A stretch of DNA of 64,000 nucleotides, taken from the NCBI GenBank assembly GCA_963801355.1, contig CAWDEM010000008.1, positions 2,560,001 to 2,624,000 on the forward strand, read 5' to 3'. The notes beneath the pieces are model-generated. The model was not told the origin of the DNA and did not search any database. It worked only from the letters and a program-made list of their open reading frames with translations. Made by a program: the position numbers and the translations under genes. Shown piece after piece: positions 1-64,000 of the stretch (position 1 is its first letter; each line of letters starts with the position of its first letter). Source of the stretch: Ignavibacteriota bacterium (lineage in GTDB: Bacteria; Bacteroidota; Ignavibacteria; UBA10030; UBA6906).

Positions 1-60
1 GCCGCCGGAGTACCTTCCGGGGCGGCGCTCTGCCCGCACACTCGCACAGCCATGCAACGG

Positions 61-1167
61 TCAGACGAAAAACCCGCGAATCGTATCAGATATGTAGGTG
101 ATTTGCTCCTCATTCAATTCCGGATACATCGGCAACGACAGGATTTCGCGCGCCGCTTTTTCGGCGACAGGGAAATCCCCTTCTTTGTACCCCAAATGGG
201 CAAAGGCCTTCTGCAGATGGAGCGGAATCGGATAGTGCAATCCTGTGGCAATCCCTTTCGCTTCGAGGTGCTGCTGCAACTCGTCCCGTTTTGTGACCCG
301 GATCACATAGAGGTGGTAGACATGCTTCGCGTAGGCCATCTCCCCCGGGGGAACAACCCCGGGGATACCCTCCAGATGCTTTCTGTACAGCGCTGCGTTG
401 CGGCGCCGGCTCTCGGTCCAGGCCCCCAGGTGGCGGAGCTTGACACCCAGCACAGCCCCCTGGATCCCTTCCATGCGGTAGTTGTGCCCGTACATTTCGT
501 GCTGGTACTTCTTCTCCGCCCCATGGTCACGAATCATTTTGAATTTGCGTGCCAGTTCGGCATCGTTCGTCGCCACCGCACCCCCCTCTCCATACGCACC
601 CAGGTTCTTGCCGGGATAGAAGCTGAATGACGAAGCCCGCGAAAGCCCTCCGGTTCGCCTGCCTTTGTACTCGGCGAAGTGCGACTGTGCACAATCTTCG
701 ACCAGGATGACATTGTGCTTGCGTGCGATTTCGTTGAGGGGGCCCATGTCAGCCGGCTGGCCGAACAGGTGCACGGCGACGATGGCCCTGGTCCGCGACG
801 TAATCTTCGCTTCGACCTTTTGCGGATCAATATTGTAGCTGTCGGGTTCGCACTCCACGAAGACGGGGGTCGCTCCACAGAGAGTTGCTCCCCATGCCGT
901 CGCGATGAACGTGTTTACGGGTATGATCACCTCATCCCCCGGACCGATACCGAGGGCCCAGAGCACCATGTGATTGCCGTCTGTACCGGAGCTCACACCG
1001 TAACAGTACCGGACTCCGTGCGCCGCGCCGAACGCGGTTTCAAATTCGGACACAGGCTTGCCCAGAACATATGCGGTATTGTCCAGGACAGAGTGAATTG
1101 CAGGAAGCACCTCATCCTTGATGGAAGCATACTGTGCTTTGAGATCGACAAATGGCACGCGCATCAT
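61..1167 (-). CDS. DegT/DnrJ/EryC1/StrS family PLP-dependent sugar aminotransferase (WbpE-like)
   Basis: VPFVDLKAQY N-terminus, VEDCAQSH, SFYPGKNLGAYGEGG with the PLP lysine, LSLPMYPEL. Confidence 0.95.
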   Translation of the reverse strand: MMRVPFVDLKAQYASIKDEVLPAIHSVLDNTAYVLGKPVSEFETAFGAAHGVRYCYGVSSGTDGNHMVLWALGIGPGDEVIIPVNTFIATAWGATLCGATPVFVECEPDSYNIDPQKVEAKITSRTRAIVAVHLFGQPADMGPLNEIARKHNVILVEDCAQSHFAEYKGRRTGGLSRASSFSFYPGKNLGAYGEGGAVATNDAELARKFKMIRDHGAEKKYQHEMYGHNYRMEGIQGAVLGVKLRHLGAWTESRRRNAALYRKHLEGIPGVVPPGEMAYAKHVYHLYVIRVTKRDELQQHLEAKGIATGLHYPIPLHLQKAFAHLGYKEGDFPVAEKAAREILSLPMYPELNEEQITYISDTIRGFFV

Positions 1168-2369
1168 AGATGGTCCTTTATATCGTTATCGTTGAAAGAA
1201 GTAACAGCCGTGACAACACCGTCATGGATGGTGTGACGTACAATCGACGCGTGTCCCGCTGCGGGGCCGTCAACGGCCAGCGACACACCATCGGACCGGA
1301 GCACCGTGCCGCTCCGGTCGCGCCACCAGCGGGAGATTTCACGCGGCGGCACATGCCACATGCCGGACTGCGTCTTCATAAAATGCAGGAACTCCTCATA
1401 CAGCGCAAGACGCCTGTCATCCACCATATAGTCGGGGTGTACATTGACAACCACAAGCCCCCCCTGCTTCACTATCCATTCCACTTTCTCTTTCCATATC
1501 CCGATATCGCGCCGGTTCAGAATCTCGAAGAGTGTATGATCCTGCGGCAGGGTCATCGGGAGTTCCACCAGAGTTCCGATGAAGTACGGCCAGACGCTGC
1601 AGCATCCGCCGGGTTGCGGCTCATACGGATCGGTATCCGGAAAGGAACTGTCGTACTCAAATTGGAGTTCGGTCATCCAGGCGGCATTGCGCAGCGTGGA
1701 CGGCGAACGGAATCCGGAAGCACCCCACGCGCGCGCATAAGAATGAATCCGCTCGAGGCGCTTCGCAAAAACGGCGTGTGACTGGAATAGTCTGCCGTCA
1801 TGCTTGAGACCGTGGATGCCGATCTCGAAGCCGTCGCCGCGCAGGCGGTCAACGATCGCCCGGTCGATGGGATACCGCTCGGGGACAAGATTCCAGGAGG
1901 AGGTGAACCCCAGGCGTTGTTCGAGGCGCGCGAGCGCGGGTGCACGGCGCAACCCTGCATCAAACTCAACGTCATGTGTAATGGCGAACGCGAAGCGGCG
2001 GCCGTCCGGCCAGAAGGAAAGACGCGGCACCTCAGGGACATGCTGGAGCAACGCCCGCAGGTATGCCTCGACGGCGTCCGCCAGCACCGGTTCGACGGGC
2101 CATGCGGGGAACGCCGCGGTGGCTTGGACTGTGGTGAATCGTTGTCGCAACGCGATCTGCAACCTCCGCGGGATCACCGGTTTCAGCGCGTAGTATGCCC
2201 GGCGCTTCCATCCGTGTGTATCCTGCACATACCGTTCATACAGGTAATAATCGATTGACGGCGTACGCGGAGGCGGTTCGGGAAGGCCCGCGCTGATCTT
2301 GAGGAGTTCCCGCAGCGTCGAACGCGCCCCGCCGGCGGACAATGCAGCCGCGTCATCCGGCATGTTCAT
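1164..2369 (-). CDS. Polysaccharide deacetylase (CE4-like) family protein
   Basis: AITHDVEFD, EIGIHGLKHDG, GFRSPS, YDSS and VHPDY motifs; 4-nt overlap with the downstream gene. Confidence 0.85.
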   Translation of the reverse strand: MNMPDDAAALSAGGARSTLRELLKISAGLPEPPPRTPSIDYYLYERYVQDTHGWKRRAYYALKPVIPRRLQIALRQRFTTVQATAAFPAWPVEPVLADAVEAYLRALLQHVPEVPRLSFWPDGRRFAFAITHDVEFDAGLRRAPALARLEQRLGFTSSWNLVPERYPIDRAIVDRLRGDGFEIGIHGLKHDGRLFQSHAVFAKRLERIHSYARAWGASGFRSPSTLRNAAWMTELQFEYDSSFPDTDPYEPQPGGCCSVWPYFIGTLVELPMTLPQDHTLFEILNRRDIGIWKEKVEWIVKQGGLVVVNVHPDYMVDDRRLALYEEFLHFMKTQSGMWHVPPREISRWWRDRSGTVLRSDGVSLAVDGPAAGHASIVRHTIHDGVVTAVTSFNDNDIKDHL

Positions 2370-3384
2370 ACAAGACCTTTCCGATGAGTTTCAGGAGCGG
2401 CAGGGGCAGATGCCGCATGATGGGTTTCAGGACACCGCCGTGCCCTGCGGGCTTTCTCCCCGCTCCACCGGCATCAGCCGGCACCCGGTAGTACCGGAGC
2501 ATCGTCTCTTCTGCGCCCCACCCCCGTTTGTACTTGATAAGGCCTTCACCATCCAGGTCGCTGCGCCCGAGATCCGCCGTGTGGTATCCATGTTCACATG
2601 CCCAGCGTAGTGCATCCCACAGGATACCCGGGTTCGCGCTGAGGTGGAGAAAGGCTTCATTGGATGCGTTGAACTTGTGATAGAGGACGCCTTGATAGTG
2701 CAGAAAGACGCTCGCTGCAATCGCCTCCTCCTCGAACGTGGCAACGCTGACAAATCCCAACCCGCCCGCAACAAGAAGCTCATGGAAGAGCTCGAAGAAC
2801 CGGTCGGGCTGCGGGGGGATACCGTGCTTCCGACGTGTGACGTAATTCAGACGTACAAACGAGGCCATAGCTCCGGCATCGGTGCGCCGGGCCACCGTCA
2901 CGCCGGCCTTCTCAAACTTCTTCAGGGTGTATTGTGTTCTCTTCTTCTCAAAGGTCTTGAACAGCAGTTGCGGGTCCGGCAGGAGTTTCACGCGATGCAG
3001 CATATACTCCGCTGCAGCGGCTCCGTGCGGCGACCCGCCGCGAATCTCGACGTACTTCCAGTGCCGTAGTCCGCACAGCTCCGTTGCACGGGCAAGAAGG
3101 CTGTCGCCTGCTGCGTCGTCCCGCACCAGAAGCGTACTCGTGTCAGAGAACGGCAGACAGACCGCCCGGGACCCCGTGAGCCTGCTCCGGATTTCCAGCA
3201 ATGGCAGTATCCCGATGACCTCGTCGCCGTCAGAACAGGCAAGTGAAACCTGCCGGTAACCATAGGCGCGTTCCAGTACTTCCATCCAGAGCGGATGATG
3301 GAAGATCAACGCCTCCGGATGGGCATCGACAAACGCGCTCCAGCGCGGATCGGTGTGCGGATCAATGAACTCGACGTGTCTCAT
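2353..3384 (-). CDS. FemAB-like / GNAT family acyl- or aminoacyl-transferase of EPS loci
   Basis: WSAFVDAHPEALIFHHPLW, LPFSD, DLGRS...GLIKYKRGWGA; start moved to the ATG at 3384, which forms an ATGA overlap with the upstream stop. Confidence 0.85.
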   Translation of the reverse strand: MRHVEFIDPHTDPRWSAFVDAHPEALIFHHPLWMEVLERAYGYRQVSLACSDGDEVIGILPLLEIRSRLTGSRAVCLPFSDTSTLLVRDDAAGDSLLARATELCGLRHWKYVEIRGGSPHGAAAAEYMLHRVKLLPDPQLLFKTFEKKRTQYTLKKFEKAGVTVARRTDAGAMASFVRLNYVTRRKHGIPPQPDRFFELFHELLVAGGLGFVSVATFEEEAIAASVFLHYQGVLYHKFNASNEAFLHLSANPGILWDALRWACEHGYHTADLGRSDLDGEGLIKYKRGWGAEETMLRYYRVPADAGGAGRKPAGHGGVLKPIMRHLPLPLLKLIGKVLYEHAG

Positions 3385-4598
3385 CGTTTCAGGACAAAGG
3401 TATACGCCTCGTACAGCCGCTTGACCTGCTGTTGCCACGAGAAAGACTCCTGCACGCGGCGCACACCGATCTGGCCCAGACGGCGCGCCTCATCAGGATA
3501 CTGGAACAGCCGGAGCATCCCCTCGGCAAACGCCGCGGGATCATTGTTGTGCACATACAGTGCAGCATCACCCGCCGAAAACGTGTTCTCCTTCAGATGA
3601 AAGGAAACCGTGGGTTTGCCCAGCGCCATATATTCCATCACCTTTGTCATGGTCGAAAGATCATTGAGGGGATTATGGGGGTCGGGCGAAAGACAGACAT
3701 CGGCGGTGGAAAGAATTGCAAGAGCTTCGGGATCGGGAATGCGGCCGGTGAACACGACATGGTCCTGTATCCGGAGTGTCTCTGCAAGGGACTGGAGGCG
3801 GTCCCAATCATCCCCCTTGCCGATGAGGTACACGAGAAAATCCGTGAACTGCCTCCGGTGTACCAGCTCATGGACGGCCCGCAGGATGTATTCGACCCCA
3901 TCCTGCACCGCCATGACGCCGATGAACGCCGCAACATGGCTTTTCCCCCGGCGCAGGGCCGGTTCCGCCGGCCGGGGAGAGAAGAGGCGCGTGTCCGGCC
4001 CGTTCCGGACCACGAAGGATTTTCCTGTCAGCCGCGGAAGCCGTTCGAGAGCGATGCTTTGATAGGTCAGGTTTGTCGAGAGGACCGCATCGGACACACG
4101 ATACGACAACCCCTGAAACAATCGCTGTAGCCGGTACAGGACGTCTCTTTCGTCGATCGGTTTTTCGAAACGGCTGAGATAGGCTTCCGGCGCCAGATCG
4201 TGCTCATCAAAGATGAATTTGATGCGGAACAGCTTCAGGTAGAGTGCGAGAGGCCAGAAGATGTCCGGGGGATTCGCCGCATGCACAACATGGATACGCC
4301 CGTGAAAAAGCAACGTATGGATCAGCAGAACGGTCTTGAGGAACGCGGTGGCGTACTCTCGCACATAGCCCTTGACCGAACCGTCGGCGAAGTGGTTGCG
4401 ATACCGGCGAATGTGTATCCCATCGAGCACAAGAGCGCGTTCACTGTCTTTGCCGAAGATCGGACAGATCACGCTGACCCGTGCCCCCGCGTCACGGAGC
4501 GCGAGGGCAATATTCCACATACGGCGGTCAAAGGGGACCGCCTCGTTCTCAATCAACAGCACGAAATGCTTACCAGCAAATCCCTTCGTAGTGTCCAT
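3381..4598 (-). CDS. Glycosyltransferase family 4
   Basis: ENEAVPFDRRMW, HAANPPD, KVMEYMALGKP; start taken at MDTTKG (4598). Confidence 0.9.
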   Translation of the reverse strand: MDTTKGFAGKHFVLLIENEAVPFDRRMWNIALALRDAGARVSVICPIFGKDSERALVLDGIHIRRYRNHFADGSVKGYVREYATAFLKTVLLIHTLLFHGRIHVVHAANPPDIFWPLALYLKLFRIKFIFDEHDLAPEAYLSRFEKPIDERDVLYRLQRLFQGLSYRVSDAVLSTNLTYQSIALERLPRLTGKSFVVRNGPDTRLFSPRPAEPALRRGKSHVAAFIGVMAVQDGVEYILRAVHELVHRRQFTDFLVYLIGKGDDWDRLQSLAETLRIQDHVVFTGRIPDPEALAILSTADVCLSPDPHNPLNDLSTMTKVMEYMALGKPTVSFHLKENTFSAGDAALYVHNNDPAAFAEGMLRLFQYPDEARRLGQIGVRRVQESFSWQQQVKRLYEAYTFVLKR

Positions 4599-5892
4599 TG
4601 CCAGCCGTCCGCTCTTCTGATATGCGTACGAGGTCATACACGATCTGTCCGGGCTTGATCTTCTCCAGGGCTGCAGGGAACCCTTCGCCCCTGTTCGCAA
4701 TGAGGATGACCTCGGCCTGGTCCAGCACATCTTCCAGGGAACCCTTCATGAGTGAAGAAATATGAGGAATTTCCTGCTCGATATAGGATTTGTTGGCGCC
4801 CACCAGCCGGGAGATATTGACGTTGGCATCGTAGATCGAGAGGTCGTACCCTTTTCCGATGAGAGCCTCGACAACCGCGACAATGGGGCTCTCGCGCAGA
4901 TCATCCGTATCCTGCTTGAAGCTCAATCCCAGGATCCCGATTCTCTTCCGTTTTGTCTGAACGACCCAGTCGATCACACGCTGCACCTGGGCGTTGTTGC
5001 TGGGCATGAGAGATTGAAGCAACGGTGTGGCGATATCCAGCCGGCGTGATTCATAGGTGATCGCCCTGACATCCTTGGGCAGACACGACCCGCCGAAGGC
5101 GAAGCCCGGCTTCAGATAGTACGGCGAAATGTTCAGTTTGGTGTCTTCGGTGAAGACGTTCATCACCACATGGCTGTCGATGTCCAGTTTTTTGCAAATA
5201 GCACCGATCTCATTCGCGAACGTGACTTTCACTGCATGGAAGGCGTTGCATGCATACTTCAGGATTTCCGCTTCGCGCACCTTCACCGCGTGAAACGGAG
5301 CCGGAATCCCGCTGTACATCTGTCGCAGCAGGTTGACAATGGTCTCGTCCGATCCACCCACCACAGTGTAGGGCGGATGTTCGAAATCGAAGACCGAGGT
5401 TCCTTCCCGCAGGAATTCGGGGTTGGCTGCGACGCCGAAATCCCGTCCCATCTGTTTCCCCGATTCGCGGGCAATGATGGCGGCGGCTTTGTCGACCGTC
5501 CCGGGAAGCACGGTACTCCGGATCACGAAGCCGTGATAACCGTTCTTCAGCCGGAGGGCCTGGCCGACCTGTTCCGCCACACGCAAGACCTGGTCCAGGT
5601 TGAGGCTGCCATTCGAACTGCTGGGGGTCCCGACGCACACCAGACTCAGATCGGTCTGCTTGACGGCATCCGTCAGGTTTGTGGTCGCACTGAGTCTGCG
5701 TGCACTCACCGCTTCCTGGAGCAGGGTATCAATGCCGGGTTCGACAATTGGTGCGATCCCTCTGCTGATCAATTCCGCCTTGGACGGATTCGTATCGACG
5801 CCGATGATCCGGTGGCCATGCTTGGCAAGGCAGACCGCCGACACCGCGCCGACATAGCCGAGTCCAAATATGCTAATGTTCACGGATGCCAT
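4570..5892 (-). CDS. algD: GDP-mannose 6-dehydrogenase-like nucleotide-sugar dehydrogenase
   Basis: ISIFGLGYVGAV Rossmann motif, NPEFLREG, catalytic FGGSCLPKD, and C-terminal EGICW as in Pseudomonas AlgD; substrate (GDP-Man or UDP-Glc) not provable from sequence. Confidence 0.8.
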   Translation of the reverse strand: MASVNISIFGLGYVGAVSAVCLAKHGHRIIGVDTNPSKAELISRGIAPIVEPGIDTLLQEAVSARRLSATTNLTDAVKQTDLSLVCVGTPSSSNGSLNLDQVLRVAEQVGQALRLKNGYHGFVIRSTVLPGTVDKAAAIIARESGKQMGRDFGVAANPEFLREGTSVFDFEHPPYTVVGGSDETIVNLLRQMYSGIPAPFHAVKVREAEILKYACNAFHAVKVTFANEIGAICKKLDIDSHVVMNVFTEDTKLNISPYYLKPGFAFGGSCLPKDVRAITYESRRLDIATPLLQSLMPSNNAQVQRVIDWVVQTKRKRIGILGLSFKQDTDDLRESPIVAVVEALIGKGYDLSIYDANVNISRLVGANKSYIEQEIPHISSLMKGSLEDVLDQAEVILIANRGEGFPAALEKIKPGQIVYDLVRISEERTAGNGHYEGICW

Positions 5893-7063
5893 CCTTCAGT
5901 AAAAGATGAGCGAGAGCATGGAACATTGTGGCTGCGCCCCAGTGTATCGTCGGGGTGGTGTTGGTGAACCATGCGTTCTTCCAGAGATAGAAATACCCTT
6001 TCCTGTCCTGCATATTCCGGATCGTCCACCGGGCCACTCGCACGGCAACGTCGTACAGCTCCGGACGGTTGTATGCGGTGCCGAACAGCGTGAGCGTATC
6101 AATACCCTGTGCCGAACTCTGAATATCGTATTTGTAGTCCCGGTTCCAGTAGTACTTCGGCGCCCCGTCCGGTCTGAAGAAATGCTTCTCGTAGAAGGCG
6201 AATCCCTTGCGGATCGCCGGGTCGAAACGGTTGTCCCCCGTGCTGGTTTGATACCCCAGAAGCGCGTCCAGATTGTAGGCGGTGTGCCAGTTGTCAATCC
6301 AGTGGTACATGGGGTCTTCCCCGTAGTACCAGCTCCCTTCCGGGAGCTGACACGCCACACTGTACTCGACCGCCTGCGCGGCGAGAGTAAGAAGGCTCCG
6401 ATCGCCGGTTTCCCGGTACACTTCTGCGAGGAGACGGGCGCCGAGAAGATTCGCATTGTGAACGGGAAGTTCTGCATCCACAACGTAGCTCAGGCAGAGC
6501 CCGCGCGGGGTGGAGACCCGCGGTATGTCGTTCGTTATGAATTCCGCGACACGCTCCGCCAGGGCCAGGTAACGCTTATCGTTGAGGAGACGGTAGGATG
6601 TGATCAGATGATGGCCGATCAAACCGGACCAGACAATGGTGGGCGCCCCCATGGGAATGTCCGATCCGCGGGAGATATAGTCAAAGGCATTCCCCCAGCA
6701 TGCGCCGTGATATCCCTTGGACGCATGATCCGTAAGCCATTGAAGGCAGAAATCGGCCTTTGTGCGGTATTTCGCCTCGCCCGTGAGGGCATGCAGCTGG
6801 GCGTACCCGGCCATGAGGAACCCCATCCCTTTTGTGCTTTGTTGCGGCCGGATACCCAGCAGGGGACGCAGGTTGAACGGATTCCTGCGCACGAACTGTT
6901 GCAGGACCTGCTGCGGGAACCGCCGGCGGAAGGTCAAGGGCCGCAGGTACGACAGCAACCCGTCAAACGGGTCGTACGCCCGGTAGTCGTTCTTCACCAG
7001 CCAGGAGTCCAACAACTGGAGGGAGTCCCAGAGATCCTTTCTGGCGGCGCTGACTTCAATCAT
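5873..7063 (-). CDS. Conserved EPS-locus protein, probable (alpha/alpha)6-barrel (six-hairpin glycosidase-like)
   Basis: YDPFDGL, CWGNAFDY, HNANLLGA, GSWYYG, IDNWHTAY; Trp/Tyr-rich helical repeats; function not assignable. Confidence 0.6.
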   Translation of the reverse strand: MIEVSAARKDLWDSLQLLDSWLVKNDYRAYDPFDGLLSYLRPLTFRRRFPQQVLQQFVRRNPFNLRPLLGIRPQQSTKGMGFLMAGYAQLHALTGEAKYRTKADFCLQWLTDHASKGYHGACWGNAFDYISRGSDIPMGAPTIVWSGLIGHHLITSYRLLNDKRYLALAERVAEFITNDIPRVSTPRGLCLSYVVDAELPVHNANLLGARLLAEVYRETGDRSLLTLAAQAVEYSVACQLPEGSWYYGEDPMYHWIDNWHTAYNLDALLGYQTSTGDNRFDPAIRKGFAFYEKHFFRPDGAPKYYWNRDYKYDIQSSAQGIDTLTLFGTAYNRPELYDVAVRVARWTIRNMQDRKGYFYLWKNAWFTNTTPTIHWGAATMFHALAHLLLKDGIREH

Positions 7064-8193
7064 GCCTGACCTTGCACCAATTGGCGGTAGACGGTTTCGA
7101 ACGCGCGGAAATTCTGATCCCAGTCAGCCCGTGACCGGACGACGGCAACATTATTGTCACCGTATTCCTTCATGCGTTCGGGAGTGCGCGAAGCCTCCAC
7201 GATCGCCGCAGCGAGACCCCGGGCATCACCGCGCGGCACGATAATGCCATTCCGCCCCGGCACCACCCACTCCAGGATGGACGGGACGTCGGTGACCACG
7301 ACACCCAAACGCGCCGCCATGGCTTCGAGCAACGACACGGAAGTTCCGTCGCTGTGGGAGGACGATACGTACAAGTCCGCGGCGTGGAGATACTTGTACA
7401 GGAGGTCGCGCGGAATCTTCCCCGGGGTGAAGAACGAACCTGTGAGATTATGGTCGTGAATGAACCGCATAAATGTCGGGGTCAGGCTTCCTCCCCCGAT
7501 GAATAAGACCCGGACGTCGGGATTTTCTTTCAACACCGTTACCATGGCGTTGAGGAAGATGTCGATGCCGTACACGCCCTCATGGTGGCGGTTCATCATA
7601 ATAACGAAGTTCGATTCCCACCCCAATTCCTTCCGCAGGATGTCGCGCCAGGGGGAGCGGAGGCTCGCGATGGTCTCAATTTCCACGCCCCGCGGAATGA
7701 CGGTGATCCGGGCCGATGGATAGCCGTAGCGGCGGATGATCCTCTCCTTGACGGGTTCCGCATCGACCGTCACCCAGTCTGCAGCCCGAAAGGCCACGCG
7801 GTTGAACCAGTCCAGCATCCGGAACCGATCGGGATCGAGCAGGATATCCGATGCATAGGGCGCCACCAGGAGCGGATGAAAACCCGTGAGGCCTGCCAGG
7901 AAGGAATCATTCCAGCTGTTGCCGGAATGGATCACGTCGGGTTTGAATTCGCGGATGGTCCGTTGCAGGCGCGGCAGGATGTGCACAGACAGCGCCCGCT
8001 GCAGCTTCCCCGCAAACCGGAGAGGCACGAAATCCACAGTCACACCGGGGAGCGCAGCGAAAGAATCTTTGAGGCGCCGGTAGTGATACGCGAATATCCG
8101 GGTCTCATACCCCCGTTGAGACAGGGCGACCAGGAATTTCTCTTCATGGGCTCCGATGCCGTTACACGGCGATACGAACAGAATCCTCATCAT
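7060..8193 (-). CDS. Glycosyltransferase family 4
   Basis: YVSSSHSDGTSVSLLEAMA motif, GT-B pattern. Confidence 0.9.
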   Translation of the reverse strand: MMRILFVSPCNGIGAHEEKFLVALSQRGYETRIFAYHYRRLKDSFAALPGVTVDFVPLRFAGKLQRALSVHILPRLQRTIREFKPDVIHSGNSWNDSFLAGLTGFHPLLVAPYASDILLDPDRFRMLDWFNRVAFRAADWVTVDAEPVKERIIRRYGYPSARITVIPRGVEIETIASLRSPWRDILRKELGWESNFVIMMNRHHEGVYGIDIFLNAMVTVLKENPDVRVLFIGGGSLTPTFMRFIHDHNLTGSFFTPGKIPRDLLYKYLHAADLYVSSSHSDGTSVSLLEAMAARLGVVVTDVPSILEWVVPGRNGIIVPRGDARGLAAAIVEASRTPERMKEYGDNNVAVVRSRADWDQNFRAFETVYRQLVQGQA

Positions 8194-9310
8194 GCCCCGT
8201 CGCGTCAGAAGACTTCTTCAGCATTGACAACAGATACGGTTTCAGGTTATGTCCGACAATCCGGTCCCACGTGTAGCCCTCGACGGTGGCACGGATCGCC
8301 TGTGAGTCATACCGGCGACGATTCCGGGCAAGTGCCAGGAGACCCCGGTAGACGTCCTCAGCGGTATCGCCGATCAGCACACCCGACTGCTCTGTCATGA
8401 TCCGTGCATTTTCAGAAGTCGAGGTAGCCAGCACCGCCATCCCCGCAAGCAGGTACTCGAACAGCTTTGTCGGCGGCTGGCAATCGTAGTAGTCCACAAG
8501 AGGTATGAATGCGATGCCGATATTGTTCCGTTCAAGGAACGGGCCGAGTTCAGGATAGGGGACACGCCCGTGGTACGTGATGGCATCTGCACAACCGCAG
8601 CGTGCTATTGCGGCACGCAATTCGTCCTCATCGTGTGGACGACCGAAGCCGACAATGTCATACGCGCACCGGATGTCGCCGCCGCACTCCCGGAAGAACT
8701 TCGCGAATCCCTCGACGGTGCGATCAATGTGGCGGGACTCAAGCGTCCCGACATATAACAGGTGCATACTCTCGAAATCTTTTGTGCCGACTTCCGGGAC
8801 GGTTGCACCGAGAGGGAGCACGTGCGATTTCTTCCGGCTGATGTGCAGGAACCGGCGCAGGCTGTCCGAGATGATCGTGACGTGCCGGAACATCAACGCA
8901 TCCAGAAGGATCCACGTATTGAAGACCCGCCGGAGGGCATTGCTCCGTCTGACATAGCCGGACCGGATGTCAAGGATACATCGTGTCCGCGGGGACAGGA
9001 GAGGAATGATTCCCGCCCCTGCAAAGTACGAAAGGAACACAAGGTCAAAGTCCCCGCTGCGGATTTCGGACAGGAGCCGGAAGATGAACGCGATGTAGCG
9101 GGAGAAGCTGTTTCTCCTCCCGAAGAAATGTTTGATTGCCACCCGCTCCAGGTCGATGTCGGGCAGGCCGCTGCTCCATCCAAGGTAGGTAATCGCAAAG
9201 CTATCGCGCAGGTGAAGGACATGCTGAAAGGAATCGGTCAGATAGCCGAACTGATCCCGCCCGGCCACCAGTATGCGTGGAAGGCGGCGGTGGATCTCAG
9301 ACTTCTGCAT
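8162..9310 (-). CDS. Glycosyltransferase (GT-B, family 4-like)
   Basis: LLYVGTL, QPPTKLFEYLLAGMAVLAT. Confidence 0.85.
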   Translation of the reverse strand: MQKSEIHRRLPRILVAGRDQFGYLTDSFQHVLHLRDSFAITYLGWSSGLPDIDLERVAIKHFFGRRNSFSRYIAFIFRLLSEIRSGDFDLVFLSYFAGAGIIPLLSPRTRCILDIRSGYVRRSNALRRVFNTWILLDALMFRHVTIISDSLRRFLHISRKKSHVLPLGATVPEVGTKDFESMHLLYVGTLESRHIDRTVEGFAKFFRECGGDIRCAYDIVGFGRPHDEDELRAAIARCGCADAITYHGRVPYPELGPFLERNNIGIAFIPLVDYYDCQPPTKLFEYLLAGMAVLATSTSENARIMTEQSGVLIGDTAEDVYRGLLALARNRRRYDSQAIRATVEGYTWDRIVGHNLKPYLLSMLKKSSDATGHDEDSVRIAV

Positions 9311-10586
9311 CAGGCGAAGCCTCCTCGGCCTCCGTCTCGGGCAGATCCTCCGGATTTTCGCTCATCCCTCCCTCACTGGTCCAAATCATGATGAACGTGG
9401 TGATGAGTGCGAACGTCCTGTCCACCATGGCTTCGTTGTAGAACCAGACGATGAAGATGCTGAATGCCAGAAACCAGTACAGCTTCCGCAGGGTGGGGTA
9501 CAGAGACGCGCTCGTACGCATCCAGGCAAACATCGCGAAGCTCAACGTGAGAACTGCGAGGAGTCCCCCCTGAATCCAGGCGCGGAACAGAAGAATCCGC
9601 GATCCCGTCACGAGGTAGTACAGGGCACGGCCGAGGCGTGACACACCGAGGACATTCCCGCCTCCCACCACTCCGTATCCCATGCCGAGCAGGAAAGATC
9701 CGACATCGTTACCCATCATATCGAACATAACGACCAGGCGCTGGAACCGGGGCATGTCTCCCCCTGTTATGGTCGCGTTAGTCACAAGGTAGCGTTCTAT
9801 GAAATCGATGTCCAGGATGTTGCGGGTGTCTTCGACTGTCTCGGAGTAGAAGGTGTTCAACATATACACCAGTGCACCTCCCAGCACCAGCAGCGGCAGT
9901 GTTCTCAGGATTCTCTTGGTGGAGCCCGCGACCAGCAGAAAGAAAACGGCAAGCAGAACGAACGAGATCTTCGTCTCGTTGATGGCACAGGGGACAAGGA
10001 TGACAAGCAGAAACGGGAGTTTCCGCAAACTGAAGCTCGATCTGTCTTCAAGGGACGCAAATCGCACGGCAAGGAAGAAACAGATGATAAAGAGAAGTTG
10101 TGTGATGTATCCGCTTCCTCCTGCGGTTCCGTATGTGCCGCCCACGCCGTCACCTGCACCGAACTGAATGAACTGAATGATCGTTACGGGGATCTGGGCA
10201 AGGGCAAACACCACCACGAACTGCGTGAACCTGCGGACCAGAAGAGGCCGGTACTCGGAGTGATACAGATCGTAGACCACAATCAGGGAAGCGAAGAAGA
10301 AGAGCGATTCACGCAAACCGTTCAGGTGTTCCAGGATGCCGAACCGTTCCGAGGTGTACAGAAAGGTCAGCATGGAAAAGAAGAGAAACGCCAGGAAGGC
10401 CCATACACCGTAGAACCGGCGTTGCCGCCAGAGGGTGAGAAATGCGGTGCCCAGCATAAGCGCATCACATCCCGCCAGCACCAGCCGGATGTTGCGATCC
10501 TGACCCGGCATGATCATCGTTGCGAACATGCCGGACACGGAACAAAAGATCAGAATGGTAAAGAAGAGCCAGATGCGAAATTTCAT
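9297..10586 (-). CDS. Wzy-like polysaccharide polymerase / O-antigen ligase-like membrane protein
   Basis: About 10-11 hydrophobic segments with a large late loop (GMGYG), located between the export genes and the glycosyltransferases. Confidence 0.65.
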   Translation of the reverse strand: MKFRIWLFFTILIFCSVSGMFATMIMPGQDRNIRLVLAGCDALMLGTAFLTLWRQRRFYGVWAFLAFLFFSMLTFLYTSERFGILEHLNGLRESLFFFASLIVVYDLYHSEYRPLLVRRFTQFVVVFALAQIPVTIIQFIQFGAGDGVGGTYGTAGGSGYITQLLFIICFFLAVRFASLEDRSSFSLRKLPFLLVILVPCAINETKISFVLLAVFFLLVAGSTKRILRTLPLLVLGGALVYMLNTFYSETVEDTRNILDIDFIERYLVTNATITGGDMPRFQRLVVMFDMMGNDVGSFLLGMGYGVVGGGNVLGVSRLGRALYYLVTGSRILLFRAWIQGGLLAVLTLSFAMFAWMRTSASLYPTLRKLYWFLAFSIFIVWFYNEAMVDRTFALITTFIMIWTSEGGMSENPEDLPETEAEEASPDAEV

Positions 10587-10626
10587 GGGAGCGGGGACGT
10601 ATTGCCACGGCTTCCGTTTTCGGGGT

Positions 10627-11154
10627 TCACTTGTAGTATCTGGACGCGATAATCACATTGGCGATCGTTGCCAGGATCAGCGCCGTCGTTGTGGCGATAT
10701 CAAAAACCTCCCGGAACGTCACCGACGTCGCATCGATGAAAATCGTGTCACCCGGCTCGAGGCGGCGCGCCTTTTCGTCAAGTTTGTCCAGGTGATCCAG
10801 GTTTACATCGAATTCCACCGTCCGTATGGCGTCCACGCCGCGAACGACGCGGGCGATTTTTACCGCTCCCAGATCCGCCTCCGACAGCGGCCCGCCTGCA
10901 TAGGAAACGAGCTGCACAATATCGGTAGAAATCGGCACCTCATAGCGGCCGGGATTGCGTACATGGCCCCAGAGATTGATGGACATTGTTATCTCTCCGG
11001 GCTTCGAGATGTAGTAATAGGCCGCAGAGGAGGAGCCGGACTTGGACGTGCCGATATTGCTGTCCATTTGGGCGGACACACGTCCCGGACAGAGCCATAC
11101 GGCCATGAGTGCCGCGACAATCACAATCTGCTTCATGAATAGTCTACTCCTCAT
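10627..11154 (-). CDS. SLBB-domain polysaccharide export protein (short Wza-like)
   Basis: Signal peptide, INLWGHVRNPGRYEV...LVSYAGG...LEPGDTIFI SLBB pattern, C-terminal hydrophobic helix. Confidence 0.75.
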   Translation of the reverse strand: MRSRLFMKQIVIVAALMAVWLCPGRVSAQMDSNIGTSKSGSSSAAYYYISKPGEITMSINLWGHVRNPGRYEVPISTDIVQLVSYAGGPLSEADLGAVKIARVVRGVDAIRTVEFDVNLDHLDKLDEKARRLEPGDTIFIDATSVTFREVFDIATTTALILATIANVIIASRYYK

Positions 11155-11194
11155 GCGAAAGGTTGCAGAGCGTCACCGGCGGGTTCCCGGAAAT

Positions 11195-13534
11195 TCAGGC
11201 GGATACCTTCTGTTTTCCCTCTTGCCCTTTGGTGCCGCCGCTTTCTTTGTCCCCTCCAGGTTTCCCGTAGTAGTAACCCGACCCGTATTTGCCCCGGCCG
11301 CGCCGGAAGGGCACTCCATACGCGCGGTGAGGATCGAAATTATTCAACACGACTCCTACGACCTTCCCCCCGACACCTTCGAGCAACTCCACCGCCTGCT
11401 GCAGGTCCTGCACCCGTGTTGTCCCCGAGGAGACGACCATCACTGTCCCATCCGTCATGGTGGAAATGACGGCAGGATCGGTGACCGCCAGGACCGGTGA
11501 TGTGTCAAAGAGAACCATCTCATATTTCTTCATCGCCGCCGCCACGAACTCCCGCATCTCGTCGGAGCCGAGGACTTCCGCTGGATTGGGGGGGATATCT
11601 CCGCTCGGGAGAAGGTCGAGGTTCTCCACATTGGTATGCTGCACGACCCGGTCAAGGATCGCCCTGCCGGTCAACAGCTCTGTCAATCCTTCCCCCCGAT
11701 CGACCTTGAACAGCGCATGGAGCATCGGCCGCCGCAGATCGGCATCGACCAGGAGAACACTCTTGCCGGTTTGTGCGAACGCCACGGCAAGATTAGCCGC
11801 GGTGGTGGATTTCCCTTCTCCCTGGTTCGGGCTTGTGAGCATGAGCGTGCGCGCGGGGGTTCCCACCTTGGTGAACTGCAGGTTCGTGCGCACTTGCCGG
11901 TACGATTCCGCGATCGATGAGAATGGGAAGGAGACGGTCACGAGATGGGTGTCCACCCCCTTGTCGCGTGCCGCGATTTTCTGGCCGCCGAGCCGTTCAA
12001 TCTCATCATCGATATTCATGATCGGTGAGAGAGGCGTATGCCCGCGCCGCTTCAAGTCTTCCGGTGTCTGGACCCGTACGTCCGAGTATTCCTTCACGAA
12101 CGCGGCAAGAATACCCACGGCAAGGCCCAGAAGGATGCCGATCATCAGGTTGATAAGAGGCTTCGGGCTGGAGGGCCTGCCGGGAATGGAAGCGCGCTCC
12201 ATGATTTCGATATACCCGATATTGGATTGCTCGGTAATGTTCGTTTCGTTGTACTTCTCTTCCACCATCAAATAGAGTTTTTCGTTGCTCAAGCGCTGCC
12301 GCTGCAAGCGTGCCAGCTGAAGGCTCCTGGCAGGTATCCGGTCGAATTTCCTTTCATAGATCGAAATCGCGTCGTTCAGCGCCCGCTTTTTTGCCAGCAG
12401 TGACTGGACGTTGATCTGCGTCTCGATGATCTTCTGCTTCACCGACTTCAAATACCCGGCGGCATCATCCATGCCCCCTTGTGACGGTGTGAGTGTACGC
12501 AGAAAATCATCGGTGCGCTTCTGCAGCTTCATCCGCAGGGATGCGATCTGCTGGTCGACTTCTTTGACTTTTTCGTTCAGGATGTCACGTCCTGCTGAGC
12601 TGGGATTCTGGACCACGGTCATGTCGCGCTGGACTTCCAGCCGGGCCAGCTGTTCCTGCATTTGTTTGATATACGTGTCGCTGGCCTCACCGACGACGCG
12701 TGCGACATTTGTCTCCTGTTGAGGGAGCTGCTCCTGGTAGTTCTCCAGAGCATTCTCCATCTCTTTGAGGTTGATATCCGCCGCATCGCGCTGCGCCTCA
12801 AGGGACGCCAGCTGGTCGATCAACGACTTGGCCTCATCGTCCAGCGAGACGATGCCCTGCTGCTCCATGTAGTCCTTTACGGTTCCTTCGGTTTCTTCCA
12901 GCGCTTTCCGCTTGTCATTAGCTTGTGATTCGAGGAATTCGCGGAACGACCGTGTCTTGGCGCGGCTCATGAAAATGTTCCGGTCGCGATATGCCTCGGC
13001 GTATGTGTTCGCAAGAAGGGCCGATTCCCGTGCATTCTTGCTTTGTGCCGTGACCTTGATGATATCGGAATCCCGGACGGGTTCGAAATCCATGGCGCCC
13101 TGGGCCCGCCCCGACACCAAATCGATGAGTTCTGTCGTATCCCGGGGTGCATCCTGCTTCTCAATAACCAAGAGAGGCATAAGGGTGGTTTTGCCGTCAT
13201 CAAGATACTTGCGACGCAGCAGCCGCACGGCCACGGAATCCGCCAGGGATCGCGAATTCAGGACGGCCAGCTCATTCTGGACGATGGTCTTGTTTCCTTC
13301 CACCGGCGTCTGATCGACAAAGAGCGTCCCCTTTGCCCCCCGGCTGAGCAGGACCTGGCATGTTGCCTGGTAGACCGGCTCGGTCAGTTTCGTGTAGATG
13401 ATGGCGGCAGCAACGACTGCGAGGAAACTAATGAGGATGATCCACTTTCCCCGCAACATGATGGCGAGGTACTCCCGAAACGCCCGCTCGCCGGAATTCT
13501 GTGATTCGCCACGACGTGCCTGGTATGCTTTCAT
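11195..13534 (-). CDS. wzc: Polysaccharide co-polymerase / BY-kinase (Wzc)
   Basis: Two TM helices flanking a coiled-coil region, Walker A SPNQGEGKST, LLVDADLRRP, DTSPVL, C-terminal Tyr cluster KYGSGYYYG. Confidence 0.95.
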   Translation of the reverse strand: MKAYQARRGESQNSGERAFREYLAIMLRGKWIILISFLAVVAAAIIYTKLTEPVYQATCQVLLSRGAKGTLFVDQTPVEGNKTIVQNELAVLNSRSLADSVAVRLLRRKYLDDGKTTLMPLLVIEKQDAPRDTTELIDLVSGRAQGAMDFEPVRDSDIIKVTAQSKNARESALLANTYAEAYRDRNIFMSRAKTRSFREFLESQANDKRKALEETEGTVKDYMEQQGIVSLDDEAKSLIDQLASLEAQRDAADINLKEMENALENYQEQLPQQETNVARVVGEASDTYIKQMQEQLARLEVQRDMTVVQNPSSAGRDILNEKVKEVDQQIASLRMKLQKRTDDFLRTLTPSQGGMDDAAGYLKSVKQKIIETQINVQSLLAKKRALNDAISIYERKFDRIPARSLQLARLQRQRLSNEKLYLMVEEKYNETNITEQSNIGYIEIMERASIPGRPSSPKPLINLMIGILLGLAVGILAAFVKEYSDVRVQTPEDLKRRGHTPLSPIMNIDDEIERLGGQKIAARDKGVDTHLVTVSFPFSSIAESYRQVRTNLQFTKVGTPARTLMLTSPNQGEGKSTTAANLAVAFAQTGKSVLLVDADLRRPMLHALFKVDRGEGLTELLTGRAILDRVVQHTNVENLDLLPSGDIPPNPAEVLGSDEMREFVAAAMKKYEMVLFDTSPVLAVTDPAVISTMTDGTVMVVSSGTTRVQDLQQAVELLEGVGGKVVGVVLNNFDPHRAYGVPFRRGRGKYGSGYYYGKPGGDKESGGTKGQEGKQKVSA

Positions 13535-13581
13535 AGTTCGACCTTAAGATCCTCGTACTTTAGACCCAACACCAACTAATG

Positions 13582-13610
13582 ATAATGTAAAGAAAATGCT
13601 TGAATGTCAA
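13582..13610 (-). promoter_or_regulatory. Putative sigma70 promoter of the EPS operon
   Basis: TTGACA-N17-CATTAT on the minus strand in an AT-rich tract upstream of wzc. Confidence 0.5.
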
Positions 13611-13801
13611 TGTTGTAGAATTTACACTCTCGTCGAGCGACCACCCATGTCACCAATGTCTTCGCCGCGCATTTCAACCTGGTATCAACACACCCAACAG
13701 GTCTCCGGGCCGGGCATGCTTCATGTTCCTACAGGAAGCGGTCCTTTGAACTGTTTCGCGAATTGCGTAGATTTCGTTGTTGCACCCAAGCAGGAGGCGC
13801 T

Positions 13802-13945
13802 GTGACGATCGTTTTCGCTGTCGCGGGATACCTGGCCGTTGTGGGGATTTTCGTCCGTTTTGTGCAGTTTGCGCACGGGCGAGACGAAACCATGCACCTC
13901 TTCACGGCCCAGTGGATCGAGAACGAATCCGGGAGCGCCGAATAA
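13802..13945 (+). CDS. Putative 47-aa single-pass membrane protein
   Basis: AGGAGG just before the GTG at 13802; hydrophobic N-half followed by a polar tail; fills an otherwise empty gap. Confidence 0.45.
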   Translation: MTIVFAVAGYLAVVGIFVRFVQFAHGRDETMHLFTAQWIENESGSAE

Positions 13946-13957
13946 TCATCCGCAGCT

Positions 13958-14458
13958 TTACCCCCCACCCCGACGCTCCCGCGTCAGGAATGTCACAAGG
14001 CGAGAATCCGCAATCCCCCCGAGCGGATCGTGAACATCAATCTGAAATGTCAGGATCTGTGAAGGCACGTTCGCCGATGCGCTGAAGTAGAAAATGGCGT
14101 AGCGGGTTGCGCTCACCGGAATGTCTCCAACCGCGATCGAATCATTAAATGTCACACCGGCCGGCGTCGAGAGCGGGATGACTCGCACGACGACATTGCG
14201 CAGGGCTATCTTGCCGGAGTTGGTCAGCACGACGCGGAGCCGTCCCGTTTCCTTGGGATCCAGTGCATTGTTCCCCGAAGGCTCCGAAAACTCCGTATCA
14301 AATGTGACGCTCCGCATCCGGAGGTTTGCCGGGGTGGATACTGAATCCGTTATTGAGACACCTATACTGCCCGCGGGGCTCCGCCCGGTAAACTTCTGTG
14401 CCGTGGCCATGCCTGCGATAACACAGGCCAGCCCGCACAGACCTATCAACATTCTCAT
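13958..14458 (-). CDS. Secreted hypothetical protein with a CARDB/Ig-like domain
   Basis: AAAGGA RBS before MRMLIG, signal peptide, SGNNALDPKETGRLRVVLTNSG beta-sandwich pattern. Confidence 0.6.
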   Translation of the reverse strand: MRMLIGLCGLACVIAGMATAQKFTGRSPAGSIGVSITDSVSTPANLRMRSVTFDTEFSEPSGNNALDPKETGRLRVVLTNSGKIALRNVVVRVIPLSTPAGVTFNDSIAVGDIPVSATRYAIFYFSASANVPSQILTFQIDVHDPLGGIADSRLVTFLTRERRGGG

Positions 14459-14493
14459 GATGTACCGATCCTTTCTCATCATCAGGTGGTTCA

Positions 14494-15033
14494 TTAGGGT
14501 AGGGGCCGACCGGGCGGCGGAGGGAAGTCCGTTGACACCGGCGGAATGATTGGCGTATCCCCCTTCGCGCTTGCGATGAGCAGGACAACCACTCCCCCGA
14601 CGACCGCGGCGCCGCCGCCAACCCACCACCAGAAGTTGTCGCTTTCCTTCTTCACTCCCTCAGCTTCGACGACGAAATAGTAGTCTGTGCCGCTTAACCC
14701 TTCCGGGTATTCCTTGGTGAACTCCCAGATGATGCGCCTCCTGCTGCCGGGGAACACAATCGTGCCGACATCGCCGGTAAGGCTGAGCGGTTGATAGCTG
14801 AACAGGGGCTCGCTTTCGCGATAGAGCACCACGCGTACCGCGTGCACCTGGTCCATCGGGGCGTTAAGATCATAGTAGATGCGCACAATGTCCCCCGCAA
14901 CCTCGAACCGGACATTGTCGATACTCGAAGCGGTGTCCTGCATAGCGGCACACGCAGCCGGGATCCCCTCCGCAAGCATCACCAGTGCGAGGAAGAGGTG
15001 CAGCACTTTCATCCGAAGAAAGACCGCAAACAT
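14494..15033 (-). CDS. Hypothetical exported protein with a C-terminal TM anchor and Pro-rich tail
   Basis: Signal peptide, beta-rich domain, WWWVGGGAAVVGGVVVLLI, PPPPGRPLP end. Confidence 0.65.
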   Translation of the reverse strand: MFAVFLRMKVLHLFLALVMLAEGIPAACAAMQDTASSIDNVRFEVAGDIVRIYYDLNAPMDQVHAVRVVLYRESEPLFSYQPLSLTGDVGTIVFPGSRRRIIWEFTKEYPEGLSGTDYYFVVEAEGVKKESDNFWWWVGGGAAVVGGVVVLLIASAKGDTPIIPPVSTDFPPPPGRPLP

Positions 15034-15048
15034 GGTTTGTCCCTTCCC

Positions 15049-18000
15049 CTATTTCATGAGCAACATTTTTTTCACCAAACTCACTCCCGACTCCGCGGTG
15101 AGGCGGGCGAGATAGACGCCGGTGGCGACGGGAGCACCGGTATCATTGCGCCCGTCCCATATGAGCCAGTGCCGGCCGGCTTCCACCTGACCGGTGAAGA
15201 GCGTCCGAACCTCCTCACCCAGGATGTTGTACACCTTCACTGCGATCTCCGCTGTGTGTGGCACGGCTACCGGCAGCGTGGTCGACGGATTGAAGGGGTT
15301 CGGAAAGTTGTTGTCCAGGGCAAACACTTTGGGCACAACATCACCCAGAACCGCTGCCATGGCCTCATGGGTTCCCACCGCGACGGTCAACTGTCCGGTC
15401 GCAGTCGCCGGTGTATAGAGGTACTCCTGGCTCGCGCGCAGATCGGCATATTTGGCATGGACATGGTCGATGATGGCCACGTCAAGGCCCTCGGGGATCT
15501 GACCGATGCCTTCAAACCGGAGGGTCACCGCTTCCTTCGCAGGTGTCTGGACTGCGAAGGGCCAGCGCGCAAGGGATTGTACCGGAGGCCGGAAATCGGT
15601 TGCGAAGACGGTGAACAGCGAGTCCAGGTCGGGACGCACAAACATCGTTCCCGCAAGCGTTCCCATCGCGCGTGGTTTCCGGTAGTCGTACCGGTCCAGC
15701 CCTTCGGAGGCATCCTCACGAACTCCGAACATCAGTGCGCGGTCGGTATATTCGCCCGACCGGGCGGCAACCGTTACGGTCCAACCGTCGTGTGCAGAGG
15801 AATCCGCCTTCATCCACACACCCGAGGTGGCGCCGTAGGGGACCCGGATGTACGCAACGTTGTCCGTGTTGAAGAAATAGTAGCCCATGTACGGTTCCAG
15901 CGTTGTGCTTTGCTCAAATCCGTTTACACCGCCGTACGACCAGATGGGCGAACGGGCAGCCGGATCATTTGCCAGTTGGATGCTTGACCACGGCACGGAA
16001 TGCAGGAAAGGATTGGTAATCAGATTCCAGCCGCTGTGCAGCGCTATGCGCACCGAGACCGACGTGTCGAGCACCGCGGTGGGCACCGATGTATTGACCG
16101 TCCAGGGATCCTTCTTGATCAGCCAGTAAGCCTTCCCTGCGGCAAAGGTGAACGCCGATGTGCCGTCATACTTGATGAAATAATTGGCAGTTGTCCCGTT
16201 GTCGGTGTAGATCAGCCAGTCGGTACCGACCGTGCCCGTGAAGTATGCCCCGGCCAACGATGTGCCGGCTCCCGGAAGTCCGGCAATCTTGTAGTCCGTG
16301 ACCTTGTATTCTGCCGCGGTCGCGTAGGAGGGGAACTCCCACGAATTGGACAAGGGGTACACGGTCGGATACAGAGGAGTGAAGCTCCAGGTCGAAGAGA
16401 ATGATGACGTCCCGCCGGCATTGCGTGCCCGCACCCGCCAGTAGTACGTCACATTGTTCGACAGCGGGCCGACCTGACGCGAAGTTGCCGTCAACGTTGA
16501 ATCATCCACAATCGTAGTGAGAAACAGGGAACTTGTCGACAGCTGTAGATGATAGTTCGTGGCGCCCGCGGCATCCCACTTCAGCACGAGCGTCGTCGGA
16601 AGATTCGTCTGGCCGTTGGACGGCGCGATCAATGTCGGCGTCGGGGGCGGCGCCAGGTTCACCGAGAAGGTCATCGACGCCGATGTGCCGCCCCCCGGTG
16701 TCGGGTTGGTGACGCTGACATTCCGCGGGCCGAGTGTCGCCGTCGCGCCGACGGTGATGTTTACCGTGAGCTGTCGCGCACTGTCGGCCGTGACGGAATT
16801 CACCGTAATATCGCCGCCGGATCCGAAGGAAGGCACGGTGGCCGGGATGAAATTTGTGCCGCGCAACACCACGTTCAGTGTCTGTGATCTATTGGCAAAC
16901 GTCGGCGCAATGCCGGTGAGCGTCGGCGCCGGATTCGTCACGGTGAAGGCGTTAAGCATGCTGTCCTTGCCCCCGCCCGGAGGCGCGTTGGTAACAAAGA
17001 CGGTTCGTGCCCCGGTCGCTGCTTTCCCCGTCACGGTGATATTGGCGGTCAACTTGCCGGCACTGTCAACCACAACATCGTTGACAGTAATGTCCGAGCC
17101 GAGATCCACTGTGGTCACACCGCTCACAAAGTTGCTGCCCCTGAGCACCATGTTCAGCGTTTCCAGCCGTTTTGCCGTGGTCGGAGAGATGCTGCTGAGT
17201 GTCGGCGCAGGATTGTTCCCGACGACAAAGCCGTTCGTGAGTACCGAAACTCCTCCGCCGGGCTCGGTGTTCGTGACGACCACATCACGCGCTCCGGTCG
17301 CCGCCCCGATTGTGATGGTGACGTTGGCCGTGATCACCGTATCGCTGAGCACGTTCTGCTCATTGATGGTAATGCCGGTTCCCAGACTCACTGCACTGAC
17401 CCCGTCAATGAAGCCTTGCCCGTTGAAGACGATGTTCAGCGTTTGGAGCTGCTGGGCATTGGATGGATAGAGCCACAGAAGTCTGGGCCCCGGATTGAAG
17501 ACTGTGAATGCATTCGGTTTTGTCGCGGTCCCACCTCCCGGCGCCGCGTTGGTGACGCTGATGGCGCGCGGACCCGTGGGGGCCGTTGCAGAGATCGTGA
17601 CGTTGGCCGTCAACTGCGTCGAGCTATCAACGACGATGGGACCGTTGATAATGATGCCGGTGCCGAAGTTGGCTGAAGTCACGCCTGTGATGAAGTTCGT
17701 CCCGGTGATGGCGAGATCCACTGTCCGCAGCCGGCTCCATTCACTCGGATAGACTGAGGCGATGGTGGGGACCGGATTGTTGGCAACGGTGAAGACGCGC
17801 TTTTCCGAATTGCCGCCGCCGGGAGCGGGATTCTTGAGGAAGATGTCCCGGGGACCCATTGTCGCGGAAGCACTGATCGTGATGTTGGCCTTCAGCTGCG
17901 TCGAGCCGGTGACGGTAATGCTGTTCGTGGTGATGTCCGCCGCACCGAAGTCCACCTGCGTGAAGCCCGGGACGTAGTTTGTACCGGTAAACGTCAGATC

Positions 18001-21000
18001 AAGGGTCTGCAGCCTGCTCCCGGATGAGGGCGTGAAGCTGGTGAGCGTCGGCACAGGATTCTGCACGATAAAATTCTTGGCGTTGGACGTGCCGCCTCCC
18101 GGCGTGGGTGCAAAGACATCGACGACGAACGACCGGGCCGTGTCGATGTCGGACGCCGCCAGCGCGGCCGTCATCCGCGTCCGGTTCACCAGTGTCGACG
18201 TCAGCACTCTGCCCCCGAACCGGACGCTCACGCCGGGGACAAAATTGCTGCCATTCACGGTCAGAACAAGCGGCCCCCCGCCGACCTTCGTACTCTCGGG
18301 AGATAGTGTGGTGATCGACGGCGCTGGGTTATTGATGGTCAGGGCTCCCACGAGAGAGTCGCTTCCACCCCCGGGCGCCGGGTTGGTGACCTTGATGTTT
18401 CTCGAGCCCAGCGCGGCACTTGAATCGACGGAGAAACCGACGCGCAATTGCGTGGGGCTCTCGGCAACCGTGGAGATGTAGGTGATCCCGGTCCCCATGT
18501 CGACAGTGGTCACATTCTTGAGAAACCGGGTTCCGGTGAGGGAAATATACAGCGTCTGAAGCCGGGCGGCGTTCTGGACGGATACCCCTGTCAGGGTGGG
18601 CGCCGGATTGGAAATCGTTAGACCGTTCTTCAACGTATCAGGCCCGCCACCCGGAGGCGCATTGATCAAGATGACATCGCGGGAACCACCCGCGGCGGTA
18701 TCGGTAATGGTCGCCGCTATCCGGAGTTGCGTGGTGCTGTCGATATTCACCGACGTGACAACAATGCCGGGGCCCAGATTCACCGAAGTGATACCATTGA
18801 AAAAGTTCGTTCCTGTTAAGGTGAATTCCACCGACTGGCCGCGCGTGACCGTTGTTGGTGAAATGCTCGCCACATTGGGCAGAGGATTGCTCCCCACCGT
18901 GAACCCCGAAAGGTTCGACGGTCCTCCCTCGGCACCCGAGTTGGTCACGTAAAATTGGCGTACACCATCAAGCGCGGTAAGACTAATAGAGATATTCACC
19001 ACGATAGTGGTATCGCTCGTGACCGTCGTCGAGTTCACGGTTATGTTGACGCCCTGCTGCAACCCGACCTCGCTCACTCCCGGGGCGAAGTTCGTCCCGG
19101 CAATAATCACGTTCATGGTCTGGCCCCGGACGCCGGCAGACGGGGTGAGACTGATGATACTGGGGATATTCTTCACGCGGAACGCCGCGGTCAACGTTGC
19201 GGCACCTCCGCCGGGTGCCGGATTCGAAACGGTCGCATTCCGCGGTCCGAGTGTCGCCGTCGGTCCGGGCCGGACAAGCGCCGTCAGGCGTGTGGGCGAT
19301 TCAACCCTGATGGAATCGACCTTCACGTCTAGCCCCAGGCTGAGGACTGTGACGCCCTGGAGGAAGTTGGTGCCGTTGACGGTGACCGCGACAACCTGGG
19401 AGCGGCTTCCCTCGGCAGGCGAAATGCCTGTAAAGGTCGGGATGGGGTTGCCCACGGTGATTGAGTCAGACATTCCGGTCTTTGAGCCGACGGTGGACGT
19501 GGCCGTAAACGTCCCCCTACCCGCCGTGCCTCCGTACTTCAACTGGAGCGCTGTCAGGTTGGCCACACCGAGCACGAAATCCGACGATTGGTTCAGGACA
19601 TTGTTGGCAAGAGTTCCCAGTCCCGTGATTGCGGAAGGAGACGGCGAAAGACTCGTCGTCAGCGTGACATTGTTCGTTGCCGCATCAAATGTTGGAACAG
19701 CGTTTCCCCAACCGTCCTGTGCCGTGAGTGTATTGATCCCTGTCCACGGCGCACCATTGATTTGCGGGTTCGCCAGCACCCAGGAGAACTTGCCCAGTGT
19801 GGCCGGAGCCACGGTAACGGTCAGGCGATCCGGACCTGCGGCGCTGACAGTATCGTCGGACACAGCGATAGTCGCGGTCTCCGCCTTGTAGAGCGTCATC
19901 ACGCCGTTGGAACCGGCGCTGGCGGTGGCCACACCGTTGGTAAAAAGTATCGACGTGACCGACCCGAACGGTATCAGCGCGCCCGAGTTGTCTGTGACGG
20001 TCGGTTGCGTAAGGGGATTCGTGGATGGATTCGCGCCCGAGAATTTGAGGGACTTCAGCCCCGCATACGTGGGGACCAGGTTGTCCGACGCGTCTTTAGC
20101 CGTAATGGTCAGATTTTGTGGTGCGCCGGCGATCTGCGTACCCGAACCGGTGATCACGAATTTGCCGGCCCCGCCGGGTGTGATGGCCACCTGGAGCGAC
20201 GTCCCGGCCTTGCCTGCCGCGGTCGCCGTGAACGTGCCGGTGCCGATGGCCCCGGTGTACTTCATCCCGATGGAGGTGAGGTTCGCCACGCCGGCGACAA
20301 AATCGCCGGGCCTATTCAGAATGTTGGTGTTTCCTGTTCCGAGACCGGTGACGGCGCCGCTCAACGTCGTGGTGACTGTGACATTCCTTGCCGAGGCATC
20401 AAAAGCTGTCAGCGTATTTCCCCAATCATCCTGCGCGGTCAGCGTGTTTGTTCCGGAGAACACAACACCGTTCACCTGAGGCGTCGAGAGCAGCCATGCG
20501 AATTTGCCGAGTGGCGCTGGATTTACCGTTACCGACAACCTGTCCGTACCGTTTGAAATCCGCGTTCCATCGGTCACAGAAATCAACGCGGTCTGTGCAC
20601 GGTACAATTTCATGACACCGTTGCTGCTGCCGGTGACTGTAGCGACTCCGTTGGTGAATGTCAGCACCGTCGCGGCGCCGAATGATGTTGCTGTTCCTCC
20701 GTTATTGCTGACTGTCGGCGCCGTGGCGGGACTGAGAGAGGAATCGGCCCCGGCAAACGTCAGCGTCTTCGCGCCGGCATAGGCCGCCACCGTATTGCCC
20801 GATGCATCCTTGGCAGTAATGGTCAGGTTCTGCACGGCTCCGGCGATCATCGTGAGAACGGAATCCCCAGCGGAAGTGCGCACAACAAGCCGCGTTGCAG
20901 TCCCTGCTGCAATCTGAATACTCGCAGAGACGCCCGTTTTTCCGCCTCCGGTGGCCGTGAACGTTCCCGCTCCGATTGCGCCGCTGTATTTCATTCCCAG

Positions 21001-24000
21001 AGTGGTCAGATTGGCCACACCGGCCACAAAATCCCCGGCCCGGTTCAGAATATTGTCACCTCCCGAACCGAGACCGCTGACCGCTCCCGCAAGCGATGTC
21101 GTCACCGTGACCGGTGTGGTGGAGGCATCGAAGGAAAGGACCGTATTTCCCCAGTCATCCTGGGCAGCCAGCGTGTTGGTGCCCGCAAACGCCACACCGC
21201 TCGTTTGAGGCGAGGTGAGGCTCCAGGCGAATCCGCCGAGCCCGGCCGGACTCACCGTCACGGTAAGCCGGTCAGCGCCGCTCGCGCTGATTGTCCCGTC
21301 GGTGACGGAGATGATCGCCGTTTGTGCCCGATACAATCTCATTGCGCCATTGCCACCGCCTGAAACCGTCGCAACGCCGTTAGTAAACAGTATCGGCGTG
21401 GCTACGCCAAACGCAATAGCCGTGCCGGATGTATTGGTCACCGTGGGTGCAGAGCCGCTGAGCGAAGAATCCGCCCCGGAGAAAATCAGACTCTTCGATC
21501 CGGTGTACGTCGAGACCGTATTGCCGGATGCATCCTTGGCTGTGATGGTGAGATTTTGCGTGCCGCCGGCGGGCATGGAGGCAACACCGTTAATAACGAG
21601 GCGCGTCGCGCCCCCGGCGACGATCTGTACGGTACCTGATGTGCCGGCCTTGCTTGTGGATGATGCGGCGGTAAACGGCGCGCTCCCCGTCGCTCCGGTG
21701 AAGACCAGTTTTCCGGTGAGGTTCGCAACCCCGCCCGAAAAATCCGAGCCCTGATTGAGAATGTTGTTCGACCCGGACCCGAGACCGGTCACTGTGCCTG
21801 ACAACGGGGCCAGCGCGCTGACGGTGACATTGTCCGATGCCGCATTGAAGCTCGTGACGATGTTGCCGTAGTTGTCCTGGGCAATCAGGGTGTTTGTGCC
21901 GGTGAAGGCAACGCCGCTCTGTTGCGGGGAGGCCAGCGTGAATACGAACTTCTGCAATGCATCCGCAGTGACCGTGACTACCAAACGATCGCCAGGCCCG
22001 GAACTGATGGTGCCGTCCGTCGTGGTCACGGCAATAGTGTCTTTCCCGGCCCGGTAGAGCCGGAGCACACCATTGGCGCCGCCTGAGACCTGTGCCACCC
22101 CACTGGCAAAAGTAATGCCTAACTGTGCTCCGAACTGAATGGCAAACCCATCCTTGTCTGACACCGTCGGATAGGTGATGGGATTTGACGATGCACCGGA
22201 TCCACTGAACCGCAACGTCTTGTCACCCGTGTAACCGGTCGCGACGTTCCCGGAGCTGTCCATGGCCGTTATCGTAAGATTCTGGCTGGAACCTGCTTGC
22301 TGGTTGCTGCTCCCGGAGACGACGAAGCGGGATGTCGTCCCCACGTTGATCGTTACATTTCCCGCTGTTGTCCCCGTCTTCCCTGTCGCAGCGGTGGCCG
22401 TGAACGTTCCTGCTCCCACCGTTCCGGTGTATTTGATTTTTCCGGTCAGGTTCGCCACCCCGCTCGAGAAATCCGAGCCCTGGTTGAGAATGTTATTCAA
22501 TGCGGAACCGAGTCCCGAGATCGTGCCGGAAAGTGATGAAGTGACGGTGACCTGGTTTGCGGAGGCATTGAAATTCGTCGCGGGGTTTCCAAAACTGTCG
22601 ATGGCAGCCACCGTGTTGACGCCGGTGAACGGTACCCCGTTCGTCTGTCCCGAGGTCAGGACAACAGCGAACCGCCCGAGTCCGCCCGGTGTCACAGTGA
22701 CGGTCAACTGATCCGCCGTTGCCGTGGTGATGCTTCCGTCACTCGCCCCCACAGAAGCGCTCTCCACCTTGTAGAGCCGCAGCACCCCATTGTTGCCACC
22801 GCTGGCCGTGGCAATGCCCGAGGAAAACGTGATCGGGGTACTCGCGGAGAAATTGAGCGGATTGCCCGCTGCATCACTCACAGTGGGGCTCTTGCTCTCG
22901 GGAGCGGGTGAAATACCGGCACCGAAAAAGGTCAATGTCTTTGACCCGGAATACCCCGTCGCCGTGTTGCCGGATGCATCACGGGCGGTGATGATAAGAC
23001 CCCTGCCGATGCCGGCGGCTGACGTAATTACCGAGTCTCCGGTGGTCGTCCGGACAACCAGGCGGGTGGCCGTCCCCGCGTTGATCAGGATGGTGGATGA
23101 TGTGCCGCTCTTTCCGCCTCCGGACGCCGTGAATGTGCTGGAGCCCGACGCTCCCGTGTACCTCATCTTGCCGGTAAGTATGGCGGCACCGGAAGAGAAA
23201 TCCGTCGACCGGTTGAGAATATTGTTGCCCCCTGAACCGAGACCGGTGATCGTCCCGGCGAGTGAGCTTGTCACGGTGACGGGTTTTGCCGATGCATCAA
23301 ACGATGAATCCGTATTTCCCCAATCGTCCTGCGCGGTGAGGATGTCCGTCCCGGCAAATGTTACCCCGTTTATTTGAGGCGAAGTCAGACTCCATGCAAA
23401 TTTGCCGAGTGCGCCTGCAGAAACCGTCACGGCAAGCGCGTCATTCCCTGATGAGCTGCGGGAACCGTCCGTGACCGTCACCGTCTTGCTCTGGGCGCGA
23501 TAGAGAAACATGACGCCGTTGTTGCTGCCGCTGGCGGTGGCCACCCCGTTTACGAAGTTGATCGATGTCGCTGCGCCGAACGCAACGTTGGATCCGCCGC
23601 TGTTCGAGACAGTCGGCGCAGTCACGGGGCTCTGTGAAGGGTCGGCCCCCGAGAATGTCAGGCTTCGTGCCCCCGAGTATGTGAGGTCTGTGTTCCCGTT
23701 CGCATCCTTCGCCATGATCCGGAGGTTTTGTGCGGTGCCTGCCTGGATGTTGATCGACGAATCCCCGGCTGCAGTGCGCAGTACCAGCCGCGTCGCCTGA
23801 GCGGCATTCATCTGGATGGAACCCGACGTCCCGGTTTTCCCGGACCCGTTGGTGGCTGTGAATGTTCCCGCACCCCCGACTCCTGTGTACGTCATCCCTT
23901 GGGTGGTCAAATTCGCCACGCCGGAAACAAAATCGCCCGCCTGGTTCAACACATTTGTGTTCAAGCCGCCAAGGCCGGTGATCGTACCGATCAGTGAAGT

Positions 24001-24609
24001 GGTGACGGTGACATTGTTCGAGGAGGGAGAATTGGCATTGTAGGAAGTAACCGTATTCCCCCAATCATCCTGCGCGGTAAGTGTATTTGTTCCCGAAAAG
24101 ACTGTACCGTTCGTTTGCGGCGATGTCAGATTCCAGGCGAATTTCCCCACGGCGGCTGGGTTCACCGTGACCGACAAACGGTCGGTTCCGCTCGAGCTTA
24201 TGGAGCCGTCGGTGACCGAGATGTCCACATTTTCAGCCGAGTACAGACTCATCACACCATTGCTCGACCCTGCAACGGTAGCGACGCCATTCGTGAACTT
24301 TATCGTTGTTGTTGTGGAAAAACTACGCGCTACTCCGGCACTGTCAACGACACTCGGCGGGGTGACCGGGCTGGTGGAAGGATTTGCTCCTGAAAAGACC
24401 AAGCTCTTCAGTCCGCTGTAGCCGGTGAACACTGCCCCGGCCGCAGTTCTGGCCGTAATAGTGAGATTTTTCGACTGGCCGGCTGTCCATGTAACTGTCG
24501 AGTCCCCCGCAATTCGAAGTACCAGCCTTGTCGCTTGCGCATAGGCACCTGCTGCCAGCACAGAAGTGAGGAGCACGCCTGCAAGGACAAAGGTCGAAAG
24601 CTTTCTCAT
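15049..24609 (-). CDS. Giant repetitive surface protein/adhesin with IPT/TIG-like repeats, an FN3-like domain and a T9SS C-terminal domain
   Basis: Signal peptide ending AYA-Q; seven ~245-aa bipartite repeats; ten NPxP...NPxPGGG repeats; YYWRVRARN; FALDNNFPNPFNPSTT...KKMLLMK. Confidence 0.9.
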   Translation of the reverse strand: MRKLSTFVLAGVLLTSVLAAGAYAQATRLVLRIAGDSTVTWTAGQSKNLTITARTAAGAVFTGYSGLKSLVFSGANPSTSPVTPPSVVDSAGVARSFSTTTTIKFTNGVATVAGSSNGVMSLYSAENVDISVTDGSISSSGTDRLSVTVNPAAVGKFAWNLTSPQTNGTVFSGTNTLTAQDDWGNTVTSYNANSPSSNNVTVTTSLIGTITGLGGLNTNVLNQAGDFVSGVANLTTQGMTYTGVGGAGTFTATNGSGKTGTSGSIQMNAAQATRLVLRTAAGDSSINIQAGTAQNLRIMAKDANGNTDLTYSGARSLTFSGADPSQSPVTAPTVSNSGGSNVAFGAATSINFVNGVATASGSNNGVMFLYRAQSKTVTVTDGSRSSSGNDALAVTVSAGALGKFAWSLTSPQINGVTFAGTDILTAQDDWGNTDSSFDASAKPVTVTSSLAGTITGLGSGGNNILNRSTDFSSGAAILTGKMRYTGASGSSTFTASGGGKSGTSSTILINAGTATRLVVRTTTGDSVITSAAGIGRGLIITARDASGNTATGYSGSKTLTFFGAGISPAPESKSPTVSDAAGNPLNFSASTPITFSSGIATASGGNNGVLRLYKVESASVGASDGSITTATADQLTVTVTPGGLGRFAVVLTSGQTNGVPFTGVNTVAAIDSFGNPATNFNASANQVTVTSSLSGTISGLGSALNNILNQGSDFSSGVANLTGKIKYTGTVGAGTFTATAATGKTGTTAGNVTINVGTTSRFVVSGSSNQQAGSSQNLTITAMDSSGNVATGYTGDKTLRFSGSGASSNPITYPTVSDKDGFAIQFGAQLGITFASGVAQVSGGANGVLRLYRAGKDTIAVTTTDGTISSGPGDRLVVTVTADALQKFVFTLASPQQSGVAFTGTNTLIAQDNYGNIVTSFNAASDNVTVSALAPLSGTVTGLGSGSNNILNQGSDFSGGVANLTGKLVFTGATGSAPFTAASSTSKAGTSGTVQIVAGGATRLVINGVASMPAGGTQNLTITAKDASGNTVSTYTGSKSLIFSGADSSLSGSAPTVTNTSGTAIAFGVATPILFTNGVATVSGGGNGAMRLYRAQTAIISVTDGTISASGADRLTVTVSPAGLGGFAWSLTSPQTSGVAFAGTNTLAAQDDWGNTVLSFDASTTPVTVTTSLAGAVSGLGSGGDNILNRAGDFVAGVANLTTLGMKYSGAIGAGTFTATGGGKTGVSASIQIAAGTATRLVVRTSAGDSVLTMIAGAVQNLTITAKDASGNTVAAYAGAKTLTFAGADSSLSPATAPTVSNNGGTATSFGAATVLTFTNGVATVTGSSNGVMKLYRAQTALISVTDGTRISNGTDRLSVTVNPAPLGKFAWLLSTPQVNGVVFSGTNTLTAQDDWGNTLTAFDASARNVTVTTTLSGAVTGLGTGNTNILNRPGDFVAGVANLTSIGMKYTGAIGTGTFTATAAGKAGTSLQVAITPGGAGKFVITGSGTQIAGAPQNLTITAKDASDNLVPTYAGLKSLKFSGANPSTNPLTQPTVTDNSGALIPFGSVTSILFTNGVATASAGSNGVMTLYKAETATIAVSDDTVSAAGPDRLTVTVAPATLGKFSWVLANPQINGAPWTGINTLTAQDGWGNAVPTFDAATNNVTLTTSLSPSPSAITGLGTLANNVLNQSSDFVLGVANLTALQLKYGGTAGRGTFTATSTVGSKTGMSDSITVGNPIPTFTGISPAEGSRSQVVAVTVNGTNFLQGVTVLSLGLDVKVDSIRVESPTRLTALVRPGPTATLGPRNATVSNPAPGGGAATLTAAFRVKNIPSIISLTPSAGVRGQTMNVIIAGTNFAPGVSEVGLQQGVNITVNSTTVTSDTTIVVNISISLTALDGVRQFYVTNSGAEGGPSNLSGFTVGSNPLPNVASISPTTVTRGQSVEFTLTGTNFFNGITSVNLGPGIVVTSVNIDSTTQLRIAATITDTAAGGSRDVILINAPPGGGPDTLKNGLTISNPAPTLTGVSVQNAARLQTLYISLTGTRFLKNVTTVDMGTGITYISTVAESPTQLRVGFSVDSSAALGSRNIKVTNPAPGGGSDSLVGALTINNPAPSITTLSPESTKVGGGPLVLTVNGSNFVPGVSVRFGGRVLTSTLVNRTRMTAALAASDIDTARSFVVDVFAPTPGGGTSNAKNFIVQNPVPTLTSFTPSSGSRLQTLDLTFTGTNYVPGFTQVDFGAADITTNSITVTGSTQLKANITISASATMGPRDIFLKNPAPGGGNSEKRVFTVANNPVPTIASVYPSEWSRLRTVDLAITGTNFITGVTSANFGTGIIINGPIVVDSSTQLTANVTISATAPTGPRAISVTNAAPGGGTATKPNAFTVFNPGPRLLWLYPSNAQQLQTLNIVFNGQGFIDGVSAVSLGTGITINEQNVLSDTVITANVTITIGAATGARDVVVTNTEPGGGVSVLTNGFVVGNNPAPTLSSISPTTAKRLETLNMVLRGSNFVSGVTTVDLGSDITVNDVVVDSAGKLTANITVTGKAATGARTVFVTNAPPGGGKDSMLNAFTVTNPAPTLTGIAPTFANRSQTLNVVLRGTNFIPATVPSFGSGGDITVNSVTADSARQLTVNITVGATATLGPRNVSVTNPTPGGGTSASMTFSVNLAPPPTPTLIAPSNGQTNLPTTLVLKWDAAGATNYHLQLSTSSLFLTTIVDDSTLTATSRQVGPLSNNVTYYWRVRARNAGGTSSFSSTWSFTPLYPTVYPLSNSWEFPSYATAAEYKVTDYKIAGLPGAGTSLAGAYFTGTVGTDWLIYTDNGTTANYFIKYDGTSAFTFAAGKAYWLIKKDPWTVNTSVPTAVLDTSVSVRIALHSGWNLITNPFLHSVPWSSIQLANDPAARSPIWSYGGVNGFEQSTTLEPYMGYYFFNTDNVAYIRVPYGATSGVWMKADSSAHDGWTVTVAARSGEYTDRALMFGVREDASEGLDRYDYRKPRAMGTLAGTMFVRPDLDSLFTVFATDFRPPVQSLARWPFAVQTPAKEAVTLRFEGIGQIPEGLDVAIIDHVHAKYADLRASQEYLYTPATATGQLTVAVGTHEAMAAVLGDVVPKVFALDNNFPNPFNPSTTLPVAVPHTAEIAVKVYNILGEEVRTLFTGQVEAGRHWLIWDGRNDTGAPVATGVYLARLTAESGVSLVKKMLLMK

Positions 24610-24829
24610 GTCAATCTCTCATTCTATCCCGGTGATTGAAAGCATTAGCAGGCATCAGGTAAACGTCGCAAGGGGACAACATCAGACAATCCGGTCGGAA
24701 CAAAACCGAAAGCACCATCGGCCTGAGGTGTGTGCCATAGATTCCCCGTCGGGGGACTTTACCCCCTTTCGTCTGGCGACCAAGGTGCCATCGAAGAAGA
24801 AGCAAGAAAATCCGCGAATTTCTTAAGAA

Positions 24830-24858
24830 AAGATACAAAGATTTCACCAGTCTGTCAA
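24830..24858 (-). promoter_or_regulatory. sigma70 promoter of the giant-protein gene
   Basis: TTGACA-N17-TATCTT on the minus strand. Confidence 0.65.
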
Positions 24859-24961
24859 GAAAGGGGAATTTGGACCGTAGTACATCAATATACGGGAAGG
24901 GGACCGTGTCATTGTGACCGGGCTCACACGGCGACTCTCATCACGCTCCGGTTGCCGTCTC

Positions 24962-25861
24962 CTAGTGCAGGAACAACATCACGACGCCGCCGACGGCGAC
25001 AAAGGCGCCGGCGATCGCCCCCCAGGTCAACCGTTCTTTGTGTATGATGCGGACCAGCGGAAGCATGACAATAGGGACGGTGGCCATCAATGTGGCGGCC
25101 ACGCCGACGGTGGTATGGGCCACCGCCATCAAGCTTGCAGAGATGCCAAGGAAGGGACCGAGCACGGACCCCAGCACGGTCAGACCGAGGGCTTTCCGGT
25201 CGTTCGCGAAGGTCCGCACGGGATGGGTGACACGGCCGAGGAGTATCATAACGGGGAGTAGCACAAGGAGAGCTGCGGAGATGCGCAAAGCGGCCGCGAC
25301 AAAACCGTCAATCGCCCCTTCGAGGAACGCCAGCTTGGCAAAGATCAGACCGACTCCCTGCGTGATCGCCGCCAGAAACGCAAAGAACACACCCGATGCC
25401 AGGCCTTCTGTCGCGTGCGCGGGCCCGAGCCGCCGCTCGTTCACGACGATGACAATTCCGGTGAGAGTCACAACCACACCGGCCACCCCCAGCAGCGGGA
25501 GCCTTTCGTCCAGCACCACGTACGCAAGCACAGCAGCAATGGCGGGAGCGGCGGACATGACCAGCATCGCGATGCGCGGGCCGATGTGCCGGTATGCACG
25601 GAACAAGAATGAATCACCCACCGCCAATCCGATCACACCGCTTGTGCCAAGATACAGCAGCTGCGTGCGGCTCAGAGCCGCATCGTATCCCAGAATGAGC
25701 AGCACCGGAGCCAGGCAACAGAGGGCGAAGATCAGGCGCGATATGTTCACGAGCACCGACCCCACCCGTGCCGTTGCCGCCGAAAAGACAATGGAACTGC
25801 CCGACCAGAATATGGCTGTAAGCAGACCGCAGAGTTCACCGAAGAACGGCATGGTGCTCAT
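24962..25861 (-). CDS. DMT/EamA family transporter
   Basis: About 10 TM helices in two EamA halves, GVIGLAVGDSFLF, KERLTW. Confidence 0.9.
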   Translation of the reverse strand: MSTMPFFGELCGLLTAIFWSGSSIVFSAATARVGSVLVNISRLIFALCCLAPVLLILGYDAALSRTQLLYLGTSGVIGLAVGDSFLFRAYRHIGPRIAMLVMSAAPAIAAVLAYVVLDERLPLLGVAGVVVTLTGIVIVVNERRLGPAHATEGLASGVFFAFLAAITQGVGLIFAKLAFLEGAIDGFVAAALRISAALLVLLPVMILLGRVTHPVRTFANDRKALGLTVLGSVLGPFLGISASLMAVAHTTVGVAATLMATVPIVMLPLVRIIHKERLTWGAIAGAFVAVGGVVMLFLH

Positions 25862-25869
25862 TGACGGCG

Positions 25870-26604
25870 TCAGGGAACTCCCTCGAGAGAGAGCCTTGCG
25901 AGGTATACTTCGATTCGTTCTCGGAACAGCGTGAGGTAGGTGAGATCCTGCAGATCGTACTGTTCAGGAAGATGGAGGCACACGACGCGTTTCATCCTGC
26001 CGGCGGGTTTGAGCCGGCGCCGGAGAATGTGCCGCATCCGCTTCTCCATCACGACGATCACGTCCGCCCAACCCATCAGTTCTTCCTCCGCAACGGAAAA
26101 CGGCTCATCGCCCAGGGATACGGTCCGGACGACAACCCGGGAATCACCATCCAGCATCTGTTCGGGAAAGATACGGGACGGGTCGCCGCGGGCATGGACG
26201 AACAGGAGCTTCATGGGACCGGTCCGGGAATGGCCTCTCTGTTCAATGGAGGTTCCCGACAATCGCTCCGCACACTCTGCCGGCGAAGCCTCCACGAGAA
26301 CAGGATTCGGATCACCGGACTGCATTTTGATAAAAAGCCGCGTCCACTCGAGCAGTTCCTGCTTGTCGAAATCTTCCCGGCGCACAAGCATGTCCATCGC
26401 GTCATCGATGACATAGTCGGCAGGGCCGAGCCGCTCCAATTTCTCTTCACGTGTGCCGCCGGTGAACGAGTGCAGCCCTTCAAGAGTGAACCAGTCAGGG
26501 GAGAGATGTGCGCTGCCGCCGGGCGGAATGAGGTACACGTCTTCCAGCGCAACACGCGCCGTAGAGTCAGTCCAGGGAAACGGGAGACAATATTTCCACT
26601 CCAT
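25870..26604 (-). CDS. Unknown N-terminal domain fused to a degenerate low-molecular-weight protein tyrosine phosphatase-like domain
   Basis: C-half KLLFV...EELMGWADVIVVMEKR...VVCLHLPEQY resembles short LMW-PTP-like proteins; the CX5R loop is absent. Confidence 0.6.
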   Translation of the reverse strand: MEWKYCLPFPWTDSTARVALEDVYLIPPGGSAHLSPDWFTLEGLHSFTGGTREEKLERLGPADYVIDDAMDMLVRREDFDKQELLEWTRLFIKMQSGDPNPVLVEASPAECAERLSGTSIEQRGHSRTGPMKLLFVHARGDPSRIFPEQMLDGDSRVVVRTVSLGDEPFSVAEEELMGWADVIVVMEKRMRHILRRRLKPAGRMKRVVCLHLPEQYDLQDLTYLTLFRERIEVYLARLSLEGVP

Positions 26605-26629
26605 TAGTGCTCGCGGCAGTGAACAGGAA

Positions 26630-27847
26630 TTAGAGATCCACACCGAACGATGCAAAGTATCCCCCGACAGCTTTCATCATTTCCTGGTACGACTGACGCA
26701 CATCGGAGTCCGTTGCCTTTGCCGAACGCATCTTCTCAATGAGACGGGTTCCCTCCTTTACCAGAAGGGCATCCACAGCTCTCAATTTCTGCAGCGTGCC
26801 TGTCCCCTCACGGTTCATCACTTTCCCGAAGTCCAGATACGACTTTCCCTCGGGCACCTTCAGGGGAAAACAGCGGTCTTTGAGTCTGAGAGATGCGTCA
26901 TTCAACGCGGCGGAACGGTGGTGCCCGGCAAAAAGCTGCGGGGGGATCTGATCGGCATACTTCACCCACACGGGAAGCACCGGCGTTGTCAGGGGCGACC
27001 CGAGTACCGTCCAGAGCGTCGTGAGCGAGGCAGGTTCTCCCTGTGCCACCCCCTGGATGATCATGGAGGCGGTCGTAGAATACCGTACGATGAAGTCGGC
27101 GAAGCTCACAATGGAAGGAGTCACGCCCGATTCCGGAAGCGGCCCCCGCGCCAGATCCACTCCGGTGAGAGAATGGCGGAGACACGTGGTGGCTTCGTTC
27201 AGGATGAAATTCACGGACAGGCCTTCCCCCAGGAACCCCCACTGGAAGAGATCGGTCTCCGTCTGGTACCGGATGTATCCCTGACCCCTCTCGGGAGTTC
27301 CGGAGGCCGAAAAGTTGGTGCGCAGCAGATAGCCGTGAGGAGCGACCGTCGGATCGTTCGCATCGTACTTTGTAAAGGAATACGGATCGGTTTCATAGAA
27401 CGCAGCGCCACCCTTTGCATCCACCACCCCGAAGTTCGCTTCGACACCCCGCGTCCCTTTCGTCGCCTGAAGCAGTGCTTCGAAATCGGCGAGCGTACTA
27501 CAGACCGCGAGCGCTCTCTTCATCAGGATCCCCTCTTCATCCATCTTCCCTTTGTACTGTGGATACACAAGATTATATGAAGCGGTATTGATGATGGAGA
27601 AACCCACGGCATTGCTGCCCATGAACATCTCAGCGTTCGCGGAGTCATCCGCATTGTGCACCCCGAGAAAAGCGTACGTGCCGCCGGTATGATAGACAAG
27701 CTTGTTTTCAAGTGTCCCGGTGTCCCGCTGCTTCCACAGGATGGGCCGGCCGTCACGGGTGGCCCTGCCGGAGATGACGGCCGATGTGCAGGCAAAGAGA
27801 TGGGACGAGATGAGCAACGCACTGCAGAGGAAGATGAGACAGCGCAT
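26630..27847 (-). CDS. Secreted Ntn-hydrolase, peptidase C45 / isopenicillin-N acyltransferase-like
   Basis: Signal peptide followed directly by the nucleophile Cys (A-CTSAVISG), DGRPILWKQRD, RTNFS. Confidence 0.85.
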   Translation of the reverse strand: MRCLIFLCSALLISSHLFACTSAVISGRATRDGRPILWKQRDTGTLENKLVYHTGGTYAFLGVHNADDSANAEMFMGSNAVGFSIINTASYNLVYPQYKGKMDEEGILMKRALAVCSTLADFEALLQATKGTRGVEANFGVVDAKGGAAFYETDPYSFTKYDANDPTVAPHGYLLRTNFSASGTPERGQGYIRYQTETDLFQWGFLGEGLSVNFILNEATTCLRHSLTGVDLARGPLPESGVTPSIVSFADFIVRYSTTASMIIQGVAQGEPASLTTLWTVLGSPLTTPVLPVWVKYADQIPPQLFAGHHRSAALNDASLRLKDRCFPLKVPEGKSYLDFGKVMNREGTGTLQKLRAVDALLVKEGTRLIEKMRSAKATDSDVRQSYQEMMKAVGGYFASFGVDL

Positions 27848-27952
27848 ACAGGTACCCTCATGTCAGAACGCGAATGGGAGATGCAATAATGCACGGTGTG
27901 CCAGTGAAGTTACGAGGATTTGCTATGGAAGGCAAGCAGGCGCAGGGTGACT

Positions 27953-29437
27953 TCAGTGCATCAAGGGCATCACCCTGTACACCGGGTATTCTCCATGTAC
28001 GGCACGCAGCCATGCAAACGCCGGATATTGCGCGATCCCCCAGAGGGATGACGGTTCAAGCGCACTGACAATCAGTGTCGACCTGAACTGGCGCACGGGA
28101 ACAAGGACATCTCCCGCGGTGCATTGGATGCGAATTCTCCGCGGCTCGGGCTGCGCAACGTATGCGGTTTCACCCTCCATCATCACCGGGCTGAACCGCA
28201 CATCGGCGTACGCTTCCACCTCCAGGACAGTGTCACGATCCAGCGGCCGGGTCCGGACACCGTGCCGCGCAAGGAGATCCAGGATCATCGTTTGGTCACG
28301 TGCAATGCGATAGGCCACCGGCCGCGTGACTTCAAACAGCGTGCGTACGACCGGCGTGTACGGCAGAAGGATCGTGGAATCTCTCCCGCCGGGATGTGTG
28401 GTAACAGGCATCGTAAGGAGCGATCCGTCCGGGAAGTGATTCATCTGCATGGCCACGGGACCCACAGCATGCGGCAGGCGCCGGCGTTCGGTGGCGACGA
28501 GAGCGGAAATCTCATCGACATGTTCGGCGACAAATGTAAGGTACGTACGAATCGCGGACAGCTGACCCCGGGTTCTCCGACGGAGGTCGTCGTTTATGTC
28601 CCGGCCGTTCCGACCTTCGAGGATGAGCGAAAACGAATGGAGAATCGCCAGACTCTGACGTCCGTCGTTGATGTCCGTTGTGCTGTGACGGACCGTGTCG
28701 CGCGGGCCGCCACCGATGCTGTAATTGAAAAAGCGAATACCGGCATCCCGTAACCGGCGTTCGAGAAACGGGAAGAGCTTCTCTTGCCCCAGCGCAATAA
28801 GCGAGGGGGCAACATTCATGTTCGTCGGCAATCCGAACTGCTCGTCCAGGGCCCGCACGTATCCTGCCTTCTGCCAGTCCTCTCCGGACGGACCGAACTC
28901 ATGCACATCCAGAGTTGCTTCGGGCATCCAGCGGTCGTAGACATCGTGCACTGCGCGGGTTTCCGGCTGAAACAGGAGGAGGTGATCACGGTTGAGATCC
29001 GCACCGGCACCGTTGCGGCGTGTGCCAGCTTCGTTGCCGTCCGGGTTGACCGATGGGATGAGCAGGATGTCCATCGCGGCGAGCAAGTTGTCCAGATCCC
29101 CCCTGACGGCCTGGGCAATCAGCATGAGGGCGGCTTCCTTGCCAGAAGGTTCGTTCCCGTGCTGCTGACAGAAGACGAACGCGCGGAGCCGTTGCTTTGC
29201 CATGACATCGCGCGACAGCATGACCAACGGAATTTCCCTGCCCTGCGTCGTCATACCAATCGTGGTGACGGAGACACGTGGTGACAGGCTGTCGGCCATC
29301 CGGACAAACGTGAGCAGTTCCTCGTGCGACGTGACTCGCACGTAGCCGTGTGCGTCGATGGGTGCGACCACGTGATCTGCTGCACCTGCACCGGTCGTAC
29401 ACAGCATCATACACAGAAAGGCGACTGGGGATTTCAT
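27953..29437 (-). CDS. Secreted M14 zinc carboxypeptidase
   Basis: QQHGNEPSG, NPDG, DLNRDH, LDVHE. Confidence 0.9.
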   Translation of the reverse strand: MKSPVAFLCMMLCTTGAGAADHVVAPIDAHGYVRVTSHEELLTFVRMADSLSPRVSVTTIGMTTQGREIPLVMLSRDVMAKQRLRAFVFCQQHGNEPSGKEAALMLIAQAVRGDLDNLLAAMDILLIPSVNPDGNEAGTRRNGAGADLNRDHLLLFQPETRAVHDVYDRWMPEATLDVHEFGPSGEDWQKAGYVRALDEQFGLPTNMNVAPSLIALGQEKLFPFLERRLRDAGIRFFNYSIGGGPRDTVRHSTTDINDGRQSLAILHSFSLILEGRNGRDINDDLRRRTRGQLSAIRTYLTFVAEHVDEISALVATERRRLPHAVGPVAMQMNHFPDGSLLTMPVTTHPGGRDSTILLPYTPVVRTLFEVTRPVAYRIARDQTMILDLLARHGVRTRPLDRDTVLEVEAYADVRFSPVMMEGETAYVAQPEPRRIRIQCTAGDVLVPVRQFRSTLIVSALEPSSLWGIAQYPAFAWLRAVHGEYPVYRVMPLMH

Positions 29438-29464
29438 GTCCGTTTGACTTTGTGGGGTTATCGA

Positions 29465-30310
29465 TCAGTGGCGCAGCAGCGTTCCGGCAAATCGCTCAAG
29501 CCGTTCTGACGGAAGATCGGCGGCGATGACCATGAACGCATTCTTCTCACATGTCCGGATGTATTGCCATCCCGGGTTTCGCCGGGAAACGATGCGGCGT
29601 CCTAATGCCGAGGCTGACTCCGCGGAGGCGCAGAGAATCCACCCGATGGTGGCGGGGGATCCCTCGAGGTCCCACGGCACGATGGTGATCGATTGATACC
29701 CGTCGCCCTCCAGCGCGTCGGCCCAATCGGGGAATGCATTCTGCAGTCCCAGCGTGCCGTACACCAGCGCGGCCTTCCGCTGCCACACATGGACGTCGGG
29801 GCCGGAGGAAAACCAGGGAAGCACAACACTTCCTGAGGGGGGGAGGAGATCGAGGAATCGCAGTGCGACCGCCTTTGTGATGCCGTCCCCGGGGGATCCG
29901 CCCGTCAGCCTCTGCACACGGAGGAAGTAGCGTCCTGTCGCAGTGAGCACCTGACCCGGGGTATAACACCAGTACTGCCGGGAGGCGTCATCACCCGCAC
30001 AATCGCCGCGGAAGGCACTGAAAATGCCGAACGCCGCCAGTGAATCACGCATGCGGTAAAGCTCTGCAACCAGCTCGTGTCCCTCGATCTGCATTTCCTG
30101 CACCGTCTCATCCACAAAGCCGTACTCGCGGTAGAGTTCTGCGCCACCGTCGATGTAGCCGTACAGGGCTTTCCCGTCAAAATGGCCCGTCCGTGTGATC
30201 TCCAACCCGGGCAGGTCTCCGGACCGGAGTGATGGAGTATCGACGGTCTGGGCACTTGCACAGAATGTTCCGCAATACACGAGGAGAACACATCGAGGCA
30301 TCTTCATCAT
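29465..30310 (-). CDS. DUF6599-like exported protein
   Basis: LYGYIDGGAELYREYGF and ELYRM...AAFGIFS signature. Confidence 0.7.
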   Translation of the reverse strand: MMKMPRCVLLVYCGTFCASAQTVDTPSLRSGDLPGLEITRTGHFDGKALYGYIDGGAELYREYGFVDETVQEMQIEGHELVAELYRMRDSLAAFGIFSAFRGDCAGDDASRQYWCYTPGQVLTATGRYFLRVQRLTGGSPGDGITKAVALRFLDLLPPSGSVVLPWFSSGPDVHVWQRKAALVYGTLGLQNAFPDWADALEGDGYQSITIVPWDLEGSPATIGWILCASAESASALGRRIVSRRNPGWQYIRTCEKNAFMVIAADLPSERLERFAGTLLRH

Positions 30311-31482
30311 AGAGAAATCCGCTCCCGCGTGATTCTGGAGAGATCGGCAACCCCGAGATGCATTTCTTGAGCCAGATCCAGGAAACGCCGGCCTTTGGCG
30401 GATTCTTCCTTTTGAATCTTCTCGGCGAGCCTTTTCTTGAGGATGATGTCATAGCCGACCCGGTCAACGGCAACAGGATCGGTTCCCACGAGGAGAGTAT
30501 TGAAGTTGCAGATGTATTGCGGATCCGCCGCCGGTCCGCCCTGATAGCACCCACGAATGCCATCGACGATATTCAGCACGACCTTGTCACGCAGGGGCGG
30601 AAAGGCCGGCACCTCAGCGCATGTTTCCGCCCAGAGCTGCTTGTGCAACCGTCCGGTATTGGTGATCGCCCCGTACGCCAGGTTCTTGAGGCAGAGCGTG
30701 ACGGATGAGCCGGCATTTTTCAGAATGGGAACGTTGATGATACAATCAACATCCTTTGTGCAGATCCGGCTGAAATAGGAATACTTCCCTTCGTTGATCA
30801 TATACGGAAGAGTCTCCGCGTCGTATTTCTCTTCAACGTCAGCCCAGTAGTACCATTCCTTGTCGATCATTTTCTCTCCGTACTGGCGTCCCTCGGCATC
30901 GTAGAAGGATCCCTTGCCGTCTTTCTGCTCTGTACCGGCAAGCGTAATGCCGGGGAATGTTTCTGCGGTGAACCCCACCTCGGTCATCTCAAACGCGCGG
31001 CGATCCCAGAGAACGATATTCTTCCGAGGAATGCCTGCAGCTTCCAGTTGACGGATGATGACGTGTACGAGTTCCTGACTCGTGGAGAGAAGCTTCCCGG
31101 CGACGGGATTGATCTTGATGCCGACGACCTCGGCAGGCTTGACGAACACGCGCCAGGCGTCAGTGGCCGAAGAGGCTCCTGTCAGGGTGACCATGCCTTT
31201 CGCGAGCATCTTCTGCAGGAAATCGGCATCGATTGTTGCGCCGGCGATGGCTCTCTCATCGGAGAGTTCCACGACACGGCCGGGAAAAGCCCCGGGCATC
31301 GAGCGGGAGGTGCGGGGATAGCCGAGCGCGTCCTTCCCGTTCGTCGCGGGCTTCGCAACTGCTTCCTGTGCCATTGCAGGCCGTGAAGTCAGCGGAACCC
31401 ACGCCGCCGCGACACTTCCCAGTGCGGCAAGCTTCACAAAATCTCGTCTGCTCAGTTCAGTCGTTCCATCGCGACGGGTCAT
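30307..31482 (-). CDS. Tat-exported DUF362 domain protein
   Basis: SRRDFVK Tat signal, VGIKINP, IINVPILKN...VTLCLKN, DPVAVD. Confidence 0.85.
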   Translation of the reverse strand: MTRRDGTTELSRRDFVKLAALGSVAAAWVPLTSRPAMAQEAVAKPATNGKDALGYPRTSRSMPGAFPGRVVELSDERAIAGATIDADFLQKMLAKGMVTLTGASSATDAWRVFVKPAEVVGIKINPVAGKLLSTSQELVHVIIRQLEAAGIPRKNIVLWDRRAFEMTEVGFTAETFPGITLAGTEQKDGKGSFYDAEGRQYGEKMIDKEWYYWADVEEKYDAETLPYMINEGKYSYFSRICTKDVDCIINVPILKNAGSSVTLCLKNLAYGAITNTGRLHKQLWAETCAEVPAFPPLRDKVVLNIVDGIRGCYQGGPAADPQYICNFNTLLVGTDPVAVDRVGYDIILKKRLAEKIQKEESAKGRRFLDLAQEMHLGVADLSRITRERISL

Positions 31483-31618
31483 GGGTACACCTTTCGCTGT
31501 GAGATGTGAGAACCCGCGATTATCAGGTGTATTTTATGAAAGATTTTTCCTATACTCAAATGGCGGGGATGCATCTGAACACGTCCGGTCAACGGAGAAG
31601 TGACAACGAGAGAGAGCT

Positions 31619-32515
31619 ATGAAACGACGGGATTTCTTGCGGAGTGCCGGCGCCGGCGCGGTTGTAGGGACACTTTTCACCCACGGGTTTGATCCACTTT
31701 TTGCAGCCCCATCTCCTCATGCTGTGTGGGTGGAAAATGGTGAACCTGCCCAGCTCTTGACCGCGGCACTCAAGGAAATGGGAGGTGTAGGCACCTTCAT
31801 TTCACGGGGTGATGTGGTCGTGGTGAAACCTAATGTGGGTTGGGACCGTGCACCGCAGTTCGCGGCCACCACCAACCCTGATCTTGTCGCTGCCATCGTC
31901 CGGGAATGCATGAATGCAGGCGCAAAGACGGTAAAAGTGTTCGACCGCACCTGCAACAACCCTCTCCGCTGCTATACAAACTCTCAGATCGAGGAGAAAG
32001 CGAAATCTGCTGGCGCGGATGTGACACATATCCGGGAAAACCGGTTCGTCACCAAGGCGATCAACGGCGAAACCATCAAGGAATGGCCGGTCTACAAAGA
32101 CTACCTCGAAGCGGACAAAGTGATCAATGTACCGATCGCCAAGCACCACAGCCTTTGCCGTGTGACTCTGGGCATGAAGAATCTCATGGGTGTGATGGGC
32201 GGCAACAGAGGCGATATCCATAACGGGTTCACACGGAAAATTGTGGATATCGACAGAGCGATTCTTCCGACATTGACCATCATTGATGCGTACCGCATTC
32301 TCACGGCCAACGGTCCTGTCGGCGGCAACCTCGCCCACGTGAAAACCCCCCGCACGCTGATCATGAGCCCCTGCCTGGTGACCGCCGATTACCTCGCGCT
32401 TGACCTCTTCGGACTCAAAGTGGATGAAGTCGACGTGGTCGCCGATGCCTTGAAGCACGGGCTGAACAAGTTCGACGTGAAGGCCCTGAACGTCAAACGT
32501 CTGCGGCTGTCGTGA
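31619..32515 (+). CDS. Tat-exported DUF362 domain protein
   Basis: KRRDFLR Tat signal, VVVKPNVGWDR, FDRTCN, INVPIAKHH...TLGMKNLMG. Confidence 0.9.
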   Translation: MKRRDFLRSAGAGAVVGTLFTHGFDPLFAAPSPHAVWVENGEPAQLLTAALKEMGGVGTFISRGDVVVVKPNVGWDRAPQFAATTNPDLVAAIVRECMNAGAKTVKVFDRTCNNPLRCYTNSQIEEKAKSAGADVTHIRENRFVTKAINGETIKEWPVYKDYLEADKVINVPIAKHHSLCRVTLGMKNLMGVMGGNRGDIHNGFTRKIVDIDRAILPTLTIIDAYRILTANGPVGGNLAHVKTPRTLIMSPCLVTADYLALDLFGLKVDEVDVVADALKHGLNKFDVKALNVKRLRLS

Positions 32516-34101
32516 CCATGGAGAAGCTGCGGCGGGTTGTGCAGGTCGTATTCCTGGCGTTCTTCGTCGTTCTCTTCCTGATCGCACGGTATCCCTATTC
32601 AGGAAATGTGGAGGCGGACCTCTTTCTGCGGTTCAGCCCGCTCATCCCGCTGTTCCATTTTCTCCAGGATTTCTCCGTCTCCCTGGTGCTCTGGCCGGCG
32701 CTGATCATTCTCATCGCGACCCCCTTTCTCGGACGCTTCTTCTGCGGTTGGATCTGCCCATTGGGAACCACCATCGATGCGGCAAGCAGGTTGATCACAT
32801 CTCCTTCGAACCGGGTCGCGGAGAGGTGGGAAAAGCTGAGGTTTCTGAAGTTCGCTCTTCTGGTTGCGTGTCTCCTTCTGGCGCTTTTCTCTGTGCATGT
32901 CTGGGGGTATCTCGATCCTCTGTCGATTTTCAATCGGGCGCTGACGGTGGTATTCTATCCCCTCGGGACGCTTTTTGCGGATCAAACAATGCTTGCGGCA
33001 ACGAAGGTCGGGATTCTCGACACACCTGTGTCCTTCCTCTACGATCTGTTCAAGACACACATCATGCCGGAGATGCAGGCCCATTCGCAGCAGCTTTTCT
33101 GGATCGCGTTGTTTGTCGGCGCCATTCTCGGGGCGGAGAAGGTGTCACGGCGGTTCTGGTGCAGGAACATCTGCCCCGCCGGTGCGTGGCTCGGATTTCT
33201 CTCGCAGTTCCGGATGTTCGAACGCATCGTCGGCGAAGCATGCCCGGTCTGCAATAAATGCCAGACCGAGTGCAAGATGAATGCAATCCCCCGCGGCGAT
33301 GTGAAGCACACCAGCAAGGTCGAGTGCATCGACTGCTTCAATTGCGGTGCCGTCTGTCCGCCAAAAGTCAATGCCATCACTTATCGCTGGCGGTGGAAGC
33401 CCTATCACACATCCGTGGATTTCACGCGGCGGCAATTTGTGCGTACCACGGCGGGAAGTGCGGTCGCACTCGGACTGTTGAGCGTGGGATTGACCAACCG
33501 GGATGCGAAGGAACGACAGATCAGGCCACCAGGCGCGCTGCCGGAAGACTTGTTTGCCGACAAGTGCATCCGTTGCCAGGAGTGCGTGCGCATCTGTGCG
33601 TCCAATGGCGGGTGCCTGCAGCCGGACGGCATCCGGACAACCGTGCTCGATCTCTGGCTGCCTGCTGCTGTAATGCGGGAGGGGTACTGCGAATTCAACT
33701 GCAATCTGTGCGGTCTGGTCTGTCCGACCGATGCGATCGTGCCCATGGCGCTCGAAACAAAGCAACATACCCCGATCGGTCTGGCGCACTTCGACAAAGA
33801 TCTCTGCATACCCTACGCGCAGAACTCAGACTGCATCGTGTGTGAAGAGCACTGCCCGACAGCGGACAAAGCCATCAAATTTGAAAAGAAGCCGGTGACC
33901 CTCCGCGACGGCGGCACACGGATCGTCAAGTATCCGTATGTCATACGGGACCTGTGCATCGGTTGCGGCATCTGTGAAACAAAATGTCCGCTCCCGGGGC
34001 ACGCGGGGATTTTTGTCACCACAGAAAACCAGCGCCGCTCGGGTGCTCCTGCAACTCCTACGCCCCAGCCGGCCCCCTCCGAGACGTCACCATATGGGTG
34101 A
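32512..34101 (+). CDS. Membrane polyferredoxin (NapH/MauN-like fused to MauM/NapG-like domain)
   Basis: GRFFCGWICPLG and RFWCRNICPAG motifs, several CxxCxxCxxxCP clusters, internal TRRQFV twin-arginine motif, IRPPGA. Confidence 0.9.
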   Translation: MTMEKLRRVVQVVFLAFFVVLFLIARYPYSGNVEADLFLRFSPLIPLFHFLQDFSVSLVLWPALIILIATPFLGRFFCGWICPLGTTIDAASRLITSPSNRVAERWEKLRFLKFALLVACLLLALFSVHVWGYLDPLSIFNRALTVVFYPLGTLFADQTMLAATKVGILDTPVSFLYDLFKTHIMPEMQAHSQQLFWIALFVGAILGAEKVSRRFWCRNICPAGAWLGFLSQFRMFERIVGEACPVCNKCQTECKMNAIPRGDVKHTSKVECIDCFNCGAVCPPKVNAITYRWRWKPYHTSVDFTRRQFVRTTAGSAVALGLLSVGLTNRDAKERQIRPPGALPEDLFADKCIRCQECVRICASNGGCLQPDGIRTTVLDLWLPAAVMREGYCEFNCNLCGLVCPTDAIVPMALETKQHTPIGLAHFDKDLCIPYAQNSDCIVCEEHCPTADKAIKFEKKPVTLRDGGTRIVKYPYVIRDLCIGCGICETKCPLPGHAGIFVTTENQRRSGAPATPTPQPAPSETSPYG

Positions 34102-34133
34102 GCAGCGGGATTTCTGTTCCCAACCGTCAAATC

Positions 34134-35600
34134 TTACTTGTGCTTTTCCTCCCACGCCAGATTCCAGTCCCACTTGTTGAAATAGAGGTTTCCTCCCCTC
34201 CATTCCACTTCACCCCGCTGCAGGTCCACCGTCTCCGACCGAGGAAAGACCTTTGCCGGATAGAAGGGCTGCGAGAAGGCATCGTTGAATATCAACCGGT
34301 AACTGTCCATTCCGTTCACATAGAAAAACCGCATCGCATCGTTTGTTGTCTCCCGCATCCCGTACGTCACATCCATCGGTACCCAGCCATACGGTTCGAA
34401 GTAGACCATCCCCCAGTCATGCATGCTCTGGCCGGGTGGACGGAATTCCCAACCGGATTGCCACCGGGCAGGAACGCCGTTCAAACGGCAGAGCGTGACA
34501 AACAGCAATGTCTGCATCCCGCAATCCCCATGACGATTCTCGTACGCGTACATGCTGAGATTGGGCACCGTGGAATACTCGCGCGTCAACGCCCATGTAA
34601 CGCTCGTGTCCACCCACGCAAACAACTTCCGCGCAACCAGGACCGGGTTTGATTCCTCCCCCACTATCTCCTTTGACAGCTTCTTCAACTCAGGAGTGAA
34701 CACGATGTGCGGCGGCTCTTCACGGATGAAGGGCGCAAGGTCAGCGGTGACCCGCATCGCCTTCACGCGCGCCGGATCAACGGGAACGTAGACACCATGC
34801 GATGTATATTCGTATTCGACGCTGAATGTGGTCCTGGCGCTGCCCGCAGACGGTTTTTCGAAGTAGATGGTCCGCTGCAGAAACGCGTTGTTGTCGGCAA
34901 CGATGGAGCGGGGAGGATCAGTGGAAAGCACGCGTATGTCCCCCTGGCGGCCGGCAATGTCTCGCGGAAAAGGAAGCCAGCAACGGATCGTCTCTCCTTC
35001 GGGCACTTCCCCGCCATCCACGGTGATGCTCTGCTTCACGCGAAGGCGCACAGGCTTGACGTATGGTTTCCCGGATTTGACGGCGGCTTTCATGACAAGG
35101 ACTATGTGGGCATCAAGTCCGGATTCACTCGCGAGCCCCGTGTCGGCGGGATCGTTCTTGTGTTGCTCCTTCCATACCTGCCGCGCGCGTGGATCGAGCC
35201 GGAAGAGATTTCTTGCCGCACTGTTGAAGTACCACCTCTGTCCGTCGATGGTCATTGACTCCAGCGCATGTGATGCCTCGAAACGGGCATAGTCTTCCGG
35301 AGTAAGGGATGGTAAGCGGGCTCCGATATACTTTTTGACTTCCTGTTCGGTCTGGCGGAAGTCCAGCCGGATGCGGTTCATCCGTTCGGTCTCAAATTCC
35401 CACTGCAGGCGCTGCGACGGCGTCAGCGCAGTGTCCCGCTGGAGCATCTCTGCGATTGCACTCTGTGCCCTGGCAAAATCCCCCCCGGCAATCCATTGGC
35501 GAATCTGCTGTTCGCCCGGAGGAGCGCACGAAGACGCAGGAGGAATCGATACAGAGAGCGCCACGACGAGCACAAGAAGAATGCGTCTGCGGGATCGCAT
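34134..35600 (-). CDS. Exported transglutaminase-like (cysteine protease fold) protein
   Basis: Intact triad HGDCG / HDWG / GWVPMD; signal peptide from MRSRRR (35600). Confidence 0.85.
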   Translation of the reverse strand: MRSRRRILLVLVVALSVSIPPASSCAPPGEQQIRQWIAGGDFARAQSAIAEMLQRDTALTPSQRLQWEFETERMNRIRLDFRQTEQEVKKYIGARLPSLTPEDYARFEASHALESMTIDGQRWYFNSAARNLFRLDPRARQVWKEQHKNDPADTGLASESGLDAHIVLVMKAAVKSGKPYVKPVRLRVKQSITVDGGEVPEGETIRCWLPFPRDIAGRQGDIRVLSTDPPRSIVADNNAFLQRTIYFEKPSAGSARTTFSVEYEYTSHGVYVPVDPARVKAMRVTADLAPFIREEPPHIVFTPELKKLSKEIVGEESNPVLVARKLFAWVDTSVTWALTREYSTVPNLSMYAYENRHGDCGMQTLLFVTLCRLNGVPARWQSGWEFRPPGQSMHDWGMVYFEPYGWVPMDVTYGMRETTNDAMRFFYVNGMDSYRLIFNDAFSQPFYPAKVFPRSETVDLQRGEVEWRGGNLYFNKWDWNLAWEEKHK

Positions 35601-35694
35601 GAGTTGTCCTTTGCCTGTGAAATGGTCACATAATATAGAGCACTGCCGAGGAACCTGCAAGCCGGGGAACGAGGCGAAATACTTTCTGCCGCCC

Positions 35695-35723
35695 TTGACA
35701 AATGTTCTCTGATTTCGTATAGT
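35695..35723 (+). promoter_or_regulatory. sigma70 promoter of trpL-trpB2
   Basis: TTGACA-N17-TATAGT. Confidence 0.85.
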
Positions 35724-35741
35724 AAGCAGAGAGAATCGGTC

Positions 35742-35810
35742 ATGCAATCGACACGTCATATGCAGCAGGCTTGGTGGTGGCGCCGCCCGACGGTGTCCCC
35801 GCCCTATTGA
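35742..35810 (+). CDS. trpL: Tryptophan attenuator leader peptide (MQSTRHMQQAWWWRRPTVSPPY)
   Basis: 22-aa ORF with TGG TGG TGG between the promoter and a terminator, upstream of a tryptophan synthase beta gene. Confidence 0.9.
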   Translation: MQSTRHMQQAWWWRRPTVSPPY

Positions 35811-35829
35811 CCGTAGAGAGTATCGTCAC

Positions 35830-35866
35830 AAGGTGGGAACGCCACGCGGAGTTCCCACCTTTTTTT
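35830..35866 (+). terminator. Attenuator intrinsic terminator
   Basis: AAGGTGGGAAC-N10-GTTCCCACCTT running into a T-tract. Confidence 0.9.
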
Positions 35867-35954
35867 GTGCCCTTCCGGACAGAAACCGTGGACTCCAGTC
35901 GCGGCTGACCCCCTCCCAAAGTCAGCATTACGTCCAACTAACTGGAGCCACTCC

Positions 35955-37319
35955 ATGCAGCAGAAAATTCTTCTCGAAGAGCGGGAGATGCCGACGGCGT
36001 ATTACAACATTGTGCCGGATCTCCCCGAACCGATGGCACCGCCGCTCCATCCGGGCACAGGCAAGCCCATCGGTCCCCAGGACCTCGCAGCCATTTTCCC
36101 GATGGAGTTGATCAAACAGGAGGTCAGTCAGGACCGCTCCATCGAGATCCCCGAGGAAGTTCAACGCATCTACAGACTTTACCGCCCCACGCCCCTGATG
36201 CGGGCATTTGCGCTCGAGAAATTGCTGGACACGCCGGCCGAAATTTACTACAAGTACGAAGGTGTGAGCCCTTCGGGCAGTCACAAACCCAACACGGCGA
36301 TCCCGCAAGCCTACTACAACAAACAGGCCGGGATCAAGCGGCTCGCCACGGAAACCGGCGCCGGCCAATGGGGAAGTTCTCTTGCCTTTGCATGCAAATT
36401 GTTCGGCCTGGAGTGCAAGGTGTACATGGTGAAAGTGAGCTATCACCAGAAACCGTACCGCCGTTCACTCATTCACGCCTGGGGTGGTGAGGTCGTGTCG
36501 AGCCCGAGCAGCGACACCGCGGCAGGCCGCGCCGTACTTGCCGCGCACCCGGACTCCCCGGGCAGTCTCGGCATCGCCATAAGCGAGGCGGTGGAAGATG
36601 CGGCAGGCCGGGAGGACACCAACTATTCACTCGGCAGCGTATTGAACCATGTGCTGCTCCATCAAACAGTGATAGGTCTCGAGGCAATGAAGCAGCTCGA
36701 GAAGGTGGACCGTTTCCCGGATATCGTCATCGGGTGTGTCGGGGGCGGTTCAAATTTCGGCGGCATTGCCCTCCCCTTCATCCGGGAGAAGATCAAGGGA
36801 AAGAGCCTTCGCGCCATCGCAGTGGAACCCGCGTCATGCCCGACTCTGACACGCGGCGAGTACCGCTACGATTTCGGCGATATCGCCAAGATGACGCCGC
36901 TTCTGCCGATGTACACGCTCGGCCATACCTTTGTCCCTCCGTCAATCCATGCGGGTGGGCTCCGGTACCACGGCATGGCGCCGATACTGAGCCGGCTGCT
37001 GAAAAGCAGTTTGATTGAAGCGCGCGCATATATGCAGAATGAAATTTTCCAGGCTGCGGTGCTCTTCACACAGAACGAAGGAATCATTCCGGCGCCGGAA
37101 TCCGCGCATGCCATCAAGGCAGCCATCGATGAAGCTCTCCTTGCCCGCAAGGAAGGAAGGAAGAAGGTGATCCTCTTCAACCTGAGCGGACACGGACACT
37201 TCGACATGGGTGCCTACGATGCCTATTTCGCAGGGCGCCTCGAAAATCATGAGATGCAGCCCGGCGATATCTCGGTGGCATTGGAGGATCTCAAAGGCCT
37301 GCCGGCACTGCCGCAATAG
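35955..37319 (+). CDS. trpB2: Tryptophan synthase beta chain type 2 (TrpB2)
   Basis: [55 protein letters not shown]; GGAG RBS before the ATG at 35955. Confidence 0.95.
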
Positions 37320-37326
37320 CACTCGT

Positions 37327-37355
37327 CTCCCGGGCCGCCGCGAGCGGCCCGGGAG
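37327..37355 (+). terminator. GC-rich hairpin after trpB2 (possible terminator or stabiliser)
   Basis: CTCCCGGGCCGC-N5-GCGGCCCGGGAG 12-bp stem; no U-tract. Confidence 0.45.
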
Positions 37356-37463
37356 GCTCTCTGCAACCCTCCGCCGTTCCTTCCGTATGCAGAATGGTGG
37401 ACCGGGAGATCCTCTCCGTCACTCTCCCCACCTCCCTTTGTCTCACGGAACTCCGGGCATTTC

Positions 37464-39017
37464 ATGACACTTGCTACAGCGATCCGCAAGTCCTGGGACG
37501 ACGGCGCAGCCGCGCCGTTCGTGATCGCAATCCTCTTCCTGGGCCTTCACTTCTACACGAATGCCTTCGCCGGCTACGGATACTTCAGGGACGAACTCTA
37601 CTATCTGGCATGCACCGAGCACCTCGATATGGGGTACGTTGACCAGCCTCCCCTCTCAATCTATGTTCTCGCCGTGAGCAGATGGGTGTTCGGCGATTCC
37701 CCGTTCGCTCTCCGCCTGATCCCGGCACTCGCCGGAGCGATGCTTATTCTCCTGGCGGGATTCATGGCCAATCAGATGGGAGGCAGCAGGACTGCCGCGC
37801 TGCTCGCAGCGATGGGGACGGCGGCTGCGCCGATCATGAACGGCATGACGGGGATCTACTCCATGAATCCCCTGGATCTCCTCGCTTGGTCGCTCGTCGC
37901 CTGTGCGACAATCCGTCTTCTGCGAACTGAATCTCCCCGTTGCTGGCTGCTTCTCGGGACGGCACTCGGGGTGGGTGCGCTCAATAAAATCGGGATCCTC
38001 TGGTGGGGAGCCGGCATCGTCGTAGGACTGCTGCTCACTCCGTCGCGAAAATGGTTCACCACACGTTGGCCGTATATCGCCGGAGGAATTGCTCTGCTGT
38101 GCTTCTTGCCCTATGCCATCTGGAACGCAACGCATGACTTTGCTCATCTTGAATTCATGCGGAATGCGCTTTCGGGAAAGTACAGCGGACTGACCCCGCT
38201 GGCATTTCTCGGTGGTCAGATCCTCTTGCAGAATCCGTTCGCGCTGCCGCTGTGGCTGACCGGCATCGCCGGGCTGATGTTCTGGGCACCGCTCCATAAA
38301 TATCGCGCACTCGGGGTTGCGTACCTGGTCGTCTTCGCAATACTCATATTCAACTGGCACAGTAAGGCGGAGTACCTCGCGGCAGCGTACCCGATGCTCT
38401 TCGCCGCGGGGGGGATCGGGCTGGAGAAGTTCTTTGTACATCCTCCCAGGCGCTGGATGGTACCGGTGTATGCGGGACTGCTGGCGGTGAGCGGGCTCGT
38501 GTTCGTTCCGTTCGCCATTCCCATTCTTCCCGTTGAGACGTATATCGCCTATGCCGAACGGATGGGCATCGGGCCGTCAACCGCCGAGACTCATCAACTC
38601 GGACCGTTGCCGCAATTCTACGCAGACATGTTCGGCTGGCCCGAGAAGGCAGCAGCGGTCGCGGCGGCATTCCACCGTCTCGCTCCGGAAGAGCAGGCAC
38701 GGTGCGCCATCTTCGCAGACAACTATGGACGATGCGGCGCTCTGGACTTCTTCGGACGCCACTACGGCCTTCCCCGGTCGATCGGCGTGCACAACTCCTA
38801 CTGGCTGTGGGGACCCGGCGAATATACCGGTGAGCTGGTACTGATCCTGGGAGGAGATCTGCAGGGAAAACAGAAGGATTTCTCTCGCGTGGAGATCGTC
38901 GGCACCGTGAGTACCAAGTATTGCATGCCGTACGAGGACAACCTGAACATCTACCTCTGCCGCGGCCTGCACACCCCCCTCAAGCAGGCCTGGAAGAAAT
39001 GCAAGAGCTTCGGATAG
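37464..39017 (+). CDS. GT-C glycosyltransferase (family 39 / ArnT-PMT-like)
   Basis: YFRDELYY, GYVDQPPL, multiple TM helices, NYGRCGALD, HNSYWLWGP. Confidence 0.85.
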   Translation: MTLATAIRKSWDDGAAAPFVIAILFLGLHFYTNAFAGYGYFRDELYYLACTEHLDMGYVDQPPLSIYVLAVSRWVFGDSPFALRLIPALAGAMLILLAGFMANQMGGSRTAALLAAMGTAAAPIMNGMTGIYSMNPLDLLAWSLVACATIRLLRTESPRCWLLLGTALGVGALNKIGILWWGAGIVVGLLLTPSRKWFTTRWPYIAGGIALLCFLPYAIWNATHDFAHLEFMRNALSGKYSGLTPLAFLGGQILLQNPFALPLWLTGIAGLMFWAPLHKYRALGVAYLVVFAILIFNWHSKAEYLAAAYPMLFAAGGIGLEKFFVHPPRRWMVPVYAGLLAVSGLVFVPFAIPILPVETYIAYAERMGIGPSTAETHQLGPLPQFYADMFGWPEKAAAVAAAFHRLAPEEQARCAIFADNYGRCGALDFFGRHYGLPRSIGVHNSYWLWGPGEYTGELVLILGGDLQGKQKDFSRVEIVGTVSTKYCMPYEDNLNIYLCRGLHTPLKQAWKKCKSFG

Positions 39018-39020
39018 GGA

Positions 39021-41834
39021 TCACCGTACCCAGCGCGTGCCGCACAAGTCCACAAACGCACAGTTGGGGCAATGCCGGCGGAGGTCGGTGGTCGGAACAA
39101 ATGGTGTACCCTCAGCACCGATTTCATCAAGAAGTCCGTGGATGACTGTTTCGAGCCGGACGGACAGCTCCGCAACATTGTCGCTGTCCCCGAAGAGGGG
39201 GGCTTCCATGGTCGAGTCCACAATTTGCCTGCCAAGCATCACATACGCCGGCACGAGGTGCTCAACGCCCGTGCCGGTCGTCCGGCTGTACAACATCGCA
39301 TAAAACGGCAACTGCAGTGAGCCGATTGACGCCTTCCACCCTTCGCGATCATTGACGTCAAGCGCATCGAAACGGATGCGGTACCGGTCTCTGTCGGCCG
39401 CCGTTTTATAGTCCAGTATGAAAACTCTGTCGCCGCGCATTTCGACGTGGTCCGCCCTGCCGACAAACCGTCGTCCCCGGTTCTCGCACTGCATACGATG
39501 TTCAACATCGATAACCGTAACCGGCGACCCATCCACGAGCGGCCGGCGCCACTCCACCAGGTAACGTCTCAGCTGCCGCTCCACCTGCATCTTCATGAGA
39601 AGCCGTTGTCCGCGAGGATGCACACCGAAACGCGCGGCAAACACGCCGTCCACAACCGCAGCCATGCGCTCCGGGTCGACAAGACTGTCGCGCATCGTGG
39701 GGCCGATGAGAGTCCGGTGATACTCCGCCAGCACTTCGTGCACAAAAGTCCCGATCTCCGCACGATCGACTTCCTCCTCCACTTCCTCTCGCTCCGAGAG
39801 ACCGAGCACGTGGGCATAGTAGAATCTGAGTGGGCATGCAAGATAGGTATCAAGCATTGTTGCGCTGTACGAGAGGCGTCCCACCAGGGATCGCACTTCT
39901 CCGGTCTTTGTAACCGGTGGCGGCTCCCGGTGCGTCAATGCCACCTGCAGGTCGACCGGGCGAACATCGCCGGCATCTCCGATTCTGCGTCGCTCTTGTT
40001 CACGATCCCAGATGATGCCTTCGACGAACCGGCTTCTCTCCTTGCCTCCTCCCTCACGGTAGAAGAGATGCACCTCGTCTGCTCCGCCGAGCAGCACGGC
40101 AAACTGGTGCGCGATCACCCGTTCATGATCGCGGCGCCCGGGCAACCCGAGCGCGGCACGCACACGGGGCGGGAGGAGGGGATCCACGTCCGCTCCCCCG
40201 GGAAGGACGTCATCGGTCAGATCCAGGACACAGACTCTTTTGAACTGGAGGTTCCGCGTCTCCAGCCACCCCAGTACCTGCAGTCCCTTCAGCGGGGTTC
40301 CATGGAAAGGCACGACGCCGCCTTCCACAAGCTGCCCGAGAATAGTAGCGCTTGCCCGGGGAGTGTGCACCTGAAAGGTCCCGAGGCGGGAGTTGCGCAC
40401 CTGGTCCAGAGTGTCGATGATCTGAAGTACGAACTGACGGAACATCGTATGTGACGCGGCGGTACCCTCTTCCGCAACGTAGGTCAGCAAATCGATGCAA
40501 CATCGCGCTGCCCCGGCCAGGGTCGTGGCTTCCATCGGGAGATGCAATGCCGCGGTATGGATGCTCCGTAAGTGACGCGCCACTTCATCCACCGTGACGT
40601 CCACGTCGACGCCTCGCACAGCCGCGCGGATGCGCTCATGCAAACCTCGATGTCGCTCCAGATCCTCAAGCCGGAAGAACGTCCACCCCCTCTCACGCGC
40701 GAAGAACTCTTCAATTGTGTGAAACATGACGCGCGTCGCATCCCCCGAGCCGTTCCACCGGATGTTCTTGAGATAGGGATGCAGTACACACCCGAGATAC
40801 TCCCGGGCGTACACCTGCCCCTCCCTCATGGACGAAAGCACTTTCCAGACGCCCGCCAGGAATCCAAACACTGGCGTGCGGTCCACGGGGTACCCCAGAG
40901 AAATATTGTGCTCGCCGGCGAACGGAAGCACCCAGTGGACAAGGGGGAAGAGGGCGTTGGCCGAAGGCAACACAATCACGGTGTCTTCGTCAAGAGGGAT
41001 CCCGCGGGTTTGCATCTCCTCCACCACGCGGGCCAATCCTACAATCTGTCCGTGTGTGTCGCCGGCGCGGTAGAGGTGAATAGAGGGGCGGGTGGGATGC
41101 AGCGCCGGTGCCTCCCCACCGACGCCCAGGCTGCGCAGCATGTCCGCCACCACCGGGCCGTTCTCCAGAAGACAGTGAACCTGCGACAGACTCAGCAGAT
41201 GCCTGACAACAGCGCGCTCAGTCGCCGTCAGTGCAGCAATGCCGGCGAGTATCACCGTCGTGTAGCGCAGGAGCGAGATTGCGGATGTATGCGCGGCACA
41301 GAGTTCATGCTTGACCCCGCGCGTGACCTTTCCCTCGTCCTGGATGCGCATGTAGAACCGTTCATACAGCATGGCAAGCATGTGACCGTTGTCGAACTGC
41401 AACCCCGCACTTGCCGCCCTGACGCGATCTGGATCGGCGCGTTCGTCTTTCAACTCCTCCAATGCATCAAAGAGACGCCGGCCAAGAGGGAGAAAAGACT
41501 CGAGCGTTGCATAGCGGTCCCCGCCCAGTCGCGGTGAGGCGGCGCAATGCAGATCGAAAAGGATGCTCACCGCATCCAGAGGGCCGATTTCGTCGGCGGA
41601 ACCAAGCAACTCTTCCCTGTAGAGCGCATCCAGGAGTGTCTCAAGCGTGTACACCCGCGGGGGAAGGAACGCCCTCCCGAGCCGCCGGGCCAGCGCACGA
41701 CGCAGGAAGTGGCCCGGACGCCTCCCCTCAAAAACCACGAGAGAAGAGGAAAAATCAGACGCCCCGGGCGGAAGCAGAGCGAGCACTTCGTCGATGAGGT
41801 TGCCGCCCGTGGGCACCACCCTGACCCGGTTCAT
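39021..41834 (-). CDS. addB: AddB-like subunit with a PD-(D/E)XK nuclease domain
   Basis: Degenerate helicase body, YLACPLRFY, GRADHV...ILDYKT...QLPFY, C-terminal CPNCAFVDLC (four-Cys Fe-S staple); ATGA overlap with addA. Confidence 0.85.
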   Translation of the reverse strand: MNRVRVVPTGGNLIDEVLALLPPGASDFSSSLVVFEGRRPGHFLRRALARRLGRAFLPPRVYTLETLLDALYREELLGSADEIGPLDAVSILFDLHCAASPRLGGDRYATLESFLPLGRRLFDALEELKDERADPDRVRAASAGLQFDNGHMLAMLYERFYMRIQDEGKVTRGVKHELCAAHTSAISLLRYTTVILAGIAALTATERAVVRHLLSLSQVHCLLENGPVVADMLRSLGVGGEAPALHPTRPSIHLYRAGDTHGQIVGLARVVEEMQTRGIPLDEDTVIVLPSANALFPLVHWVLPFAGEHNISLGYPVDRTPVFGFLAGVWKVLSSMREGQVYAREYLGCVLHPYLKNIRWNGSGDATRVMFHTIEEFFARERGWTFFRLEDLERHRGLHERIRAAVRGVDVDVTVDEVARHLRSIHTAALHLPMEATTLAGAARCCIDLLTYVAEEGTAASHTMFRQFVLQIIDTLDQVRNSRLGTFQVHTPRASATILGQLVEGGVVPFHGTPLKGLQVLGWLETRNLQFKRVCVLDLTDDVLPGGADVDPLLPPRVRAALGLPGRRDHERVIAHQFAVLLGGADEVHLFYREGGGKERSRFVEGIIWDREQERRRIGDAGDVRPVDLQVALTHREPPPVTKTGEVRSLVGRLSYSATMLDTYLACPLRFYYAHVLGLSEREEVEEEVDRAEIGTFVHEVLAEYHRTLIGPTMRDSLVDPERMAAVVDGVFAARFGVHPRGQRLLMKMQVERQLRRYLVEWRRPLVDGSPVTVIDVEHRMQCENRGRRFVGRADHVEMRGDRVFILDYKTAADRDRYRIRFDALDVNDREGWKASIGSLQLPFYAMLYSRTTGTGVEHLVPAYVMLGRQIVDSTMEAPLFGDSDNVAELSVRLETVIHGLLDEIGAEGTPFVPTTDLRRHCPNCAFVDLCGTRWVR

Positions 41835-44800
41835 GACACTCTCCTGACGACCCTGCGATCCACATAGGCAATGAATCCGGATATGCTCCGGCCCGGAAAG
41901 ATATCCTGTGCAACGCTCATATAGTGCCGGATCTGGCTGCTATACTCCTCGGGGTCCTCCGTAGCCCCCGTCTTGAAATCAAGCACGGCGACCTCCGTGG
42001 GGTCGACAACAATCCTGTCGACCCGGAGAAGATTTCCTTCGCGTGCCACGACTTCGAGTTCATTGACGACTGTCCGCTCCTGCCGTTCGGTAAAGAAGGG
42101 CAAAACCTCGGGCGTGCGGAGAAAATCCACGAGGACCGGCTTGATCTCGGCCCATTCCGCGGCAGGGATGGAGCGTGCTGCCGCCTCCAGCGAGACTTCG
42201 GGATCACTGACCACTGTCAGTTGTGAAAGGATGGCATGAACCAGCTCTCCCCTCCGGGTGGCCCAGTACCCGATTTGCTTCTGTGTGGCTACGGTGACAT
42301 TGATGCGCGCTGTCGCATGAAGGGGCGTCACCCCTCGTATGTCGCTCTCCCGTCCGTGCCGTTCCGGTCGTGCCGGGGGGCGTGTGCTCCCGGTTCCTCC
42401 CGCCGGCATAAGAACACGGGTGGGAAAACGGTCCGTCTTCGATGGGTCTCCGACGGCCAGAACATAGAGTTCCTGTTCAGCGCGTGTCAGTGCCACGTAG
42501 AGCAGGTTGAAGAGGTCCGTCAACCCGTTTCGCATCTCACGGTCATAGACGGCTTTGACTGAGGGAGACCACAACGCCATCTTGCTGTTCACACGAACGA
42601 TTTCGACGCCCCCCCCGCTGTCATCGCGGGCGTTCACGGGAGCGCGCTGATGTGTGTCATGGTAGAGCACGATCACGATGGGGAACTCCATCCCCTTCGC
42701 CTTGTGGATTGTCATGAGCGTGACCGCTGTGCGTGACGGCGGATCCAGAGTCCATACCGCCTCATCCTCCCCCGTTGCCCCTGAGGCAAACGCGAGAAAC
42801 TCTTTCATGCTGTTGTGGCCGTCCTGCTCGAACCCGTTCACCGCTTCCAGCAGCTTGAGAAACGCTCCTTCTTCGTGCGGAAACAGTGTGAACACATCGA
42901 AGGTTTTGCAGGCCTCGCAGACCAGGTCGTACAGCGGGAGATGACCGATACCGGAAAAGAGCGGGGCAAAGGAGGCTTCCCACACTTCGGGGAATTGCTC
43001 CCTGAAGAGCGTGTACAATGGAGAGCCGCCTGCATCCCGCAGCCGGGCGGCGAGATCTTGAAGTGCCGCCGCCTCGATGCGGGGCCGGCGGGCATGAAGT
43101 GCGGCGGCAAACAGATCACCCAGCATGAATGTGGCAAACGACAGCGAATCCACCGGCGTATCGAGGAACCGCAGGAGCGCGAGGAATTCTCCTATCACCC
43201 GGCGTGCGCGAATATCCAGGGTGCTGTGGGACACGAACGGTATCCCCTCATGATTCAGCCAGGCGCCCACGGTGACGACATGCTCGTTGCCCGGGGTGAT
43301 GACGGCGATGTCGCCGTGGCCGTACCCGCGCTTGACGGCATCATGGATGATTTTTACAATTGCATCACGTTCTGCGGGGACATCTTCGTTGTATGAGAGG
43401 CGCAGGGTCTCGACATGGCCCCTGCCCCGGCGGCCGGGGAGCGGCGTTTGACGGCAATGCTGCAGGCCGCTCTGAGCCGCAGCTTCGGCATCGGACCCGC
43501 CGCGACCGGCGATGGATTCAAATGTCGAAGCAACGTACTCCACGATGGCTTCATCGCTCCGCCTGTTATTCGCCAGCTGGAGCTGACGGACGGGCACAGA
43601 GGGGAAGGCTTCCGTGCCTGATGCAAGCCGCTGCATGATGCGCCAGTCGGCACCCCGGAAGCCGAAAATAGATTGTTTGGTATCGCCGACAATGAACAAG
43701 CTTCCGTCCGCCGCGAGTGCGTTTTCAAGAAGCGGATGGAACGCTGCCCATTGCAGCGGAGATGTGTCCTGGAATTCGTCGATGAGGAAATGGGAGAGTG
43801 ATTCGCCGAGCATGAGGTAGATGTCCGGCACCGCGCCGGTCTGAAGATAGGTCACCAGGCGGCGGGTGATTTCCTCGAATCCAAATTGTCCGCTCACTGC
43901 CCTGGCCGTGTCCAGGTGATGGACCATGGCGGCATAGGCATCGGCGAACGGGCGCGCGTCGAAGCGCGCCGCGGTTTCTACGACACGGGACATCGCCCCG
44001 TAGAATTCCTCTACCATGGAGTGCAATGCACCTCTATGACGCGCGAGAGCCGCTTCCTGGGCGGCCTTTCCCTTCTTCGTGTAGTTGTCCTGGCGGGGGG
44101 TGCGCCGCAGCATCGCACGCCAGTCGCCTCCGGCAACCAGGGTCAGATCGTCTGCGAAGTAGCGTGTCACAGGAAGGTCATGCCGGGTGATGAATTCCTG
44201 CAGGCCCGAGGCAATCCGCTCGAGTTCCTGGACGCGGGCCTTCAGATCTTCCGCCGTCGTGGTCTGTACCAGCGGGGCGATGACCGGGGCGAGCGTCTCC
44301 CTCAGTGCTCCGACGCCCTCGCGCACCGTCCCGAACGGATCCCAGAGCACGCGTGCATCCGCACCATGGCGCACCGCGAGGTCGTCCGCAAGCCGTAGCA
44401 GTGCCGCCGTTGCGGGTTCGCCGGGACGCAACGTCGCTCCGAAGAGTTCAAAGGCATACTCGAGCACGGGGCGCGGATCCAGCTGCAGTTCGAAGTCGGG
44501 AGGAATGCCGAGGTCAAGTGAGGAGGCTTTCACCATCCGCGCGAGGAAGCTGTCAATGGTCCGGACCTGGAAATCCGAATACCGCTCCAGCACGGTCGAC
44601 ACGATCGCGCCGGCCCGCCGGCGCACCTCCTCTGCCGCAAGACCGGTCTGCGCCATCACCGCGTCCATGAGGGCGTCGTCTCCCCCTACGCACAGCGACT
44701 TCAGAAAACGCAGGATACGCTGCCGCATCTCGGCGGCGGCATTGTTGGTGAACGTGATAGCAAGTATACTGGAGAGATCCTGCGCAGGCACACCGTCGGC

Positions 44801-44965
44801 GAGAAGCAACGTGATGTAGCGAAGCGCAAGCGCGTACGTCTTCCCCGCTCCCGCCGAGGCAGAAACCAGCGTAAAATCCGGAAACGACAGCAGAGGATGC
44901 GATCGAATTGGATCGGCCCTACAGATAGATGTGGAACAGAAAATGGAATTCGTTGTTGCGCACAT
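41831..44965 (-). CDS. addA: AddA-like UvrD helicase-nuclease
   Basis: ASAGAGKT, AITFTNNAAAEM, IDEFQDTS, VGDTKQSIFGFRGA, TIHKAKGMEF, YVALTRA, C-terminal RVD...DFKTG; start uncertain. Confidence 0.9.
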   Translation of the reverse strand: MCATTNSIFCSTSICRADPIRSHPLLSFPDFTLVSASAGAGKTYALALRYITLLLADGVPAQDLSSILAITFTNNAAAEMRQRILRFLKSLCVGGDDALMDAVMAQTGLAAEEVRRRAGAIVSTVLERYSDFQVRTIDSFLARMVKASSLDLGIPPDFELQLDPRPVLEYAFELFGATLRPGEPATAALLRLADDLAVRHGADARVLWDPFGTVREGVGALRETLAPVIAPLVQTTTAEDLKARVQELERIASGLQEFITRHDLPVTRYFADDLTLVAGGDWRAMLRRTPRQDNYTKKGKAAQEAALARHRGALHSMVEEFYGAMSRVVETAARFDARPFADAYAAMVHHLDTARAVSGQFGFEEITRRLVTYLQTGAVPDIYLMLGESLSHFLIDEFQDTSPLQWAAFHPLLENALAADGSLFIVGDTKQSIFGFRGADWRIMQRLASGTEAFPSVPVRQLQLANNRRSDEAIVEYVASTFESIAGRGGSDAEAAAQSGLQHCRQTPLPGRRGRGHVETLRLSYNEDVPAERDAIVKIIHDAVKRGYGHGDIAVITPGNEHVVTVGAWLNHEGIPFVSHSTLDIRARRVIGEFLALLRFLDTPVDSLSFATFMLGDLFAAALHARRPRIEAAALQDLAARLRDAGGSPLYTLFREQFPEVWEASFAPLFSGIGHLPLYDLVCEACKTFDVFTLFPHEEGAFLKLLEAVNGFEQDGHNSMKEFLAFASGATGEDEAVWTLDPPSRTAVTLMTIHKAKGMEFPIVIVLYHDTHQRAPVNARDDSGGGVEIVRVNSKMALWSPSVKAVYDREMRNGLTDLFNLLYVALTRAEQELYVLAVGDPSKTDRFPTRVLMPAGGTGSTRPPARPERHGRESDIRGVTPLHATARINVTVATQKQIGYWATRRGELVHAILSQLTVVSDPEVSLEAAARSIPAAEWAEIKPVLVDFLRTPEVLPFFTERQERTVVNELEVVAREGNLLRVDRIVVDPTEVAVLDFKTGATEDPEEYSSQIRHYMSVAQDIFPGRSISGFIAYVDRRVVRRVS

Positions 44966-46031
44966 CGGTAGGATCTTCGGTGACGATCCTGTAGATGGGG
45001 CGCACCTCCACTCCGCTGATGGGGAAGAACTCCGCTCCGATACTGTAGCGGGATGTGGCGCCGGATTTCAGATCCCTGTCAGGATCATAGAAATCGTATG
45101 CGACTTTCAGTTGCAGTCCATCGACCACGGTGTAGTTCGCTTCAGCATACAGGACCAGACCGGTCGTCGTCCTGAACGGATTTGCATACCGCAGCAGGTC
45201 TGCTTCTCCGACAAGACTGAGGCGACCGAGACCGATCGCGCCAAAGCCTCCATAGAGGGTGGTTGAGCCGCCGGACTGCTCCCGCCGGAACACATTCGCC
45301 CCGAGTCCGAGAAACGCCCTCTCCGCAAGTTCAAACATCCCCTCGAGACGGCCGAGAAACGCCTTGTCGCTCCCGCCCGTCGCGCCAAATCCGTCGGCCG
45401 CGTTGTAGACCCCCGCACCGATCGACACCGGACCCGGCGCAACCGAAGCCTCGAGTCCCGTAACCTCCGGCCGACCCGCCGCCGGACTGAAACCCGTGTA
45501 GGTGCGGATGAATGCAGTATGATCGTCAATCCGCAATCCATAGTTGGGAACGAACTTGCCGACCTTCACATGCCCGTTCCAGGGTAGTACGTGGAGAAGG
45601 CCGTACGCTTCGAAGCCGCTATAGAGCCCTTTTTTGAAATAGAGATGAACCTTCTTTGCAATGCGGAAGTTGAAGTAGATGTCACCCTGCATCTGCCAGA
45701 ATTCATCGTTCAACGTGGAGGCCGTTCCGGTGGAATCGGGTGACTGGCGGACGATATACAGGGTCCTGAAGTCCGCACCCACCCCGAGAAAACTTGGCAA
45801 CAATTTGGAGACATCTGCAAGTTCGAAATCTTCCGACCATTTGGGAACCGGGAGTTCTTCGCGGCCGTACTGTGCCCCAAAAGCATTGCGCATCCCGCCC
45901 CCCGCAGGATTCACATGGCAGGATTGGCATTTCGACCCGGTCTGAGCCGCGAATCTCGGCAGGGCATGCGCCCCGGGAGCGGCGATCAGAAGCATGCCTG
46001 CCATGCTGCAACAGAGTACTCGTGCTCTCAT
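44919..46031 (-). CDS. Monoheme cytochrome c-porin fusion (Cyc2-like architecture)
   Basis: GGAAGGA RBS, signal peptide, LPRFAAQTGSKCQSCH, then alternating beta-strands ending EFHFLFHIYL. Confidence 0.7.
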   Translation of the reverse strand: MRARVLCCSMAGMLLIAAPGAHALPRFAAQTGSKCQSCHVNPAGGGMRNAFGAQYGREELPVPKWSEDFELADVSKLLPSFLGVGADFRTLYIVRQSPDSTGTASTLNDEFWQMQGDIYFNFRIAKKVHLYFKKGLYSGFEAYGLLHVLPWNGHVKVGKFVPNYGLRIDDHTAFIRTYTGFSPAAGRPEVTGLEASVAPGPVSIGAGVYNAADGFGATGGSDKAFLGRLEGMFELAERAFLGLGANVFRREQSGGSTTLYGGFGAIGLGRLSLVGEADLLRYANPFRTTTGLVLYAEANYTVVDGLQLKVAYDFYDPDRDLKSGATSRYSIGAEFFPISGVEVRPIYRIVTEDPTDVRNNEFHFLFHIYL

Positions 46032-46065
46032 CTGATTTGTCCTTCCGGCGTAATGAATACCACGT

Positions 46066-47481
46066 TTATCGTCGCTCTGATTCCGTCGGTTCAGCGTGAA
46101 TGACAACGCGACGGAGCTGGGGAAATTTGTCGTACAGCTTCGTTTCGAGCCGTGAGACTATATGATGGACCTCTTCGAGCGTGAGATGCCGCGCGATCGT
46201 ACAGTCCACGGCCAGGTTGAGCCGTTCACCCATGCGCAGCAGGCGCACACTGGTGCATTTCACGACGTTTTTGTCGGCGATGACCAGCTTTTTGACCGCC
46301 TGTTGGAGACGGTCGTCCTCCGCTGTAATCCCGGTCACCGCTGTCTCGTCGGGCTGATCCTCCTCCATGTGAATGGTCAGATGCTCGACGGAAGGAAGCT
46401 CCCGCCGTATCTCCTGCTCGATCCGGTCGGTCACGCCATGCGCGTCAACGAAACTCTTTCCCTCTTCGTATTCAATATCAAAGGCCACATGGTACTGTCC
46501 GTTAATGAAGTGTACTTCAAGGTTGTGCGGCGGATGGAGGCCGTTCCTGCTGACAATCATTCTGACCTTATCGGCGATGGTCTCATCATTACTCTCGGCC
46601 GGCTCGGCATGGACCACGATATCAATTTCCTTGTGCCGCATGTGGACCGCCTGTTCGATCCTGTCCATGATCGCGTGCGCTTCCTGAAACGGCGTGGTCC
46701 GGCGTACGGCGATGGTTGTGTCGACGAACACCTTGGCTCCGGACGGCCGCAGCCGGATGCTCCGGACTTCCTCCACGCCATCCACCTGGCGGAGAGTCTC
46801 GAGCACCTGCTCATACAGTCCTTCGGGAACGCGATCCATCAGTGCATCAATGGTCCGCTTCCCGAGGCGATAACTCACAAAGAGCACCAGCAATGCGACC
46901 AGAATTGCGGCAACCGCATCCACCCACATGTAGCCGAGTGCTACAAACGCCAATCCGAGCAGGACGACGAGGGAGCTCCACACATCACTCGAGAAGTGGA
47001 GCGCATCGGCTTCGAGCGCCTGGCTGTTGAACTTCTTTGCAACACGCTTCAGGGCCCGGGACCTGCTGATATCGACACCGATCGCCACGACAATGACGAC
47101 AAAGCCCCAGATGTTCGCCTCCACATGGCTTGTGCGGTAGAAGAGGCGTTGAACAGCTTCATAAATTATCCATCCGCACGTAATGATCAGCAGAAGGGTC
47201 TCAGCGAATGCGGAAAGATTCTCGACCTTGCCATGGCCATAGGTGTGTTCGCGGTCGGGCGGACGGTCCGCCACTCGCACCGCAAAATAGGTCATCAGGG
47301 CGGCAAGGAAATCCAGTCCCGAATGCGCCGCCTCGGACAGCAAGCCCAGGCTGTTCGTCTGAAGGCCGACAACGAGCTTCAGCAACGTAATGAAAATGGC
47401 GGCGAGCACCGAAGTGCGCGCAATACGCCGCTTCTCGTTTTTGGGATCTCTCTGCAGGGCGGTGCCGCTATATGATGCCAT
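46066..47481 (-). CDS. Cation diffusion facilitator (FieF-like) with three C-terminal domains
   Basis: SEAAHSGLD, HTYGHGKVE, ADALHFSSD; three segments ending VHAEP / IHMEE / IHAEP. Confidence 0.9.
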   Translation of the reverse strand: MASYSGTALQRDPKNEKRRIARTSVLAAIFITLLKLVVGLQTNSLGLLSEAAHSGLDFLAALMTYFAVRVADRPPDREHTYGHGKVENLSAFAETLLLIITCGWIIYEAVQRLFYRTSHVEANIWGFVVIVVAIGVDISRSRALKRVAKKFNSQALEADALHFSSDVWSSLVVLLGLAFVALGYMWVDAVAAILVALLVLFVSYRLGKRTIDALMDRVPEGLYEQVLETLRQVDGVEEVRSIRLRPSGAKVFVDTTIAVRRTTPFQEAHAIMDRIEQAVHMRHKEIDIVVHAEPAESNDETIADKVRMIVSRNGLHPPHNLEVHFINGQYHVAFDIEYEEGKSFVDAHGVTDRIEQEIRRELPSVEHLTIHMEEDQPDETAVTGITAEDDRLQQAVKKLVIADKNVVKCTSVRLLRMGERLNLAVDCTIARHLTLEEVHHIVSRLETKLYDKFPQLRRVVIHAEPTESERR

Positions 47482-47504
47482 CGCGATGTTCGGATTTCGG
47501 GAAA

Positions 47505-47939
47505 TCAGGGTTCCAGGCGAAAACGGACGCGCAATGCGTTTTCTTCGAATGACCAGGATATCAGTCGAAATCGGCCGATGTCTTCTGTCGTTGCCACATG
47601 TGCACCCGCACAGGGACAGGCATCGAAGTCACCAATGCGGATAATACGCACGATCTCCCCGACCTCATCCGGCAGCCGGGAGAGATTGAACTGCTGTTCG
47701 GCTTCCCGCCGGGCAAGGAACTCTTCCCGCACGGGGAGATCGCGGCCGATCTGTTCGTTCACCAGTGCTTCCACGCGGCGCGCCTCCTCCTCGGTGAGAA
47801 GACGTGTAAAACGGTAGTCGGCTTTGGACTTTTTCTTTTCCAGATGTGTTGTAAACGGACGTCCCATGCCGAACAGCTTCGCCAGTGCGCCGGTGAGCAG
47901 GTGTTCGGCCGAATGCATCCGCGGATCAGCTTCTTTCAT
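47505..47939 (-). CDS. alaX: Free-standing tRNA editing protein (small AlaX-type)
   Basis: RMHSAEHLL (HxxxH) and CPCAGAHV (CxxxH) zinc motifs in a 144-aa protein. Confidence 0.8.
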   Translation of the reverse strand: MKEADPRMHSAEHLLTGALAKLFGMGRPFTTHLEKKKSKADYRFTRLLTEEEARRVEALVNEQIGRDLPVREEFLARREAEQQFNLSRLPDEVGEIVRIIRIGDFDACPCAGAHVATTEDIGRFRLISWSFEENALRVRFRLEP

Positions 47940-47941
47940 TT

Positions 47942-49387
47942 CTATCCTTTCATCACCGCGAGCGGCACCAGCCGCGCCACCTTGCTCGCAATCCCCGCTC
48001 CTTGTACCACATCCACAACCTTATTGACGTTCTTGTACGCATCCGGCTTTTCTTCGGTCAGGCCGCTCCGGCTCTGCCCGCGAACAAGAATGCCCCTGCG
48101 TTTCATCTCCTCCAGCAGTGCCTCGGGGGAGGTGTCCCGCTTGGCTTGCGTCCGGCTCATAGCCCTGCCCGCACCGTGACACGAGGAGCCGAACGTCTCA
48201 GCCATCGCCCGTTCGGTGCCAACCAGGATGTACGATTCCGTGCCCATACTCCCCGGGATCAGCACCGGCTGGCCGACACCGCGCAAATCATCCGGAAGCA
48301 CCGGATGTCCCTTCGGAAAAGCCCGCGTAGCCCCTTTGCGATGGACGAGCACGGTTGTGCGGCGGCCGTTGACACGGTGCTCTTCCTTCTTGGCAATATT
48401 ATGACACACGTCGTACACAACCTGGATGTCATCTGTCCCCATGACCCTCCGGAATACCTGGCGCACTCCGTGCGTCATCATTTGCCGGTTGGCAAACGCG
48501 AAGTTGGCGGCAGCTCCCATTGCCCGCAGATAACTCTCCCCTTCGTGCGATGCGATGGGCACACACGCAAGTTGACGGTCCACGACATTGATCCCATATT
48601 TCTTCATGCTGCCGTCCATCAGGTCAAGGTAATCCGTGCACACTTGATGCCCCAACCCGCGTGAACCGGTATGGATCAGCACAACGATCTGCCCTTTGCG
48701 CACGCCGAAGACACGGGCAGTCGCATCATCATAGATCTCTTTCACTTCCTGAATTTCAAGAAAGTGGTTGCCGGACCCCAGCGTCCCCAGCTGCCGCTGA
48801 CCGCGCTCCTTTGCCCGGCTGCTGACGCTTCCCGGGGCGGCGCCCGGGAGGCATCCGAACTCCTCGATCCGTGCCAGGTCGTTGTCCTCACCATATGAAC
48901 GCCGTACCGCCCAGCGCGCACCGTCTGTCAGCACCTCATCCAGCTCCTTCTCATTCAAGCCCACAGGACCCTTGGAGCCGGTTCCACAGGGAATGTCGCG
49001 GAAGAGCTGGTTCAACAGCGTCGCCAGCTTTGCGCGGATATCCTCGGGGTCTGCGTTCACCGCCAGGAGCCGTACACCACAATTAATGTCGAAACCCACG
49101 CCCCCGGCCGAGACAATCCCGCTCTCCAGATCGGCGGCAGCGACACCACCGATACAGAAGCCGTATCCCTGATGCGCATCGGGCATGGCCAGCGACATGC
49201 CGACAAGACCCGGCAGCGTCGCCACATTGGCGATTTGTTCTGGTGTCTGGTCCGATGCGATCTGTCGCAACAACTCCGCGTCGGCATACACCATGCCGTC
49301 GATCCGCATCCCCTTCTTGGAGGATGCAGGAAGCCTGTAGCGATACTCATCGACACGCTCAAACACGCGCGCACTCCGGGAAGTCAC
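47942..49387 (-). CDS. rtcB: RNA ligase RtcB (long, archaeal-like type)
   Basis: MPDAHQGYGFCIGGV, GFDINCGVR, GTLGSGNHFLE, HTGSRGLGHQVC, HRKGATRA, SSCHGAGR. Confidence 0.97.
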   Translation of the reverse strand: MTSRSARVFERVDEYRYRLPASSKKGMRIDGMVYADAELLRQIASDQTPEQIANVATLPGLVGMSLAMPDAHQGYGFCIGGVAAADLESGIVSAGGVGFDINCGVRLLAVNADPEDIRAKLATLLNQLFRDIPCGTGSKGPVGLNEKELDEVLTDGARWAVRRSYGEDNDLARIEEFGCLPGAAPGSVSSRAKERGQRQLGTLGSGNHFLEIQEVKEIYDDATARVFGVRKGQIVVLIHTGSRGLGHQVCTDYLDLMDGSMKKYGINVVDRQLACVPIASHEGESYLRAMGAAANFAFANRQMMTHGVRQVFRRVMGTDDIQVVYDVCHNIAKKEEHRVNGRRTTVLVHRKGATRAFPKGHPVLPDDLRGVGQPVLIPGSMGTESYILVGTERAMAETFGSSCHGAGRAMSRTQAKRDTSPEALLEEMKRRGILVRGQSRSGLTEEKPDAYKNVNKVVDVVQGAGIASKVARLVPLAVMKG

Positions 49388-49423
49388 ACCAACCTACGTA
49401 TTGTCGCGGGGATATTCAACGCC

Positions 49424-49846
49424 TCAAATATCCAGATACACCCGCGCGCCCCATCCCTCATCATCCTGCCACACGGCGAGCTGGTGATAGGTGACGGCTT
49501 TGATATCCATCCGCACATGGTGCTTCCCCGCGCGGAGCGGTTCCCCGGCGACGGTTGCCTCGAGGCGATCCGGAGTGCACAACGAAATCCGGAATTCTTT
49601 CGAAACAAATCCCTGGCCGTCATAAAGATAGAGAATCTCCGAGAGCCAGCGGACGAGCATCTGTTCTGCATCTGCTGCCTGCAGTGTTATGCTTCTCCGT
49701 TCGCTGGTCTCCACGGTGGAGGGATCAAGAATGAGAGAGACGAGTGCGCCGGCCGCACGAGTGAACGCTTCCGCACATGTTGATCCCCGGGCTTCGATGC
49801 CGATATCCGAAGGATGATCCAAGAAGCGCACGCCGGCCGGAGTCAT
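49424..49846 (-). CDS. Archease
   Basis: LDHPSDIG N-terminus, IKAVTYH, C-terminal YLDI; adjacent to rtcB. Confidence 0.95.
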   Translation of the reverse strand: MTPAGVRFLDHPSDIGIEARGSTCAEAFTRAAGALVSLILDPSTVETSERRSITLQAADAEQMLVRWLSEILYLYDGQGFVSKEFRISLCTPDRLEATVAGEPLRAGKHHVRMDIKAVTYHQLAVWQDDEGWGARVYLDI

Positions 49847-49893
49847 TGGTGTCTCATGGTTTGGAGTCCGGGTCTGAAGCCTGGGATTTTTCT

Positions 49894-50004
49894 CTGGGTT
49901 TAAAGTCTGGGTTTTTCCCCAGACTTTAAGGCCTGAGTTTAAAGCCTGAGTTTTTCCCCAGACTTTAAAGCCTGAGTTTAAAGCCTGAGTTTTTCCCCAG
50001 ACTT
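49894..50004 (-). repeat. About three 39-bp tandem repeats, each containing a hairpin
   Basis: Unit CCTGAGTTTAAAGCCTGAGTTTTTCCCCAGACTTTAAAG on +, with 13-bp sub-periodicity; no unique spacers. Confidence 0.9.
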
Positions 50005-50048
50005 CATTCCCTGATTTTTTCTCTCAGTCGTCAGTTGTTGGGAGGCAG

Positions 50049-50084
50049 AAAAAAAGGGGGGCTGACGCCAATGGCATCAGCCCC
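50049..50084 (-). terminator. Intrinsic terminator
   Basis: GGGGCUGAUGCC-AUU-GGCGUCAGCCCC then CC and U7 on the minus strand. Confidence 0.9.
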
Positions 50085-50196
50085 TGAAAATATGACGGGC
50101 TGGCAGGATCCGGGGACTTACGTCGGGGCCGGACCATCTTCAGCGTCGGGGGGAGTACGCCTGAGCACAGCCCGCCAATACCATCACAGTCGGTAC
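50049..50196 (-). ncRNA. Unassigned structured RNA (sRNA or cis-regulatory leader), ~150 nt
   Basis: Bounded by a sigma70 promoter and a terminator; three-way junction whose G-U pairs only work on the minus strand; no convincing ORF. Confidence 0.65.
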
Positions 50197-50202
50197 AACC
50201 GA

Positions 50203-50231
50203 AGGATAGAGAAATTGGGCTCATGATGCAA
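50203..50231 (-). promoter_or_regulatory. sigma70 promoter for the structured RNA / archease-rtcB run
   Basis: TTGCAT-N17-TATCCT with an AT-rich UP-like tract upstream. Confidence 0.65.
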
Positions 50232-50269
50232 GTCCGATTGAAAAATTAATTCTGCGACTGTTCCCTCTG

Positions 50270-52198
50270 TTAAACACGGTGATTCTCATTCGCCCAACCG
50301 GCAATCACCTCGCGGTTGTCACTGCAGCAGATGTCTTTCCCTTCTGGGGTGAATAGTCTCTGAATGCAATGGTCGTAGCTTTTGACGATTTTGCCTCTCA
50401 CTATTTTGAGCGTGCTGTTGAGGAATTGATTCTGCTCGGTAAATCCTTCGGCAAGGACCCCAACGGCCGATGGAAGCCACCGCTCGGGAAAAAGGCCGGC
50501 ATACCGCCCTCCGTGGCGATATCCGTCTATCTCACGCTGAAGCTGCTTCAGTGCGGCACACTGTCCGTCCACTGTTGAGGGATCATACCGGTGGGCCCTC
50601 ATCCACGATAGTACAACCTCCTTGCTGGGGACAATCAGAGCGACGGTGTACGGCGATTGATTGTTGTAGAGCATCACCTGGTCTATGTATTGTGACTGGC
50701 TGGCGATGGCCTCTTCAATTCCTTCCGGGCTGTACTTTTCTCCGTCGCTCGCAATCAACAGACTCTTGGTCCTGCCCAGCACGTACAGGAACCCGTCCCC
50801 GTCAAGATAACCCAGATCGCCCGTGTACAACCACCCGTTGCGAATAACTTCTTCTGTCGCCTTTTCGTTCCTCCAGTACCCCGCCATGACATTCCCGCCG
50901 CGGACGACAATCTCCCCCTGCCTGCCCGCGGGAAGCGCTGAGCCGTCCTCCGCACAGATCTTGATTTCCAGGGAAGCAACAACCTTTCCGGAAGAGCCCA
51001 ATTTGTGTCCGGCCATTACATTGGCCGAAATGACCGGTGCGGCTTCAGACAACCCGTATCCTTGCAGCATGGGAATCCCGATGGCATAGAAGAACCGCTG
51101 GAGTTCGATGTCGAGCAGTGCTCCTCCCCCGACAATGAATTCCAGCCGCCCCCCGAAGTTCTGGCGGATTTTGGAAAAGAGGATTGCGTCAAACAGTGCA
51201 ACGAGAGGCTTGAGGAACATCCGGAACCCCTTCCCCCGTCGCCAGCCGTCAGCGTTGAACAGATATCCCGTCTTCAGGCCTGCCTTGAACAACATCTGTG
51301 CGAGCTTTCCTTTCTTTAGAATTGCCCCCTCGATGCCTTTACGGAAATTCCTCGCGAGTGCCGGCACGCTCAGGAGAAATGTGGGGCGTGTCTCACGGAT
51401 ATTGAGGGGTATATTCTTCAGAGTTTCTATCGGTGTCTTGCCGACCTGCACGGACGCCATCGATGCGCCGTTTCGCATCAGCGTGTAGATCCCCGCAGTG
51501 TGGGCAAAACAGTGGTCCCAGGGAAGTATCAACAGCGAACAGTACCACTCGGGAACCGGCAGCAGACCCGAAGACTGTTCCACGTTGGTGATGTAATTCA
51601 GGTGCGTCAGCACCACGCCCTTGGGATCGGCGGTTGTTCCGGACGTGTAGGAGATTGTTGCGGGATCGTTTCCGAGTACGGAGGCAACGCGCTTCTCCAG
51701 TTGACCTTCGTGCGTGCTCAGGAACTCCCGTCCGGCACGGGTAACGTCGGCTGCTGAAACCTCGCCCGGTCCGTATTGATCCATCGGATCCAGCATGATC
51801 ACTGTCTCCAACGCGGGAAGCGACTGCCGCAGCTGCCTGACCTTCGCCGCCTGGGTCCCGGAAACGATAGCCATCCGGCATTCCGCGTGAGCGAGGCGAA
51901 ACTGCAGGTCAGCCCCCTCCTGAAGCTTCACCGACAGCGGTACATTGATCGCGGCGGCGTAGAACATACCCAGCTCCGCGATGACCCAATCATTTCTCCC
52001 CTCGGCGATCAGCGCTATGCGATCCCCCTTCCGGATGCCCAGACTGACCAGGCCTGCTCCAAATGCCCGGACGCTTTCCTTCGCCTGCGCGTAGGTCATC
52101 GCTTCGAAGCGATGCCCTCGTTTCTCCAGCAAGAAAGAATTATTGGCAAACCGTTCGACACTGGCCTCGAAGAGGGCGGGCAGCGTGGTTGGAGACAT
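50270..52198 (-). CDS. fadD: Long-chain fatty acid-CoA ligase (AMP-dependent synthetase)
   Basis: YTSGTTADPKGV, QGYGLSE, WLYTGDLG, GRTK. Confidence 0.9.
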   Translation of the reverse strand: MSPTTLPALFEASVERFANNSFLLEKRGHRFEAMTYAQAKESVRAFGAGLVSLGIRKGDRIALIAEGRNDWVIAELGMFYAAAINVPLSVKLQEGADLQFRLAHAECRMAIVSGTQAAKVRQLRQSLPALETVIMLDPMDQYGPGEVSAADVTRAGREFLSTHEGQLEKRVASVLGNDPATISYTSGTTADPKGVVLTHLNYITNVEQSSGLLPVPEWYCSLLILPWDHCFAHTAGIYTLMRNGASMASVQVGKTPIETLKNIPLNIRETRPTFLLSVPALARNFRKGIEGAILKKGKLAQMLFKAGLKTGYLFNADGWRRGKGFRMFLKPLVALFDAILFSKIRQNFGGRLEFIVGGGALLDIELQRFFYAIGIPMLQGYGLSEAAPVISANVMAGHKLGSSGKVVASLEIKICAEDGSALPAGRQGEIVVRGGNVMAGYWRNEKATEEVIRNGWLYTGDLGYLDGDGFLYVLGRTKSLLIASDGEKYSPEGIEEAIASQSQYIDQVMLYNNQSPYTVALIVPSKEVVLSWMRAHRYDPSTVDGQCAALKQLQREIDGYRHGGRYAGLFPERWLPSAVGVLAEGFTEQNQFLNSTLKIVRGKIVKSYDHCIQRLFTPEGKDICCSDNREVIAGWANENHRV

Positions 52199-52282
52199 TG
52201 GGATCCGTGAGAGGCAAAGTTGGGCGGCGCGTAACTGTGATTTGCTGGTGCAAGATACGGCAGGGCAATGCGGAAAGTCAAA

Positions 52283-53053
52283 TTACGGCCGGGATGCCAT
52301 CACCACCAGGTCCTTCGATCGCGTGGCATCGTAGGGATCCATCGAAATCCCGCCGAACATCCGGATTTCATCGAAGCCCGCGGTCCGGAGCGCTTCCTCA
52401 AATTCGGTCTCCAGCAGCGGATACAGATCTGCACTTACCACATCCGGCGGGATGCGGCCGGTGATATCTTCCCGCGTGATCGTGAAACGGATGAGTTTTT
52501 GCCCGTACTCATAGCGGCGTGTGAAGCGATATCCGTCCGCCTCGGTCGTACCGATGATCTGGTCCCTGGAGACAAGTATTTTGCGGTAGTTCAGGATCTG
52601 CGCGAACATGATACCTCCCTGACGTAGCACCTGCCGGAAGCCTGTCAGCACCGAAACCAGAGCCCCGGGAGAAAGGAAATGCGCGAGCGTATTACCGAGC
52701 GTGAATACGCCATCGAACCGGGAAGCCAGACGAGCGGGGAGTTCTGCCAGGTCAGAAGCCACGGTTGTCACTTCCAGCCCCATGTCTTTTGCATGACGCG
52801 CGAGAATCTCAAGCATGCGCGGGCTGAGGTCCACCGCCGTGACCTTCACCCCGAGCTGGGCCAGCAACAACGAATGGAATCCTGTTCCTGCGCCTGCGTC
52901 CACGGCTGTGCGGATGCCGTGATTCTCCACCAGCAACTTGAAGAAGGGTCGTTCTTTTACGAATCGCCCCTCGAATCCCGTCATGGAATCGTACCCGCCG
53001 GCAAGACGGTCATAGAACCGATCGATATCTTCCGATTGCGGGTGATCAGTCAT
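52283..53053 (-). CDS. Class I SAM-dependent methyltransferase (glycine/sarcosine N-methyltransferase-like)
   Basis: VDAGAGTGFH, VDLSPRML, LGNTLAH; start at 53053 overlaps the upstream stop. Confidence 0.85.
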   Translation of the reverse strand: MTDHPQSEDIDRFYDRLAGGYDSMTGFEGRFVKERPFFKLLVENHGIRTAVDAGAGTGFHSLLLAQLGVKVTAVDLSPRMLEILARHAKDMGLEVTTVASDLAELPARLASRFDGVFTLGNTLAHFLSPGALVSVLTGFRQVLRQGGIMFAQILNYRKILVSRDQIIGTTEADGYRFTRRYEYGQKLIRFTITREDITGRIPPDVVSADLYPLLETEFEEALRTAGFDEIRMFGGISMDPYDATRSKDLVVMASRP

Positions 53054-54167
53054 GCGGTCCATAGGCGGGTACCTCTCCGCGAAAATGTTGGTACAACGGC
53101 GAATGCAGCTCGTGAAACCTCCGTTGGTACTCTTCCCGTGATATACCGTTGTGCCAGAAGCCCGAGAGCATCGCCAGACCGGTAACCGCCACGAACACTC
53201 CCGCGACCAACGTGCCGTACACCCATGTGGGGATCGCTCTCGCATGCGGGCCGGCGCGAACATGAAGTGTATCCTTGACCGGACAGACCTCCACACACGC
53301 CATGCAGCTCATACATTCATCGCTCATCACGCGCGTGGTGTTGTGTACGTTGATGCCGGATGGGCACGCCCTGGTGCAGAGCTCACAGTCAACACATGTT
53401 GCTTTGTTGCGTGTGATTTTCAACGGGCTCAGAAAACTTGTGATCCCGAGCAGGGCGCCGTACGGGCAGAGATATCGACACCAGAAGTTCTTGACCACTA
53501 CAGAGAGAAGCATGAGTATAAGAATCGTGAGTAGTGCGACCCCGGAGACCTCGGTGAAGAAGAGGTACATCTTCACGTCAGCCATCTTGTTGTACGGACT
53601 GTAGATGAAACCCTTCAGCGCTTCGGCGTCCATGCCGGCGATCGACCAGACGAAGAATGCCATCAGGAAGTACTTCAGGGAACGCAACGGATAGTCCAGC
53701 CATCGCGGAACAGTCAGATTCCGGCCGAAGATCTTCTTGCCGAGCATCCAGAGGGCTTCACTCAAGGTCCCCACCGGACAGAGCCAGCTGCAAAACGCCT
53801 TCTTCAGCAGGAAGCTGACGAGTACAATTGCAAGCAAGATGAACAAGCCGGAAGGATGAATGCTGTTGACAATGCCGGTCTGGAGCCAGTAACTCAGGCT
53901 GATGAGCGCGCTGATGGGGAGAAACCCCTCGACTCCCGGGGGACGTGCTACAAAGGGGGTCTGGCCACCTGATTCGCCCCACTCCACAAAAAAGTGGAAT
54001 TCCACGCCCATCCAGATGCACAGCAGAACAAACGCGAGTTGCACGGCGGAGCGTTGATACTGCGAATCTTCCTTGAGCCGCCAGAGGGCACGCTTGAACA
54101 GGCGGGGTTCCGACCCGTACTGTATTCTCCGGCGACGCATCTCGGCCGGTATCTTCTTCACGCGCAC
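53046..54167 (-). CDS. YccM/NapH-like membrane 4Fe-4S protein
   Basis: RPPGVEGFLPI, FCSWLCPVG, WCRYLCPYG, two ferredoxin motifs; GTG at 54167 with AGGAG RBS. Confidence 0.85.
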   Translation of the reverse strand: MRVKKIPAEMRRRRIQYGSEPRLFKRALWRLKEDSQYQRSAVQLAFVLLCIWMGVEFHFFVEWGESGGQTPFVARPPGVEGFLPISALISLSYWLQTGIVNSIHPSGLFILLAIVLVSFLLKKAFCSWLCPVGTLSEALWMLGKKIFGRNLTVPRWLDYPLRSLKYFLMAFFVWSIAGMDAEALKGFIYSPYNKMADVKMYLFFTEVSGVALLTILILMLLSVVVKNFWCRYLCPYGALLGITSFLSPLKITRNKATCVDCELCTRACPSGINVHNTTRVMSDECMSCMACVEVCPVKDTLHVRAGPHARAIPTWVYGTLVAGVFVAVTGLAMLSGFWHNGISREEYQRRFHELHSPLYQHFRGEVPAYGPHD

Positions 54168-54186
54168 AGTACAATCTCTCCTTCTC

Positions 54187-54636
54187 TTATCGTCGCGCTC
54201 CGGTAGCGCTACGGTATCCCGGTTTATGCATGCCGCGGGCCATCTCTTCGATACTTTCGGTGACGAGCATCGCATAGATGCCGTTCCGCAGAACCTCCCA
54301 CTGCGCGTGTACTGCGCAGGGATGTTTGCCCGAGCATTCCGGAAAACCCATGACACACGTACGCGTGAAATCCGCCCCGTCGATTGCGTCCACTATGTGA
54401 AAGAGCGTGATCTCTGAGGCCGGCATGGCAAGAGCAAACCCGCCGTGCGGCCCCTTCACCGAAACCAGCAGTCCCTTTCGTGTGAGCTCCTGCATGATCT
54501 TTCCCAGAAAATGATAGGGAATCCCCAATTCTCTGGTCATGTCTTTGATCGACACCCGCACGCCACCCTTTTTCTGTGCCAGGTACAGCACAGCCTGAAG
54601 GGCATATTCGCATTGTCTGGAAAACAGGAGGCTCAT
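54187..54636 (-). CDS. Rrf2 family transcriptional regulator
   Basis: SRQCEYAL, SVKGPHGGFAL, ITLFHIVDAIDG, CVMGFPECSGKHPCAVH. Confidence 0.92.
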   Translation of the reverse strand: MSLLFSRQCEYALQAVLYLAQKKGGVRVSIKDMTRELGIPYHFLGKIMQELTRKGLLVSVKGPHGGFALAMPASEITLFHIVDAIDGADFTRTCVMGFPECSGKHPCAVHAQWEVLRNGIYAMLVTESIEEMARGMHKPGYRSATGARR

Positions 54637-54638
54637 TT

Positions 54639-54689
54639 TATATTCAGAGTATTTAGTCTGAATATACAGCACAGGAGACTCAAAGTCAA
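54639..54689 (-). promoter_or_regulatory. rrf2 promoter with an overlapping palindromic operator
   Basis: TTGACT-N17-TATATT; inverted repeat TATATTCAGA-N8-TCTGAATATA at 54639-54666. Confidence 0.75.
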
Positions 54690-54695
54690 CAAGAA

Positions 54696-54732
54696 TTCGC
54701 AGGACCGCCCGGTTCGCAGGACCGCCCGGTTC
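54696..54732. repeat. 17-bp direct repeat, two copies
   Basis: TTCGCAGGACCGCCCGG twice, then TTC. Confidence 0.7.
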
Positions 54733-55139
54733 CGGAGGCAAAAAGGCAAGGCCACGCATGCACTCCCCACCTTCGTGCACCGTGGCCCCGCATTGCAGGC
54801 CGTCGCGTTGCGCCGCTCGGCCGCCGCTCTTTACCCCAGGGTTTCTGTCATCGACGCCGCCGTTCCGCCGGCACGCCGAGCACCGCCCGGTTTGTGCTGT
54901 ACCATGTGACCATCACAAGGGTTCTTCTGAACAAGAGGATGCGACTGACTGTTTTCCTGTTTCACTGACTGCTTTCCTGTCTCATGGTGGGAACAATATA
55001 TACCATCACTATGTCCGGAGAGGATCATCAGGTGATCCTAATCCACGTTGGAATTCGTCGATTTTCAGAGTATCTTGCAGTATCCGTATCCCGTTCGCCA
55101 CCCCGCGGTTTTCCCTTCACACTTCTTTGGAACCGCAAT

Positions 55140-58100
55140 ATGAATACCCGGAATTCGTGCCGGCTCCTGCTTGTGGCTGCGGCCACGCTCGTGATCTCCA
55201 TCCAGGCTCTTGCACAGCCCGGACTTGTTTCCCGGCGCGCTGTTGCACCCGGCGTAGTCCACAAACAATTCCTCCTGGCGGGACCCAATACCCTGGACGT
55301 GCTCGAAGTCACGCTTGCCGACCCCTTCATTACACTGGAATCGTACCGCCCCGACGGTCTCGTGAGAACGACGGCACAGGCGTCTGCTATCGATCGTCTC
55401 GGACATCGTGTGATCGGCTCCGTCAATGCCGACTTCTTCTCCTTCGAGACAGGCTGGCCGGTCGGTAACCAGGTTGTGAACGGTGTTATAGCACTCGGCG
55501 TAAGTTCATCACGTTCACATCTTGCCATCGGTGCGGACAGACAGCCGTATATCGACCGTCTGGCATTCCGGGGCACCGTCTGGTCACGGGGTGGCACATC
55601 GTACACGATATCGCAGGTGAACAACGATCGTGCGGCATCAACCCTTGCATTCTTCACAACCTTCCGTGGCGCCACCACACGCACCGATGCCTCCGGTACT
55701 GAATGTGCCGTCGAGTTCCTTGATCCGCCGCGTGCCGGTGACACGCTCCGGGCACGCATCATCGCCCTCGGCACAGGCAACATGGTAATCCCACCTTCGG
55801 GTGGAATCCTCTCGGCAGGTTCCGGTGCGCCCGCCGAATTCATCTCCGCGAATTTGCAGATCGGTGACACGGTCCACATCTTCCTGGGATTCAACCGGCC
55901 GTTGCACTCGATTGTCCAGACACTCGGAGGGGCCGGCCGGTTTCTGGCAGGCGGACGGAACGTCACGGACAGCATGTCAACTCTCGAAGGTATCGGCACG
56001 AGTTTTACGGGTGCGCGGCATCCCCGGACCTTTGTGGGGTTCAACGCGGACACATCACTCCTCTACCTCTGCACGGTCGACGGCCGCCAGACATCAAGTA
56101 TCGGCATGACCTTTGCCGAGATGGCGAGCTTCATGGTCTCCATCGGTGCATCCGAGGCATTCAATTTCGACGGCGGCGGGTCCACCACGATGGCCGTCCG
56201 CGGTGAGATCGTCAACTCACCTTCCGATCCCGCCGGTGAGCGCAGCGTCGCCAATTCACTCCACGTGATATGCACCGCGCCTCTCGGGACACTCCATGCC
56301 CTTTCCGTGCTTCCCGGACGTTCAGAGGTCTTCCAGGGAGGTACGCTGCAGTTCACAGCCACCGGCACCGATGAGTTCTATAACCCCATCGACATCCCGG
56401 CCGATGCCGTCTGGGAGGCGGATCCTGTCATTGGGACCATCACGTCTTCAGGCCTCTTTACCGCATCGAAAACCAACGACAGCGGCTGGGTGAAATTGCG
56501 TTGGCAGGGAGTAGCCGATTCCGTCCGCGTGGTCGTTCATCTGCTCAAGTTCATAACGGTCTACCCGTCCGCTCTCGTCATGGTGCCCGGTGAACGGGTG
56601 ACCCTGCTCGTGCGGGCAGAAGACAGTGCCGGCCGGAAGGTGACTCTTGACAATCACCAGGTGACGTTCGCGTCGCCAGCGGCGGCGATCAATGCGGATG
56701 CGCTGGGTCTCGTGACCGCGCGCGATTTTGGATCGGGTGCGCTTGGGGTGTCACTGGATACCATGCGCGCAGACGTGCCATTCAACTTCAGCGGCAACGA
56801 CACTGCGATCGTGGCGGACCCCATGCGATCGCTGTTCAACTGGGACACGACTCTTGTCAACCTCTCCGCAACCGGCGTGCAGGTTGAACTCACGTCCGAC
56901 CCTGTAGTGACGGCCCCTCCGGCACTCCGCATCGCCTATGCGATTCCCGACGTGCATGGGGAACTTCATTTGAAATGCAACATCCCCCTCTCCGGCCGCA
57001 TCGACAGCCTGTTCATCCGGGCCAACGGCAGCGGGAACGGCGATACGATACGATTCGTTGTCAGAGACAAAGACGGCGACCTCTTCCTCCTCACGACCGG
57101 GGGTGCGGTGACATGGTCCAACGAATGGCGTACGCCGGGTGTCACAACATCAAAGGCTGTTCCTTTCGGTGCACCGGCGATGGACTATCCCCTGAGCATC
57201 ACGCAAATTCGCATCGGCTTCGGACGGGCGTCCCTCGCCGGGGGTATGATCACGGGCACGCTGGTGCTTGATGATCTCGGTGCGCACTATCCCCTGCGGA
57301 CCGTGGCACCTCAGGTGCTGTTTGACTTCGAAAGCGGCATCTCCGGCTGGTACACACCCCTTCAGGCAAATGCAGCCCAGGAAGTCGGCATTGATCGTAA
57401 CGCGTCGACACTCGTTGCTTCCGCCGAACAGGCGTATCAGGGGAGCTACTCGGGGAAGTGGACTTTCGTCGATGATGCCGCCAGCACGGCGGATTGGGAT
57501 GTGCGGATCACACGAAATACCACCGGCGACCTCGGGAACATGCTCCGCGGCAGTTATATCGGCGCATGGGTCTATGCCAGCGGTGAGACCTCCACGGAAC
57601 TCCAGACGGTCGTGCGCGGCGGAAACGGCCAGATCTGTGCGGGCCCGCGCTTCCCTGTCCACCACCATGGATGGAAACTGATCGGCACGAAGCTGGACGA
57701 GGGGCTCTTCTCTCCCTACCTCACATCTGGAGTGATCACCGACGCAGGCAACAAGTTCAACGGATTCCGCTTGTGCGGACCGAACAGCGTTCTGTCGGGA
57801 CAGACCCGTGTCTATTATATCGACAAACTTGTCACCAGCGCACTGACGGTCCCCACCGGATTCACGGGGTTCTCTGTGGAGTGGTCGGACCCGTTGGCAC
57901 GGTTGCACTGGACGGTGAATTCGGAAATCAGCATCGACCGGTACGCCATTGAACGCGGTGCAGGCGGAGTGTTTGTTGAGATCGGCTCGATGCAGGGAGG
58001 AGGCAACGTGGACACGACGGTGGAATATGAATACGTGGACACTCCCCCGGCGAACGCAAGCGTGGAGTACAGAATCCGACAAATTACCAACGACGGCGGC

Positions 58101-58451
58101 CAGGAGCTGTCCCGGTCAATCATCGTGAACACCGGAACCAGCTCGGTTGGCCCGGAGGGTGCAGTGCCAGTGCAATTTGAGCTGCTTCAGAATTTTCCAA
58201 ACCCCTTCAACCCGTCGACAACAATACCCTACGCCCTGCCGCGAGAAAGCCGGGTAACGCTGACGCTCTTCAATACCCTGGGCCAACGCGTCGGTGAGAT
58301 TGTGAACGGGATTCAGTCCGCCGGGTACCATAACACCGTGTGGCAACCGGCACTTGCTTCAGGTGTGTACTTCTATCGTCTGGAGGCGGCGGCGGTCGCG
58401 CAACCCGGCGACCGGTTTTCGCAGACCCGATCGCTCGTGCTGATCCGGTAG
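55140..58451 (+). CDS. T9SS-secreted phosphodiester glycosidase (NAGPA/DUF2233) with Ig-like and CBM-like modules
   Basis: Signal peptide, VNADFF, RHPRTFVG, VDGRQ, NFDGGGSTTM, ERSVAN; C-terminal QNFPNPFNPSTTI...GVYFYRL. Confidence 0.88.
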   Translation: MNTRNSCRLLLVAAATLVISIQALAQPGLVSRRAVAPGVVHKQFLLAGPNTLDVLEVTLADPFITLESYRPDGLVRTTAQASAIDRLGHRVIGSVNADFFSFETGWPVGNQVVNGVIALGVSSSRSHLAIGADRQPYIDRLAFRGTVWSRGGTSYTISQVNNDRAASTLAFFTTFRGATTRTDASGTECAVEFLDPPRAGDTLRARIIALGTGNMVIPPSGGILSAGSGAPAEFISANLQIGDTVHIFLGFNRPLHSIVQTLGGAGRFLAGGRNVTDSMSTLEGIGTSFTGARHPRTFVGFNADTSLLYLCTVDGRQTSSIGMTFAEMASFMVSIGASEAFNFDGGGSTTMAVRGEIVNSPSDPAGERSVANSLHVICTAPLGTLHALSVLPGRSEVFQGGTLQFTATGTDEFYNPIDIPADAVWEADPVIGTITSSGLFTASKTNDSGWVKLRWQGVADSVRVVVHLLKFITVYPSALVMVPGERVTLLVRAEDSAGRKVTLDNHQVTFASPAAAINADALGLVTARDFGSGALGVSLDTMRADVPFNFSGNDTAIVADPMRSLFNWDTTLVNLSATGVQVELTSDPVVTAPPALRIAYAIPDVHGELHLKCNIPLSGRIDSLFIRANGSGNGDTIRFVVRDKDGDLFLLTTGGAVTWSNEWRTPGVTTSKAVPFGAPAMDYPLSITQIRIGFGRASLAGGMITGTLVLDDLGAHYPLRTVAPQVLFDFESGISGWYTPLQANAAQEVGIDRNASTLVASAEQAYQGSYSGKWTFVDDAASTADWDVRITRNTTGDLGNMLRGSYIGAWVYASGETSTELQTVVRGGNGQICAGPRFPVHHHGWKLIGTKLDEGLFSPYLTSGVITDAGNKFNGFRLCGPNSVLSGQTRVYYIDKLVTSALTVPTGFTGFSVEWSDPLARLHWTVNSEISIDRYAIERGAGGVFVEIGSMQGGGNVDTTVEYEYVDTPPANASVEYRIRQITNDGGQELSRSIIVNTGTSSVGPEGAVPVQFELLQNFPNPFNPSTTIPYALPRESRVTLTLFNTLGQRVGEIVNGIQSAGYHNTVWQPALASGVYFYRLEAAAVAQPGDRFSQTRSLVLIR

Positions 58452-58459
58452 AAACAGAG

Positions 58460-58477
58460 GGGTGCGGTGACGCACCC
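58460..58477. terminator. Small hairpin between convergent genes
   Basis: GGGTGCG-GTGA-CGCACCC; no U-tract. Confidence 0.3.
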
Positions 58478-58496
58478 ACCTGGATACGCTTCCCGG

Positions 58497-60948
58497 CTAC
58501 GCACTCACCCGGATACGCCTTCTGATTGCATTCAACGGCAGGGCCGTGCGGAAGCGCACCCTGCGCACATCCCCCGCATCGCAATCAAAGTAGTTGTCTT
58601 CAAAATCCACATCTGCGCCGCGGACCTCCAGCACGACAGCCTTCGCGAACCGGCGGGCGGTTACAACCGCACTGTAGGTGCCGTCAGGCTCGGTGACCAC
58701 GCGGACCCGCAGCCCGGGGTCCGGCAACTTCATGTGTTTGGGTTCAGCAAAGAAAAGCCGGTTTTCTGCAACGAACGCCCCGTCGATCTCCAGGCGCCCG
58801 TACAGGTAGTGCGTCTGTGCCTCCAATCGTGTCAACCCGGAAATCGCAAGCACGGAAACCAGGCGGGAGGCATTTGCCGGAACCTGCACATGTTCCTGGA
58901 TGAGGGGATGGATGGATCCATGGAGATCCCGGAGTTGCACAATGAGTGTTCCGCCGACAGGCTCCGCTGTATCGTTCGTGAGCCAGGCCTCCACCCCGCC
59001 GCCGTTGTTTCTATATGACAGCAGCACCGGGGCGAAGAAGCGACGTGCCGCAAAGTATGCGGGTTTGGGGCGCAACCCGCTATCAATAACGGACCAGCTG
59101 GAGACGGGCCAGCAGTCGTTGAGCTGCCAGAAAAGCGCCCCTGCGGTATGGAACTTGCGTCTGCGCCAGTGCTCGACCGCACACTTCAACGCATCCGCCT
59201 GAACAAGCTGGCATCGCCGGATCCATTCCGCGAACGTTGCGGGCACGGGATAGTGGGCGGTGACAAAACGCATCAAGCGTTCCTGACCTTCCACCTGCTT
59301 GTTGTGGTGCTCTACCGCCGGATGCGACGGGGTGCATTCCGAGGGATGCAACGCCTCATGCCACGTGCGGAGCGTGGCCGGAGCCTGGAAGCCAAATTCG
59401 GTGACAAAGCGCGCCTGGTCGTGGCGGTATTCCGGATAGTCCTTCCAGCCGGCCCAGACTTCCCACTGGTGATGATTCCCGCTCCGTTGATCGTTCGGAA
59501 AGCCCTTGCCGAACGGGGAACTGCGCCAGTATGGACGCGTCCCATCCTCCCTGTGCACGACATCCGCAAGCAACGTCCGGAATATCGACGCGCCGTGCAT
59601 GTCGTCGGCTGTCTTTGTGGGATTCGCCGAGCAGAACTGCCACTCACACTCGTTGTTGCCGCACCAGAGGACGATGCAGGGATGATTTCGCAGGCGACGC
59701 ACCGCCTTTGTCGCCTCGTCCCGGACGCTCCGGAGAAACCAGCCCTGGTGGGGATACTCGCCGCAGGCAAACATGAAATCCTGCCAGACCATCAAACCCA
59801 GACGATCACATGTTGCATAGAACCTTTCATCTTCGTACACACCGCCCCCCCACACCCTGAGCATATTCATGTGAGCGTCCCGGGCCATCGTCAGAAGGCG
59901 CTCGTAAGTTTCTTCAGGGACACGCGGGAGGAAATTGTCGGAGGGGATCCAATCCGCACCCTTGCAGAAGATCTTCCTTCCGTTGATCTCCACGATGAAC
60001 GACTCTCCCTCCTGGTCGCGCCTTTGAACCAGCCTGACGTTCCGGATGCCAAACTGCACTTCCCGTTCATCCAGAACCTCTCCAGCGGGATTCAAGAGCG
60101 TAAACACCGCACTATAGAGCGGCTGCTCACCCTGTCCGTTAGGCCACCAGAGATGCGGGGATGGAACGAGGACGTGCAGGGTTGTGGAGGAACCACGGAC
60201 AGTGACTTCCCGTTCCACCTGCCAGCCATGACCGCCGACGAAGAGCCGGAGGAGAATATGGTGAGCGGTCGGCACGCACGAGCGATGTTGTGATTTCCAG
60301 CATCGCATCCCGGGCGGCGATGCTCTCCGTCCGGACCACGGGATTGTCAAGGCGGGCACCGCTCCATGCTTCGAGGCGGATGCCGCGCCAGATACCGGAT
60401 GTGGTCAGCTTCGGCCCCCAATCCCAGCCAAACGAGTATTGTGCTTTGCGTGCATAGACTCTGTGGGACTCAAGGGCCACATGTAACGCTCCGTGGCGCT
60501 GCTCCAGCGCGCGGGAACGGTCCACGGGCGAATCGAAGATGATCTCCAGCGTGTTCTTCCCCGGCTTCAGTACATGCTTGATGGGCAACCGGTGTTCGAC
60601 GAACATGTTCTCTGTTTTGCCGATAGTCTTGCCGTTGCAGCGGATCTCTGCATACGTGTCCAGACCCTCTGCAACCAGCTCCACGCTCCGTTCTTTCAGC
60701 AGCTGGCCGGGGACGGAGAACGTGCGCCGATAGACCCATTGCTGATTCTCAACCCACTGTACATCGGATTCCGCCATGCCCGTCGAGGGATCCGGGATGA
60801 GTCCGGCCGCAAGAAGATCCGTATGCACGGTGCCGGGGACGGATGCGGGCATCCATCGCAGGACCCGGCGGTGCGCGGCCGGGAGCCTCCGGTCTGCATC
60901 AAGTGCCCGAAGCGTCCAGACTCCGTTCAGATCCACCGTGTTCTTCAT
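58497..60948 (-). pseudogene. GH2 beta-mannosidase split by one frameshift near 60260-60280 (pseudogene or sequence error)
   Basis: N-part (VPGTVHTDL, EGLDTYA, RKAQYSFGWDWGP) and C-part (LWWPNG, RVWGGG, WCGNNE, TEFGFQ, WQLNDCWP) lie in different frames. Confidence 0.85.
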
Positions 60949-60987
60949 CGGTCACCTACGGAAATTATGGAATTGGTCATGTGCGAT

Positions 60988-61770
60988 TCACCCTTCTCCG
61001 TTTCTCACCGCAATCATCTGGGCCACAATGCTCACAGCAATCTCTTCGGGTGTATGCGAACCGATTGGGAATCCCACCGGGGCGTGCACCGCGGCCAACC
61101 GGGCATCGGAGACCCCCTCGTGCCGCAATTCCTCAAAGAGACCGTGGATCTTCTTCGCGCTGCCAAGCAGGCCGATGTACTTGAAAGGCTGATCGAGCAA
61201 CTGCCGAATGACGGTACCGTCATGCTGGTGACCATGGGTCATAATGACGGCATATGCCTGTGCGGGGAATGTAAGATGGGAAAGGATCTCTTCGTACGGA
61301 CCGCAGACCGTCCGGCCCGCACGGGGATGTTTCTCGGATGAGGCCCACTCCGGCCGGTTGTCGTACACGGTGACATTGAACTCAACCCACGATGCAAGCC
61401 AGGAGAGTGCAACACCGCAATGGCCACCGCCGAATATGATGAGCGGGACTCCACCGTGCAGCGGCTCGACCAGAATTTCCTCCACGCCACCACACACCAT
61501 GGCCGTCGCGAATTCCGCCCCGGTCCTGCTCCCCAGGTCAAACCCCCACTTCACCTCCGACACCGGACGTTCGGCCATCACCTTGTCAATCACGAGCTTT
61601 TCCAGCTCTCCCCCGCCGATTGTCCCGCGGATCGAGCCTTCGGCAAGGACAATCATCTTCATCCCCAGCCGCGCGGGAGTGGAGCCCGTCGTTGTGACGA
61701 CGGTGGTCAGCCAGGAGGGTTGATGTCCCCGTGCCGCGTCGGCCATCATGTCATAGAAGTCCCGCATCAT
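60988..61770 (-). CDS. xdhC: XdhC/CoxI family molybdoenzyme maturation factor
   Basis: GSTPAR, GTIGGG, MVCGG, FGGGH, YIGLLGS, PVGFPIGSHTPEEIAVSI. Confidence 0.92.
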   Translation of the reverse strand: MMRDFYDMMADAARGHQPSWLTTVVTTTGSTPARLGMKMIVLAEGSIRGTIGGGELEKLVIDKVMAERPVSEVKWGFDLGSRTGAEFATAMVCGGVEEILVEPLHGGVPLIIFGGGHCGVALSWLASWVEFNVTVYDNRPEWASSEKHPRAGRTVCGPYEEILSHLTFPAQAYAVIMTHGHQHDGTVIRQLLDQPFKYIGLLGSAKKIHGLFEELRHEGVSDARLAAVHAPVGFPIGSHTPEEIAVSIVAQMIAVRNGEG

Positions 61771-61773
61771 TCT

Positions 61774-62367
61774 TCACATCTCCGTTTGTGGTAGTGCGGA
61801 GAAATCCCCCGGCGTGTTGATGTTCCGCAACACACCCGGATCGTCGACCGCAAGACGTGTCACCGGTACTCCCGATGCCGCAATAATCGCGCGCAATGTG
61901 TCGCCATCTCCGGATGCGCGCACGCGGGCAAAAAGGGCCCGCGGAATAAGCACCGGGTGCCCTGCGCGACCCTGGAATGATGGTTTGATGACCGCATCGC
62001 CTTCGCAACGACCCGCTGCGACGAGTCTCCTGACGGTTTCCGCCTGCACACACGGATGATCCACCGGCAGTATCACCACGCTTTTACACGAGGAAACCAG
62101 GTCCATGCCCAACCTCACGGACGAGAGCATATCTCCGGCATCGGACGGATTACTCACAAATGGCGTCCCGGGAACCTCGGCGACCGCCCATGCTCGCTCT
62201 TCCGGCGATACCACACCTGCCACTACATCGGCACCTGCTGCACGGAGCATACGAACACACCGGTACAGAAAAGTCTCTCCGCCGGTCGAAAGCCGCAACT
62301 TCGCCGTGCCGATTCTCCTCCCCTTCCCTGCCGCCAGTACGAGGGCGCCGATGACGCCGGCCGTCAT
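61774..62367 (-). CDS. mocA: Molybdenum cofactor cytidylyltransferase-like nucleotidyltransferase
   Basis: LAAGKGRRIG, PVDHP, GHPVL, NINTPGD; next to xdhC. Confidence 0.8.
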   Translation of the reverse strand: MTAGVIGALVLAAGKGRRIGTAKLRLSTGGETFLYRCVRMLRAAGADVVAGVVSPEERAWAVAEVPGTPFVSNPSDAGDMLSSVRLGMDLVSSCKSVVILPVDHPCVQAETVRRLVAAGRCEGDAVIKPSFQGRAGHPVLIPRALFARVRASGDGDTLRAIIAASGVPVTRLAVDDPGVLRNINTPGDFSALPQTEM

Positions 62368-63821
62368 GCCTGCAGACCGACTTCGGTGTTGAACCTGGCG
62401 ATCAATTGGTCGAACTCCTTGACTTCTTCCTCAAACCGCTCGGTCCAGTAGGCCGGATCCCATTGCGCATTGAGTTCTTCCGTTGTCTTGCCTTGCTGCT
62501 CGACCCAGGTATAATACTTCAGATTGTGAATCGCTTTGCGATCGATATACGTGAGTTCCTTGAAGAAGTCTGTCCGTTGGTGCAGCAACGGACCTTCCAG
62601 GTCGCGGTGTCCCTGAACCGTCGAATATGCGCCGCGCTCCCCGCGCAGTTCTTCGAGCCGTGAGTGATACATCTCCGCGGAATCAGTGAAGACGGTGAAG
62701 ATAACGTCCTTCTCCGAGAGATCGTAGTACCGCGCTGTCTTGATAGCAGCCAGAAGATTGCAGATCGAGGAGATGCCAAGCAATGGCAACGCATCGAGAG
62801 TGGTTTCAGGGGCACCCGACGCACGCAAGACGGTTCTCCCGGGTTCTTCGTTGAAGAGGCGCAGAATGCGCATGCAGTCTTCGTCGTCAACCGCCGCCAC
62901 GCAATCCGTGGAACGGACATTGTGCACCCAGGGCACATGCTTGTCACCTATCCCTTCGATGCGGTGCCCACCAAAGCCGTTCATCAGGAGGGTCGGGCAT
63001 TGCAGCGCTTCGGTGGCGACGACTTTCACACCGGGATAGACTTTCTTGAGATAGTCGCCCGTGGCAATTGTGCCTGCGGATCCGGTCGCAGAGATGTATG
63101 CTGCGGGGCGCGCGCCCGGACAGACAGTCCGGTGGACTTCTTCCACCGCCGGTCCGGTGACGTTGTAGTGGAAGATCGGATTGCCGAATTCGTCGAACTG
63201 ATTGAAAATCACATTCACAGGATCTTCACGGAGTTCCCAGCACTTGTCGTAGATTTCTTTCACGTTTGATTCGCATCCGGGAGTGGCAATCACCTGCGCC
63301 CCGATTTGCTGCAGCCAGGTGAAACGTTCGCGGGACATTTCTTCCGGAAGGATCGCCACTGCAGTGCAGCCGAGCAACGCACAGTCGAATGCCCCGCCGC
63401 GGCAATAGTTGCCTGTGGAAGGCCACACTGCGCGATCCCGCTCCGGATCGAACTCCCCGCTGACCAGCCGCGGCACCAGACAGCCGAATGCAGCCCCCAC
63501 TTTGTGTGCTCCGGTCGGAAAGAACTTGCCGGTCAGACCTATCACACGCGCGCGCACGCCCGTAATCTCCCCGGGTATTTCGATCCAGTTGACTCCGCCG
63601 AATCCGCCCGTCTTTACATCGTTTTTCCACGTAATGCGAAACAGGTTCAGCGGATTCACATCCCAGAGCCCGACTCCGGCAAGCCGCCGCGTGATCGCGG
63701 GGGGAATGGTCTCCGGATCGCGCAGCTGGCTGAATGTCGGGATGACAATCTGCCTGTCGCGGCACCGCCGCGCGGTTTTCCTGATGACATCCGGATGCAT
63801 GGTCTTGATGATGGTTGACAT
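62364..63821 (-). CDS. Fold-type II PLP-dependent enzyme (cysteine synthase/dehydratase-like)
   Basis: FPTGAHKVGA, WPSTGNYCRGG, ATGSAGT, HRIEGIGDKH. Confidence 0.8.
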   Translation of the reverse strand: MSTIIKTMHPDVIRKTARRCRDRQIVIPTFSQLRDPETIPPAITRRLAGVGLWDVNPLNLFRITWKNDVKTGGFGGVNWIEIPGEITGVRARVIGLTGKFFPTGAHKVGAAFGCLVPRLVSGEFDPERDRAVWPSTGNYCRGGAFDCALLGCTAVAILPEEMSRERFTWLQQIGAQVIATPGCESNVKEIYDKCWELREDPVNVIFNQFDEFGNPIFHYNVTGPAVEEVHRTVCPGARPAAYISATGSAGTIATGDYLKKVYPGVKVVATEALQCPTLLMNGFGGHRIEGIGDKHVPWVHNVRSTDCVAAVDDEDCMRILRLFNEEPGRTVLRASGAPETTLDALPLLGISSICNLLAAIKTARYYDLSEKDVIFTVFTDSAEMYHSRLEELRGERGAYSTVQGHRDLEGPLLHQRTDFFKELTYIDRKAIHNLKYYTWVEQQGKTTEELNAQWDPAYWTERFEEEVKEFDQLIARFNTEVGLQA

Positions 63822-63856
63822 GGGTATCCTGGTTCTCTACGTCGTGTATGGAGGAT

Positions 63857-64000
63857 TCACATCCCCTTCTCCAGAGTCCGCGCGGTGCCGCGACGGACGA
63901 GTGACTCCATCGCTTGCACCGGGTCACTCATGCGCGTCAGAAAAATGAGTGCCGCAATGACGAATGGTTTGAAACTCGCCTGCCGGTAGGTGGCGATGCG
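63857..64000 (-). CDS. ygeW: 3' end of a YgeW-type knotted carbamoyltransferase (truncated by the window edge)
   Basis: Not in the ORF track; translates to RIATYRQASFKPFVIAALIFLTR..., matching the C-terminus of E. coli YgeW as I recall it (RIATYKEASWKPYIIAAMIL). Confidence 0.8.
   Translation of the reverse strand, partial: RIATYRQASFKPFVIAALIFLTRMSDPVQAMESLVRRGTARTLEKGM

Follow-up and report, generated by a model that had tools for sequence, protein, structure and literature searches.

To our knowledge, the RtcR/sigma-54 type is the only bacterial RtcB RNA-repair operon whose regulation is understood, and the only rtcB-linked non-coding RNAs we know of are the Y RNAs acting with Rsr. Terminating riboswitches and attenuators follow a layout in which a promoter, a conserved structured leader, an intrinsic terminator and the operon come in that order. 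RsaE and RoxS of Firmicutes are C-rich-loop sRNAs of the same kind as actinobacterial 6C. The 6C sRNA (B11) of actinobacteria is described as an sRNA with C-rich loops (PMC6486639). For RNA repair, bacterial Y RNAs (YrlA/YrlB) are placed in rsr-rtcBA operons (PMC4201824, PMC7790460), and RtcR is described as a sigma-54 activator with a CARF domain that governs rtcBA in both E. coli and Salmonella (PMC7790460).

The structured RNA that lies ahead of archease-rtcB in the window (the whole 64,000-nt stretch of DNA analysed here) is a new RNA family that was previously undescribed. Selection on the folded RNA of about 150 bases at this position is strong, and the element is clearly real. The features of the element and of the neighbouring genes, the latter assigned with Pfam, are as follows.

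50203..50231, minus strand: promoter-like block, with a -35 TTGCAT at 50231-50226, a 17-nt spacer and a -10 TATCCT at 50208-50203
50178..50196, minus strand: 5' segment of the predicted RNA, containing a GUACC/GGUAU hairpin (mean pairwise identity 0.73)
50093..50177, minus strand: three-way-junction core, from the MFE and centroid folds, RNAalifold and covariance models R1 and R2
50177-50165 with 50104-50093, minus strand: P1, part of the core
50164-50157 with 50146-50140, minus strand: P2, part of the core, with the loop ACUCCCCCCG at 50156-50147
50135-50129 with 50113-50107, minus strand: P3, part of the core, containing the internal loop CCCC and, at 50124-50115, a tip capped by GUAA
50085..50092, minus strand: A/U-rich linker from P1 to the terminator, variable in sequence and length (identity 0.62)
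50049..50084, minus strand: intrinsic terminator, with a 12-bp stem and 3-nt loop at 50084-50058 and U7 at 50055-50049
49846-49424, minus strand: archease
49387-47942, minus strand: RtcB
47939-47505, minus strand: AlaX-like tRNA_SAD protein
47481-46066, minus strand: CDF cation-efflux protein
50270..52198, minus strand: AMP-binding (acyl-CoA-synthetase-like) gene, the upstream neighbour, outside the element

RNAfold places the minus strand from 50196 to 50049 in a three-way junction of P1, P2 and P3 followed by the 12-bp terminator with U7. The MFE is -68.6 kcal/mol (z -3.59), and none of 200 shuffled sequences is equally stable, whereas the plus strand gives a z of -1.43, with 15 of 200 shuffles equally good. 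The initial annotation had proposed the same architecture and a preference for the minus strand; RNAfold recovered the former, the fold is significant on that strand only, and the promoter, the three stems, their caps and the terminator were all found where they had been placed. P1 consists of 12 G-C-rich pairs, in which UGGCGGGCUG (50177-50168) faces CAGCCCGUCA (50102-50093). P2 pairs UCAG(G)CGU with ACGCUGA below its C-rich loop, and P3 pairs GGUCCGG with CCGGAUC and ends in a GAC-GUAA-GUC cap.

No Rfam 15 family matched at gathering thresholds anywhere in the window, so the novelty of the RNA is not removed. Searched alone, the element came closest to sX11, but the score of 17.3 bits (E 0.28) falls far short of the threshold of 70. 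No known riboswitch class matched either, in agreement with the initial annotation, which had recognized no riboswitch consensus, and a literature search turned up no publication that describes such an RNA. Three other readings of the sequence were rejected. The hammerhead-like motif CUGAAGA occurs in J2/3 of G000, but every other copy has CUGAAAA there, and no Rfam ribozyme matches. The third pair of P1 is G-U, G-C or A-U depending on the copy, so AlaX/AlaRS-type G3:U70 mimicry is not conserved. A 66-codon frame (50224-50024) has no Pfam match, and its ATG is missing in most copies.

Homologs were identified with the covariance models R1 and R2. The RNA is single-copy. All five genomes of the genus and eight of eight metagenome contigs carry it, and one genome of a second genus (G074) has a divergent homolog, for which Rfam gave no matches at E up to 1. 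It was not found in the other 62 genomes of the family (6 of 68 carry it) or in 150 sampled genomes of the phylum. Loose pattern searches returned at least 119 stretches; among the matches listed, cmsearch with R1 confirmed one (L099), and the other listed stretches match by chance and come mainly from high-GC genomes. An order-wide pattern allowing up to two mismatches, used to look for paralogs of the P2 hairpin, matched 64 of 277 genomes. We judged these to be chance or coding matches: 18 such regions inspected by eye have coding-like sequence lacking the P1/P3 context, and the R2 search of the family recovered none of the matches to the P2 pattern. A second R1 match in G074, on another contig (C7:75123-75176), scores 26.1 bits (E 0.0088) and covers 54 nt of the 131-position model.

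Identity among copies reaches 96% in the 85-nt core (mean pairwise 0.964; 9 variable columns of 87), compared with 68-88% for the nucleotide sequence of the neighbouring genes of the same copies and 29-45% for the sequence just beyond the element. In alignment A7, 98.4% of the cells are paired, and four pairs have changed on both sides (three in P1 and one in P2). All four come from G074. The pairing of P1 and P2 also survives several one-sided changes. In this single distant homolog, J2/3 is CAGCAC, where the genus has AAAAU, the distal part of P3 is replaced and the CCCC internal loop is not conserved. The P2 loop CUCCCCCCG, by contrast, is identical in the genus and G074 and is the only unpaired segment of which this is true; the P2 stem is also conserved. 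This pattern, with P2 retained and both J2/3 and the distal part of P3 replaced, would be expected if the loop bore a seed, and not if a ligand pocket were being conserved. At the 5' end, the GUACC/GGUAU hairpin described in the initial annotation is present here, but it is not a conserved feature: it is broken in G003 and L135, and about 88 nt of unrelated sequence stand in place of the 5' segment in G074.

Sequence signals predict a transcription start near 50196. The block TTGCAT-N17-TATCCT, annotated earlier as a promoter, is present and conserved, though it scores only 7/12 against the E. coli consensus, below the threshold of our consensus scan, which is not tuned to this lineage. TTGC, the 17-nt spacer and TAT are retained in all 11 copies in which the stretch is visible, and the mean pairwise identity of the block is 0.76 versus 0.45 farther upstream. 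The block resembles the TTGC..-N17-TATATT sites that are enriched before the tRNA genes of the same genome (10 of 47 score at least 9/12, versus 16 of 235 shuffled sequences), and the G074 homolog has TTGACA-17-TATATT (11/12). The Bacteroidetes-type promoter TAnnTTTG was considered and discarded, as it is not enriched before the tRNA genes (2 of 47 versus 7 of 235 shuffled). At the other end, nine of the 12 pairs of the terminator stem are G-C, and together with the U tract this agrees with the 12-bp terminator proposed at first. The hairpin was also called in G001, G002, G003 and G004, and thus in all five genomes of the genus, and its stem contains one compensatory pair (A-U to G-C). The linker reads UUUUA immediately after P1 in several copies. 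G074 has no separate terminator hairpin, and its U7 comes straight after P1, at the same position. P1 in G074 is itself the terminator stem.

No terminator precedes 50084, so transcripts of the AMP-binding gene would also end there, and one could suppose that the terminator, marking the end of the upstream gene, is the sole functional part and that the junction is incidental. We regard this as highly improbable. Conservation is far higher in the junction than in the terminator loop, the linker or the neighbouring genes; the junction also shows compensatory changes, and the RNA has its own promoter-like block. Furthermore, 10 of the 11 genus-type copies whose upstream sequence is visible have the AMP-binding gene before the RNA, but a methyltransferase gene precedes the RNA in L135 and G074; the RNA is therefore not merely the 3' end of the AMP-binding gene.

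Downstream, the archease-rtcB-AlaX-like-CDF cluster (46066..49846, minus strand) is co-oriented with the RNA, and the same gene order occurs in G001, G004, G074, G071, G073, G052 and G053. Each of the 12 genus-type copies whose downstream sequence is visible has the RNA 5' of archease and co-oriented with it (archease is intact in 10 and a remnant in two), and so does G074. Thus, homologs stay 5' of archease at all 13 visible loci. As little as 43 nt separates the terminator from the start codon in G002 and L137, and the distance in G074 is 68 nt. No conserved promoter-like site was found between the RNA and archease in the five genomes of the genus by the consensus scan; only G002 has a 9/12 site, which overlaps the terminator, with a chance expectation of 0.4 per region. 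Co-orientation, short gaps and the lack of a conserved promoter-like site in between fit a leader and count against an sRNA.

These observations make a cis-acting leader, or attenuator, of the operon the main rival to the reading that we prefer, possible in our judgement though rather doubtful. The promoter of the RNA would then be the promoter of the operon, most transcripts would stop at the terminator (P1 and U7 in G074), and a trans-acting factor would permit read-through after binding the invariant junction or the C-rich loop; this factor could be a protein, or damaged or G-rich RNA fragments. No RtcR domain, the mark of the known rtcB regulator, was found in this genome, and the invariance of the entire core suits a factor-binding RNA. 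Several results speak against an attenuator. G074 lacks a separate expression platform, and the same operon occurs without the RNA in G071, G073, G052 and G053. The region from the methyltransferase gene through CDF is syntenic in three genera, so the adjacency of RNA and operon may reflect plain inheritance, and a promoter in the gap may still exist, given that the scan was not adapted to the lineage.

The antiterminator suggested in the initial annotation also bears on this question. The 3' arm of P1, or the CGGCCCC segment, is indeed complementary to the 5' arm of the terminator, but the arrangement is not energetically competitive: the forced antiterminator reaches -52.6 kcal/mol compared with the MFE of -68.6, a penalty of 16 kcal/mol, and blocking the 5' arm of P1 does not prevent the terminator from forming. 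Moreover, the arrangement is missing in G074. The RNA is intact in G003 and L135 despite deletion of rtcB and decay of archease, and RtcB and archease are absent throughout the G003 genome (94% complete). An RNA that is intact in a lineage lacking both genes cannot be dedicated to gating RNA repair. After the loss of rtcB, the RNA still precedes the remaining SAD and CDF genes, as a leader of these genes would.

The leading idea of the initial annotation, a true riboswitch in which the junction is the aptamer for a small molecule or an ion such as Mn2+ and the ligand controls termination, appears very unlikely in light of these data. RtcB needs Mn2+, and a CDF exporter might handle it. The operon always holds a metal-dependent ligase gene and a cation-efflux gene, the latter being kept in G003, and the core is invariant within the genus. 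The RNA occupies a 5'-leader position with a terminator, as a riboswitch would, but a terminator and an antiterminator of comparable stability and conserved junction bases were not found. With its 12 G-C-rich pairs, P1 should form without ligand, and J2/3 and distal P3, where a binding pocket would be expected, differ between the genus and G074. The spread is very narrow (6 of 68 genomes in the family and none of the 150 others sampled in the phylum), and no known class matches. Riboswitch-like logic is thus not supported, in view of the energy penalty, the persistence of the terminator, the divergent J2/3 and the survival of the RNA beyond rtcB and archease. In a further cis-acting scheme, to which we give little credence, the P2 loop would capture damage-derived RNA (G-rich or with cyclic-phosphate ends) or a repair protein, leading to unfolding of P1 and read-through. 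This novel type of sensor-leader would be an RNA-sensing attenuator, unrelated to T-boxes, of an operon for RNA repair and tRNA quality in bacteria lacking RtcR.

The linkage of a non-coding RNA gene to rtcB in two genera raises another possibility, that the RNA is a Y-RNA-like partner or substrate of the RNA-repair machinery, serving as a scaffold, a decoy or a ligation substrate of RtcB/archease. A long terminal stem closes the structured module, the invariance of the whole core suits protein binding, and the Y RNAs in rsr-rtcBA operons provide a precedent (PMC4201824, PMC7790460). Nevertheless, we consider this role improbable, and strongly so. The TROVE/Rsr domain (PF05731) has no matches in the 100%-complete genome, whereas the controls D. 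radiodurans and B. thetaiotaomicron were positive; ARAGORN detected no tRNA-like fold at 49000-51000, and no Rfam Y RNA or tRNA model matched. The absence of an Rsr gene and of a T-loop, both stated at the outset from the sequence, is therefore borne out. The persistence of the RNA in G003 and L135 also argues against a repair-dedicated partner.

We tentatively favour, at somewhat less than even confidence, a stand-alone small RNA with the C-rich P2 loop as its conserved site. The initial annotation had offered an sRNA as the alternative to a cis-acting switch; it appears to fit somewhat better than the switch. The RNA shows promoter and Rho-independent terminator signals of its own, and its C-rich unpaired loop is conserved while the stems vary (four compensatory changes in P1 and P2). 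We propose that transcription would start near 50196 from the conserved sigma-70-type promoter, that the transcript would fold into the three-way junction, and that nearly all transcripts would stop at the intrinsic terminator, probably within U7, to give a stable product about 150 nt long. Its function would most likely reside in the P2 apical loop, which, as we infer by analogy with C-rich-loop sRNAs, would pair in trans with G-rich, Shine-Dalgarno-like stretches of other RNAs, while the remainder of the junction may serve as a rigid scaffold or a protein-binding surface. The terminator would insulate the archease-rtcB-AlaX-like-CDF operon, and residual read-through may feed its transcription. 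A search of this genome for Hfq gave no match, so a chaperone, if there is one, would have to be of a different type. For positions 49300-50700, no RNA dataset was listed as containing the stretch, and no contig from three metatranscriptome runs was placed there, which speaks neither for nor against transcription. Of the GGGGGGAG sites in the genome, 19 of 195 (9.7%) lie in crude intergenic space, which makes up 6.7% of the genome, so they are only slightly over-represented there, with gene starts crudely called. A G-rich partner of the C-rich loop in cis was rejected, as the operons of G000, G001, G003, G004 and G074 share no conserved site. On the other hand, some 70 consecutive bases, those of the stems among them, do not vary, which is more than is usual for seed-type sRNAs and points to a tertiary fold or to a partner, either a protein or a ligand.

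A very strongly conserved structured RNA thus heads the archease-rtcB-AlaX-like-CDF cluster in a host in which RtcR, Rsr and Hfq were not detected. Should it regulate the cluster, RNA repair would have a control principle of a new type; should it act in trans, it would be a candidate sRNA in an Ignavibacteria-like lineage for which our literature search found no described sRNA. Its practical value is limited by its narrow distribution in two genera, and the carriers are a few uncultured bacteria represented by assemblies, metagenome contigs and one MAG.

Compared with terminating riboswitches and attenuators, the locus has the same order of elements and no evident promoter before the operon. 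Unlike them, it has no competitive antiterminator, no separate platform in G074, a variable junction, a narrow spread and no class match. RtcR is a protein activator of an rtcB operon (PMC7790460), while the present genome has no RtcR domain and an archease-rtcB cluster without rtcA. With the Y RNAs (PMC4201824, PMC7790460), the RNA shares its gene linkage to rtcB and a long stem formed from its 5' and 3' parts. In contrast to them, it has no Ro60/Rsr (TROVE) gene, tRNA-like domain or Rfam match, its partner genes are archease, AlaX-like and CDF instead of rsr and rtcA, and it persists where rtcB has been lost. It shows no homology in sequence or structure to 6C or RsaE, both of which are missing from the Rfam matches with E values as high as 10, and its Ignavibacteria-like lineage differs from the actinobacterial one of 6C. 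Its three-way junction closed by a 12-bp stem also differs from the two tandem hairpins of 6C-type sRNAs (PMC6486639). The C-rich loops of 6C-type sRNAs pair with G-rich mRNA sites, and these sRNAs do not need Hfq, for which no gene was found here. Like these sRNAs, the RNA appears to be a small stand-alone transcript with its own predicted promoter and intrinsic terminator, and it exposes an apical loop with at least six C residues that is conserved across genera.

The element lies on the minus strand of the window (50196–50049), and its parts, with the promoter-like block, are as follows.

50231–50226, minus strand: −35 hexamer TTGCAT, from the sequence
between TTGCAT and TATCCT, minus strand: promoter spacer of 17 nt, from the sequence
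50208–50203, minus strand: −10 hexamer TATCCT, from the sequence
between the promoter block and the junction, minus strand: short 5′ segment of the RNA with little structure
50177–50093, minus strand: three-way junction of stems P1, P2 and P3, from RNAfold
between the junction and the terminator hairpin, minus strand: A/U-rich linker of 8 nt
50084–50058, minus strand: terminator hairpin of 12 bp, from a terminator scan (12 pairs, 9 of them G-C)
50055–50049, minus strand: U7 tract after the hairpin

The junction and terminator described in the initial annotation were returned exactly by RNAfold on the minus strand, as both the MFE and the centroid fold, and the terminator scan likewise called the 12-bp hairpin with U7. 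The fold (−68.6 kcal/mol, z −3.59) was equalled by none of 200 dinucleotide shuffles; on the complementary strand (z −1.43), 15 of 200 shuffles folded equally well. A 66-codon frame over the element was rejected as a small ORF: it has no Pfam match, and its start codon is absent from most homologs.

The earlier failure to recognize a known RNA family was borne out by Rfam 15, which gave no match in the whole window at gathering thresholds; the top permissive match on the element was sX11 (17.3 bits; threshold 70). ARAGORN found no tRNA-like gene. The RNA does not appear in the literature found on archease/rtcB, riboswitches and Ignavibacteria motifs, a search with subscription-only papers and supplementary motif lists outside its reach: archease and rtcB with an upstream noncoding RNA yielded no bacterial leader, archease with riboswitch yielded just an unrelated genome paper, and Ignavibacteria RNA motifs yielded nothing specific. 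The remaining weak Rfam matches fall outside the element, in a 39-nt tandem repeat (window 49894–50018; approximately three copies, 94% matches) between the terminator and the archease start, which attracts chance matches such as Termite-leu (22.7 bits; threshold 51). Each repeat unit can form a hairpin. The repeat occurs in the genome of the window only, of 13 aligned copies, and related short pieces (25–64 nt, 84–96% identity) are present in six other 1-kb bins of that genome.

The RNA is single-copy in its genome. BLASTN found it in all four further genomes of the genus and in none of 36 relatives' genomes from other genera, scanning metagenome contigs with a strict pattern yielded eight loci, all confirmed by the covariance model R1, and a further locus (L099) also carries it. 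Mean pairwise identity across nine full-length copies was distributed as follows.

upstream of the −35 hexamer: 0.45
promoter block: 0.76
5′ segment: 0.73
junction core: 0.964
linker: 0.62
terminator: 0.87
beyond the terminator: 0.29

Only 9 of 87 core columns vary, and approximately 70 consecutive core bases are invariant in the copies outside the genome of the window; the flanking protein genes have 68–88% nucleotide identity to that genome. Such tight constraint on the core shows that the RNA is functional, and the reading in which nothing but the terminator is functional, contradicted by this conservation pattern, is very improbable. The element is a real RNA family, new, on which purifying selection is very strong.

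Inspection of the 450-nt stretches preceding archease at 16 loci of the family outside the genus revealed one diverged homolog, in genome G074 of genus g40 (L143:1333–1427). It scored 24.7 bits (E 2e-6) with R1, filters off, and 42.4 bits (E 1.9e-4 genome-wide) with the core-only model R2, and folded alone (−43.6 kcal/mol, z −3.22) it again forms the three-way junction. In a structure-guided alignment, G074 shares with the genus the P2 hairpin with its loop CUCCCCCCG, and it retains the P3 base and a GAAA cap; the strand joining P2 to P3 (J2/3) and distal P3 differ. Compensatory double changes, three in P1 and one in P2, keep both stems, and standard pairs make up 98.4% of pair cells. Covariation, the check proposed initially, is found in P1 and P2, and the evidence is real but thin, since all four changes come from G074 alone in a model-fitted alignment. 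In G074, U7 directly follows P1 with no separate terminator hairpin, and a promoter TTGACA-17-TATATT (11/12) lies approximately 90 nt upstream of P1. R2 matched 6 of 68 family genomes (5/5 of the genus and 1/6 of g40) and none of a phylum-wide sample of 150 other genomes, both after prefiltering that possibly missed weak homologs. By these searches, the distribution is narrow: two genera in one family.

The RNA heads a conserved gene cluster.

52198–50270, minus strand: AMP-binding enzyme gene, upstream (Pfam)
49846–49424, minus strand: archease, downstream (Pfam)
49387–47942, minus strand: RtcB, downstream (Pfam)
47939–47505, minus strand: AlaX-like tRNA_SAD protein (SAD) of 144 aa, downstream (Pfam)
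47481–46066, minus strand: CDF cation-efflux protein, downstream (Pfam)

Homologs do stay 5′ of archease: the gene follows on the same strand in 12 of 12 genus-type copies whose downstream sequence is visible (10 intact, 2 remnants), and in G074 the order is archease-rtcB-SAD, an unknown ORF and CDF. The AMP-binding gene lies upstream in 10 of 11 copies with visible upstream sequence; a metagenome contig (L135) and G074 instead have a methyltransferase gene, the ortholog (47% identity) of the gene upstream of the window's AMP-binding gene. The methyltransferase also precedes archease in genera g37 and g40, and the order methyltransferase-[AMP-binding]-[RNA]-archease-rtcB-SAD-CDF is syntenic across three genera. 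Because the AMP-binding gene is optional in this synteny, the RNA is not simply its 3′ end. Four family genomes (G071, G073, G052 and G053) have the same operon without the RNA, so that its place beside archease in two genera may simply have been inherited.

The cluster of SAM-methyltransferase, archease, RtcB, AlaX-like tRNA_SAD and CDF genes is common to three family genera (window 46066–53296; L229, L235, L238–L242), and other genera of the family have archease-rtcB alone; the cluster brings together an RNA ligase, a metal exporter and a protein with a tRNA-editing domain. G074 has a second rtcB-like locus in two separate pieces (C15:71932–73069; L223, L224), and the operon rtcB is in four tblastn pieces in G073 (L238, 864–2281) and in two with a 4-nt offset in G001 (L003/L241). 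Frameshifts, pseudogenes or assembly errors could account for these pieces.

The promoter claimed initially, TTGCAT-N17-TATCCT, was missed by a consensus scan in the genus, but TTGC..-N17-TAT.. is conserved among genus copies and resembles the sigma-70-like TTG(A/C)..-N17-TA(T/A)ATT sites enriched before tRNA genes of the window's genome (at least 9/12 at 10 of 47 genes against 16 of 235 shuffled, several with −35 TTGC). The Bacteroidetes-type motif TAnnTTTG showed no enrichment there. Across five genus genomes, the consensus scan found no conserved promoter-like site between terminator and archease. The single site, in G002 (L002 786–815, minus strand; TTGGCA-18-TATCTT, 9/12), overlaps the terminator loop and U tract, points into archease and is absent from the other four; 0.4 per region is expected by chance. 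This result is weak because the same scan misses the RNA's own promoter.

Regulation of the operon in cis could take the form of an attenuator requiring a trans factor, which we consider unlikely, or of a true riboswitch, which is far less probable on the same sequence features. Both would fit the invariant position and orientation relative to the operon, the short gap to the start codon (43 nt in G002, 68 nt in G074) with no evident promoter in between, the invariant core, and the absence of RtcR from the window's genome (rated 100% complete), where searches for TROVE/Rsr, RtcR and Hfq domains found none. Against both stand the divergence of the junction between genera, the lack of an expression platform in G074, the relatives with the operon and no RNA, and the absence of an alternative fold. 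The complementarity behind the proposed antiterminator exists, the terminator 5′ arm (GGGGCUG) being matched by CGGCCCC and by C[A/G]GCCC in the P1 3′ arm, but a switch finds no support in the energetics: the forced antiterminator reaches −52.6 against −68.6 kcal/mol for the native fold, and the terminator still forms with the P1 5′ arm blocked. P1, with 12 mostly G-C pairs, should form unaided. Riboswitch-like logic is not supported. The GGGCUG/CAGCCC motif is common to all four arms, UUUUA follows P1 in several genus copies, and in G074 P1 abuts the U tract; we infer that the complementarity would reflect a shared origin of P1 and the terminator arms, perhaps as a second, reinforced terminator, rather than regulatory logic.

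Within the genus, one sub-lineage has lost rtcB by deletion and retains just a remnant of archease, but has kept the RNA, the AlaX-like gene and the CDF gene. In G003 (94% complete), no archease or RtcB match was found anywhere in the genome, and downstream of the RNA come an archease remnant of 17 codons, SAD and CDF (L005 857–1500); in the related contig L135 (1130–1596), a longer frame-broken remnant (ORF of approximately 77 codons) precedes SAD. Sequence at the breakpoint in front of SAD is common to the two, and their state is read as a single ancestral deletion with later decay. Both have an intact three-way-junction core, in which the two substitutions they carry in P1 keep pairing. Selection therefore maintains the RNA in the absence of RtcB and archease. 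A role serving these two proteins alone is ruled out, which leaves control of whatever is downstream or action elsewhere. It heads an RNA-repair/tRNA-quality cluster yet is independent of the repair genes.

This persistence also weighs against a role as a Y-RNA-like partner for the repair enzymes. According to PMC4201824 and PMC7790460, Y RNA genes accompany rsr and rtcB, and damaged tRNAs are sensed by RtcR; here the tRNA-like module is absent, and the lack of an rsr gene noted initially extends to the entire genome, making such a role improbable. The reading as a small RNA in its own right, which would act through the conserved C-rich loop of P2, has close to an even chance of being correct: termination is predicted to be strong and apparently unconditional, the RNA has its own promoter-like block, the loop is identical across genera with junction and distal P3 changed, and the RNA was retained after rtcB and archease loss. 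Invariance of the whole core, however, exceeds what a seed-type sRNA usually shows, and no target for the loop was found in the operon or genome-wide. For this small-RNA reading, the comparison is with mycobacterial 6C-type sRNAs, in which, according to PMC6486639, C-rich loops act on G-rich targets.
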